Positions 1-64,000 of a DNA stretch of 64,000 nt are shown one piece after another. Under the pieces are notes generated by a model. The model saw nothing but the letters and a program-made list of their open reading frames with translations, did not search any database and was not told the DNA's origin. Positions within the stretch are counted from its first letter, which is position 1. Each line of letters opens with the position of its first letter. The translations under genes and the position numbers were made by a program. This stretch comes from Octopus vulgaris. Its lineage: Eukaryota. The stretch is from contig OX597822.1 of NCBI GenBank assembly GCA_951406725.2, positions 13,950,001-14,014,000 on the forward strand. The letters run 5' to 3'.

Positions 1-119
1 AACAGGATCCCTAGATCCAGCCTTAGATGTGATCTTGGAACCTAATGGTTGACCAACTATACCACTTAACCAGCGTACCTATTAGTTTAGATCACCAGTA
101 AACTATACCCTTCGTATGC

Positions 120-157
<38 letters not shown>

Positions 158-183
158 CATGTATGCGTATGTGTATGTATGTG

Positions 184-311
184 TAATCAGCCGAAATTGT
201 GAAGATGATCCGGTTCTTGACTGAAGATTGGAGGCTTCGAATGTCCCGTCCGTGTTTTTTGTATCGTCTTCTAAATGTTTCACGTTCTTGTCCCAGTTTG
301 TATTTTTTCAC

Positions 312-314
<3 letters not shown>
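184..314 (+). mobile_element. Short interspersed repeat, probably a Penelope-like terminal fragment between microsatellites
   Basis: Near-identical to the reverse complement of ~16560-16680 and related to 10722-10880. Contains GAAA and CTGAAGA hammerhead-like halves. Confidence 0.55.

Positions 315-315
<1 letters not shown>

Positions 316-407
<92 letters not shown>
316..407. repeat. (CA)n(TA)n compound microsatellite, representative of dozens in the window
   Basis: Seen directly in the sequence. Confidence 0.95.
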
Positions 408-409
<2 letters not shown>

Positions 410-684
410 TGGGAGGTGGAGCGTGTATATATATATATATATATATATTTAAAAAAGGAGATGTGGAACACGAGTTGTGATATATAAAAATGGAAATGAA
501 GAAAATGCTGACAAAATAATTTAAGTAATTTAAGTAATTTAATTAGGTGAAAGTTCTTTTTACCGGTTGCGCATTTGTTATGCTTATCAAAATATATTTT
601 TTAAAGAGAGATTAGAGTTCCTTTTCTGATAGATTTTTTCCTCTTATCTGACAAATTATTTTGTCAGCATTTTCTTCATTTCTT

Positions 685-749
<65 letters not shown>

Positions 750-941
750 GTGTGTGTCTGTGTATAACTATATGTACATGTTAACTATTTACAATGGAAG
801 CCTTTTGGTATTAATACTGATTCCATCGCTAACAATTAATTTTTAATTAGCCTGATTGCTATTTGCGGCATCAGAGTCTGAAAAGATGCTTCAATTCTAC
901 ACATCATAGCAGCGAGATTTGACTGTCATGCGGTAATCGGT

Positions 942-991
942 GGTTCGCGCTGAAGAGGTTAAATAGGCCGAAATCACGTGATGCGGGAACC
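942..991 (+). ncRNA. Type I hammerhead ribozyme-like motif with non-canonical AUG triplet
   Basis: GGTTCGCG-CTGAAGA-GGTT aaata GGCC-GAAA-TCACGTGA-TG-CGGGAACC. Stems I, II and a palindromic stem III all form. Confidence 0.6.
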
Positions 992-1269
992 CCATGGCCC
1001 ACGTCTGACAACAATGTATATCTGCTTTTATGCACGAAGCCTCTATACGAAAGGCTCTTCCGAGGCTAATAGTGCAGTATTCCGTATATTAAAAAAGCAT
1101 GTTCATATCCTCTGTGATTCGGTGGTCCAACACAACAGAGCCATTGAATAAGTAAGAGACTTAAAGAATAAGAATTGTTGTCCGTTTGGTCGATTCAACT
1201 CATCAAGGCCGTTGTCCAATCCCTGAAAGAAATAAAAGATGAAATATATCTACCGTACATATGTAATGT

Positions 1270-1322
<53 letters not shown>

Positions 1323-1699
1323 CGTGCATGTGTGCGTGCGTGCGTGCGTAAGCGTATGTGTAATAGATAATTAGCTAGATTGGTAGACAGATAGACAGAC
1401 AGACAGACAGACAGACGGACAAGCATGTAGGCAAGTATGCAAGTAGGTAAGCAGGTAGATTTGTAAGAAAGAAAAAAGGGAGATGGATGGAAGGAAGGAA
1501 GAAAGAAAGAAAGGCAGGAAGGTGTGACAGGTAAAAAAGACACAGAGACAACAGGAATGTCGTGACGTTGATTGTGCATATCGAAGACATGGCTGAGAGA
1601 AAATAACAGAAAAGGCGTCTTCTCAAATAACTGACATTTTTTTTCACATCACTACACTATGTGTGTATGTGTGTATGTGTGTGTGTGCGTGTGCGCGCG

Positions 1700-1723
<24 letters not shown>

Positions 1724-1731
<8 letters not shown>

Positions 1732-1870
1732 TGAGAATGTGTGTCTGTCTGTGTGTTTCCCTAAAACTTGAGAACTACACAACCAATTTCATTCAAATTT
1801 TACACTTGCCTTACTTAGGGTCCGGGGAGTGTCATCGGCAAAAAAAATGTTTACTACACAAAACCTAAAC
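1724..1870 (+). mobile_element. Possible non-autonomous Helitron/Helentron-like 5' fragment
   Basis: ATATAAAA...GTCTGTCTG...AACTACACAACCAATTTCATTCAAATTT resembles invertebrate non-autonomous rolling-circle element 5' regions. Recognition only. Confidence 0.35.
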
Positions 1871-1919
1871 TTTATGCTTATTGCCTCCCCCCACACACAC
1901 ACACTTATATAGAGAGAGA

Positions 1920-1975
<56 letters not shown>

Positions 1976-2128
1976 TAGGTAGGTGCCCCAAATTTTCTTT
2001 TGAGGTTATCATCTATTGTGAAATATTTTAATTTCTGTCTTAAAGGGAAGTAGCCCTTCTTGTTCGAGAACCGCCACCACCACCACCACCACGAGCAACA
2101 ACAGCAACAACAATATGAACAACAGTAC

Positions 2129-2548
2129 CTATTTCTTTACTACCCACACAAGGGGCTAAATACAGAGGAGACAAACAAGGACAGGCAAACGGATTAAGTC
2201 GATTACATCGACCCCATTGCGTAACTGGTAATTAATTTATCGACCCCGAAAGGATGAAAGGCAAAGTCGACCTCGGCGGAATTTGAACTCAGAACGCAAC
2301 GGCAGACGAAATACCTACTTCTTTACTACCCACAATGGGCTAAACACAGAGGGGACAAACAAAGACAGACAGACGGATTAAGTCGATTATATCGACCCCA
2401 GTGCGTAACTGGTACTTAATTTATCGACCCCGAAAGGATGAAAGGCAAAGTCGACTTCGGCGGAATTTGAACTCTCAACGTAACGGCAGACGAAATACCG
2501 CTAAGCATTTCGCCCGGCGTTCTAACGTTTCTGCCAGCTCGCTGCCTG
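2129..2548 (-). mobile_element. SINE family 1 with ~185 bp internal tandem duplication
   Basis: B-box-like GAGTTCAAATTCC and central GCCTTTCATCCTTTCGGGGTCGATAAATTAAGTACC, with many copies in the window. TSD tatgaaca(a/g)cagtac at 2114-2128 and 2549-2563. Confidence 0.85.
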
Positions 2549-3067
2549 TATGAACAGCAGTACCGACATCATCATCTGCATTAGCACATGAAACTCCTCT
2601 ACCAATATCTATTACATCACCGTAAAGTACACCACAGACATCGGCGCTACCGCTACAACCAAAACCTCGCCGCCACCACTACAAGAATACTTTCAGCATG
2701 CTGTAGCATCACTATCACCACCAATACCACCACCATTACCACTATGGTTTTGCATCAATATCACTTACCACAAGTATCGCTTCTTCCATCATCATCATCG
2801 TCGTCGTCACCACAAGCCACCCCCACCGCCAACACCAACAACAACAGCAACAACATCAACAACACCAGCACCATTCAGTTTTAGCTTGTCTGTATTTATA
2901 AAAACAGTAAAGAGACACCTTGGCTTTCCTGTCTCTTATCTTTGAATCTCATGCGAGAGAGAGAGAGAGAGAGAGCTGTAAAGAAGGGAGGGTTTTTTAT
3001 TTTCGGGAGGAAGGATTAAACAAATACAAGAAACGCTGTGATGCTTTGATGGAATACCCAGACATCA

Positions 3068-3330
3068 CATGGCTGTGTAGTTAAGAACCTCGCTTTGCAA
3101 CCATGTGATTTCGAGTTCGGTTCCACTGCGAGGCACCTCAGACAAGTATTTTCTACTACATTCCTGAGTTTGACCGACTTGAGAATGGATTTGGTAAACG
3201 GAAACTGTGTGGAATTCCGTCGTATTTTTACATATGTATGTATGTGTGCGTGTGTCTGTTTTTGTAGTTTCCCCCCATCCAAGTTCTTGAGAACCGGTGT
3301 TGGTTTGTTTACATCGCAGAAAATTAGCGG
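3068..3330 (+). mobile_element. tRNA-derived SINE family 2, 3' truncated
   Basis: A-box-like TGGCTGTGTAGTTAAG and B-box-like GAGTTCGGTTCC. Homologous to 15830-16255, 28165-28320, 34925-35285 and 53260-53410. Confidence 0.75.
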
Positions 3331-3621
3331 AACCTATTGAAATCTGTCTCGTTTTATGACTACGAAGATGACTCATGAGTCCACCTTTACTGAGGCATGG
3401 TCTTGCACAGACATTGCATGTCAGAATCAAAGGAAGACCCTTCCCTTCTGGAAGTTTGACAGCGATTCCCTTCCTGACATCCCTCCTTACTTTCTCATGT
3501 GCAACTCGAGATTTCTCAAACGTGGCTGTCCCCTCATGCACAATCCTTCTCCACCTGCTACGATCAATAGCTATGCCTTCCCATGTGTCAGGAGAGATGC
3601 AAGCATCTCTTAAGGAAGCCT

Positions 3622-4698
3622 TCAGCAAGTCCTTATACCTCTTTTTTTTGGTTTATGCGGAGATCGTTCTCCTTTAGCTAACACCCCATAAAAGATTTGT
3701 TTTGGCATCATTGAATCCTTCATTCTGACCAGATGACCACTCCATCTGAGCCTTTGCTTTAACACAAGAGCTTCTATACTTACACACCGAGAGCCTTCGA
3801 GTATTTCAAGATCACTGATGCGGTCCTTCCACTTAATGCTATAGATCCGTCTGAGGCACATCTGATGGAAATGTTCCAGATGTTTAAGGTGGTATCGATA
3901 TGTGACCCACGTCTCGCAGGCATAGAGAAGAGAAGGGAGCACACATGCCTTGTACACCTTTATCTTTGTCTTTCTGCATATGTCTCGCCGACTCCAGAGG
4001 CGCTTTTCTAGCCTTCCGAAAGCAACACTTGCTTTCCTAATTCTATATGGAACTTCATCATCCACATTGCCATATCTATTAATAGTGCTTCCCAGGTAGA
4101 CAAACTGATCGACTACATCAAGTCGTTTACCATTCACATAGATATTTGGTACACTATACTGCTTACCAGGGGCAGGTTGATGCATGACAACAGTTTTCTT
4201 GAGATTGACTGTCAATCCTAAGGCAGTGCAAGCATCAGAGAATGCATTCAAAATGTGTTGCATATCAATCTCTGTGTGTGCTACTAGCTCACAATCATCA
4301 GCATACAAAAGGTCTCTTATGATAGAGGTAAATATCTTTGTTTTTGCAGCAAGGCGCTTGATATTAAATATGCTGCCAGAGGTTCGATAATGGACGTAAA
4401 CACCGTATCTGCAGTTTCTGAATGCAATACAGAACACCATCGCGAAATATATGAAAAATAGGGTCGGTGCCAGAATATCCCCCTGTTTCATTCCATTTTG
4501 TATTGAAATGAGCTCCGACATTTTCCCTCTAACATTCACCCTACCATTCATGTCTTCATGAAAAGACCTAACCAAAGCAAGGAAGTTTTCAGGACACCCA
4601 AGTTTCTGGAGGACTTTCCACAATGCTTTTCTATTGACGGTATCAAAGGCTTTTGTCAGATCGACAAAAACGTGATACAAATCCAGACCCTGTTCCAC
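3622..4698 (-). CDS. Reverse transcriptase core and thumb portion of the RTE ORF (358 aa fragment)
   Basis: ORF track shows DLTKAFD, QG..L.P, YADD and YLG motifs. Confidence 0.85.
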   Translation of the reverse strand: MEQGLDLYHVFVDLTKAFDTVNRKALWKVLQKLGCPENFLALVRSFHEDMNGRVNVRGKMSELISIQNGMKQGDILAPTLFFIYFAMVFCIAFRNCRYGVYVHYRTSGSIFNIKRLAAKTKIFTSIIRDLLYADDCELVAHTEIDMQHILNAFSDACTALGLTVNLKKTVVMHQPAPGKQYSVPNIYVNGKRLDVVDQFVYLGSTINRYGNVDDEVPYRIRKASVAFGRLEKRLWSRRDICRKTKIKVYKACVLPSLLYACETWVTYRYHLKHLEHFHQMCLRRIYSIKWKDRISDLEILEGSRCVSIEALVLKQRLRWSGHLVRMKDSMMPKQIFYGVLAKGERSPHKPKKRGIRTC

Positions 4699-5789
4699 AC
4701 ACTTCTCCTGAAGCTGTCAAGCTGAAAAGATCATATCAGCAGTGCCACGTCCCACACGAAAGCCAGATTGACTTTCTGGAAGAACACAATCTGCAATGTA
4801 TTTCAGCAGACGATCCAGAAGTATCCGGCATAAAACCTTTCCTACAGCAGACAGCAATGATACACCCCTATAATTACCACAATCATTCCTGTTTCCCTTT
4901 CCCTTATACAGGACCACCATTACTGCATCTCTCCAGTCCTCAGGTACAGATTCACTAGTCCATATCTTACCAAACAAAGAGTGAAGTTTCTGCAGAAGTT
5001 TCTCACCACCATGCTGTAACAACTCCGCATGTATGCCATCCATACCTGGAGACTTCCCATTATTCAACCTTGAGACAGCCATTGCAACTTCTTCCAACTT
5101 TGGTGGTTCTGCGAGTGCTGCCTTCACAGGTAATCCAGGGATGAGATTGAGAACATCCTCACTAACTACAGACTGCTGATTCAAAAGTTCATCAAAGTGT
5201 TCTTGCCACCTTTGCAGAATTCCTTGTGAATCACGAAGAGGTTCTTTACCATCCCTGCTTCGAATTGGTGTCATCAGGGAAGATGTCGGTCCATAAACTT
5301 CTCGCAAGAGACCATACAACAGCTTTGTGTTATTGGAATCTGATGCCGCCTGTATCTCGTCAGCCTTCTTACTCCACCACGTATCCCTCATCTGAGAGAG
5401 CTTTTGCCTCACACGTGATTTTACGTCCTTGAGTTCCCTATGCAGCACTTCCCTTTCCTGTGACTACTGACAAATAGCGTGACAAAGTACGTCTTTTATC
5501 AGCCAATAAATCATCTATATGTTCATCATTTTCTTTGAACCAATCTTGATGCTTTCTTTGTATCAATCCCAGAACTTTTTTGCCTATATCATAAACTGAC
5601 TTTTTAAGGGTCGGCCAATCCTCCCCAATATCTGCAGCATTCATTTCCTCTCGTAAAGTTCTCTTCACACTATTATACCTAAGACGATCAACATTCAGTC
5701 TTTTAGGCAGGGTCATCCCTGCAGCTCGGATTTTATGTTTTGTGACTAATTTCACTTTTGCACGTACTAGGCGGTGGCCAGTCCAACAC

Positions 5790-6296
5790 TCAGCTCCACG
5801 AAGAACACGAACACACTGCACATCCTTGTCTGTCACGCACCCTAACTAGGATGTAATCCAGAATATGCCATTCTTTAGATGTAGAGTGCATCCATGTAGT
5901 CTTAAACTTATTCTTTTGTTGAAACATGGTATTGGTAACACACAGACTCAACTCCTCACACATCTGAAGCAAAAGCATGCCATTACTATTACATTTCCCC
6001 ACCCCATGCTTTCCAATTACAGTCCATGTGTTAAAATCCCTACCCACTCTAGCATTAAAGTCACCCAGTACAATGACTTTGTCTGCCCGAGGGATATTTC
6101 TTATAATGCCCTTCAAAGCATGGTAGAAAGAAAGTTTTTCGTCATCAGTATAGCACATAGTTGGAGCATACACACTCACCAAGGTCATATAATTTCCTTT
6201 AGCCAAAGGAATTCTCATGGACATAAGACGCTCGTTAATTCCGATTGGGAATTCTTCCAACTTGTCCACAAGAGTAGTTTTAACAGCAAATGCCAC
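5790..6296 (-). CDS. APE-type endonuclease fragment of the RTE ORF
   Basis: ORF track shows SVYAPT, GDFNARVG and LDYILV motifs. Confidence 0.8.
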   Translation of the reverse strand: MAFAVKTTLVDKLEEFPIGINERLMSMRIPLAKGNYMTLVSVYAPTMCYTDDEKLSFYHALKGIIRNIPRADKVIVLGDFNARVGRDFNTWTVIGKHGVGKCNSNGMLLLQMCEELSLCVTNTMFQQKNKFKTTWMHSTSKEWHILDYILVRVRDRQGCAVCSCSSWS

Positions 6297-7852
6297 TCCA
6301 GCTTCTCCTCTAAGCTCTTCATCTCTCCCTTTCCAGAAGAATATATATTTTCCACAAGATTCTGTAAGATGACCATCTCCAGGTAATCTCGTCTCAGATA
6401 AAGCAATGATGTCAGATCATAGCATTGAAGCTCCTTCGCAACAAGCGCAGTCCTTCTTTCAGGACATTCAGAGGACTTGTGGTCAAGCAGTGTCCGTACA
6501 TTCCAACAGTCAATATTCATTATTTTCTTTGGTTCTATCACAGTAGCATGATGACGGCCGGGTTCAGATTGTGATGCTCTGGAGCCCCTGCCGGGCCAGA
6601 CTCTTTCAGCCGATGTGGTTCCAGATTCCTTTCTGCCATTTATTTTTATACTGTTTTGGTACATCATTGATTTTTGCTTTTTAAGGCTACAGTCAGCCAT
6701 TCAGCTGAGAGTCACAGCACTATCAACAGTCATGAATTAGTTAATCACTTTAATCAATCCAATGTAGTTATCATGCAATACCTGTGCGAAAAGATTTTTT
6801 TTAAAGTGAGGAAAGGCTGTGCACTGAGTCAATCCCACTCACTAAGCAACAGCAGCCATAATCCGAAAAGAAGAACAAGTCAACATCATCGGTAACCACT
6901 GAGCCGCAAGTTTTATGTCAGAGTTATCCCAGTTACCTTCTCCTAGAAGGTTGCCCTAACAAAGGCTAGGAGTCCTTCACTCACAATGGTTTAACCGCGC
7001 AATCGGGTATTCAGTCCGATTATTTCTATGTCCCCGCGCATGATACAGCCTTAAGCCTTAAGAAGAAGAAAAAAACACATTTATTGGATGGCCGTTGACT
7101 CTCAAGAGTTCCTCCGCCCTTTGACGGGTTTTGTTTTTCATCCCGCAGGGTGTCCAATAAACACCCTCCTCACCAAGCAAGCTTGGTGGGGTTACCGGTC
7201 TAGTCGCCGACAACCCGACCATGCAACAGGTTGTTCTGGGTTACATGTTACCAGTAGCACTCGAAAGTGACCTGCTATACAAAAAAATACAGTTAAATGT
7301 ACAAAAGATGTAAGGATACAATGGTTGGTGAAGAAGAAAGTATGATTTAAATTCGCTTTCTGCATATATTTGTGTGCGGTGCGTGCTGATATATAAAACT
7401 GTGTGTACGGGTTTTCGAGAAAAAACTGTGTGTATAATTTTTTCTAGAATTCTGTTTTTCCCTTCTTTGTATTTCAGATGGTTTTTCTTTAAATATGTCT
7501 TGTTACGTTTTCATTCAAAAGTTATTCAGATAATGATTTTATTTTATTTTATTCTTTTGTTCCGATCAAAAATCGCAGTTAATTTTTAAATTTCGTAAAA
7601 TCCATTATTTGCAATGTTTATAATTACTACATTCGCAAAAGATTCTTCCTGTTTAATATATTTCACTTTATACTTCCTCAAGTCAATACTCAGTCATTCA
7701 GAAAGACATTCAAGGCTTTTTTGAGTTTTATTTATAATAGCCTTCGCAGCTTTTCAGAAATTTCTTGGCGATTTTCTGTATATATTATAAAAATAGGATC
7801 ACATGCGGTCGTATCGTACAAGAGACACGGTCGCACGCGGTCATATTCTTAA

Positions 7853-8790
7853 TGATTTATTACTGACCAGATAATACATGCAGCGGCAATAGAACACAAG
7901 TGGAATGACAACAAGATTTCTTTTTGAGATATATACATTATTTATTTTACATATTTTACAATCATGTTGGTTGGAAGTTTGTAAGTGTTAGCATGTTTTT
8001 GTGTCTGTGTGTTCGTGAAGCATAAAAGGTACTGACCAGAGGAATAACAATGGAATTTGGTTCACAGTTCATGTTGTTGGTATCAGCCTAGCAACAGGTA
8101 GTAGCAGATGGCTTAAGGTAGTTCTTAGAAGAACTAGAACTCAAGAAAGATAATTGATTTATCGTTTATGAGGTACACGGAGGGTAAGAGTTCCATATCA
8201 AGATGTTGCGTCTCGTAGTTGAGATTAATTGAATCACTTGTTGTGTTTTATCTTTCTCTTGATATGAATATACCTCCAGATATATTAACTGTAGCCGATT
8301 TTCCCGTGGTGAGATTTTCACCTAACCGCTAGAGTTGAATCGGTGGTTGTCTTGTGTACAAATTAAATCTTCGATGTTTGGCGATGAGTTGTGTCTGTCG
8401 CTTGGTTTTTTGCTGCGTCTTCATCATATATTCTGCTTGGTTATTTTTCTCTTGATATAATGGTGGTCGCCTGCCTTTCGAACTGGAACATGGTCGAGTA
8501 TGCTCTGTGTGGTCAGAGGTCCGTTCTGAGAAGAACTAGAACCAAAGACGAACTCTGTGGTCAGAGGTTCGCCCTGAGAAGGACTTGAACCAAAGACGAA
8601 TATTTGTCTGAGAACCCTTCTTTATATAAGGTTTATGTGGTTCAAAATGGACCTCAGAAATGGAAAGCTGTGATTGGCTGCTTGGAACAATGGCGCGAAA
8701 ATAAGCGGAGGCAAATCGCGTCACGTGACAACCAGCGGTGCGAACGTAGTAGAGACCACGTGTCAGCCAATCGAATTAGTGTTTACAACA
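7853..8790 (-). mobile_element. Possible solo LTR or promoter-bearing repeat
   Basis: Minus strand runs TG...CA with CACGTG boxes, TTTTCGCGCC, CCAAT, TTATATAAAG, ~47 bp tandem units (8503-8600) and a late AATAAA. No TSD found. Confidence 0.3.
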
Positions 8791-8878
8791 ATGTTAAACT
8801 AGCCGAAGATGTTTGTAATCTCGAACGAGATTATTCTTAATACTCTTCTCAAACGGTGAAGATAGCAATGAGTGTATA

Positions 8879-8909
<31 letters not shown>

Positions 8910-9544
8910 ACACCCACATACGCATACACACACACGCATACACACGCACACATACACGCACACACAACTACACGCACATACGACACACACACACAAATGA
9001 ACCCACACATACATCCCATACACACGGCACACACTCATACATACACGCACACAATTATAGATATGTATACGCACATACAAACACACGCACACATACACAA
9101 AGTATAGCGCAGTTATTCGCCACACACACGAATACACGCATACACACACGAATACACGCATACACACACACACACACACACACTACAAACAAAACGCACA
9201 CACAATACATATGCATACACGCACACACACACATACTTCAAACTATCAGTACCTTTCATTGACCATTTTTCCACATGGGTGGTTTAGAGACAAGAGCCAC
9301 TCCTAATCCATTCTTCCTTGACCTTAAACAATACTAAGCCCTACCACACACATAGATTAACAGCCACAACCACACACACACACGCACATACACACGTGTT
9401 ATCATTGCACACATACACACACACGCACACGCAGACCTGCGCGCACGCACATATACACACTTACACACACACATACCTCCTCTTGCATTCTCCTATCTTT
9501 GAAAGAACTTTTTCTTCACCTATTCCCTTCCGGGAATGTTAAAG

Positions 9545-10310
9545 GTTAATATAGTATATTTCATATTATTATTATATTAAAAAGTTAAAGTTTGAAAAAT
9601 ATAGGAATACTCAAAAATTTTTTTATTTAAAGTATTTAAAAGTTCGAGTTGTGGAATGTATGCAAGATAATCCCAATTCCAGTTTTTCATAGATGACTAG
9701 AAAAACTTCACTGTAATCTTGAATTTGGAACTTTCCCTAAATCTAATCTAGTTTTAAAATTTAAAGCTATTCCCCCAGTTATAAAATACGATACCTACTA
9801 AAAATAAGTGATAGTTTTGTTTCCCTTACCCTTTGTAAAGAATTTAATGACCTCTCGACACTTGACCTAGTTTTCTTCTCACCACATAAAAAAATTGGCT
9901 TTTTGTTTAGTGACAACCTGAATTCTTTTATGGCATTCTGAATTCCTCCTCTTTCTACAACCAACTTGAATTCCTTTTATGGTATTCTAAAACCTTCCCT
10001 TACCCTCATTCCTAAAACTAAAAAATTCTTATAGCAGTCTGTTGCAAGCAGAGTTTTGGTCAGTCAGCATCTGAACTACACAACCGCATATGTCCCTAAA
10101 TTTATATCTACATCTTTATCTGTATATTTACCTTCCCTAAAATGTTACTACTTGATTTGAAAGCTTTTATATTATTGGAAAACCTATATAAATTGGCTGA
10201 AGAATACTCAGCATCTTAAATCTGCTGTAATATTTACAGCGTTTAATAAAATGTTGTAGTATGAAACAATTGTACCAAATGACCGGAATCATTCTTGTTG
10301 CTTATTTTTG
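9545..10310 (+). mobile_element. Decayed Penelope-like element 3' region ending at a (TA)n tract
   Basis: Terminal hammerhead and a tail shared with 11710-11900. Only a faint RT-like trace (FFIDD) upstream. Confidence 0.45.
10193..10278 (+). ncRNA. Hammerhead ribozyme, type I, canonical core, extended stem II
   Basis: TTGG-CTGAAGA-ATACTCAGCAT...GCTGTAA tat TTACAGC...ATGTTGTAGTAT-GAAAC-AATT-GTA-CCAA. Confidence 0.8.
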
Positions 10311-10321
10311 AGTATATATAT

Positions 10322-10506
10322 ACCGTTGTCGATTTTTTTCCTCTGTCTTCCCTTCTCGGGATCTTTCCTTCTCCTATGTTTCCGACGAAGAGCTCCGCTC
10401 GAAACGTTAAACCCTCCTTCTTCCCTTCTTTCCTGAGCGTCCAATAATACTATATTTGTTCCACGTCCTCGCGTTGTTGTGTTTTTTTGTGTTTTCTTGT
10501 TTGGAT

Positions 10507-10510
<4 letters not shown>
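10322..10510 (+). mobile_element. Penelope-related short element family A, hammerhead motif at 10378-10412
   Basis: GTTT-CCGACGA-A-GAGC tcc GCTC-GAAAC-GTT-AAAC. Four copies in the window, all next to (TA)n. Confidence 0.7.
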
Positions 10511-10595
<85 letters not shown>

Positions 10596-10644
10596 GTATA
10601 TACGCACAGATACACACACACACACATACACATATATATATATA

Positions 10645-10696
<52 letters not shown>

Positions 10697-10880
10697 GTGT
10701 GTTTGATATATATAGTCTCAAATAACAGGCCGAAACTGTAATTATGATTGGATGCTTGACTGATGAATAGAAAGCCAAGAATGTTCCGTCCTGGTGTTCC
10801 TGCCCGTCTTTGTATTGTCATTCTGTCTGAATGGTTTTTATTGTCGTCCGTTACGTTCTTGTTCAGTTTCTTCATTATTT

Positions 10881-10943
<63 letters not shown>

Positions 10944-11372
10944 TAAACACACATACACATAAATAACGAAGGAAAATAAAGAGTAAATAAAGTGCAAATA
11001 ACCCTTTAAGCACCCTATGTAAATAGAACCTGGTTAGCAAAATTGTCCAGCGAACATTACGGTAATTCACATACGTTGCTACATAGTTGTTAAAATAGAT
11101 GCAAACGGTGCGATCCGAATTTAATTACTTAAGAGTTTCGATGCATTTTTCACAGAGTATACTTGTGCATGTGTGGGTGGGTATTAACGGGTATGAGGTT
11201 AATGTACGTGAAATATGACGGCACTCGCTACCGATATGGTAGGGTATAATGGAATGTAATCAGTTGTTGTATGCAACAGGCAACTAATCGCTTCTTGCAG
11301 TGGTGTCATAATTACATAAAAATGCTCATCAGGCGCCCGAAAATACCTTTCCTACGCAATATACACACGGAA

Positions 11373-11431
<59 letters not shown>

Positions 11432-11589
11432 TATATGATAGGCCTCGATATGTATGTAGGAAGATCTACATACACACAAAACAAACACAGATAGATAGAT
11501 AGATTGACAGACAAACAGTTATTGTTTTAAATTATATATAAGGGTGCGTGCACAAATGTTACGTATTTTGTGTATATATAACACACATA

Positions 11590-11636
<47 letters not shown>

Positions 11637-11642
11637 GTGTGT

Positions 11643-11704
<62 letters not shown>

Positions 11705-11743
11705 TACATAATCAAAATAAGCAACAAGGATATCCAAGGTAGT

Positions 11744-11829
11744 GTAGTACAATTGTTTCATGCTACTTCATTTTATTAAACCCTGTAAGTATTACATCAG
11801 TTTTAAAATGTCGAGCAATCTTCAGCCAC
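11744..11829 (-). ncRNA. Hammerhead ribozyme, type I, homolog of 10193-10278
   Basis: Minus strand GTGG-CTGAAGA-tTGCT...AGCAt-GAAAC-AATT-GTA-CTAC, with compensatory changes relative to the first copy. Confidence 0.75.
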
Positions 11830-11939
11830 CATATAATCACCCCATTTGATTTATATGGATAATACCATACAAAATTCTGGTGCCTTTAACTTAAGTACTA
11901 TATTCATCTCAATCTAAATTTTGCTGTACATATATACAT

Positions 11940-11940
<1 letters not shown>

Positions 11941-12018
<78 letters not shown>

Positions 12019-12019
12019 T
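11941..12019. repeat. (GATA)n microsatellite
   Basis: Seen directly. Similar tracts at ~26320-26420, 33070-33125 and 39720-39857. Confidence 0.95.
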
Positions 12020-12392
12020 ATGAGAACGCCCACTCACGGGAAACAACTAATTCCTCGTATTTTTCATAAATACATGTATCTATTCCTACCAACACACAAC
12101 AAACTATAATAGAAATAATTGTGTGTGTGTGTGTATATACGCGCGAGCATGTGCGTATGGTTTTGTATGTGTATCTTGGGTGTAAATGCTTGTGGCTTAT
12201 GTTTTCGCGACTTCACCATCAATCTGTTATGTATATTTACCTATTTTTTAAAAAAAGAAATAGCCAAGCTGAAACTATAACAAGTACATCAATTATGGTG
12301 GTACCACGCCCTTCAAAGTTGTCCACCACATCAGTATCTCACGAGGCAGCAGCAACAATAGAAACTACAAGAATTTTGCAACAAATGATACC

Positions 12393-12472
<80 letters not shown>

Positions 12473-12566
12473 GACTATGTGCAACGGAATCTATATTCCA
12501 CTAGTATGCTAGTATGCAAAGCGCATCAGTACCAAAGGCAAGTGAGAAGAGGACGAGGGGGAGAGA

Positions 12567-12602
<36 letters not shown>

Positions 12603-12978
12603 CGACGACGACGACGATGATGATGATGATGATGATGACGACGACGACGACGACGATGACGACGACAGCGAAACGTTGATGGCGACGATGATGAAGGAAA
12701 CGAAGAAGAAAAAGAAGGAACCGTTGCAACGAAGGCAAAGATGGCGTAGAGTATTTAAGAATAATTGTAGACTCAAAAATACAGTCGGTACGATACACTA
12801 AAACCCTTCAAGGGTTGGGGGCTCTGCGTTACAGCAGCCTAATGTATGGTACGGTGTGTGTGTGTGTGTGTACAAATTTGAGAACACTTCTAATATGTTT
12901 GAGAGATATTTGAACGTATAAAATCATTTCGCTGCAGTTTATGAAGGGGAAAATAATCCTCGCTTAACTGCTTTAAGT

Positions 12979-13052
<74 letters not shown>

Positions 13053-13129
13053 ACCTATCTATATATCAATCTCTCTCTATCTATCTATCTATTTATCTAT
13101 CAATCAATCTATCTATCCATCTATCACAA

Positions 13130-13864
13130 GCATTCCCTCCAACAGAATATGCTGTGGTTTTTCTCAGGCGAGAAAAAATTATGCCAGGATCAGATGCTGA
13201 ACACACAGAACAACCGTTGGCTTGCCATGTCCCCTAAACACGTACCGAGAGTCCATAAAAATCAAACATCCACTCAACATCATGGTGTTTGGAGAGATCA
13301 CTAGTGATGGCGACGGTATGCCTCCATTCGTCTTCTCACACAGCTTCAGACTCAACACAGAGGCCTACATCAAGTGCCTGGAGGAGATAGTGCTGCCCTG
13401 GGTGAAGAGGGTAGCTGCTGGGAGACCCTATGTCTGGCAACAGTACTCTGCACTATGCCACACAAACAAGAGAACCCAGCCATGGCTACCAGACAATTTC
13501 TGCGATCACATCACCTCTGTCACCTAACTCCCCAGGCTGCAACCCCATTCATTATTATGTGTGGGCCGCAGTTGAGCAAGAGACCAACAAAACTCCTTGT
13601 AACACCAAAGATGAACTGAGGGCAACGATTATGGCAGCACTCATTAACTTAAACAGGGAGACCGTCCAGAAGAGTTGCAGGAGATTCCGAAGTTGCCTGG
13701 TGGCCATGGTTGAAACCAATGGCGATTTTATAGAATAAGTTTACTGTTTAGTAATTCAAGATATTTTCAAGTAATTTTGATAAAAAAATATATCTTAAAA
13801 TGAGATGTCAATGTTATTTTTTATTTTTGCGTAATTTAGATGACAGTTTATTCACCGTACACTG
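13130..13864 (+). mobile_element. Tc1/mariner-superfamily (maT/DD37D-like) transposon 3' remnant with decayed transposase
   Basis: MVFGEITSDG..PPFVF, VWQQ(Y)SA.CHT, PNSPGCNP..YYVW and RFRSCLVAMVETNGDFIE*. Ends in a TIR-like ...CACCGTACACTG followed by TA. Confidence 0.85.
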
Positions 13865-14387
13865 TACATACACACACACATACACACACATGCATACATA
13901 TGTATGTGTGTATGTCTATATGTATATACGCAGTAGACATACACACACTCATACATACATACATACATAATCCATACATACACACATATATACATACATG
14001 TATATATGTGTGTAGGGTGGTAGATAGGTGAGTAGGTAGGTAGGTAGGTAGGTAGGTAGGGATGAATTAGCTCATGGAACGCACTGCCAAGATAAGGGCG
14101 TCTGTATTAATATATGAACCATATATTCCCGTACATAAATCTACGTGCACGCACGCACACACACAAACACACACATACACACACACACACACACAAACAC
14201 ATGATACATATCCTCATATTCATTATTATTTTTTCTTTTTGTCTTTCTGTTCTTTGGCAAGGTTTTGCGCACACCGCTCCCCCCACCATTTTAAAATGCC
14301 AACACATCAAAGACGCTGAAAGTAGCAAAAAGAAAAAGAAGAAAGAAAGAAAATGAAGAAATTGAGAAATTAACTACACCAAAAATC

Positions 14388-14479
<92 letters not shown>

Positions 14480-15829
14480 CAAATAAAATGAAACAAACCC
14501 AACAATTACAGAAAAATATCACAAAATGCATTATCAAGTTGAGAGACCATCCATTTGATATTTTGTTTTGTTTTGTATTTTTCGTTGCTTATTTTGCAAA
14601 GAGCGTCGGTTGATATAAAATTAATTTTAGCAGGAAGTAGTTATAGTGTTTGTAAGGGCAACGAGCGTAAAAAATTGGTAAGCTGTCTAAATAGAAATAT
14701 GTTTTCTTACTTGAGATTACTGACATCTTGTTTGGTAAAACGAGTCTATAAGTAATGCGATGTTGCGTAGGAGATAGTGAAGGGCTCTTGCCTGGCTAGC
14801 AGCTTAGTAGGATTAGTAGATGCCTGGATGGATGGATGGATGGATGGACGGACGGACGGGCGGGCGGACGGGCGGACGGACGGACGGACGGACGGGCGGA
14901 CGGACGGACGGACGGACGGGCGGACGGACGGGCGGACGGACGGGCGGACGGACTGACGGACTGCAGAGAAGCTAGCTCGCTGCCTGCCTGGTTGACTGTA
15001 TAGATTTTGTAATAATGCATCTTAAGCTTGATAACTTGGATAGGTTTTGGCCAGTATAGGCCCAGGCCATGTCTAACTTAATAGCACCACCTGGTGAAGT
15101 CTTTTAGTCATTTATAGGGATTCATGGCTCACTCTAGCAAAGAGTTATTATTGTTGGAGACATATGCGGGTGTAGGAGGTTGGTCCGGGAGAAATTTGTC
15201 CAGAGAACTTTTGAATTTTATGGGATCTGTTTCCGTTAAGGATACGATAAACAAAAAGCAACTATTTCTACCATAGACAAAAGACCTGAAATTTGAGGGA
15301 AGGGCTATTCAGGAACTTATTTTATCGATCCCATGAAGGGACGGAATGCAAACTCAACCTCGGCAGAATTTGAACTGAGAACGTAAAACCAGAAGGAATG
15401 CCGTTAAGCATTTTGTTCGATGCGCTAACGGTTCTGCCAGCTCACTACCTTAATTATTTCCGTTAATCTAATATTTTTCTAATCACGATATAAACTCGGA
15501 TGTCAGGTTTAACGATTCAAATCTTTAATATAACGGTTTCAGGTTTTGGTACAAGGCTAGAAGTTTCTTGAGAGACGAACTTAGACGATTACTTCTACCC
15601 CAGTACTCAGTCGGTATTCATTTCATCGATCCGGAAAGAATAACGGACAAAGTCGATCTCGGCAGGATTTAGGTTGAGAATATAACGAGCCGGAAGAAAT
15701 GGCGCTAATCTCATGTTTGAAACAAGGTTAACAATGAAAGAGAATGGCAGACATAAGGAGAGACGTTTGAGTCTTAAAGAAGATGAAGCTATAATTGAAT
15801 CGAGATCCAGAGAACTGATTTCAGTAAAC

Positions 15830-16255
15830 TCAGCTGGGATTAAGAAGCTGGTTTTGCAATCACGTGATTTCGGGTTCAGTGTCACCAACCGAGATCTTGG
15901 CAACTGACTTCGACTATAACCTATACTGACCAATGAGTTGTAAGTGAATCTGGTACGCGGAAATTCTGTGTGAAGGCCCGTCATGTGTGAGTACGTGTGT
16001 GTGTCTGTATGTTGAGTGTGTGCGAGTGTGTGTGTGTGCGTGCGTGCGTCGCGTTTCTGTATTTGTCGACTCCATCGCTTGACAACGGGTTTCGGTTTCT
16101 TTTTGCTAGCGTAGCTTAGCGGTTCGGCAAAAAAGCCCGACAGAATAACTACCAGATTTTAAAACAAGTACCGGGTCGATTTGTTCGACTAAATCCATTC
16201 TAGGCACCCCCCCCATGGCTGCATTCCAATGACTGAAACAAGTAAAAGATAACAG
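15830..16255 (+). mobile_element. tRNA-derived SINE family 2, full length and diverged
   Basis: Head, GT-rich middle, TTAGCGGTTCGGCAAA and the CCCCCCATGGCTGCA..GACTGAAACAAGTAAAAGA tail. Confidence 0.75.
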
Positions 16256-16290
<35 letters not shown>

Positions 16291-16292
<2 letters not shown>

Positions 16293-16500
16293 CAAAATGT
16301 GACCGCGTGTGTATCGTTGGCGATTTTCTTTCTCCGTCTTCCCTTCTTTTGACTTTTTCTATATTTCTGATGAAGAGCTCAGCTCGAAACGTGAAGCCCT
16401 CTTTCTTTTCTTTCCTTTCCTTTCCTGAACGCCCAGTAACACAGTATTTGTTCCACGTCCTCACGTTCTTGTATTTTTCTTGCTTGTTCTTGATTGGATT

Positions 16501-16503
<3 letters not shown>
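16291..16503 (+). mobile_element. Penelope-related short element family A
   Basis: CTGATGA-A-GAGC tca GCTC-GAAAC-GTG at 16367-16393, flanked by (TA)n on both sides. Confidence 0.7.
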
Positions 16504-16554
<51 letters not shown>

Positions 16555-16558
<4 letters not shown>

Positions 16559-16960
16559 CAAAATGGGACAAGAACGCAAAACATTCAAATAGACGATACA
16601 AAAAACACGGACGGGTCATTCGAAGCCTCTAATCATCATTCAAGAACCGGATCATCCTCGCAATTTCGGCTGATTAATCATGAGATTGCTCCGATCTGGC
16701 CAGCCCCAAGGAAAAACTAAGCTACGAGCATTAGATTTCTTGGAAAAAGGATCGGATGTATACGAAACAAGGACAGAAAAACGGAAGATGTTACACGAAT
16801 ATAAATATAACAGGACATAACAACAGGCGTCTTTCGACTTAGACGAGTTGAACTTAGCTAGCGTATTTGAAAAATAATGCCTTACGGCAGACGAAGAATG
16901 CGATGTTATCGTGGCGCTGGTCCGAAGCGCAAAGGCCAGCGGTCACGTGAGAAGCGAAGA
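16555..16960 (-). mobile_element. Longer copy of the repeat at 184-314
   Basis: Direct similarity to 184-314. Its 3' end abuts (TA)n. Confidence 0.55.
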
Positions 16961-17895
16961 GAGAGAAAAAAGCGGCAAAGGAATTAAAGAGAGGGAGAAG
17001 AGAGAGAAAAAGAGGAACAAAGGTATTAAGGAGGGGAGAAGAGAGAGAAAAAAGGAATACATACATACATACATGCAATGATATTAGCGTATGCAGGCAC
17101 ATAGGCACCGACATATATATACAGTATATAGATTCATACATAGAAGTGCATATACAGATATATACTTAAATTTACATTTACATGTTCATGAATGCGTGTT
17201 CATATATGTATGAACGTAAGTGTGTAACGTGTTGCTATCAAACGTTGTTCGTTCTCCATAGCCTAATTTTTTGATACCAAAGCCAATTGCTTAATTGAGG
17301 CAATTATTAATAGCTTTCCAATTAAAATATATCTCTTTATTAATGTCTATTTGATCTCCTCTCATCACCATCACATCTCTATATATGCATAGATATGAAG
17401 CATCTGACAGAAACGACTCTTAATTATCAATGTGTTTACATTGTGCACACTGCTGGCAACTTTACAAGTCTGTTCAAAAAGAAACGCGTCTTTTTGACAA
17501 ACTTAACAAATATGTTATTGAATTTAATGCATAATCAGATTTGTCTCCTTCAAAATAATACTCTCCACTCTTGATAAGCTATCTTCAACTGTTTTGAAGT
17601 TTGGGGTTGAGTCCAGGAACGGGTTTTCAGGGACATTACACGCAGCTTTCGTAAATAAATTTCTTCGAGCACTTCTGTCGTCTTCTTTCCACTCTGAATG
17701 AAAGAGATTAGTGAATAAATTTCACAGGTTTTACCCCTTCGCAGGAACCAAATCTGTTGAGTAGGGCAGCTAGATCATGGTTGTCCTCTTGCATTTTGCG
17801 AAAACCCACTGAATAGTTGACGCTAGAGAAGCTGCGTTATTGCTGAGTTGCATGAATGTTTTGTTTGTGGCAAAGAAAACTTATCCTTACCACTA

Positions 17896-18198
17896 AGTGG
17901 AGGCACACGGCCTAGTTGTTAGAGCAGTGGACTCGCGGTCGAGGGTTCGCGGGTTCGAATCTCAGACCGGGCGATGCGTGTGTTTATGAGCGAAACACCT
18001 TAGCTCCACGTGACTCCGGCTGAAGGTAATGGCGAACTTCTGCTGACTCTTTCGCCACAACTTTTTCTCACTTTTACTTCCTGCTTCTAGCAGCTCACCT
18101 GCGACGAATCGGCGTCCCGTCCAGGTGGGGAACCTATACGCCAAGGAAACCGGGAAACCGGCCCTTATAAGCCAGGCGTGGCTCGAGAAGGAACAAAC
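17896..18198 (+). mobile_element. tRNA(Arg)-like SINE family 3, full length with 13-bp TSD
   Basis: A-box-like CGGCCTAGTTG, anticodon loop CT-CGC/TCG region and B box GGTTCGAATC. TSD atccttaccacta at 17883-17895 and 18199-18211. Confidence 0.88.
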
Positions 18199-18589
18199 AT
18201 CCTTACCACTACCAATTATCAAAAGCTTCTTATACATGCAGTTAAAACATTTTATTAACCGAATGATCACCAGGATCAAACTGAGAGCAAACGAAAATTT
18301 GCAATCACAAGACACGACCACCATCAGCTTCGTATTTGGGCGACTCCGATGAGTTTATTTATTTACCTATTTATATACTTTTTAACTTATTTATTGGTGC
18401 AGCGTCGACCATGCAGCACAATGCAGTTGGTATATTTTTGTCTCAATATCATAGCCGTAAATCCCTACTCCGCCTCTTGTTAAAAGGCTTTTCAGAAACC
18501 TTTCACCAACTTAATTCTGGAATAATGTTTGCCTCTCAAACCATCTTTCATGGGGCCGAAGAGATGACAGTTCAGTGACGATGATAGTC

Positions 18590-18834
18590 TATTGACGAGG
18601 AAGTGAAAACTGTAGTGAAGAAATGGCTCAAAGAAGAGTCAACAGAATTTTTCGGGTCTTGGATACATGCTCTCATTCGAAGGTGGAACATTGCTGTTGA
18701 GAGAAACGGTGACTATGTTGAGGAGTAGGGATGTAATCCACAGAGGACTTAATTTTGATGTATGATACATGTTCCTGTGTTGGTAATTATACCTGTCCTA
18801 AACAAAATGGCATTACTTTTTGACTCGCCCTCAT
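18590..18834 (+). mobile_element. mariner transposon 3' remnant
   Basis: Translates DEEVKTVVKKWLKEESTEFF..IHALIRRWNIAVERNGDYVEE*, a mariner transposase C-terminus. TIR-like TTACTTTTTGACTCGCCCTC follows. Confidence 0.8.
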
Positions 18835-19099
18835 AATTTCGCGTCACTCAGTTGTGGTTAGATTACACGTATTTTGTTCCCCCCTATGCGATCCGGCTTT
18901 ATATAGATTATTCTTTTCTACACTAGGCACAAGGTCCGAAATTTTTGGGGTGGGGGCCAGTCGATTAGATCGACTCCATTACGCAGTTGGTACTCAATTT
19001 ATCGACACCGAAAGGATGAAAGGCAAAGCCAACCGCGGCGGAATTTGAACCCAGATCGTAAAGACAGGACGTAAATTACGCAGCATGATTTTTAGTGCG

Positions 19100-19450
19100 G
19101 CCATTCTTTTTCGGAATTCTCAGGTTTAGCCAGGCCACGATATATTCTCATACGACAGCAGGCATTGACTCAATGTGATTGTCGTACCTTCTCGTAGAAG
19201 AGTGTTCAGATTCGTGATCGTCTTTGGCGGGGGTTCTTGCTGATTTGAAACGCTAATGCATTCATTAAACTGTATACTGCTGAGGGAAAAAAAAGGAAAA
19301 AAACTCCCCCAAAGGCCTCTTGCAACATCAGAAAACTTCTTTGCAAAATATTTTCCCAACTTTATACAAAAGTTTACGCAAGCGCATTGCCTTGCCAAAT
19401 CTTTCATTGGTCAACTCAAAACAAATGAACAAGTGCACTAAATATACGTC
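19100..19450 (-). mobile_element. mariner transposase N-terminal (HTH) remnant; its 3' end may be 17463-17860
   Basis: QCACVNFCIKLGK, then frameshifted MLQEAFG..RFKSARTPAKDD. Confidence 0.65.
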
Positions 19451-19649
19451 CACCGTAGCACAAGCAGATCGATGGTTAACACTGATACGTACATACACAC
19501 ATACATACACACATACATACATGCACACATACACAGATGCACACACGCACACATACGCGAGTTGTAAGTAGTCCACGCATTCACATACTTCGACTCAATC
19601 ACGAACAGCGTTTCTCCATTGTCGAAGATAACAGACGTATTGAATGAGC

Positions 19650-20080
19650 AACTGAGCTGACAAGAGTCAAAAGGAACAGCAAGCTAACAGCATACGTGAC
19701 GTTAGAGTCTACCGAGCGAGACTGAGTCCTCACCATGCTGCTGTATGGTTGAGAGATCTGGTACATTTACTTGCGACGAGGGTTGCATCTCAATGCTTTC
19801 TCACCTATGCAGCTTGAGGCGGATTCCGTAGTCTTCAACAATTAAGATCTGTACACACTCAGATATCCGGCCTCCTCAACCTAGTGCAACAACAGTAAAT
19901 CGCCTTTGGACCCGTAAAAGACCAACTGTATGGTGGACTGACGAACACAAGCTATCACCGTTTCAAAAATGTCAGTGACTGCTAAATCTCTGTACACGAA
20001 CGCTGAGGGTTTGGAGGACATTGCTGATGGTCGACCCCGCTAGAAACTAGAAATAGAGAACGGTTTCAGAAGACCTAAAC
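19650..20080 (+). mobile_element. Old, heavily decayed RTE LINE 3' fragment
   Basis: LTMLLYG*EIW, NAF-HLCSLRRI and KDQLYGGL match the RTE thumb and C-terminal motifs of the larger copy. Confidence 0.6.
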
Positions 20081-20580
20081 AGAGATTCAGGATTGCCGAA
20101 TCAACGCCCCCAACCCACAAAAAAAGCACCTGAAGAAGGCTGGTGGACAAAGCCTTTAAGTACAGTCAACTTCTTTATTAACCATGAGGTCGAGAAAAAG
20201 CAGGGACGATACGAAGACAGACAAAATAAACATTGGGGACAGGGGATCAAATGCGACGAAACGTATGAATAAACAATTAAAATATATTCAATTAAATGAG
20301 AATGAGTGATTTACATAAAATGAAGCAGAGGACACGGTCGACCCCACAAAACACATACTCACACTGAAGACTGCTTTTCTTTTCTTTGTTCTCGCTAAGA
20401 GAGTTTCTTTCACTCGCAACCCACTTGCCACAGACTTCACAGTCACTGTCACTCACACACAATCACAGCAGATGCTGTTCTACAAGCAAAACCAAAAGAA
20501 CACTTTCCAAGAGCAAACTCACGGAGCAGACTCGAGGTCTCGAAAGTGTAACGGATGCCTCCAGTCCGTGTGTGTCTGTC

Positions 20581-20611
<31 letters not shown>

Positions 20612-20770
20612 CTGTCTGTCTGTCTGTGTATATGTGTGTCTTTTTAAAGTGTTGACCTCCTTTTCGCATCAATAAATGGCGGCTGACCTTATATCACATG
20701 ACTGTCAACTTTATATAATTCACACGCACGTGTGCGCACGCTCATACGCTTACATTCCAACTTGGGCTTT

Positions 20771-20819
<49 letters not shown>

Positions 20820-21189
20820 GTAGCCAATATTCTGAATGTTTCTTAATTAATCATAATCAGCGGGTTCCGTTACGGGTGTACACGGAAGTAAATCGACATG
20901 TGATTAAATGTGGGTCATGTTTGTCACTTGGGAGGATGCAGGATGTGAAGGATATTTAGGACGGGTGAGAATTGTAGATTGACACCAGTTTCTAACCAGA
21001 AGCACTTATTGACTCTAAGAGAAAGGGAACGAAATGAAGAAGAAAAAACAACGAATATTTTTATCTATATCTCTTGTTTAATTTCTTTATTTTTTTTTAT
21101 TAATTTACATTTCCCGTTCATTGGGCTGCGACCATGTTGGGGCAACGCCTTCCAGGGTCTTAATTGATTATATTAACAAAAATAAATAA

Positions 21190-21424
21190 GTACCTATTTC
21201 TTTACTACCCACAAGGGGCTAAACACAGAGGGGACAAACAAGGACAGATATAGGTATTAAGTCGAATACATTGACTCCAGTGCGTGACTGGTACTTAATT
21301 TATCGACCCCGAAAGGATGAAAAGCAAAGTCCGCCTCGGCGGAATTTGAACTCACAACGTAACGACAGACGAAATACGGCTACGCATTTCGCCCGGCGTG
21401 CTAACGATTCTGCCAGCTCGCTAC
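21190..21424 (-). mobile_element. SINE family 1
   Basis: High similarity to 2129-2548. Other copies at ~15265-15450, 15550-15710, 18910-19070, 31283-31500, 35905-36020, 44345-44475, 52850-53160 and 56712-56880. Confidence 0.85.
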
Positions 21425-22063
21425 CGAGATCAATTCATTGGACTAAGGACTCTCAAAGGTCGTGCTCCAGCATGGCCGCAGTCTAATGACTGAAAGAAGT
21501 AAGAAATATCTGAAATAGGACAGCTTCTAACGTATAGGCCTGTATCAAAACCTAACATCGAAAAACAAAACAAAACCATGTGAAAATCGTCTCGCTGAAT
21601 CTTTGTGTTGTGTGTTGTTACCGACAGCGTTGTTTGTTTTAAGATATATTCATTCATTTACTGTTACTCGGGGAAAATATTTCATGTGTAAATTAACACA
21701 AACTTCTATTGTGTGAGACTTGTATTACAACTATAAAATTAAATTCCTGAAATATCCTATGTTTTGTGTGCGTAGCGCGCGCGCGTGTTTCCTTTTTATT
21801 CATTCATTCATTCTTTTTTTTTTTCTGTTTATGTTTTTACATACTTTCATAATGGCTGTGGACTACATTTGATCGGATATTTTGCAATATGTATTGTCGG
21901 ACGTCAAACACACGTGGTCCATCTCCCGCATTCAGACAAACACACACACATGCTAGCTCGCGCACACACTCGTGCATGCACACACACACACACACACGCA
22001 CACGCACACACAAACACAAACATATTATACACATGAATGGCTCTCACTCACAGGTCTATATAA

Positions 22064-22099
<36 letters not shown>

Positions 22100-23374
22100 A
22101 GGTATGTATTTATATATGTGTGTGTATGTATGCGTATGTATATATAAGTGTGTAACTATGAGTGCATACACACACAAGCATACTCACGCAGGCACACACC
22201 CATGCATTATATACCTACACATCCTTGTGTATGTGTGCATGTATATATGTGTGTGTGTGCATGTGTGTGTACGTGTGTGTATGTATATATTTATGTATGT
22301 AAAAGTGTTTAGATGAAGACTATTAATTTCACAGAAATAATAATAATAAAACAAAAAAAGCCATCAGATGCTGCGTTCTTTTGTTTCGTCTCAGTTCAGG
22401 CACAATGGAGAAACACGTGTACAATGAAAGACGTTCCAGCCATGGCAATCCCGTCTTATATTCTGAGATAGTTTATTTTATACAAGAGTATCGAATGTGC
22501 TCTGCGAAATTTTTTCTCAAGACATTAAGGTGTGGGCTGAGAGTGGTTTAGCTGCTATCTCTAGCAGTAGGTGCGACGGGGTAACAACTCAATTGGTGTT
22601 TCGTCATCGTCGTCGTCGCCACTGCCTTCGTGGTCCTTGCTGCAGTTGTGATACACGATCCCATTTGATTACTTTTTTTCCTCGATCCCTTTTGATCGAA
22701 ATTTTACATTTGTTTCCCTTTTATCCTTTTTCTTTTTCATTTTCGAAAAGAAAAGCTCAACATTTGTATTTGTCCCCTAAGTGTTCAGCCCTGTGTGGCC
22801 AATAAAGAAAGTTATTTAACCCCAGGTCAACACTGATGGGTTACTCCTATGGAGAAAATTATTTTATTTCTAATTCCAGTCTTTACGTGGTTTCCTCTCT
22901 TGTTTTCTCTTTTTTAATCTCCTGGTATGGTATTCCTAGAGTTATATTATTCAATGTAACCTTAGACAGGTTTCCCAAGAAAGTAGGGCAGGATATCAAG
23001 AAACTTTGGAAGGAGAATCTAGGGAACAGATGTTCGGAGATTTTGGTTTTTTTTTAGCTCCCTTTCGTGGATCACAAGTGCGTAAGAATTTCCAAAGATG
23101 AAGCATCTAAATGAAATAATGAATTTTAATTTTACACATCAGAGACAGGCAATACATATTTAATTACCGTTAGGATCTTAAAGATTCTACTATTTAGTTT
23201 TTATACTCTTGGGTTCTTTAAAAAAATATTTTATCAGTTGGAGGTTTCAAATTTAGATGATTGCTAAATTTCCCTTGCGGGCGAGGTGTTTTTTTTTTTT
23301 AATCGTGGACTTAGAGAATTTATCATTGGTCTACGTAGATTTGGAATGATCTGGGAACCAAATATTTTTCTTTC

Positions 23375-23640
23375 TTTTATAGCTCCAGCTGAAGAACTGC
23401 GGCCATGCTGGGGCACCTCCGTCAGTTTTGCTACGCTTTCACTACTTGCTGCATAACTCCTCCGATATGTAACATTTGGCTGATGAGGGTGTTTGATGTT
23501 TCTGCCCTCATCTGTGTTTCCTGCTGTAAGGTGGGTTCAGCCGGAACTCTAGACTGGAGAATATCCAGTTCTGTTTCAAAGACACCTACATCCACCACAT
23601 GTAGGTCTCTCAGGCTTATTGAGAGGATATTGAAGCGCTA
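23375..23640 (-). mobile_element. CR1/L2-like LINE 3' end
   Basis: Minus strand FNILSISLRDLHVVDVGVFETELDILQSRVPAEP...RAETSNTLISQ resembles the FN.LP..F...LD...VPDEP..RA.SNSL C-terminus, followed by tail GGTGCCCCAGCATGGCCGCAG. Confidence 0.65.
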
Positions 23641-24114
23641 TTTGGTTAAAAGGGAGAAAAATATTTCTCACGAATATTGTCCGATAATTAATGGATTTAG
23701 GAAAAAAAGTATTTCAAGGAAGCTGGTGATTATTTGGTAAAATGAAATAAATTTTGGTGCCGCGAGCGTTGGTGATGCCGGTGGAGAGGGATAATTCGCA
23801 CATATGGAGCAGAGCCGTTCTTGGAAGGATAAATAAAAAAGAAAATAATGTATTATTTACCTCGGCCATTAAATCTATAATTTGCAAAAGCACACAACCT
23901 CTCCCACCGACCCATACACATAAACATGATAAAGCGAAGAAAAACAGACCCACATGAAATATAATGATATGATTTCTATGTCAGTCTCTGAGAGTATACT
24001 CACACACATGTGTGTGTATGTATGTGTATACATATGAACGTGTATATTGTGTGTGTGTGTATGTGTGTATATATATGTATTTACATATATATACACATAT
24101 ATACACACACACAC

Positions 24115-24155
<41 letters not shown>

Positions 24156-24395
24156 TAAGCAAATATATTGACATAAATTTGACATACATATATCCACATC
24201 ACTAGATATGATATATTTACACAAATATATACATATTTATGTCTGTATGTGTGTGTATATATATATGTATGTATATGTGTGTGTATGTATGTATGTATAT
24301 ATATATATATACCTATCTTTATATATATGTGTATGTATATATATATATATACATGTGTGTGTATGTATATATATATATATATACATGTGTGTGTG

Positions 24396-24432
<37 letters not shown>

Positions 24433-24445
24433 GTGTGTGTGTATG

Positions 24446-24490
<45 letters not shown>

Positions 24491-24837
24491 TGCGTGTATA
24501 CATACATACATACATACATACTGTATGTGTTTTATACGATTGCGCGCTCTATTTCCGTTATTAACTTAGAATATTGAAACTATTATGGCCATTACTCTCG
24601 CCATTACTCAGGCTTTCACATCGGTTGGTTGTCTTAAGATGGTATTTCAAAGACTGTAAACTTTAAAAAATATATATCCAGCTCTCTCTATATTTTAACA
24701 TAAGAAAAAGAAAAACTAAACCCAAAATATATCAACTAAAAAATGCATACGTGAATAAATAAATACATACAAACATTGTTATATATGTATGCTTATGCTT
24801 ACATATATGTATGTGTGTGTGTATGTATATGTATATA

Positions 24838-24868
<31 letters not shown>

Positions 24869-24934
24869 TTGTGTGTGTGTGTATACATATATATATATAT
24901 ATGTGTGTGTGTGTACATACATATATATATATAT

Positions 24935-24993
<59 letters not shown>

Positions 24994-26317
24994 GATTGAT
25001 GTATATATATATATCCGTGCGTGTATACATAATTATACGTTATAAAACTTTCGTATCCTATATATCATATCTAAATTTGTCTCTCTCCGGCTTTTCTCCT
25101 TTCAGACTCGTACGCTGTTATTCGCCATTATTTATTCATCAAGGTAAATGAAACTCCTACTTACTTTCTCTGGCATGTATGGACGTTTGTATGTCTGTTC
25201 ATATCATAGTGTGTGTGTGTGTGTGTGTAGGGATGTGTCCACTTTTTCCTATGTGTGTGTGTGCAAATATAGGCGTGTGTTAGTAACTTTTTTTTCTTTT
25301 GTGCTTTCTCTATTCAATTTAGTCTATTTTTACACAGACCAAATATTATCATTGCTTATTGAGTATCAAATAATTCTGTCTGTCGATTTTCAAAGTATTC
25401 CACAAATTGATCAAATCTTACACGAAAGGTCCGCCATATTTCTCCTGTGTTCTTTCCTTGTTACGACATATATGGAAGGGCACGCGAACGACGGGCGCAC
25501 ATACACACATACATATACACATATGCATATGTGTAGACTGATATGTACGCCTGCATATTCCTATATACATAAACACTTATATACATACATGTTATAGATG
25601 ATATATAGACAGGTATTATAGACCCATTATACATAGAACCTGAATAAAACAAGATAGCATGCGAGTCTTAAGATATAAACTGCCGACCTAAGCACACCAT
25701 CGTCCTTATTGCTCTTAGAACTAAGAGCAATAAGAACGATGGTCATGTTCTCGCGGTGAATACTAACAGGTTCTGTCTCTGACTAATGTTCACTACAAAC
25801 TTTGAAGTACCACCGGGTTATCCTGGACATTGTTGTCTTGTTGCTACCCGCAACAGTCCCCAGTTCCAGAGTCACACTCAAACAACCCTGACGCCTTACA
25901 CAAATTTCCACCATGGACAGACGGATGGCGCGGATCTCCTACACAGTCACTCCATCATTATCTTCGTCGTCGTCATCCTCATCATCATCACCATCATCAC
26001 CATCGGGTTGAATTTGCTTGGATGCACGCAATCCAGATCCTCCAACCATTTTCATCATTCATGTCACGTGATTGTTCCTCCCGGTGACACCCAGTGTTAC
26101 CTCTTATTGACGCTTGTCTCCGAAAGACAACTCATAAAGTTCACCGCTAGCTCTCCACTGCGCACGTGACATTGTGCTGACATCTGTTGGTGCGCTACAG
26201 AACTAGTTCGGGAACTTTTTCATACCACCTATATATGTAATAAATTAACAAGTATATCTATCTATCTATCTATCTATTTGTCGAGATGATAGATTGATAG
26301 ATAGATAGACAGACAGG

Positions 26318-26419
<102 letters not shown>

Positions 26420-26668
26420 CGTAGGTAGGTAGGTAGGTAGGTAGTGTGTCTTGACACGCTCTGTGTTATACCACGTCACATGTTCCGCTGTCACACATTC
26501 AGATCCACTGATCTGTTAGGTTCTTGTGCATTCCCCCTCGTTCCAGATTTCATGTATTTAGGGGTAGATATCCCCCTTTCTTGCATAATCCTTGGATTCA
26601 CCCACACAATATCGCTGGTCGGTGTAAACCAAGGGCCAGTATAGGGCTACTACCGCCATACACTACAG

Positions 26669-27113
26669 CAGGTGTTCCCAACCGGGGTCCACAGAAACTT
26701 TAAAGGGTTTCATGAGTTAATAATTGTAATTTGTGGGTCCATATATAAATGTTGCTTCTTAGGTGAGGTACTCGTATTTATTGAAATTTTCAAGATTTGT
26801 ATTTCGAGTTTATGTTATGAATATAACGAAATTGTTCCATTATTAGTTTTTACTAACCTACAAACTAATATTTTATTTCAAAAGTTTACACTTAGCGGTT
26901 CGGCAAAAAGAGACCGATAGAATAAGTACTGGGCTTACAAAAAGAATAAGTCCCGGGGTCGAGTTGCTCGACTAAAGGCGGTGCTCCAGCATGACCGCAG
27001 TCAAGTGACTGAAACAAGTAAGAGAGTAAAAGAGTATGTGCATATATGGGGTCGGCGGATGATAAGATAGCTCTCAGGGGGTCCACAAGCAAAATAAGGT
27101 TGGGAACCCCTTG
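26669..27113. mobile_element. hAT-like MITE with a nested SINE 3' fragment (26890-27030)
   Basis: TIRs CAGGTGTTCCCAACC / GGTTGGGAACCCCTTG. 8-bp TSD cactacag / cgctacaa (6 of 8 match). Confidence 0.75.
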
Positions 27114-28005
27114 CGCTACAACATTCGTGATTCCATACGTAAGCTAGATATGGGGAGTGGGGTTCACGAAGGGAAGCGACTGACCCTCCCCGCGGGATGT
27201 CATTCCTTTTCCTGCATTCTACACCCTCATGTTTATTAAAAAAGAAAAATTGAAGTAGCAATGATCGGATTCGAAACTCCGAATTTTCGACTCGTAAGAT
27301 AAGCACAAATACCGCACCGTTACCACATAACAACTATAACGACACATTGAAGAATCGTTTCAGTCAAAGGAATCGACCCCAGTACTTGCCTGTGAGCCTG
27401 GTGCTTATTCTATTAACCCCTGATTCCAAACCGCTAATAATACGGGGACGGACATAAACGAGCCGACACCGGTAGTGGGCGAGAAACACAAAGAAAAAGA
27501 CACACAAACACACACACGCAACAGACACACACATACACTCATACATACATACATACATACATACATACATACATACATACATACATACATACATGCATGC
27601 ATATATACACACACACACACACACACATACATACATAATTACATACATGCATACATACATACATACATACATACATACATAATTACATACATACATACAT
27701 ACATACATGCATGCATACATACACACACACACATACATTCATAATTACATACATACATACATACATGCATGCATACATACACGCACACACATACATACAT
27801 ACATACATACATACATACATACATACATACATAATTACATACATACATACATACATACATGCATACATGCATACTTATATACATAGGAAAGATTCGTTAC
27901 CAGGGTAGCCAAAATACTTCCAAGGAGAAGTGAGACGTGGTTTCGAGGATATAAGAGAGATGGAAAATGGATTTAAATAACATCTTGTGCGTTTGTCTCC
28001 ATTTT

Positions 28006-28046
<41 letters not shown>

Positions 28047-28101
28047 TCTCTCTCTCTGTATATATACACACACACACACACACATATATATACACACATA
28101 C

Positions 28102-28138
<37 letters not shown>

Positions 28139-28622
28139 CACACACATATATATATATATACATACGACGGGATTCGTTCAGTTTCCGCCTACCATTTTTA
28201 CTCACAAAGCTTTGGTCGGGCCGATGCAACAGCAGGACAAAATCGTCCAAGGTGCCAAGCAATGAGACTGAACCCAGAACTATGTTGCTGGGGAAAAGAC
28301 TTCTTACTACAGACCCACGCTTTTACTTCTTTCTTTTCTTTTTTTTTATGTATTGTATTTCAAGATTTGTTTACTGAAATCAGGAAATAAAGTTTGTTTT
28401 TGCTTTATTGTTTTTCTCTTAATTAGTGCTAAATTACAGTGTTATTAAATAGTGTGTTAGGACCAATGACATGAATGAACGTGGAAGTGTTGCTATTGGA
28501 AACGGGTGGGAGAGGGTGTTGTTGTTGTTAAACCGAATGTACTTGTATGCGTGTGAGCGTGCGAGTGTGTGCATGTTGGCCCATCTGTGGAGGAATCTAT
28601 CTCTATATATGTGTGTATGTAT

Positions 28623-28667
<45 letters not shown>

Positions 28668-28747
28668 CATATATGTATACATATATGTATATATACATAC
28701 ATATATGTATATATATATATGTATATATATACATATATATACATATG

Positions 28748-28793
<46 letters not shown>

Positions 28794-28891
28794 CATACAA
28801 ACTTACGAACATGCATCTACATATAGATACATTTATTTGTATGTATGTTTCTGTATGTATGTATATATATACATACATACTTGCAAAAATG

Positions 28892-28924
<33 letters not shown>

Positions 28925-28936
28925 ATTCATGCATGC

Positions 28937-29010
<74 letters not shown>

Positions 29011-29016
29011 ATTATT

Positions 29017-29064
<48 letters not shown>

Positions 29065-29198
29065 CATCCATACATACACATATTTATGTGTCTGTGTGCG
29101 TGTATATATATATATACATATACATACATACATGCAAACATGCATGTATATATATATATATGTCTTTTTCTCTGTCTATCTTTCTCCTTCTCACTCAC

Positions 29199-29284
<86 letters not shown>

Positions 29285-29287
<3 letters not shown>

Positions 29288-29471
29288 GTGACCGCGTGTG
29301 TACCGTTGGCGATTTTTTCCCCTTCTCTGGATCTTTCCTTCTCCTATGTTTCCGACGAAGAGCTCCGCTCGAAACGTTAAGCCCTCCTTCTTTCCTGAGC
29401 GTCCAATAATACTATATTTGTTCCATGTCCTCGCGTTGTTGTGTTTTCTCTTTGTGTTTTCATGTTTGGAT

Positions 29472-29475
<4 letters not shown>
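29285..29475 (+). mobile_element. Penelope-related short element family A, hammerhead motif at 29348-29382
   Basis: Near-identical to 10322-10510 and embedded in (TA)n. Confidence 0.7.
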
Positions 29476-29508
<33 letters not shown>

Positions 29509-30046
29509 TTGCAGTGACACACACACGTATACATAAATATACTCACATACGCGTACCTATATATGCGCCTATATGTGCGCACATATATACTTACACACAC
29601 ATGTACTCACATGTTTGTGTGTATATGTATATCCATGATTTTCACAGTATTACCAATATATCTATGCATCAATCTCTCTATCTGCGTCTTCTTTTATATA
29701 GACACGCATATATATATACGCACACGCACACGCACACCCACGCGGACGCACGCATGTGTATGTGTGTGAAGTCTTGTATATTTTCTACGTTAAAAGCTCA
29801 TTAGCCTCTTGTCAACCACGCCACTCTCTTTCCCACAACCTCTCTCAGTGTTTCCACATACCCGATTTAATTACCCTTAATTACCACTATAATGTTACCA
29901 CCCAAATTATTCCAGCCAATTTTCTAAAAGCAGAAAAAAGCGAAAATTAGAAAGACAGGACGAAGGAAAATTACGAAAGCGAAAATTGCAAATAAACAAC
30001 AAAAATTAAAATAGTTACAACAACAACAACAATAGTAATAAAAATT

Positions 30047-30077
<31 letters not shown>

Positions 30078-30221
30078 CATCATGAGAGTTTTAGAATGTG
30101 AAATAATCGCTTATAAGAGCAGTGAATCTCGAAGCAAAGAAAGCCTTCCAATGGGTTTTCAGTCCAATATTGTACTGTTTATTAGCTGTTTCGAAATTCC
30201 CCATCCCTAAAATCGATTAAC

Positions 30222-30279
<58 letters not shown>

Positions 30280-30415
30280 TGATGATGATGATGATAACAA
30301 CGTGAACATTTAAACAACCACCTGGTTTAATACCACCACCCCTGGCACATACACACACACACACACAAACACACAAATGCATACAGGTTCGTTGATGCAA
30401 ACAGGTGGTAAAATA

Positions 30416-30640
30416 TTGGGTTGTCCGGAAAGTTCGTGCCGATTTTTAAAGGAAAGAAAAAGGTCAATAAATACTTGCCATTACATTTTTAATCAACCAA
30501 ATATGGACCATTTTGTTACACAATGCATCTCCATCTTTCCTTTAACTTGATAATTACCTCTTTGCAGAATTGAGGTTCGTGAGAGGGTGAGTCGAAAGGT
30601 GAGCTACTATAAATCGGCACGAACTTTCCGGACTACCTAA
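30416..30640. mobile_element. mariner-derived MITE (internally deleted)
   Basis: ~30 bp TIRs TTGGGTTGTCCGGAAAGTTCGTGCCGATTT / AAATCGGCACGAACTTTCCGGACTACCTAA, with TA on both sides. Confidence 0.9.
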
Positions 30641-32197
30641 TAGAACTCAAGATATGAGTGTATATACATTTTTGTTATTAATGGCTGAAGTAACAGAGTA
30701 ACTTAGGGGCCAAGAGTTTCGTGCGTTGGTATAAGTTTGCTAAGTGCTAACCCACTAAACTCACGGCCCTTGAGACCCTCTTTTACTTCTGATAACAATT
30801 AATAAAAAATATATATATATATGTACATATATGCATCTGTATGTATACATATACGTACGTACACATTTGCATGCAGTTTCAGAACGTAAAATAGTGAATG
30901 TAAATTGTATTAAAAATAATGAAAGTAAATTGCGATAGAAAACGAAAATGGTGACAATGATATTCCATAATTTTATGGAAATAATGCATGTGACACAATC
31001 AATGTATGGAATGTACACAAATTGAATATAAGAAAATTGTACACATATTTTGTATAAGATGGAAACAATCACATCTGCTACGATTTCGGACGTAAACTGC
31101 AAGCTATCCCGCATGCATACCTATAAGCATCGCACAATAATATAAATATTTTAGCACATTGTTTTAATGAGAGTTCCAGCTAGTAAAGAGAGTACAAGGT
31201 GAAATTTGAAACTACATTTTCTAATTGCCATCATCCAAGATTAACCAGTATTGTTATCAACAATATTATTTTTATACCATTTTTATTTTTATACCATTCC
31301 AAGGCGGCAAGCTAGCAGAATCGTTAGCACGATGGCAGAAATGCTTAGCAGCATTACGTCTGTCTTTACGTTCTGAGTTCAAATTCCATCCTTTTGGGCG
31401 TCGATAAATTAAGTACCAGTTGCGCACTGGAGTCAATGTTCTCGACTAGTCCCCGCCTCCCAAATTTCGGGAGTTGTCTCTATAATGGCAAGGATTATTT
31501 AGATACGATTCTGTGTAGTATATCTCAAGGGTCCATCCTCGAAAGGTGTCCTTGATATATCAGTAATTCTTTATTGGAGACGTTCCTAGTCATTCATTCA
31601 TTTCGGGAATGCTGTATTCATCCTCCAAGAACTTTCTCAGAACACAACGTAGAGACAGAAAAGCAGAATAAAGAGACAAATAAACTAAACAGAGAGACTA
31701 AAGAGAGACTAACCGCCTTGACTGGTACTTCATTTATCGACCACGATAAGATAAAATCAGATTTGACGTCAACAAAAATTGAACTGACATACGTAGAACA
31801 ATCGTATGTGCGTCTGTATAAAGATATATAAATATGTTTGTGTGTGTGTGAGTGTGAGAAAGAGAGAGAGAGAGAGGGAGGGCGGGTGTGTAAATATATG
31901 TGTGTGTATATATATTTATCTAATTCATATATTTATATATATATACATGTATGTATGGGTGGGCGCCTTTGTGATTAATTTTGTTACTTATATGTGTGTG
32001 AATTTGTGTTAAAGTGTAATCATAAAGTCTTTGTTTGTGCAAGTGTGTGTGTATGTGAGTGTGTATCATAATTAAATATCCTACTGACTCTCTCTATGTA
32101 TAATCTCAACGCCCAACTTCAACTTCGACCTGCGCAAGGTTAAATAGATGGGCATTTTTTCTTTACTATACTCAATCTTATGTGTTGATATATACGT

Positions 32198-32235
<38 letters not shown>

Positions 32236-32321
32236 GTGTGTGTAAATACATATACATACATATGTACATACATATACATATCAATATATATATATGTGTG
32301 TGTGTGTGCATGTATATATAT

Positions 32322-32356
<35 letters not shown>

Positions 32357-32834
32357 TTGAGACTGGGATAATTATTACCGTTAAGTATATATGTGTATAT
32401 ATACATATACTGACATATTTGAATGTATGTATGTATGCATGTATGTATGATTGTGTGTATGTATATGTGTGCGTATGTATGTACATAGGTCTGCTTGTAT
32501 GTGTATGTATGAAATATTCTTTTTTCAATCCCCAATATGATTCTCCCGTATACCTCTAATGCTTTATTGATAGAATATTCTATGTGATCTCTTCTCGTTT
32601 TTTTTTTTTTTTTATATTCTACTCTTCAAAGTTTAATAAATACCACTCGTTGTTTATTGTTGTTGTTGTTGTTTTTATGCTCGTTAATGTAGTTGTTGTT
32701 GCTCTTGTTGTTGTTGTTATTGATCCATTGTTTAGCCAAGTGTGATATATTAGTCATGGCTCGTGTGTTTTATTGGGTGTGGAAGGAATAATTCAGACAT
32801 TATCTGTGTGTTGGCCTTGTATTTTTATTTTATG

Positions 32835-32904
<70 letters not shown>

Positions 32905-33067
32905 GTTATGGAGGGAGGAGGAAAAAAAGTATTATTGAAGGAGAGAGCGAGAAAGAAAGAATTGGAGAATGTGAGAACATATTTCTGCTTATCATTTTAT
33001 GAATATCACGTAGGAAGTAAACTAAAAACTAACTGATGTGTGATGTGTGTGTGTGATAAATGTAGAT

Positions 33068-33135
<68 letters not shown>

Positions 33136-33910
33136 CAGGCACATATAAACATACATACATTCATACATATATAATAAACACCACTCAGGGCACCCAGGGG
33201 CCAGCTGGTGGTGCTAAACAAGACAAATTAAATCTATTACATTACTTCAACTAATTTTCTTTTTATACATTATAAATCCATAATTTTCCTTATAAAATAT
33301 TAACTGTGATATGATTTTCATCCGATTTGCCTTATATTAACGTAACTGCGTGATGAAAAGATAAAATTCAGTATTTTCTCATTATTTCTTTTTTATTTCA
33401 GTTTTATTATTTCCATCGTTTTGTTTCACATTAAAGAAATAAATATAAAAAAAAGGTTCAAAGAGTTATATCCCTTGGAAACTAAGTACAGTTGCCCTCT
33501 CCTTTATTCTTTAATTTTCCCTGAGAGCAATGAATGTCGAAACGTATGCAGCAGTTATATTTATTTAGGTGTGTTTAGTATGTTTGATGTAGCACCATTG
33601 ACAAACAACGATGATATCTCATATCAGCACAAGGAGACATATTTAGTGACGAGTAAAGTGATTTAGTCGATTTAATTGACCGATGTCACTTAACTTACAA
33701 TCATTTTATGTACACCAGAGGTGGAGGATGAAAGACCGAAAATCGATCTACAGAGACACAAACTAAGTTTCGCTACGTATTCAGTGCTGCATTGAGCGAC
33801 TTCTGCTACTCAGCAACGTTTCATAAATAAATGATTACTTCTACAATAAAAGCAACAGCAGCAGCAGCAACACCGCCACCACCACCACCACCACCACCAG
33901 CAACAACAAC

Positions 33911-33948
<38 letters not shown>

Positions 33949-35517
33949 TAATAATGGTCGTGATTTTTTTTTATCGTTTTTAATGACAAGTGCGTTCTGA
34001 CACAACTGACATATGACGGAGTTACCACCTAGCAATAACATAACACAGCCTACGCAGTACATATTCAATGCAGTCACCACTCGGTACTCAGACATAAAAA
34101 TGCAACAGGTGCAGCGCATAAAAAGCGCAATAATCACCGAAACTAGCACAAGCCACACAGCGCATACTCTACACAAGCGTCACCCGACGCTAAAATACAT
34201 ATAGGGAAATACAATCACTGCCCAACGAAATATGAAAGCGATTGTTGACGTCATAAGAATTTTAACAAACTATCGAGCGAACAAGAAATAATTCCTATTT
34301 GGAAGTGTAGCTCTCGAAACACATAAAGACAGCTTTCGCTTTTCCTTTCCGAAAGGTTTTTACAGCGGTACATCCTCATGCGATTATTATTAGCTTTATA
34401 TGCTTCGGAATCCACTGTTCCAAAATATAAAAATGATTGCTTTATTTGTCATGTTCAACTTTGCTTTTTACTCTTCTGGGAGGGGGGTCGATAAATAAAG
34501 TATCGGCCATGTAGTGAGATTAATTTCTCTCTTTCTCTCAATGTCTTTATTCAGCTCTCTCTCTCTCTTTCTCTTTATTTTGCTCTCAACGTTGCACTGT
34601 TTCAAGATTGCGGGGTCCCTCTCACGAGCTTCTTTTCTCGAAGAACTTAGGGAAGCCGAAACAGGATGCTATCAGCCACTTCTCGTCTCAAGTGCTGCAA
34701 ACACTGTCCAACGGAGCTTGGTGTTCTTTCTAGAGTAATATAAGATTTAAATTCTCCTGAGACAATATCAAAAGAAATGGATTTACTGGTGGTGAATACA
34801 GAGATTAGAATGGACGGAATATTGAGGAAACATTTCCACCAAAATTTGCTGTGGTTTGGATTACAAGTACGGGAGTCGGCTGCTCTGCAATTTTGAACAT
34901 TGCTTTTGAAATAAATGCGGAGCAAAATATGTGGTTAAAATAGACGCAGAAATGGGGTTCAGTCCCTCTGTCAAGCACCTTAGGCAAGTGTCTTCTACTC
35001 TAGCCCCCGACCGACCAATGTCTTGTGAGTGAATTTGGTAGACGGAAACTTTGTAGAAGGCTATTGTGTGTGTGCGTGCGTGTGTGTGTCGCCGTCATCA
35101 CTGTATGGCAATTGATTTATTTCGTTTACCCTCCCCCCGTAACTTAATGTTTCGGTAAAAAGAGACAAATATAATAAATAACAGAATTAAAAAAAAATAA
35201 TCAAGGAGGTCGGTTTGTTCGACTAAAACCTGCAAGGCGGTGCCCCAGTATGGCCGCAGTCCAATGACTGAAATAAATAAATCTTTAATAGACGATTTCG
35301 AAACCTGAAGTTTCCCTTCGCAGCTGTATAAATTCCCATTTATACCAACAATTATTTTTACGATTAGATATGTTAGGAAATGTCTAAGCGTTAATCGTGA
35401 AAAGTTGGGATTAACAGGCAAAGAAAGTAATCAGCTTAGCAAACATTTTATGAATATAAACCGGAAGCACAATTGTAAAAAGACGCACAAGATTTTCTTC
35501 AGTTCTATATATAAGTA

Positions 35518-35745
35518 CAGAGTGTCCAAAAAGTCTCACCTCAGTGAAATTTTTTCATCCTGCGCATGTATTTCCAAATAAATGTACAAGAGTCAGCTTA
35601 TATATTGAAAATGAAGGACGAGACTTGTAAACACCTCTTATAAAGTTTGTAAAGTCTAGTATATTATTTAGTAGGCTTATACCATCTCATAAATATTTAT
35701 TTTGCAATAAAACACTTACTGCGGAGTGACTTTTTGAACACCGTG
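35518..35745. mobile_element. Tc1/mariner-like MITE, diverged
   Basis: Imperfect TIRs CAGAGTGTCCAAAAAGTC / GACTTTTTGAACACCGTG, with TA on the left. Confidence 0.6.
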
Positions 35746-36049
35746 TTTAATCGTTTTTGTGATCCAAATTTTAGCGAGGGATCTTAGCATTTGTAAAAGA
35801 CCAGATTCAACTCAGGGAAGAGAATTTAAATAATCAATACAGATAAGGTATACATACATACATACATACGTACGTACGTACACACACATATTCGTACATA
35901 CGTACGCTCAGGCCAGCAATTATGGGAGAGGTGGGGATGAGTCGATTACATTGACCCCCCTCCCACGAAAGGGCGAAAGGCAAAGTGTCGACCTCGGCAG
36001 AATTTGAACACGGAACGTAAAGATATAAATATATGTGTGTGTGTAGACG

Positions 36050-36099
<50 letters not shown>

Positions 36100-36102
<3 letters not shown>

Positions 36103-36328
36103 TTTTATTGCCCACAGGGCTAAACATAGAGGGAACAAGCAAGGACAGACAAAGGGATTAAGTCGATTATATCGTTCCCAGTGCGTAACTAGTACTTATT
36201 TAATCGACCCCGAAAGGATGAAAAGCGAAGTCGAACTCGGTGGAATTTGAACACAGAACGTAACGGCAGATGAAATATCGATAAACATTTCGCCCGGCGT
36301 GCTAACGATTCTGCCAGCTCACCGCCCT
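36100..36328 (-). mobile_element. SINE family 1
   Basis: Similarity to the other family 1 copies. Confidence 0.85.
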
Positions 36329-36418
36329 AAGCATATATATATATACACACACACATATATATATATGTATATGTATGTGTATATATATATATATATATAT
36401 ACACACAGATACATATAC

Positions 36419-36450
<32 letters not shown>

Positions 36451-37244
36451 ATACATACGCACATTTATGCATATAAGTACGGATAGCTGTCTTCCTCAGT
36501 GTATGTATGGTTGCGTAAGTGACAGACACAAAGAGAGAGAGGTGGCGCCGAGACAGAGTTTGACAGAGAGAGACAAAGGCGTGGGCTTGTACGAAAGTAT
36601 TAGAGTGTGAGCAGGTAACACACGTAGAAAGAAAGCGTAAATGAAAGAGAGAGAGGGGGGAGGGAGAGAGCTCTCACAATCAAGTCTTTAACTGTGTGGT
36701 GTGAATGGTGTTAAATTAGCCCAGATATTTAGCGCAGTTTTACGGTTTAAAAAACTCAGTTTTTACGTAGAATGAGGCAGTGAATGACACAGCGTTTTCA
36801 TTTGACATTTTCTTTTTGTCCTTCCGTCCTTCCTGGCTTTGTGTGTGTGTGTGCGTGCGTGTGTAAACTAATTTTCCAGTAAGAACATTCTGCGCTTTTG
36901 ATAGCAGAGCTTCCGGACTACGCTAGAGCTGGTTTGAATATTCCCAGGTACGAGACGACACACTTGTACAAAAGAGAACGCTTAGTTATTCGAATGCCAC
37001 GCCTGCCTGCAGACACGCGAACAATTAATACAATTGTATGTAATCACAGTCACAGTAACACACACACACACACACACATACACACACACACATGTATATA
37101 TATTTATATATGTATATGTGTGTGTGTATATATATATATGTGCGTGTATGTGGATATGTGTCTGTGTATATGTATATATATATGTGAGTGTGTCTGTATT
37201 TGTGTGTGTGGGTGGGTGGGTGTATGTGTGTGTAAGAGAGAGGT

Positions 37245-37505
37245 GAGGTGCGTAGCCTAGTGATTTTATTATTAGGTGCGTAGCCTAGTGGTTAGGGTGT
37301 TGCACTCACGAGCGCGAGATCGCAGTTTCAATTCCTGGACCGGATGGGACTTTGTGTTCTTGAGCAAAACACTTCATCCCACGTTGCTGCCCTGCGATCA
37401 CTTTCACACCTGAAGTGTGGCACACCGTTCACCTGTTCAGGTAACGTTGATTTGATGGAGTGAGGGAGCAAATGTACAGCACATACATTTGATCATTGTA
37501 AACAC
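37245..37505 (+). mobile_element. tRNA-derived SINE with duplicated 5' head
   Basis: AGGTGCGTAGCCTAGTG occurs twice, followed by a tRNA-like body and TTGAGCAAAACACTT. Confidence 0.7.
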
Positions 37506-37532
37506 ACCTGGATATTGTGGAAAACAATAATT

Positions 37533-38130
37533 GATAATGTAAAGTATAGAAGCCATCTTATCATGGCTAACCACATTGGGGAGGGGGTGTTACTGTAGCT
37601 TTATAGCCCCAAGAGATCTTCGTCTCAAGCTGGCTTTAGACACAATATCAGTGTGCTTGGAGTATTTGCAAAGGGAGGCCATCCCTTCCTCGCAAGCCTG
37701 AGTGATACGCTCGAACTAGTTTCGGGATTGTTGTCCCTCGTCAACGGGCGGTAACCACCAGGTAGCGATGAAAGTGAAGGCTTCTTTGCAAATTATATAT
37801 AAGTTTTTCTAATGGCGTCTGCCACTTTTCGACATGAGTGGCAGACGCCATTAGAAAAACTTATATATAATTTGCAAAGAAGCCTTCACTTTCATCGCTA
37901 CCTGGTGGTTACCGCCCGTTGACGAGGGACAACAATGCCGAAACTAGTTCGAGCGTATCACTCAGGCTTGCGAGGAAGGGATGGCCTCCCTTTGCAAATA
38001 CTCCAAGCACACTGATATTGTGTCTAAAGCCAGCTTGAGACGAAGATCTCTTGGGGCTATAAAGCTACAGTAACACCCCCTCCCCAATGTGGTTAGCCAT
38101 GATAAGATGGCTTCTATACGTTACATTATC
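37533..38130. repeat. Long near-perfect inverted repeat (294 bp arms, 10 nt spacer) of a hammerhead-bearing fragment
   Basis: Arms 37533-37826 and 37837-38130, with two mismatches seen by eye. Confidence 0.95.
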
Positions 38131-38317
38131 GAGCGATTACTGCTTCAATCTCATTTTGAGATTTAATTATGCCAATAATTGATAAATAATTTATTAATTA
38201 TTGTTTTCATTGCATAATTATTTTCAAGATGTCTTTCTGCATTTGTATGAAAGTACTGAGTTGATGAATGGATGTAAACATGATATCGTTTGATCTGAAG
38301 ACATGCAAAATAATTTA

Positions 38318-38360
<43 letters not shown>

Positions 38361-38481
38361 TTCTGTGATGATGGATGTGACACAATCGTAATCATAGGAA
38401 TATCAACTTTATTTTTTATATTCTCCTAATGAAATAATCGTTAATAAATTGGATTTACGGGATTTGAACTGTATTGGACTA

Positions 38482-39540
38482 TAGGGGGAGAATTCACAAA
38501 AAAAAAAGATGAAGAAGTGTGTGTAAACAACAAACAGATGTGTTAGTTTAACGCTCGGGAAGGGAAAAAGTCTTTAACGTTCCGAGCCTACGCTCTTCCA
38601 CAGAAAGAAACAAGGAGAGAAAATAAAGAATGTGTGGTGGCTAGCGATCTATCATGGTAAATGCAGAGCAGAGGGGTCACAGAGGAGAGCTAGGAAGAAG
38701 CGGAGATAATAAAGTAGTGGTGATCCCAAAACGAAGATGCGCGTGTGTGTGTACATATAAGAGAGCATGTATGTGCGTGTGGAAGAGGGTTGGTGACCTT
38801 GACGTGTGCTTGTATGCATGAGTAGGTGTGTAGACGATGGTGTGGCGCTGGGAAGTGGCCAGTGCTAGTGTGTGCGGGGTGGTGTGATGTCATGTGGTGT
38901 TGTGTAGTATGGTGTGGTGGTATGTGGTGTCGTGGTGTGTGGTGGTGTTGGGATATTTGGGAGGCGAGAGTGGGGAAGCAAAGATGGGGTGTGGGTTAGG
39001 TTGAGGGTGGGAGTAGAGGTGGGGTATGTGGGTTATGCTGAGGGTTGGGAAGAGGTGGGGTACGTGGGTTAGGCTGAGGGTGGTGGTAGAGGTTGGGTAT
39101 GTGGGAGTGGGAGTGGGTGTAAGGGATGGATAGGGAAGGTGGGGTTGGATTGTGTAGATTTGGGGTCACGAGGAAGGGAGAGGGGGAAGGGAGAAGATGG
39201 GTAGGAGTGAAGAGAAGAGAGAAGGAGAGTAGGGGTGAAGAGAAGCAGTAGGAGTCGGAGCAAGAGAGGAGAGGTGGGTAGTTGGAAGTAGATGTGAGAG
39301 GGAGAGAGGAGAGGGGAGGGTTAAATGAAGGGGAGAGGGGAGCTGAGCCCATGTGGTGCAAAGGAGCGAAGAGAGAAGATTAATCCCTGTTCACAGCAAA
39401 GACAATCCGAACACAGACAGCTGCTGCAAAGAGTGACCGATAGAGCGGAAATGGCGCGAGACCGGTGTCATTGCCGAGACGGATATCTCGGAGGTGTTCC
39501 GCGAACCGGTCAGCCAAGCGATGTCCCGTTTGCCCGATGA
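38482..39540 (-). mobile_element. Penelope-like retroelement 3' fragment: GIY-YIG endonuclease end, low-complexity UTR and terminal hammerhead variant
   Basis: Minus strand IGQTGHRLADRFAEHLRDIR..VSRHF...GHS...EQGLIFSLRSFAPHGL. Hammerhead-like motif at 38571-38608. Confidence 0.85.
39321..39538 (-). pseudogene. Decayed GIY-YIG endonuclease domain of a Penelope-like element
   Basis: (Y)IGQT.R.L..RF.EH signature, frameshifted. Confidence 0.8.
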
Positions 39541-39721
39541 TAACTATCATTCCAGATTTCCCTTCCTACTCCTTTCCCAGTCTCCGTCGAAACTAACAGA
39601 GACTTCTTTAGTTAGACAAACAGACGGGCAGACGGGCGGACGGACAGACAGATGGACAGGCAGACAGGTAGACAGATACACAGACAGATAAATACATAGA
39701 CAGACTAGCTAGCTAGCTAGC

Positions 39722-39790
<69 letters not shown>

Positions 39791-39802
39791 TGATAGATAG
39801 AT

Positions 39803-39857
<55 letters not shown>

Positions 39858-42110
39858 GCATTTGCATACAAATGTTTAAACTTACGTACGTACTTGCACA
39901 CACGCTTAAGTAAGTGAGTCTCTCTTTGTACCCTTGTGTGTATGCGTGTACGTATGAATGCATGTGCGCGCATGCGTGTGTGATATATTTTTGTTCCTCT
40001 ACAGTCAAATTCGGATGTATTTCATTATGTTTTTCATTATATGTTTGGTGTTGCTTTCTCTTACCTTTTTTTTTTAACGTTACCGATATTTCGAATGCAA
40101 CTGTAGCTGACTTTGACAGTGTTTGTATCGAATATCTGAAAGTATTTGTGTCTGACTGGAAAATATTTTGTGACTAACCTAAGATATTTCTAGCTACACT
40201 TGATATTACATATTTTAGCGAACAGCGGTTAGAATCAGATTATATTTCATTTTCTCAGGTTGCTGCGCTGCTAAAAATTTAACCTTACTTAAAACTGTTA
40301 CTCTTTCTTTTCGTAGATATCATTGTACAACTAGCAGCTTTGTTAAAAGTGACCCTATCTAAGGATACGTCAGATATTCACAGAGTTATAATCCTGAAAC
40401 AAATATCTTGCTGATAATATATTTTGCAGTGCTAACTCTTCTACTTAACTCAAAAACATATCTCGATACAGTATTTCGATGTATTAAATTATAGGAAAAG
40501 AGAGATCATGCTGAAATGATAGCAAGAAAACAACGTTTCCTTAATTAGGCGAAACTAGGCGCATCACCGAGTGAGTTACGTTTAAAATAGAACGGAAAAA
40601 GTTTCTCACATTCAACTGAACCATGAAAAGCAGCTGACGGAGGGAAACTTGAAATGATCATTATGTAGATATATGTCTTTAAAATGCACACGTGCACAAA
40701 CATACCCACATTCTCACACACATATCGTAAAGAGTAGGAATCGGTACGGTTACTTGAATCTCTAACGGTTGCGGCAGTTAAAATCCATCTTGGCAGAATT
40801 TGATCTTGGATTCATGAATTCCAGGACTAAATTCTGAAAGGCATTCTGTCTAACATTCCTGTGTTTTCTTCTCAATCATCTATTACGAATGAAATGTCTC
40901 ACTGTGGCCCCAAAATACTTCATTGAATTGAGAATTGATAGCAATACATTCTTCTTCTTCTTCTTCTTCATCTTCTTCTTCTTCTTCTTCTTCTTCTTCT
41001 TCTTCTTCTTCTTCTTCTCCTCCTCCTCCTCCTCCTCCTCCTCCTCCTCCTCCTCACCCTCCTCCTCCTCTATTTCCGCCTCTCCTATCTATCTCCTCCT
41101 TCATCTTTTATCAGTATTTATTTCATCATCGCTCGAAACTTGACAGCAAAATTAATCCCAGTACGATTTCGACTCACTAACGAAATTTTTTGCAAGTAAA
41201 ATTCTTCCACTAATTTAGCTGCCAGGCACTGCTATCTACCCCATTTTGGATTTTTTCTACTTTATTTGCCAAAAAGAAATGACTTGATAAACTAAGGTTC
41301 ATTCAAGCCTATGGCCTGATGCCAACGTAATAAACTAATAATCGTTGTTGACACAGCTCGTTGCATCTCGGGCCTCACGCACCTCTCAGATTGATACTCA
41401 AACTTTAAATGGACAGGTGCTATGTACGAAATAAATGTGAAACAAAAATATAAGTTCTAAAACAATTCACTTGATGGACTGAGCAATCCTGAATTGATTA
41501 GAAAATGATATAGATTGGTATATTTTCAATCTGTATGTGGCTATAGAGAGCTAGGGCAGGACACAGCGAGAAAGCGGACATTTTTCAAAATGGCGGATGC
41601 GTGTTGGAAATTGAAAACGATGGTCGACACGCTGGGTTTTACGCGATGATTGGGAAACTCAGCTTGAATACAAAACGACTGACTTCTCCAGTAAAACTGG
41701 AAGGTTGTAAAAAGACTCACACGCATACATTCGTAACTGTAAAAAAGTAAAAAGTAGCTTTTTCTATATATAAGATTCTATCCGCAACAAAAAGCAAAAA
41801 CAAAGAAAAGATTTACACAGGGAGAGGATCATGGGATACATTTGAAAATTGAATTCGCTGGGAGTTGCAGCTTCATAATTAGCAATTTTCCATCTTGTTT
41901 ACTAAAAGTAGTTTTGATTGTTCCTTGTCTTATTTGTTTGTCCGTCAATATATATGTCTGTCTGTTTGTCTCTGTTTTGGTTGTGTACAACGTTAAAATT
42001 ACTTTAGACACATTTTCTCGTGGACAATTCCCTCCTATGTAAAGTAATTTACACCAATTTCAGTCTTATATAATACCCTCAGGCTGCTGCTGCTGCTGCT
42101 GCTACTACTG

Positions 42111-42180
<70 letters not shown>

Positions 42181-42836
42181 CATTATCATCATTATCGCCA
42201 TCATCATTTCTATTATATAGCTTCACATTCCTTTCTGCCCACACATTCTCAATATATGTGTGTACATCTATGTGTATAGCTACACACACACACTTGTATG
42301 TGTACATATTCCTATACGTTCTTGTGTGTGTATGTGTGTGTGTGTGTGTGTGTGTGAAATAAAGGGAAGAAGAAAAGCAAATAAATAAGATGCATTTTAT
42401 TCATCAATGGAGGTAGGCAGTTGGATTGCATTGCATGATAAATATATACGAGCTTGACGACTCTCACTCGCAGTCTCTCTCCTCCTCTTCTTTCGTTTCT
42501 GTTTTCCTTTTATCATTTCCCTTTCTTTCTTTTCTTTGTTTTTGTCGTCTGGTGTAAGAATGACCGAAGGGTTCTTTCTTATCTTTTCCTTGTTTTAATG
42601 CGGCCATGTTGGGGTTCCACCTGAAAGGGTTTTAGTCGAACAAATCAACCCAGTATTTATGATATTTTTAAAGACTGGTAATTTATTCTATCAGCTATTT
42701 TTCGCCGAATCCCTAAGTTATAAGGACGTAAACAAATCAACACCGGTTTTCAACTGCTGGTTGAGCCGTTAGTGCTGGTGGTAGACAAACACAAAGGTAC
42801 ACAAGTAGATAATCATACAACACACATACATGTATA

Positions 42837-42986
<150 letters not shown>

Positions 42987-42987
42987 T

Positions 42988-43295
42988 GTGGAGGCGCAAT
43001 GGCCCAGTGGTTAGGGCAGCGGACTCGCGGTCGTAGGATCGTGGTTTCGATTCCCAGACCGAGCGTTGTGTGTGTTTATTGAGCGAAAACACCTAAAAGC
43101 TACACGAGGCTCCGGCAGGAGGTAGTGATCCCTGTTGTACTCTTTCACCACTCTTTCTCTCACTCTTTCTTCTGTTGGTCTGCTCGCTTAGCCAGTGGGG
43201 TGGCGTCATTCGAAGGCTAAAACAATGCGAACGCATTGTGACCAGCGATGTGTAGCAACATCTGATGGTCTGGTCGGTCACGTGATCACGTGATA
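42988..43295 (+). mobile_element. tRNA(Arg)-like SINE, family 3 variant with a different tail
   Basis: A box TGGCCCAGTGG and B-box-like GTTTCGATTCC. 5' half shared with 17896-18198. Confidence 0.85.
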
Positions 43296-43337
43296 TATAC
43301 ACACATATATTTGCATATACATATATATGTGCGTGTG

Positions 43338-43368
<31 letters not shown>

Positions 43369-44638
43369 GTGTGTGTCTGTATGTATGTACGTATATATGC
43401 CTTTATGTAAGTGCGTGTGTGTATATGGGTGGACGAGGAGAATGTCAATAAGATGTGAGTGATGGTGTTGCTGTTCCTGGCGACGACGATCATTTTGGTG
43501 GTGATGATGATGATGATGATGTGGAAATGAAAGGTTAATGAAGAGGCATAATATGAACAAGAGAATGAGAAAGTTTCTCTGTGTGTGTGTGTGTGTGTGT
43601 GATACAAGTTCCAAAACGTGACAGGGAGAAAATGATTCCAGCACGTGCAACGGTTGAGCAAAAGGAAAAGAACGAAGAAGAGAAGAAACAGGAAGGAAAT
43701 GAAAAATATTATCAAAGAATGAATTCTCCTCCTTACACTCCTCCTCATCTTCATTCTCCTTCTCCTCCTCATCCTACTCATCATCATCATCATCATCATC
43801 ATCACCTTCCTCTTCATCCTCTTCATCATTTCTAATCACCACTTTCTGTCATCATGGTTGTGGCGGTGGCGATGGCAGTTAGTCGTATTCATCGGTTGCA
43901 TTATCATCACCATCATCATTATCACTGCCGTCCTCGTAATCGTCGTCGTCGTCATCATCTTCGTCATCTTCATCATCATCATCATCATCACCACCACCAC
44001 CACAACCACCACCACTATTACCACCATCCCGATCACCACCACAGCTACGGCGACGACGACGGCGACCACCACCACCATCATCATCATCATCACTATCACC
44101 ACCACCATCATCATCACCATCACCACCACGGTCAATGGATGCAGGTAACGATGTCTCTAAAAAAATGGAGAATCTATTGAAACCGCCCGGTACCCGTCTC
44201 ATGTTTCATGAACATAGATCGTCTTTACTCCCGGACAGTTGCTCTCCAACACAGACCTGGAAGGGTGGCGGAATAAGTGTTTTTCTACGCAAGACTAGAA
44301 GCTCTCCATGCATTCAAATCTTCCCTTCTCTACGTCCACAAAGCATAATTCTGCCGAGGTCGACATTGCCTTTCGTCCTTTCAGGGTCGATTAAATAAGT
44401 ACCAGTTATACACTGGAGTCGATCTAATGGACTTAATAAATCCTTCCCCAAAATTTGAGGCCTTCTGCTTCCAGTAGAAAGGATTTTTTCGTGAACACAA
44501 GATGTTGAGCTGACCAGACACGTTATTAGCCGAACAAAAGGCTCAATTGTATTTCGTCCGCCTTTTCTTTCTGAATGTCAAATTCCACCGAGATCGATTT
44601 TGCCTTTCATTTACTCGGAGTCGATAAAATGAGTACCA

Positions 44639-44851
44639 TATACTCGTTTATTTAAGAGATGAGGAATTATGTACATTATTTTCATTTGACGGATATTTGT
44701 TCTCATCTTGTTGTTAACACAATGTTTCGGCTGATATTCCCTCCTTGGGGAAATTTCGAACCTGGGTTCTATTTCATAAGGGGCATATGACGTAGTGGTT
44801 AGGAACGCGGTTTAAGAACCCCAAGATTCCGAGTTCGATTCCAGGCAGTGA

Positions 44852-44910
<59 letters not shown>

Positions 44911-45028
44911 CCCAGGTTTGAAATTTCCCCAAGACACCTGATGAAGGCTGGAGGGTATATTAGCCGAAACGTTGTGTTTACAACAAACAAGATGAGGACA
45001 AATATCCATCAAATGCAAATAATGTAAC
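44639..45028 (+). mobile_element. Composite insertion: inverted tail copy + tRNA-like head + (AAT)n + hammerhead tail, with 10-bp TSD, nested in a SINE
   Basis: ATGAGTACCA at 44629-44638 and 45029-45038, and the host SINE resumes after it. Head at 44781-44855, hammerhead at 44934-44977. Confidence 0.8.
44934..44977 (+). ncRNA. Minimal type I hammerhead ribozyme
   Basis: ACAC-CTGATGA-A-GGCTG gagggtatat TAGCC-GAAAC-GTT-GTGT. Stem III is palindromic (AACGTT). Confidence 0.75.
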
Positions 45029-45519
45029 ATGAGTACCAGTTAAACACTGGGGTCGATGAGATCGATTAGTCTTCTCACATCCCTGATATTGTTGGCCTTG
45101 TGCCAAAATTTAAAGCTATTGTTATCATTACGTGCACATTCTTAAATGTATGTGAGAATACATTATCCTAACTCTACCCGTACGTATCCAGCACTCTTGT
45201 TCCTATAACTGAAGATATACATTTAGAGATATACTCAGAAATATAAGCGTCTAGTTCAGAAATTAGATGGAAGAGACTCTTTCTATGAGCATATGTGTCT
45301 ATGAGTGTGTGGGTGCGGGTACACACACACACACACACACGCACACACACATTGTCATAATTATATAGTGGAAGTAGATCTAATTATCTAGTTATGGCGG
45401 CGCTGCGATCGTGTATAAGACAAATTTATAACTAGAGCTATTAATCATCAGCAGAATGTTCCTCGTGTGAATTCGTTAGAGGAGAGGAACATCCTTTATA
45501 TCCATAAAAAATGTAGCCC

Positions 45520-45559
<40 letters not shown>

Positions 45560-45693
45560 TGTGTGTGTGTTTACAAGTACGTGTGTGTGCATGAATTTCG
45601 CACGTAACAAGGTTCACACGAAACAGTCCCCGATGAGGTTCCGCAGATGCTGAAAACTGATCCTGTAAAACTTTAAAAAGAAAAGGAGTGAGT

Positions 45694-45738
<45 letters not shown>

Positions 45739-45987
45739 GGAGATTTAAAAATAACCGAACATGTTTTTTATTCACATTTTTACTCTTTACTTTTCCTTCA
45801 GTTATTGAGTCATCATCATCATCATCATCATTACTGCCATTAAAGCCAACTTTACTCTCCTTAAATGCCAGCTTAAAGAGAATTCCCATCAGGGAGTAAT
45901 ATAGATAGAGAAGATTTGAAAGATAAAGAACTGTATATAGATAGAATTCCCCCATCTACTGTAATGATGATAATAATAATGATGATG

Positions 45988-46076
<89 letters not shown>

Positions 46077-46761
46077 CCTTTCTACTAAAGGCACAAGGCC
46101 TATACTTTTGTTGGGAGGAGACTAGTAGATTACATCTTCAATAAATTTTCTTTCGAGCGAATATGGTAACCTCTGACGAAGGATACATTCCCGACGCATT
46201 TCAGCTCTCTTCCTTCAGTAAACTCGTTTTAAAGGCTTCTTTTGACCCACAACACTAGCAAAAGATGAGATATTTAGTGTCGTTGTCATAGTTGAAAGTA
46301 GTTCTAATGGTGGTAATGGTAGTTATAGCGATGATAGTGGTAGTCGTGATTATAGTGTTGGTTGTGATAGTAGTGGTGGTGGTGGTGGTTGCAGTGGTGG
46401 TGTCATTGCTATACGCACTGTTTCTTACAGTTATAGCTATTTTCTTTTTCTCTCATTGAAATTAATGCTTCCAACCCTATTCTCTTTCATGTTTGCCATT
46501 GTAAAACTGTTAGCTCCATCTGTTTGTTTAATTTCCACATTCGTCGTTGACTTTTTCTTTTATTAACATGTTTAAATGTTACGCGTTATGTAAATCATGT
46601 TACGCTAAACATGTTGTTTAAGAATCTTAGTAATAGTAAGTGTAATACCAACTCTGTTTGTAATTTCTTTTGATATCAACCCTGGAGCACGTCCTTTAAA
46701 TGTACATTGAAAAACACACCTATAACACGCATGCAGGTGTGCACAAATAACACACAAGCAA

Positions 46762-46800
<39 letters not shown>

Positions 46801-46801
46801 A

Positions 46802-46849
<48 letters not shown>

Positions 46850-47189
46850 TCGTCTCTCTCATCCCTGCACACAAGTACACACATGCGCATGCACGCATTA
46901 ACACACGGATGCTGAAAGACTGAGAAATCAACTAATAAAGATGAAGTGACAATTCTAAAATATTTTTGCTGTTGTTGTTGTTGATGTTGATATTGATGTT
47001 GATGCTGTTTGCTTTTGTCAGCTCAATTATTTCAAACATTTCACAAATGCATTCTTTGCTCTTTTGCACCTTCTTACAATATTCTACAGATTTCTACACC
47101 AAACTAACCTCATTAACGATTGAAAATCTTTTTCCATGATGTAGAAATTACAAATCATTTGCACCATTATTTCCACTACCAACCTCCTC

Positions 47190-48020
<831 letters not shown>

Positions 48021-48244
48021 CAATGGTAGCATTTTCATTATTTAGAACAATTATGATTTAATAAATTAGAAATTCTTGTTCCTCGAGCTATTCCGTGTTG
48101 TTGCAGCTGTTGTTGCTCTTTTTTGTGATTGATGTTGTTGTTGAGGTCGATGACTTTGTTATTATTGTTGCTACTGCTGCCGCTGCTGTTGCTGCAGTTG
48201 TTATTATTATTTTTTTTTTTCTTCTTTCAAATTTGCTTCCATTA

Positions 48245-48331
<87 letters not shown>

Positions 48332-48333
48332 TT

Positions 48334-48936
48334 GCCTTTACACAGCTTCTAACGCTGGCGATGTACTACGGTGTCAGCTGTTCACTACCTTTGAACTAAG
48401 GAAACACCTCTTATTTTTCGATCACCTTTCGGAGTATTCGAGCGGTTCAAATCAGTGCTGCTTTCTGCAAGTGCTCCAACCTTATTGCAGCCCCTATTTG
48501 TTCCACGTACTTCTCGAGACTTTTCCTCACTGTTCCCAGAGCTCCTACAATTATTGCTACTACTGCTACCTTTTTCATCGAACACAGCTGCTTAACTTCC
48601 CAAGCTAACCTGTCATATCTCTCGACTTTTCTTTCTTCCTTATAGTATACATTGTTGTCAGCTGGGCATGCTATATCTATGATCCAGTATAGTTTGTTTT
48701 CTTTCTCAATTAAGACTATACCCGGTTCCTATTCTCCATCTCATGGTCGTACTGAATCATAAAATCCTATACGATCTTTACATTTCTATTTTCGACGATG
48801 CCTTCAGGTTTGTGGTCTCACCAATTATTTGCTCTGTCAAGTCCATACTTGTTGCAAAGTGAACAACGGACAAGCCTGGTTATATTGTCGTGGCGTCTCT
48901 TATATTCCTTCTGGGCTAGTGGCGTACATTGGCTGA
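48334..48936 (-). mobile_element. R4/Dong-like non-LTR retrotransposon 3' fragment (restriction-like endonuclease domain)
   Basis: Minus strand CTPLAQKEYKRRHDN..HKPEGIVEN..DFMIQ.D..IIDIACPAD..KVERY..IVGALG..TARILRKV. Flanked by (TTA)n/(TAG)n tracts. Confidence 0.8.
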
Positions 48937-48945
48937 TTATATTAC

Positions 48946-49006
<61 letters not shown>

Positions 49007-49007
49007 G

Positions 49008-49470
49008 AGATCAAAGTGACACTGGGGTAAAATATACGAAGCCCAGTATACTCATCATGACTACCCGTCTGATAAGGGTAAACCAGGCACATGCATCACA
49101 ACCATATGTGCGCGACATGATGATCTCATATCAAGATAAACAGCACATGACCTTATAGGTGGGGCCCAGTTAGAATTTTCTTCTGGTCGAGTAACCCATC
49201 CTGCTCAAAAGGTCCCTGAATAAGGGTTGTTTAAGGATGTTGAACGAAACACCCATGTTTCCTGAGGTGAATTATTCAAGCCCCAAAGAATCCCTCTCAA
49301 CACATGGCTATGATACTCCCCCACTACTTCTGCTCGTGATCAGAGATGCACATATCATCAGCCACTAAGGGACATGCTCAACTGGTTACGGTCAAACAAC
49401 TGACAAGCAAATCTGTGATATTGAGCAGAATATTTGCTGTGGGCCATCTTTTATATCAAGACAAAACAAG
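49008..49470 (-). mobile_element. Unclassified interspersed repeat embedded in (TTA)n
   Basis: Sharp-edged complex block between two TTA/TTG tracts. No ORF recognised. Confidence 0.35.
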
Positions 49471-49610
49471 AGAGTCGATCGTTGTTATTATTATTATTAT
49501 TGTTGTTGCTGTTGTTATTATTATTATTATTATTGTTGTTGTTGTTGTTGTTGTTGTTGTTATTATTGTTATTATTGTTGTTGTTGTTGTTGTTGTTGTT
49601 ATTATCATCA

Positions 49611-49678
<68 letters not shown>

Positions 49679-50936
49679 GTAGATCATCGAAATGCCCTTG
49701 TCCTCTTGTGTTCTTGTTATTTGTCTCAGATGACGTTTGGGAAATTCTTAATTGTTTTCTTTGCTTCTAATATTAGTATTGCAACTAAAGTGGTGAACTG
49801 GGAGAATGGTCGGACAAAGTTCGTCTTGGTTTCATATTTGTCTGCATGTTACTTTTTTTATTACTACCCAGAAACATTATTATTATCGGGTTTATCTCCC
49901 TTCTCACTCCTCCACATTCACAGATAGCCTGGGCGACTAAAAAGACATTTAAACCAAAAACAGTGAATGCAATGACCTAGCTTGAAGTGTGTGCCATCCG
50001 GGGGCAACCCTTAGGTTTACTGCATCTAACCCTCCGCCTCTGTAGAGGCTTATACAGCCGAACCATTAGTGCCGGCTCCAAAGAAGCTCCGCCTAGATTG
50101 GAGCGTCCCCTCACCCCACGAAACTCCCGCTCGGGTCGACTCCCCCTCTCGGCTCTTCTATCCAAACCCCCACTCAACCCCGCTCACATCTATCTAGGCC
50201 ACTGAGTGAATGGACACGCTGGCCACCGTGGGACGGACGGTGTGATTCCGATGACTCAACTGATAATGCAAACCAGTTTCAGTTTCCAGCCATCTCTTCA
50301 TTTAATAAGCTCTTCTCCTCTCCCTGCGGTTGGGAAGAAACCCTGACTCCGCATCACACGAAAGTCAAACACGACAGATCACGTTCAAAAAGTCGAGCAA
50401 TTAACTCTATTTATGGCACTCCAAGCTGTTATAAGCAAGTAATGGAGACGTGAGATAGACTCTAGGAGTGTGTATACTTATATATACATATGCAAGTGTA
50501 TGTATGAATGTGTACTGTTTATGTATGCGTATGTTTATACAAGTGCGTATGTAATGGAATGTAGATGTATGTTTCCGTATATGTGTGTATATACGTGGAT
50601 GTGCGTTTATGTGTTCTTGTGAGTATGTATATATGGGGTGTGTTAATATGTTAGTATATAATTCTAATACTTCTTAAAGTAACATATGGAACCAATTCTA
50701 TGCAAAATAAATATATGCGTATGGGTGTATATATGTATATATGCTGTGTATGTGAGTGTGTATTTATGCCTTATACAATAGATATATGTATATGTATATT
50801 CATGTGCGTGTATTTATGTGTACATACGCACACATACATATATATACATATATATGTATATATATATGTATGTGTGTATATATATGTATATATTCATATA
50901 TGTATGTATATATATAAATGCAAATATCATATCTGC

Positions 50937-50983
<47 letters not shown>

Positions 50984-51587
50984 CACAGACACACACACTC
51001 ACGCGCGCACGCACACACAAACAAACACACACACACACGCACATATATATGAGCGTTGGAGGAAGAGAGTGATAGAGAGAGGAAACGATTAAAGAAACTG
51101 CTGAGACAACGAAATTGTGAGGCATTATCTGAGGGATGGGTAGTTCGTATTTTCTGACACTGTTTGGGGTTTGAAACTCAGTCCGCCTAGCTGTAAATGG
51201 GCAGGACACTTTAAGAATAACAGTATTTAATCCACAGTGAACAGAGTACTTGCTAGCCCATGGTAGTAAGTCCAGTTCTTCCCCTCCATCGTAATATAGC
51301 GTAAAGCATTCACTCCACCAAGCGGACTTACTTTGGATCCAATATTGGTGCCCGCTAGAAGTAACCGCCAAATTTAACTCAAATTATACCTTGATATTTT
51401 AAAGCATGACATATTGTAAAATGTAGCTCTGCATAAACTGTACTTGAATAGGGGGTGATCATGGCTGGATTGCCTGTGAGGCAATTTCCTGTTTATAAGC
51501 CAAATACTATAGATGTGTGTGTGTGGGGGGGGTATATGTGTGTGTGTGTATGTATTAATTAGCACAGCTTGCGGGCTGTGTATAAAT

Positions 51588-52020
51588 TAGCTATTAGCAA
51601 CAGAAACAGCCTTTGTAACGAATATTAATTAGTACATCCAAACTCACCTAGATGTGTTATTTATAACGCTGTAGACTGCGGTAAACGTCCCGAATAATCT
51701 TTTAAACACAGCCGGCCGGCTTTCTGCAACATTACTGGCTGATTGGCTAGAATCATTCTACATCAGTTTGGCATTTGGTGCTTGATTTTCTGCTGTTGCC
51801 GTTCTGCAATCCAGTGAAATCAGATAGTGCAGTAGTGCCATGTGCCAGCACTGGCTAAATTGTGCCGACCGAATTTCGATACTTTTTAGCATTTGTTGTC
51901 TACACAAAATTTGTCGGGGCGTTTAGCACAGTCTGCGGTGTTATGAACAACACATCCAATTTAAAATGGATATGCTAAATAATATTCGTTATAAAAGTTG
52001 CTTCTGCCATTAATACCTAG
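51588..52020. mobile_element. Old MITE-like element with ~120 bp imperfect terminal inverted repeats
   Basis: TAACGAATATTAATTAG..GATGTGTTATTTATAAC..AGACTGCGGTAAACG is mirrored by CGTTTAGCACAGTCT..GTTATGAACAACACATC..CTAAATAATATTCGTTA. Confidence 0.65.
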
Positions 52021-54668
52021 TGTGTGTGTGTGTGTGTGTGTAGTATTTGGTTTAGTGGTTAGGGTGTTGAATTCACGGTCATAATGACATGGGTTCGATT
52101 CGTGGATTGAGCAGCTCGTTGTGTCCTTGATCTGAGCACTTCGTTGTTGCTCCAGTCTACTCAGCCGAAAACGGATAACAATCGAGTGCTAGCGGAGCCC
52201 CTCCTCCTTCACATCCGTAATCTTCCTCTAAGAAGTCATGAACGATACGTCTATATCTGCTGCACTCAAACGGTACAAAGAAACCACCAGTCACGCATTC
52301 GCTTGCGAGTGACGGCTGTGTTTTGTAGTTTGTTTTTATATTTCAAGAACAGGAACTGCCTCGACTACATAAACAGTATAACTAAGCAATATCTGTAACC
52401 CAAAACAACATCATCAGATGATATACAAAATTCATAGTGGTAGCTGTGTAGATATATTTATCGCCATTTCTTCAATGGAGTCACGTTTAATAACGAACAA
52501 GATGGTGTTAATAACTTTGGTATAAATATATGAAAGTATTCAGAGGTTAAAAGGTTCAAATGATATGACGGAAGCTGTCAATTAAAGAAAGTCTCCAGCT
52601 CCTTTACATATGTTTATTTCGTAAATGCTAGTGTAGAGAGTGGCTGACGTCGTAGTTGGTACACAAGTATTTGGTTTGTGTGTCATCCCAGCCGATTGCC
52701 TGACAGCAGAGTTCCTCAGAGTCACCTTAGTTTTCAGGCTAAAATTAAATAAAATGATTTTCACTGAAAACTTTTAGTTAATACGAACACCTCGCCCTCT
52801 TTACATTGTCATCCACAACAAAATTGTTCAATAGATCGCGTTTTAAAATCGTTGGCTCTATTGGCACACTGATCCCTCTGCGACACTCTGTTTCATTCAC
52901 GTCGGAGGGATGAAAGGTGAAACCGACTCTAGTGTGATCTGAACTCAGAACTTAAAGGGCCAGGTATTTTACCCGACGCTCTAATAAGTTTGCCAGGCCA
53001 CTGTCCTGAATAGTGTGCTAATTCTTATTATATATACAATATGCAACGGGTGGTGGGTTGGGAGAATAGTTAGTGAAGACAGACGAATTTTAGAACTCAG
53101 AAATGTGAAGACAGACGGAATGCTGTTAAGCATTTTGCCAGGCGTGCTAACGATTCAGCCTTAGACTTTGTCCATATATTGACTACAAGAAAGATCAAAC
53201 ATTGGCTTAGGAACTCATTAGATTAACTCTAGTGAACAAGAGATTATCCCAGTAGAGTATGGCGGAAAAATTAAGAAATGGGTTTCAAACCATGTTCCGG
53301 GTTCCATCGCCCTACCGTGTTACCTTGAGCAAATGTCTTTACGATAACCTTGAGTTGACTAATAACCTTTTCAATGAAATTAGATGAACGGAAACTATGC
53401 AGAAGCCTTCCTCTTGAATTGCACCTGTAATTCATGGATCTAATATCCAGTTTTATCCCATCTCTATCGACCTCATGTGTCTGCGGTATGAACGGGATAT
53501 TTCACATGATGGAAGCGACGACCCAATCATAATCGAATCCACTGACCAACGTCCATTTACCATTTCTCATCTTGTTCCACCCCACCCCACCGCCTTTTCC
53601 TCAACTGACCCAAACACCATTTTCGTAGATGGCGAAAACGGTTAAGTCACACACCCCTTTTCCACCCACTACCTGTTTCCTACTCTATTGACCCAGACAA
53701 CAGGAATTGAACACAGATCGTAAACGAACAGCGTTATATACTACCAGGTATGTAACTCATCGTCGCTCTACCGATTCTGCCATCTTCAGAAAGAAGATAA
53801 CACTCCACCACCTCCGCTACCATACACACAATCTCTTTCTCTCTCTTTTCCCTTTCCATTTACTCTTACTTTTCTACTTTTTCTTTTCCCCGCCTCTCTC
53901 ACTTCCTCTCTTTCTTCCCCTCTCTCTCCTCCTCTCTGTCGCACTCTCATGCTTTCTCTTTTTCTCCCCAAACATCTATCACTCTCTCTACTTATTTCAC
54001 TTTCCCTCTCTCTCTCTTTCATTATCTATAATCTGTCTCTCTGTCTCTCTGTCTCTCTTGCTCAATCTTCCATTTTTACCATCACACCTACATCAAGTCT
54101 ACAAAACCACCGCTCCCTCATAAAATCAAATTTTCTCACTATTTCTCTCTCTCTCACACCCACACCTTTCTGTTTAATCTCCTCCTTCTCCTATTCTTCT
54201 ACTCTCTCTCATTTCTATCTCTCACCGCTACCCCCAAACAGAAGACTATTCACACATCTACTAAACACCTCATTATAGAGTTCAGTCACACGCTCTGCGC
54301 AACATTTTTATCGAAGTCTTTTTCTATAAAACACGATCCCAGTTATTGAAAATTACTAATAAATCAACTTCGTAATTATTTTTTACGAAGGTGAAAATAA
54401 GTTTATGGATTGAAAAATAGATTAAAAATATCAAAATGTCACATACACACTCGCACATTCATGCACACCTTATTTCGCCTATGTTGTCGTATAATTAGTA
54501 TCACCTAATTACAATTTTTAACCGGTTTCTTCACTAATGAGAATACGCCCCAACAACAAACTTGCGCGAGAAAAGAAAAAAAAGTGTAACTATGTATATC
54601 TGTTTCGCATATGCGTATGTATGTGGGTGTATGTTTCTATAATTACGCACATACACAGGCACATCGGA

Positions 54669-54713
<45 letters not shown>

Positions 54714-54714
<1 letters not shown>

Positions 54715-54898
54715 TTCTCTCCTTGTTTCTTTCCTTGTTTCTTTCCGTGTTTCTTTTCTGTGTATCTTTCTGTTGAAGAGCGTAGGCTCGAAACGTAAAA
54801 GACTTGTTTTATTTCTATTCCTGAGCGCCATACTAATACAATTGTTTGTTTGTACTCCACCTGCCTTCGTCTTTTGTTTATTTTCATAAAGCTTCCCG

Positions 54899-54900
<2 letters not shown>
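54714..54900 (+). mobile_element. Penelope terminal fragment family B, hammerhead variant at 54765-54802
   Basis: TCTTT-CTGTTGA-A-GAGC gtag GCTC-GAAAC-GTA-AAAGA. Homologous to the end of the GIY-YIG-bearing copy and embedded in (TA)n. Confidence 0.75.
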
Positions 54901-54963
<63 letters not shown>

Positions 54964-55049
54964 CACATATATATATGTGTGTGTGTATACATATACATAC
55001 ATACATACATAAATATATATCACACGTGTGTGTGTGTGTGTGTCTGTGT

Positions 55050-55276
55050 AAGGCGAGCTGGCAGAAAGGTTAGCACGCCAGGCGAAATGCGTAGCCGTAT
55101 TTCGTCTGCCGTTACGTTCTGAGTTTAAATTCCGCTGAGGTAGACTTTGCCTTTCATCCTTTTGGGGTCGATTAAATAAGTACCAGTTACGCACTGGGAT
55201 CGATGTAATCAACTTAGTCCCTTTGCCTGTCATTGTTTGTCCCCTCTATATCTGGCTCCTTGTGGGCAATAAAGAA
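55050..55276 (+). mobile_element. SINE family 1
   Basis: Similarity to the other family 1 copies. Confidence 0.85.
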
Positions 55277-57637
55277 TTAAATAATACCAAACTGCTTCAG
55301 TACAAATGTTGTAAATTTTTAAATATGCATAGCATTCTGTATATTTCATGTATTTAACAATTAGAAAGCAAGGCAAAAATCGATGAATTGAAGAAGAGAT
55401 TTTTTAGAAAGTTTTTCAAATGTTGCCATTGCGCGGATTGTCCCACTTACTTGAAAAAGTTCACAACCATCGTTAAATATTAGTTTTTTTTTCTTTTCAT
55501 TTTTCAGTCATACAAAATGTATCGATATTATAAACAAATTCACGTGTACATGGAGTGATTATCAAAAACCTATGAGAGATTTCACAAATATATACATATT
55601 TATGTATGTGTGTGTGCGTGTCCATGTATCTATATGCATATTTCATATATATGTATACACACACACACGCACACACACACACCGGGTAAGTTAACAGAAT
55701 CTACAAATGCTTTATCTAGTCAGATATAACTTGAATGCTTGCATTAATTCTTGTCTCAGAACTATCAGAAGGAAGAATATTGCAAAATAAATAGGCTTTT
55801 GTGCGTATGAACTACAAAATTTTTCACAGAATTATATAAAAGTTTCTTATTCTTTTACAAATAACTTTGCTCCATCTTTATCTAACACGAACGGCATAAA
55901 ACGTAGATCTTCTTCCTCGACCCAACGTTCTAAGACTTACAAATGCTTCCACCCGAATAATTGTGCATTCGACCATGAATATACTTCTAAAGAGATTATT
56001 TACTGCGTTACTGCAGAAATGTACACAGCTTCTAAATCATACATTTGATTAAACTTCGATTTTATTCAAATTACGTTACAATCAAAATCTTTTAAACTTT
56101 TTGCCATCAGCTTAGAAGCAGAAACACGAGTTTATCTACATTTATCTGGAATCTTAAATTTAATAACTCGAACTATGATATCAAATGGAGATTAATATGC
56201 TTTGCCAAACCTTGCAACCATTCCAACAAGTTTTGTATACTTTGTATTTCTAAATGCTATGCAGCGTTATTTTCCCACCTCTATCTTCTTAACCGCCATT
56301 CAGAGTTTCTATCTTTTTGCCTGCATAAATGATTTAAAACGCTTAGATTTTTCAAAACGTTTATCAGAGCAAATAGGAGAAAAATTATCAATGCGAATGT
56401 TTTCCTTTTCCCAGCGACATCTTTTCGAATATAATATTTCAGCTGTAGTTTTGATTGCATAAAACCTACCCTCAGCTGGCTTCCATCGACCCAATGGTCT
56501 GCTGGCTATTTAAGCACTTCCCATCTCTCTTAATAACTCAGCCCACGCAGATCGAATAATCAGCTGCCTCTTTGACAACCTCCTGGTTTCAGACGTCCTC
56601 CTCCTTTCCACTTTATATCTCCCTCTCTCGCTTCTACTCTGCCCATTCACTGTTCATCTATGTCCGTTTCTTCCTCGCTACCTTTATAGATGCAATATTT
56701 TATCATTATCTCAGGCGGCACGCAGGTAGAATCGTTAAGCATGCCGTTTGAAATGCTAAACATTCCGTCCGTCTCCACGTTCTGAGTTCAAATTCCGCCG
56801 AGGTCCACTTTACCTTTCATTCTTTCGGGGTTGATAAAATGCATAACCAGTTGAGAGCTGAGGTCGACACAATCGAATAATGAACTCTGACTATCTATCT
56901 ATCTACCGATCGATCGATCTGTCTGTCCAACTACCGTTGTATCTGTTATGTATTTCCAACAGCGTTCACTCTCCTGTGTTAGCTCGTTTGTTGAATTCCT
57001 TACACTGGTTCGAATCTTTGTGAGTTCTCGTCATTGATTCGTAAAGCGAGTCTAGTTTAATCATTATTTGTTATAAATCGTATCTTTTACTTGTTTCAGC
57101 CATTGGACTGCGGCCATACTGGGGCACCTTGAAGGGTTTCAGTCGGAAAAACCGCCCCCTGTCGATTATTGTTTTTTTTAAAGTCTAGCCCTCGTTTCTT
57201 CATTATTTTGTCGAACCGCTTAAGTTAAAGAGATGTAAAGAAACCAACATCGAACCGCTTAAATTATAGAAATGCAAACAAACCAACACTGGTTTTCAAG
57301 CAGTGTGGGAGAAGCACAAAGACACTCATAGACTGTGAGAATGCATATCCAAAGCCCACAGTGAAATGATGATAGGATCTAACGAAGAACTTCTTTATAC
57401 AAGCACTTGAGGTGACGCATTTTATACCTTGGATGCATGACAATGTTAATACATCTCACCAATGCACTACGGGTGTAAAAATGCGCCGAAACAATTGTAG
57501 TGATTTCGACTTACGAATGTCGTCCATCCCATTTTCTAACATTTATCTCACTATACATGTATGTATGTATGTATATATGTATGTATGTATGCATGTATGC
57601 ATGTATGTATGTATGTATGTATGTATGCATGTATGTA

Positions 57638-57670
<33 letters not shown>

Positions 57671-57671
<1 letters not shown>

Positions 57672-57925
57672 ACGGAAGGTTTACGAAAATAAACAAAAGA
57701 CGAAGGCAGGTGGAGTACAAACAAATAATGTATTAGTATGGCGCTCAGGAACAGAAATAGAAAATGTCTTTTACGTTTCGAGCCTACGCTCTTCGACAGA
57801 AAGATTCACAGAAAAGAAACAAGGAGAGAAAAAATTGCGTGTAGGGGCTAACGATCCAACATGGCGTTCTGATTTCAGAAGTCAGAGATCGGAGGTCAAA
57901 CGTCAGAGGTCAGAAGTTAGACGCT
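57671..57925 (-). mobile_element. Penelope terminal fragment family B, hammerhead variant at 57767-57804
   Basis: Near-identical to 54714-54900, with core CTGTCGA. Confidence 0.75.
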
Positions 57926-58961
57926 AGTGCTTCCAGCATGGATCTCATCCCAATAAATATAAAAACAAAATTAAAATAATAAAATACTTGCAAGATCACT
58001 TGCTCTGCTGCGATGGAGAAATATTTGTAGAAGTGACCTGTCGCAAGAACACAACTAATGATAACTAAATAACAAACTTTACTATTCCTCCCAAATGTAT
58101 AAAATATGATTCTTCGTTTAACTTCTGTAATTATGTCGAAAATATGCAAAGTTAAACCATAAAATAAACATTCATGCAACTACCCCACAATCCCTAAAAT
58201 TATTAGCCATCAACCAAAATTTGAAACCATTATTACTACACAAGGTAACGAGGGCAGTAATTAATTTCGATGACTGATGACAAGTTCAAATCCTGTTGGT
58301 CAGCTTCGATATGGGTTTTATCCCACCCAAGGCCTGCTGAAAATATTTCCTATATTCAGTTCAATAGAGAACAGGTACTCTAACACGTACGTGAATGTTT
58401 TCAGGTGCAAATTCTGTTAAGAAAGAGAAATTTATACAGGTTCAAAGGGATGCCAACTGACCTGGGTACACCTAAATACAAGAACAAAACGGGTAGGCAT
58501 GTCAATAACATAAAGACTCTTTGCTTAGTATATAAAGTATAAAATGTCTTATGTATGCTTTCGGTACACTGGTTCATACATAACGCTCCATAAATACAAT
58601 CGCATGTTTCTTCTCCTTCTTCTTTTTCCTCATACTCAATGAAAACGTGCAAAAACATGTGATACGCCTTGATTGTTTTAATCTAATTCCGTCTCATGCA
58701 TGTTCACTGCGAACGGTACCACAGGTTTTCTTAGATATTTTAAACTCATAAATAATTTTCCTCTAAGACTACACATATATTCTCATCACATCATTGCATT
58801 CGAAAATAAAACTGATTATATAAAAAAAATGGCGAACTTCCAGTTTTAAATTGGTGTGTTTTGAAAAAAAATAAATAATAAATAAATATTCTTATTTCTT
58901 TTCATATTAGTCTTTCATGTTCCTGCTGTTGTTGCTCTTACTTCAGCTATTGTTGTTGTGA

Positions 58962-59081
58962 TTCTTCTTCTTCTTCTTCTTCTTCTTCTTCTTCTTCTTC
59001 TTCTTCTTCTTCTTCTTCTTCTTCTTCTTCTTCTTCTTCTTCTTCTTCTTCTTCTTCTTCTTCTTCTTCTTCTTCTTCTTC
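58962..59081. repeat. Pure (TTC)n tract of ~40 units
   Basis: Seen directly in the sequence. Confidence 0.95.
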
Positions 59082-59796
59082 GTGTCGTTTTATGTGTATA
59101 TATGAAGGGTATATGTATAAATATAAGTGTGCGTACGTGCATCTGTGTGTGTGTGACGGTATCTCTATATATGTGCGTATATATGTATGACTGCCTATGG
59201 TTGTGTATGTGTGTGTTTGTATATATATACATGCACATATATATGCATATATATATATTTATAGCGACTCATCAGAAGATGATACAAAGGACATTATATA
59301 CTTTCGAACACTCACACACGTGCGCGCGCGCTTGCACACACACACACACACACACACACGTTCATGCGCATACAGAACACTCAACGAACGAACAATCAAC
59401 TACCAACAGAAATTTTTAAAAAACTACCATTTTCTTTAAAACACTGCCGCAAGTATTTTGAAATCACCTTCGCAGCTGCTTCCCTTCCGTCGTCCACCGT
59501 CACCGTAACTTAGCAGAATCTGAAGTAAAAGAGTTCTTCAGATCAAAGAATTGACTGCTACTACAAGGGAAGATGATAGACATGACACACGCACGCGAAC
59601 ACACGGTTGTGTATCTATGTAGATGTATGTATGTGTGTATGGATACATGTATGAGTACATACATTAAGTACATACACACGCATACACAAGCACAAATGCG
59701 TGTGTGTATGCATCTACATTGTGCAATTATATATCTACAACTAAAGCTTCTTCGAATTCCAGTAACTATTGAATGCTGATGACAAATATATATATG

Positions 59797-59922
<126 letters not shown>

Positions 59923-59960
59923 GTATGTGTGTGACACACATATATTTATATATATTATAT

Positions 59961-60128
59961 TTCAAAATGTAACCACATGTGAATCGTTGGCGATTTTCTT
60001 CCTCTGTCTTCTTTCTATTGGACTTACCTCTGTTTCCGAAGAAGAGCGTCTGCTCGAAACGTTAGACCATCTTTCTTTCCTTCCCTGAGCGTCTTCTAAT
60101 ACTTTACATGTACCACATCCACGCGTTG
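59961..60128 (+). mobile_element. Penelope-related short element family A, hammerhead motif at 60032-60067
   Basis: GTTT-CCGAAGA-A-GAGC gtct GCTC-GAAAC-GTT-AGAC. Confidence 0.65.
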
Positions 60129-60247
60129 CTAGATCATCAATGATTTCGCATTCCCTTTAATGTTCATCAGTGGCTTTCACCGCGCCTAGGGCTAGACATA
60201 ACTCGCCTTGTTAGTTTAGAAGATTTCCGTTGTTGAAATCACACGCT

Positions 60248-60705
60248 GGACATATGGCCTAGTGGTTAAGAGCGCGGGCTACTAACCCCAAGATTCTGAG
60301 ATCGATTCCAAGCAGTGACCTGGATAATAATAATAATAATAATAACCCTGTGTAATCTCAAATTTTAAAACAAACACATAATTTTCTTATGGTTTCTTAA
60401 ACATTCTCTAGAACAACACTAAGTCCAAAACCAAATATATGGCACCCTAGGCTTAATAACAACATGAACTTCTAACGTGTCTCTTGAGGTCTCTGGGTGA
60501 GACTTGGGACCAACTTGTACAAATACAAGGCAAAAGTCAAACATAAAATAATGATGATGATGATGACATCATCGAAGAATACCTTAGGAATGAGAACCCA
60601 GGTTCGAAATGGCCCTGATGAATGCTGGAGGGTATATCAGCCGAAACGTTGTGTTAACAACAAACAAGTTGAGGACAGATATAAATGTAAATAATGTAAA
60701 TAATG
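60248..60705 (+). mobile_element. Second tRNA-head/(AAT)n/hammerhead element, interrupted by a ~200 bp insert in its AAT tract
   Basis: A box TGGCCTAGTGG, B box GATCGATTC and the same CAGTGACCTG junction as the first copy. CTGATGA..CAGCC-GAAAC-GTT-GTGT at ~60615-60655. Confidence 0.75.
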
Positions 60706-62076
60706 AAATTGAAAATTATAAATAATATGGATGGCCAATTCGCAATTTTACAACCGAAAGGTCTGAGTTTCCGTTTGGAAAGTAGAATATAATCTACGAC
60801 TTGTAAGTTGCGTAGACGTTGGTTGTCGGCTGTCATGCATCAATCAGTGAAAGTCCTTTTCGCGAATCTCAATGAAGAATTTGAGCGTGTTTAAAGTCAG
60901 ATGACGAACAATGGTGGGTTTCTCTGTAAAGAAAGGGTTAAAATCTTTGATCCTTGTTTAAATTACTATCAAAACAGCTTCAAAGACAAACTCAACGTCA
61001 ACAGCCATCTTTCCATTTTTATAAAAAAATCAACGAATAAACTTGGACTTCCGATGGGTTTACAAATTCTTCTTGATGCAAGATAGTCAACAACTGACTC
61101 TGTACATTGCTGACATTGTGTGGTGCTTTCCTATTATTTTCTATCCTGCCCTAAATACAGTCGACTGACTGAGGGGGACCAAGCCCACATATAAATAATC
61201 CTTGATAATTTCACATTGATTAATATGCACGCACACACACACATATAATGTGTGTATCCACAAGCACACACACATATATGTAATATGTATGAGTATGTAT
61301 AGAAATACACGTGAGTGGTGTTGTAAAAAGCGGTATGATGATTGGAGAGGGACGAAGCAAGTCTGTGGTAACGTTAGACAAATATCTTTCCTGGAACATG
61401 AAAGTTAAGTTGTTGTCAGTAAGCATTTAAGATATACGATATAAAATATAGCTCTCAAAATTTACTGACGGCTTCAGTCTGTTGACCATAACGACAAACA
61501 GAAAATACACACACACGTGTGTGTGTGTGTGCGTGTGGACACATGCGATTATATGTGTGTGTCAGTGAGAGTGAGTGTGACTTCCTGTATTATCGAATAA
61601 AAGAACTGTTGTCTTCGTTCCTCAGCATGTAAATCGTAGAATCACATGCCTAGAAAACATGATCTGCTTCAATCCCACTGGGTCTCCTTAATTACAGTTA
61701 GTGACTTCGAAGCACGAAAACGAGCTTTTCCTTCTTTCCCAGAATTTGAATTAGGCTTTGCGATTGCGATGTTTCAACCACCGCAAAACAAATGAGCAAT
61801 GAAGTTTAAATAACTACCATTTCCCCATTTATTTTTTTAACGTGGGAAAATAAAACTGTTGCTTTTTAATAAACGATAACCAATCACACACTCATTCTTG
61901 ATTAAATCTAGAGAAAGAGCCAAGGTTTCACGTTTTATGAATTCAACGAGTTCTTTTTTTATATACATGTTTCTTTTGTGGTTTATTTTGATTTATTATG
62001 TAATATTACTTATAGCACATTCGATAAACATACATGCATACACCTCCTATCTATATATGTATGTGGATATATCTTA

Positions 62077-62231
<155 letters not shown>

Positions 62232-62239
62232 TTATATTT

Positions 62240-62450
62240 AACGGGAAGCTTTATGAAAATAATCAAAAGACGAAGGCAGGTGGAGTACAAACAAACAATT
62301 GTATTAGTATGGCGCTCAGGAATATAAATAAAACAAGTCTTTTACGTTTCGAACCTACGCTCTTCAACAGAAAGATACACAGAAAAGAAACACGGAGAGA
62401 AACAAGGAGAGAAAAAAATGCGTGCAGAAACTAGCGAATCAACATGGCGA

Positions 62451-62451
<1 letters not shown>
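62240..62451 (-). mobile_element. Penelope terminal fragment family B, hammerhead variant at 62338-62375
   Basis: Near-identical to 54714-54900, with (TA)n on both sides. Confidence 0.75.
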
Positions 62452-62499
<48 letters not shown>

Positions 62500-62502
62500 T
62501 CA

Positions 62503-62580
62503 GCGGTACATATGTTTCGGGCCTTTATTAGACGGTTTTATAACAATGCATAATGTGTGTCTTTGGCCTTCTTCAGCCGC
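62503..62580 (-). ncRNA. Hammerhead ribozyme, type I, canonical core, extended stem II
   Basis: Minus strand GCGG-CTGAAGA-aGGCC...AATAAA GGCCc-GAAAC-ATAT-GTA-CCGC. Confidence 0.8.
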
Positions 62581-62904
62581 ATACAATTACTACTTCAAGG
62601 GCATGTATTACATCATAAATTCTACGTTGGGGATGCGAATCCTCTCAGTCGCGTACGACAGAGTGGGGCACCAGCACAAAAACGAAGCGTCCTTCCCGTC
62701 TTTCACTCGATATAGAATTAGGAAGTTTGGATGTTGAGATAGAGAGGGAAGGGGTTGGGGGAGTTGAATCTTTAGTGAGTTGGGGATCACAAAGAGGGAG
62801 GGTGGTGGGTGCAAAAGGTAGTAAAAGAGTAAAAAATTACAAAAGAGTAAAAATTAAAAAAATATATAAAAAAATATAAGAATATAAAAAAGGTATCTTG
62901 CTCA

Positions 62905-64000
62905 TCTCTTATTATAAAAGGCAGATTTTATCTGCCTCCCTTTGGGAGTTATACAAATCTACAATATAGGATTTCTTCAATTACAATTTACCTGGCATTT
63001 TTAAGAGTACAATGCATCGCGTCATGCCAGGTCCAGTTTTTAAAATTTAAACTCCAATTAAGCAAAATTTACAGAAAACTCACATTCTGGTGTGTGTGTC
63101 AAATGCTTTTCTTAGTCTGGTTTACACCACACGCAAACGCACACACACAGTGGGCAACGAATAAAATGAAAGTAAATAGCGACAGAGTGATTTGAGGAAG
63201 ACTAAACTGAAAGTATTTAAACCACTACTCAAAAAATAAAAAAACACAGCAAACAGAAACAAATAAATACATAACCATTTAATCCTCACACAACTTCTTC
63301 AATTAGAATTTACCTAAGATTTTTCAAAGTACTCCATTCGCTCATGCCATAATATATTTCTTTCAATTTCACCCCCAATTAAGACAAAATTCGAGAAAAC
63401 TCAATATTTTAACATATCACTCCGAAAGCATTGATGTACATGTGTGCGTGTGTGAGTGTGTGTGTGTCATTCCTCACACACACGCATACACATACATATA
63501 CAACTACATACAACTACATACACATACAACTACATACAAACACGTGTGTGTTTGTTATTAGTAAAAAAGGCGCAAAAACACAACTCACTTATCATTCCAA
63601 CACATTTGCAAAGACACACGGAGGACAGAAAAGGTAAATTGGTTTTTATTTTACTCTGTATATATTTTATTATATAATATTATATATAGATATATGTATA
63701 TATAATTGCAGTATGAAACAGTGTTTATGTATAAACAGACGACACTTATATATAGTTACCAAGCCGCCCGAATTTACCTATTCATATTTAAATGTGAATA
63801 TCAGAGCAAATCTCTTTAGTACATTCGTGAAAACACGTATTATACTTCGTAAACACTTCAACTACAGTTTTGTACAAAAATCGAAGTGTAATTTTAATTC
63901 CGTGAATTATGGGAGATTTTTTTCCGAAATTTGTTCCTATTGTGTTTTCAAAATTTTTAATTCTGACAAAAAATGGATACGAATTTCATTATATCAAGCA
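62905..64000 (+). mobile_element. Possible non-autonomous Helitron, 5' part (may extend past the window)
   Basis: A|TC start followed by TTATTATAAAA and the hairpin AGGCAGAT ttt ATCTGCCT. The 3' CTRR end is not seen. Confidence 0.3.

What the first reader, a model, noticed from the sequence alone, without database searches (positions are those of the whole stretch)
10193..10278. Hammerheads with a poly(A) signal inside a long stem II, supported by covariation
Seen: three diverged motifs (10193+, 11744-, 62503-) share CUGAAGA, GAAAC-(AATT/ATAT)-GUA and a ~50-60 nt stem II domain. Stem I changes but stays paired (TTGG/CCAA, GTGG/CTAC, GCGG/CCGC), and stem II swaps TACT/AGTA for TGCT/AGCA. Each has AAUAAA in stem II, 17-24 nt upstream of the predicted cut, the usual spacing of a polyadenylation site. 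The first two also have a GU/U-rich tract downstream. Inference: ribozyme cleavage and CPSF cleavage/polyadenylation may compete or be coupled at one site to form the element's 3' end.
Basis: partly seen in the sequence, partly recalled or inferred. Interest (0 to 1): 0.75.

Follow-up and report, generated by a model that had tools for sequence, protein, structure and literature searches.

The report
Poly(A) signal inside retrotransposon hammerhead ribozyme
These three motifs are predicted self-cutting RNAs (hammerheads) at the ends of a known kind of jumping gene with thousands of copies in this genome; they keep a six-letter word that is likely the element's poly(A) signal, which would make each RNA choose between becoming a message and cutting itself, but the DNA copies do not end at that site.

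Summary
The three motifs are real type I hammerhead sequences (3 found; 0 in 200 shuffles). They lie in the terminal repeats of Hydra-clade Penelope-like retrotransposons, whose hammerheads are already published. Motifs 1 and 2 are one family (71/86 identical), so they are not independent. The 51-59 nt stem II is longer than in all 26 published Hydra rows. AATAAA is the best-conserved hexamer of stem II, with no compensatory change while the surrounding helices covary. In the clade, 4,513 matches carry AATAAA and 1,315 ATTAAA, against 6,224 in all. Lineage-level swaps go only to ATTAAA (twice), AGTAAA or TATAAA, so it is likely a poly(A) signal. The proposed coupling is weaker. An equally abundant sister family has the hexamer 3' of the cut. 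Only 3 of 23 families have it in stem II, which is chance level. 0 of 82 family-A copies end within 15 nt of the cut; most end 27-58 or 125-159 nt beyond it, with no poly(A). RNA ends are untested. The scan has noted hammerhead plus AATAAA before in other genomes. Verdict: a new variant of a known system, with a testable switch like that of hepatitis delta virus.

The parts
9539..9682 (-). Inverted 5' piece of the family-A copy; encodes the last codons of the endonuclease (CxH motif, then stop)
   Evidence: blastn to L026 at 90%; translation of the window's minus strand
9685..10316 (+). 3' UTR / pseudo-LTR of a 5'-truncated Hydra-clade Penelope-like element (family A), followed by a TA run
   Evidence: blastn to 29 other loci and to L026; upstream of homologous copies lies an RT plus C-terminal GIY-YIG-type ORF
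10193..10278 (+). Type I hammerhead motif 1: stem I TTGG/CCAA, core CTGAAGA and GAAA, 59-nt stem II domain with an inner hairpin, palindromic stem III at 10266-10273, predicted cut after 10274
10245..10250 (+). AATAAA in the 3' arm of stem II, 24 nt before the predicted cut; likely poly(A) signal
10292..10310 (+). Conserved GU/U-rich tract: candidate downstream element for polyadenylation, or the first reverse-transcription start region
   Evidence: most columns 91-100% conserved over 34 cluster representatives; 49 of 82 copies end 27-58 nt after the cut
11708..11836 (-). Inverted family-A fragment holding hammerhead motif 2 (11829-11744), AATAAA at 11777-11772, predicted cut after 11748
   Evidence: 94.6% to L049
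11832..11946 (+). About 100-nt 'tail' of family A; in a full copy it is the 5' UTR between the upstream hammerhead and the ORF start
   Evidence: in L124 the ATG lies 211 nt after the upstream cut
62498..62891 (-). 5'-truncated family-B copy holding hammerhead motif 3 (62580-62503), AATAAA at 62529-62524, predicted cut after 62507; this copy stops about 9 nt after the cut at a TA run
   Evidence: endonuclease C-terminus about 2 kb upstream of the family-B hammerhead in L131

Best explanation
The motifs are type I hammerhead sequences with an unusually long stem II in the terminal repeats (pLTRs) of Hydra-clade Penelope-like retrotransposons, and the AATAAA they carry is likely the element's poly(A) signal, which would compete with ribozyme cleavage for the same RNA rather than define the end of the DNA copy. 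Shown: ribozyme anatomy, clade features, the same hammerhead and hexamer in both repeats of a near-full-length copy, sequence-level conservation of the hexamer, and DNA ends well downstream of the cut. Inferred mechanism: at the downstream repeat, CPSF/CstF would use AAUAAA and the GU/U tract to make the translatable mRNA. RNA that escapes polyadenylation keeps both hammerheads, which would cut as a dimer through the palindromic stem III to give a unit-length and possibly circular RNA, or stays uncut as a read-through template. The element's own reverse transcriptase would then start internally, about 37 or about 137-155 nt past the cut, which gives the two observed DNA ends. In families A and B the ribozyme cut would part AAUAAA from the GU/U tract, and in family A a CPSF cut 20-30 nt after the signal would fall within a few bases of stem I, so the two reactions would exclude each other.
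For: Hammerhead fold: 87.9% of cells paired, 15 of 29 pairs with two-sided changes, covariation 0.330 against 0.176 shuffled and at most 0.083 slid, on 35 rows. Clade: RWK, DKT, CxCX5C, no cysteine pair inside the GIY-YIG core, CxxC and CxH near the end, (TA)n targets, matching PMC8557442 section 11. L124 has identical hammerheads with AATAAA at 1735-1813 and 5934-6012 around the ORF. Hexamer: best-conserved of 54 six-base windows in stem II (24 of 34 cluster representatives; median 8.5). The 4 pairs touching it show 0 two-sided changes and 28 unpaired cells. Genome-wide 4,513 AATAAA and 1,315 ATTAAA against 6,224 clade matches. Two lineages reached ATTAAA by changes at different positions (listings; 11 of 11 copies of the second lineage). 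Family C has 49 AATAAA, 14 AGTAAA, 3 TATAAA and 1 other of 67. These are the four commonest human and mouse signals (PMC5983732 Table 1). Predicted opening energy is 0.7-1.5 kcal/mol in three of four contexts, so the word would be reachable. Internal RT starts explain PLE ends and tails in PMC11167929.
Against: No RNA end was mapped, and no poly(A) junction was seen. Across 23 long-stem families there is no strand-specific enrichment: in-stem 3 of 23 (shuffle 1.1, p=0.10; antisense 5); window -36..+40 gives 10 of 23 (shuffle 4.3, p=0.004) but also 10 of 23 antisense. High retention within a family is expected from recent descent alone. The clusters are related, and I oversampled one ATTAAA lineage on purpose. 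The next independent hexamer (TGTAAT, 18 of 34) is not far behind. The ranking of variants is from mammals and was compared after the fact. The hexamer is no more buried than the median six-base window nearby in three of four contexts, so structure does not explain how the upstream copy of the signal is ignored. For the lizard element PAc, ribozyme cleavage was not needed for insertion in vitro and no RNA-seq reads ended at the cut (PMC11167929). In family B a CPSF cut could fall beyond stem I and leave the ribozyme whole.
Confidence: 0.55

Rival explanations
1. The hexamer is an RNA structure or protein-binding element (a tertiary contact of the ribozyme, or a site for the element's own protein), not a poly(A) signal.
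For: It sits in a partly paired internal loop of a helix that covaries. Other loop positions are also invariant. The PAc ribozyme needs its protein to cleave (PMC11167929). In family C the word overlaps or abuts the 3' strand of stem I.
Against: The same word occurs in three structural settings: paired arm (A), bulge (B) and 3' of stem I (C). Lineage-level changes stay within the four commonest poly(A) hexamers. No compensatory change touches it.
Confidence: 0.18
2. The hexamer is inherited A/T-rich sequence under no special constraint; a few recently expanded families make it look conserved.
For: Motifs 1 and 2 are one family and motif 3 is related. Family-level counts match the antisense control. 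13 of 23 families have no AWTAAA within -36..+40.
Against: Subfamilies with a median identity of 0.70 keep it as the top window of 54. Two separate changes both end in ATTAAA.
Confidence: 0.12
3. The word works as DNA: a TATA-like core-promoter element of the pLTR, with transcription starting near or after the ribozyme cut.
For: PLE promoters lie in the pLTR, and a TATA box was proposed in a rotifer element (PMC3846280). TATAAA is among the variants. The ORF starts 211 nt after the upstream cut.
Against: ATTAAA and AGTAAA lineages fit poly(A) signals better than TATA boxes (TATA consensus recalled, from no call). The tested D. virilis promoter is TATA-less and starts at base 371 (PMC2377424), upstream of the hammerhead listed at 496 (PMC4209133 Table S1).
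Confidence: 0.1
4. One reading: ribozyme and CPSF act at one site to make the element's 3' end.
For: Spacing of 17-26 nt in families A and B. Motif 3 and one other family-B copy end 7-10 nt after the cut (2 of 38).
Against: 0 of 82 A copies and 0 of 67 C copies end within 15 nt of the cut; no A-runs of 8 or more in 187 copies. Family C has the opposite order.
Confidence: 0.05

Closest known systems
Hydra clade of Penelope-like elements and their hammerheads (Craig et al. 2021, PMC8557442; includes Hydra-1_Obim from an octopus)
   Same: C-terminal endonuclease ORF with RWK, DKT, CxCX5C, CxxC/CxH; (TA)n targets; type I hammerhead near the 3' end with palindromic stem III and often a U.U base of stem II, as in motif 2.
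   Different: All 26 published Hydra rows have a stem II domain of at most about 24 nt; here it is 51-59 nt with an inner hairpin and the hexamer inside. 'polyadenyl' does not occur in that paper's main text. ORF and element are longer here (4.2 kb between the two cuts in L124).
PLE hammerheads of metazoans (Cervera and de la Pena 2014, PMC4209133)
   Same: Type I motif in both pLTRs, short stem I, palindromic stem III implying dimers, proposed precursor cutting and circle formation. By eye, 9 of 56 rows of their Fig. S3 have AAUAAA just 3' of the cut and 1 (Culex) has it across loop II.
   Different: Their helix II is at most about 8 bp with a short loop; they label the flank only 'AU-rich' and propose no poly(A) role in the parts I read.
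Poseidon element PAc of Anolis (Frangieh et al. 2024, PMC11167929)
   Same: Two DNA ends downstream of the hammerhead, separated by a 'tail', explained by internal RT initiation.
   Different: Different clade; tail of 30-40 nt against about 100 nt here; ORF starts inside stem II there and 211 nt after the cut here.
Hepatitis delta virus antigenome: poly(A) site next to a ribozyme (PMC2396440)
   Same: Functional analogy: one RNA must either be polyadenylated as mRNA or self-cleave for replication.
   Different: HDV-type ribozyme with the poly(A) site 33 nt upstream of the cut and outside the ribozyme; here the hexamer is inside a hammerhead helix of a retrotransposon, and nothing is tested.
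Clec2 3'-UTR hammerhead (as reviewed in PMC6765202) and HIV-1 polyA hairpin (PMC2645353)
   Same: Family C has the Clec2 order (cut, then signal). As in retroviruses, the signal is repeated at both ends of the element.
   Different: Families A and B have the reverse order. Burial of the signal in a stable hairpin, as in HIV-1, was not supported by the opening-energy calculation.

Membership tests
Type I hammerhead ribozyme | Core CUGANGA, GAAA and NUH triplet with helices I-III in type I order | tested here: met
   0 hits in 200 shuffles
Type I hammerhead ribozyme | Covarying helices I, II and III | tested here: met
   two-sided changes in 3 of 4, 8 of 15, 3 of 7 and 1 of 3 pairs. RNAalifold alone recovered stem I, the inner hairpin and stem III but not the base of stem II
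Type I hammerhead ribozyme | Match to an Rfam hammerhead model | tested here: not met
   none at E<=10 in 10100-10480; none among the 150 of 338 rows shown. The long stem II is the likely reason (inference); this lowers only membership of an Rfam family
Type I hammerhead ribozyme | Self-cleavage at the predicted site | not testable with these tools
   needs a bench assay
PLE hammerhead (dimer type) | Palindromic short stem III and a copy in each pLTR | tested here: met
   8-nt palindromes; both repeats of L124
Penelope-like element, endonuclease-bearing | Single ORF, RT followed by GIY-YIG-type endonuclease; 5'-truncated, tandem and inverted copies with tail | tested here: met
   weak RVT_1 match E=5e-4, below the curated cut-off; no Pfam GIY-YIG match, so the endonuclease call rests on motifs
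Hydra clade of PLEs | RWK motif, DKG changed to DKT, CxCX5C linker, no CCHH in the core, CxxC and CxH flanking E and N, (TA)n targets | tested here: met
   family A. Family B: only the endonuclease end was seen. Family C has RWL, DKT, CxxC, CxH but lacks CxCX5C
Hydra clade of PLEs | Placement in an RT phylogeny | not tested
Neptune clade of PLEs | [quoted passage not shown] | tested here: not met
   one cysteine between the VIY and YIG-like motifs, and DKT; my first label, dropped
Metazoan polyadenylation site | A(A/U)UAAA with a GU/U-rich element downstream | tested here: met
Metazoan polyadenylation site | Poly(A) RNA ends 10-35 nt after the hexamer | tested here: inconclusive
   only assembled contigs of runs not on record as RNA were available; they cannot show ends
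Non-LTR retrozyme | Short non-coding head-to-tail tandem units | tested here: not met
   copies are dispersed 5'-truncated ends of ORF-bearing elements

The most novel reading that the evidence does not exclude
Hydra-clade retrotransposons have built their poly(A) signal into the ribozyme to make a two-way RNA switch. Ribozyme cleavage separates AAUAAA from its downstream element and sends the RNA to a unit-length or circular template; CPSF cleavage clips stem I and locks it as mRNA. The signal has moved from one side of the cut to the other between sister families while staying a functional hexamer. This would be a hepatitis-delta-like choice between message and replication template inside an animal retrotransposon.
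Probability: 0.25. Interest if true: 0.75.

Novelty: new variant of a known kind. Interest (0 to 1): 0.42.

Why it matters
The role of PLE hammerheads is described as unclear (PMC8557442), and none of the passages I read says how PLE RNA gets its 3' end. A poly(A)-type hexamer fixed next to or inside the ribozyme, with natural variants on both sides of the cut and thousands of copies, gives a direct handle: one reporter with two point mutations can tell whether message and template are chosen at this spot. The long-stem form matches about 21,000 places in this genome (20,984 against 169 for the reversed pattern) and is missing from the published Hydra table and from Rfam, so standard descriptors probably undercount these ribozymes. 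If the hexamer proves to be structural or incidental, the finding is an ordinary family variant.

Tried and rejected
Rfam: whole-window scan was swamped by microsatellite miRNA models (150 of 338 rows shown); the focused scan found no hammerhead. Protein search of the endonuclease region: 106 candidates, none at E<=0.001. PDB sequence search: one hit at E=0.83. Neptune label: rejected on motifs. HIV-like burial of the signal: not supported; opening energy 1.47, 4.50, 1.13 and 0.72 kcal/mol against local medians 1.71, 4.01, 1.49 and 1.82. Single-sequence folding z-scores were weak: -1.9, -1.5 and +1.5 for motifs 1-3. Sequencing runs: no RNA holder listed. Contigs of 4 runs only guessed to be RNA were laid on L010:1480-1900: 4 of the 32 pieces shown (228 in all) bridge the predicted cut with at least 31 letters on each side, and none of the 24 loose ends shown (55 in all) is a poly(A) run or lies at the cut; contigs cannot show ends, strand or level, so I draw nothing from this, nor from the higher depth over the tail. 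No DNA-run control or narrower look was obtained. The genome-wide pattern for family C's downstream hexamer (9,375 matches) has no matching denominator and counts some places twice, so it is not used. A general rule 'AAUAAA in long stem II' was rejected. PMC5785218 (dimer cleavage of PLE hammerheads) is not held. Look-ups of earlier findings by seven words and by sequence returned nothing.

Full report
1. Observation. The three motifs are present as described. Coordinates, spacings (24, 24 and 17 nt from AATAAA to the predicted cut) and the palindromic stem III were computed. The descriptor with a paired stem I found 3 in the window and 0 in 200 shuffled windows. Motifs 1 and 2 are 71/86 identical (family A). 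Motif 3 (family B) is more distant but alignable. A hammerhead-constrained fold costs 0.7, 1.4 and 0.2 kcal/mol over the free minimum for motifs 1-3.

2. What carries them. The window lies in a 2.8-Gb animal genome; earlier notes of this scan call it octopus-like (unchecked). The DNA search with 10020-10460 had 2,037 candidates and that with motif 3 had 963; 40 were scored each. Copies are 5'-truncated, often with an inverted partner, and end at (TA)n. Upstream of longer family-A copies lies an ORF with RT and a C-terminal endonuclease. The window itself holds the last codons of that ORF on the inverted piece 9539-9682. Locus L124 is near full length: hammerhead at 1735-1813, ATG at 2024, a frameshifted ORF ending at 4832, and an identical hammerhead at 5934-6012, both with AATAAA. 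The protein has RWK, DKT, a CxCX5C linker, no cysteine pair inside the endonuclease core, and CxxC and CxH near its end. These are the features given for the Hydra clade in PMC8557442 section 11. I first labelled it Neptune from recall and dropped that. Family B shows the same endonuclease end about 2 kb upstream in L131. No RT tree was built.

3. How common, and which families. The pattern CTGAWGA-N42-70-GAAACWNNWGTM has 20,984 matches against 169 for the reversed control. I fetched all 100 listed places (the first 12.5 Mb of contig C1). They collapsed to 95 distinct sequences in 23 clusters; none was dropped, although a few have no stem I and may be chance hits. Three clusters hold 61 of the 95: C (39), B (11) and A (11). 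Family C is also a PLE, with an 885-residue frame in L285 whose RT part is 48% identical to family A's, and it has 6,216 genome-wide matches.

4. Is the fold real? On 35 aligned rows (32 cluster representatives from loci, one more copy from L015 counted among the 34 clusters, and motifs 1 and 2), the structure I drew from the single-sequence folds gave 87.9% paired cells, 15 of 29 pairs with two-sided changes, and a covariation score of 0.330 against 0.176 shuffled and at most 0.083 when slid. The tool warns that relatedness inflates the shuffle comparison and that a structure derived from the sequences favours itself over slid versions. RNAalifold on its own recovered stem I, the inner hairpin and stem III but not the base of stem II. 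The U.U closure in motif 2 is common in published Hydra hammerheads and is reported as tolerated in PMC3088659.

5. Is the hexamer constrained? For. It is the top-ranked of 54 six-base windows in stem II: identical in 24 of 34 cluster representatives, median 8.5. The four pairs that touch it show no two-sided change, and the partner strand drifts. Genome-wide, 4,513 clade-A matches carry AATAAA and 1,315 carry ATTAAA in that slot, against 6,224 matches overall. The sum, 5,828 or 94%, is an upper bound, because a few copies fit both patterns and the gap ranges differ slightly. Two lineages carry ATTAAA through changes at different positions of the word (listings). The second has 66 exact matches to its own motif, and 11 of the 11 copies scored carry ATTAAA. 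Family B: 38 of 38 close copies have AATAAA, and 2 distant relatives have TATAAA. Family C: 49 AATAAA, 14 AGTAAA, 3 TATAAA, 1 other of 67. AAUAAA, AUUAAA, UAUAAA and AGUAAA are the four commonest signals in PMC5983732 Table 1. Against. Retention inside young families proves nothing. Clusters are related, and one lineage was oversampled. TGTAAT reaches 18 of 34. At family level there is no strand-specific enrichment: in-stem 3 of 23 (shuffle 1.1, p=0.10, antisense 5); wide window 10 of 23 (shuffle 4.3, p=0.004, antisense 10). I put the chance that it is a working poly(A) signal at about 0.6.

6. Does it form the element's end? No, at the DNA level. Of 82 family-A copies, 49 run into microsatellite 27-58 nt after the cut, 23 at 125-159 nt, 10 are unresolved or longer, and 0 stop within 15 nt. 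Family B: 2 of 38 within 15 nt (motif 3 is one), 20 at 16-75, 15 beyond 75, 1 unresolved. Family C: 0 of 67 within 15 nt, 30 unresolved. No copy of the 187 has an A-run of 8 or more within 60 nt. Two ends separated by a tail are what PMC11167929 traced to two internal RT start sites, on RNA that was not cut by the ribozyme. The template must therefore extend through the hexamer and the cut site. The spacing to the cut is also not fixed: the hexamer ends at -23 to -26 in A, -16 to -17 in B, and +9 to +14 in C.

7. Mechanism. Shown: anatomy, clade motifs, duplication in both repeats, hexamer conservation, DNA ends. From the literature: PLE hammerheads are weak alone and are thought to act as dimers, possibly making circles (PMC4209133); the PAc ribozyme needs its protein; cleavage usually falls 20-30 nt after the signal (PMC5983732). 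Inferred: the downstream repeat is polyadenylated to give mRNA; RNA that escapes is the template; in A and B the ribozyme cut would separate the signal from the GU/U tract, and in A a CPSF cut would land at about -4..+6, on stem I, so the reactions would exclude each other. In C the ribozyme would instead remove signal and tail, the order reviewed for Clec2 (PMC6765202). How the upstream copy of the signal is ignored is unexplained; burial in the helix was not supported.

8. What is known. PLE hammerheads, Hydra-clade hammerheads and an octopus Hydra element are published. In the 26 Hydra rows of File S2 the stem II domain is at most about 24 nt; by eye one row has AATAAA and two have ATTAAA directly at or 3' of the cut. 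In Fig. S3 of PMC4209133, by eye 9 of 56 rows have AAUAAA just 3' of the cut and one has it across loop II; the authors call the flank AU-rich. The closest functional precedent is the hepatitis delta antigenome (PMC2396440). Eight searches aimed at a poly(A) signal in or beside PLE hammerheads, or at octopus hammerheads, listed no paper on it; the library lacks most subscription papers. Earlier notes of this scan report hammerhead plus AATAAA in PLE fragments of two other genomes (unchecked).

9. What I read. PMC4209133: abstract, Results, Discussion, supplement file 2 parts 1-2 of 3 (file 1 could not be searched). PMC11167929: parts 1-2 of 4, and a word search of 3 supplement files with no hits. 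PMC8557442: abstract, passages, Introduction, section 11, supplement part 2 of 59. bioRxiv 10.64898/2026.07.22.740005: part 1 of 5 and passages; its supplements were not seen. PMC2396440: abstract and passages. PMC2645353: abstract. PMC6155905, PMC6765202, PMC3846280, PMC2377424, PMC5983732, PMC3088659, PMC7229834: passages only. Unread supplements could hold long-stem examples.

10. Verdict. Observation confirmed; interpretation partly supported. A new variant of a known system: long-stem Hydra-clade PLE hammerheads with a conserved, probably functional poly(A) hexamer, which does not set the end of the DNA copy. Interest 0.42; the switch reading has probability about 0.25 and would merit 0.75.

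Noticed in passing
window 10321-10510 (+); also 29301-29632, 16312-16556, 59985-60128: A separate short repeat with a minimal type I hammerhead (10378-10412, 29348-29382, 60032-60067) sits directly behind the family-A copy; the same neighbour occurs in L006, L020, L022 and L029. It has no AATAAA in stem II.
   Followed up: partly
window 44934-44977 (+): Another minimal hammerhead family (21-nt stem II), also in L067 and L107.
   Followed up: no
window 62265-62390 (-): Degenerate minimal-hammerhead-like repeat just downstream of motif 3, similar to 38504-38622.
   Followed up: no
window about 49250-49365 (-); L077, L107: A repeat family with CTGAYGA and GAAA about 90 nt apart and an imperfect stem I; may be a chance fit or a differently wired hammerhead such as other notes on this genome describe.
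   Followed up: no
window 3065-6416 (-): Broken LINE with endonuclease (PF03372) and RT (PF00078) pieces; unrelated to the hammerheads.
   Followed up: no
L101:2300-4600: Tandem array of about 355-360-bp units, each with a canonical short hammerhead, in two orientations: looks like a non-LTR retrozyme.
   Followed up: no
L192 (-), L081 (-): A family-C subgroup has gained AATAAA inside stem II, 27 nt before the cut, while its downstream word reads TATAAA or AGTAAA: a possible turnover of the signal from one side of the cut to the other.
   Followed up: partly
L285:3137-5791; L273: Family C lacks the CxCX5C linker said to go with (TA)n targeting, yet its copies still end at (TA)n.
   Followed up: partly
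L121-L130 ORFs: Long asparagine-rich inserts between RT and endonuclease, as reported for rotifer Penelope elements (PMC3846280).
   Followed up: no
L129:3-2177 (+): 725-residue frame that reads like a Helitron/PIF1 helicase (label recalled from motifs, no family search), overlapping the locus of a family-A relative.
   Followed up: no
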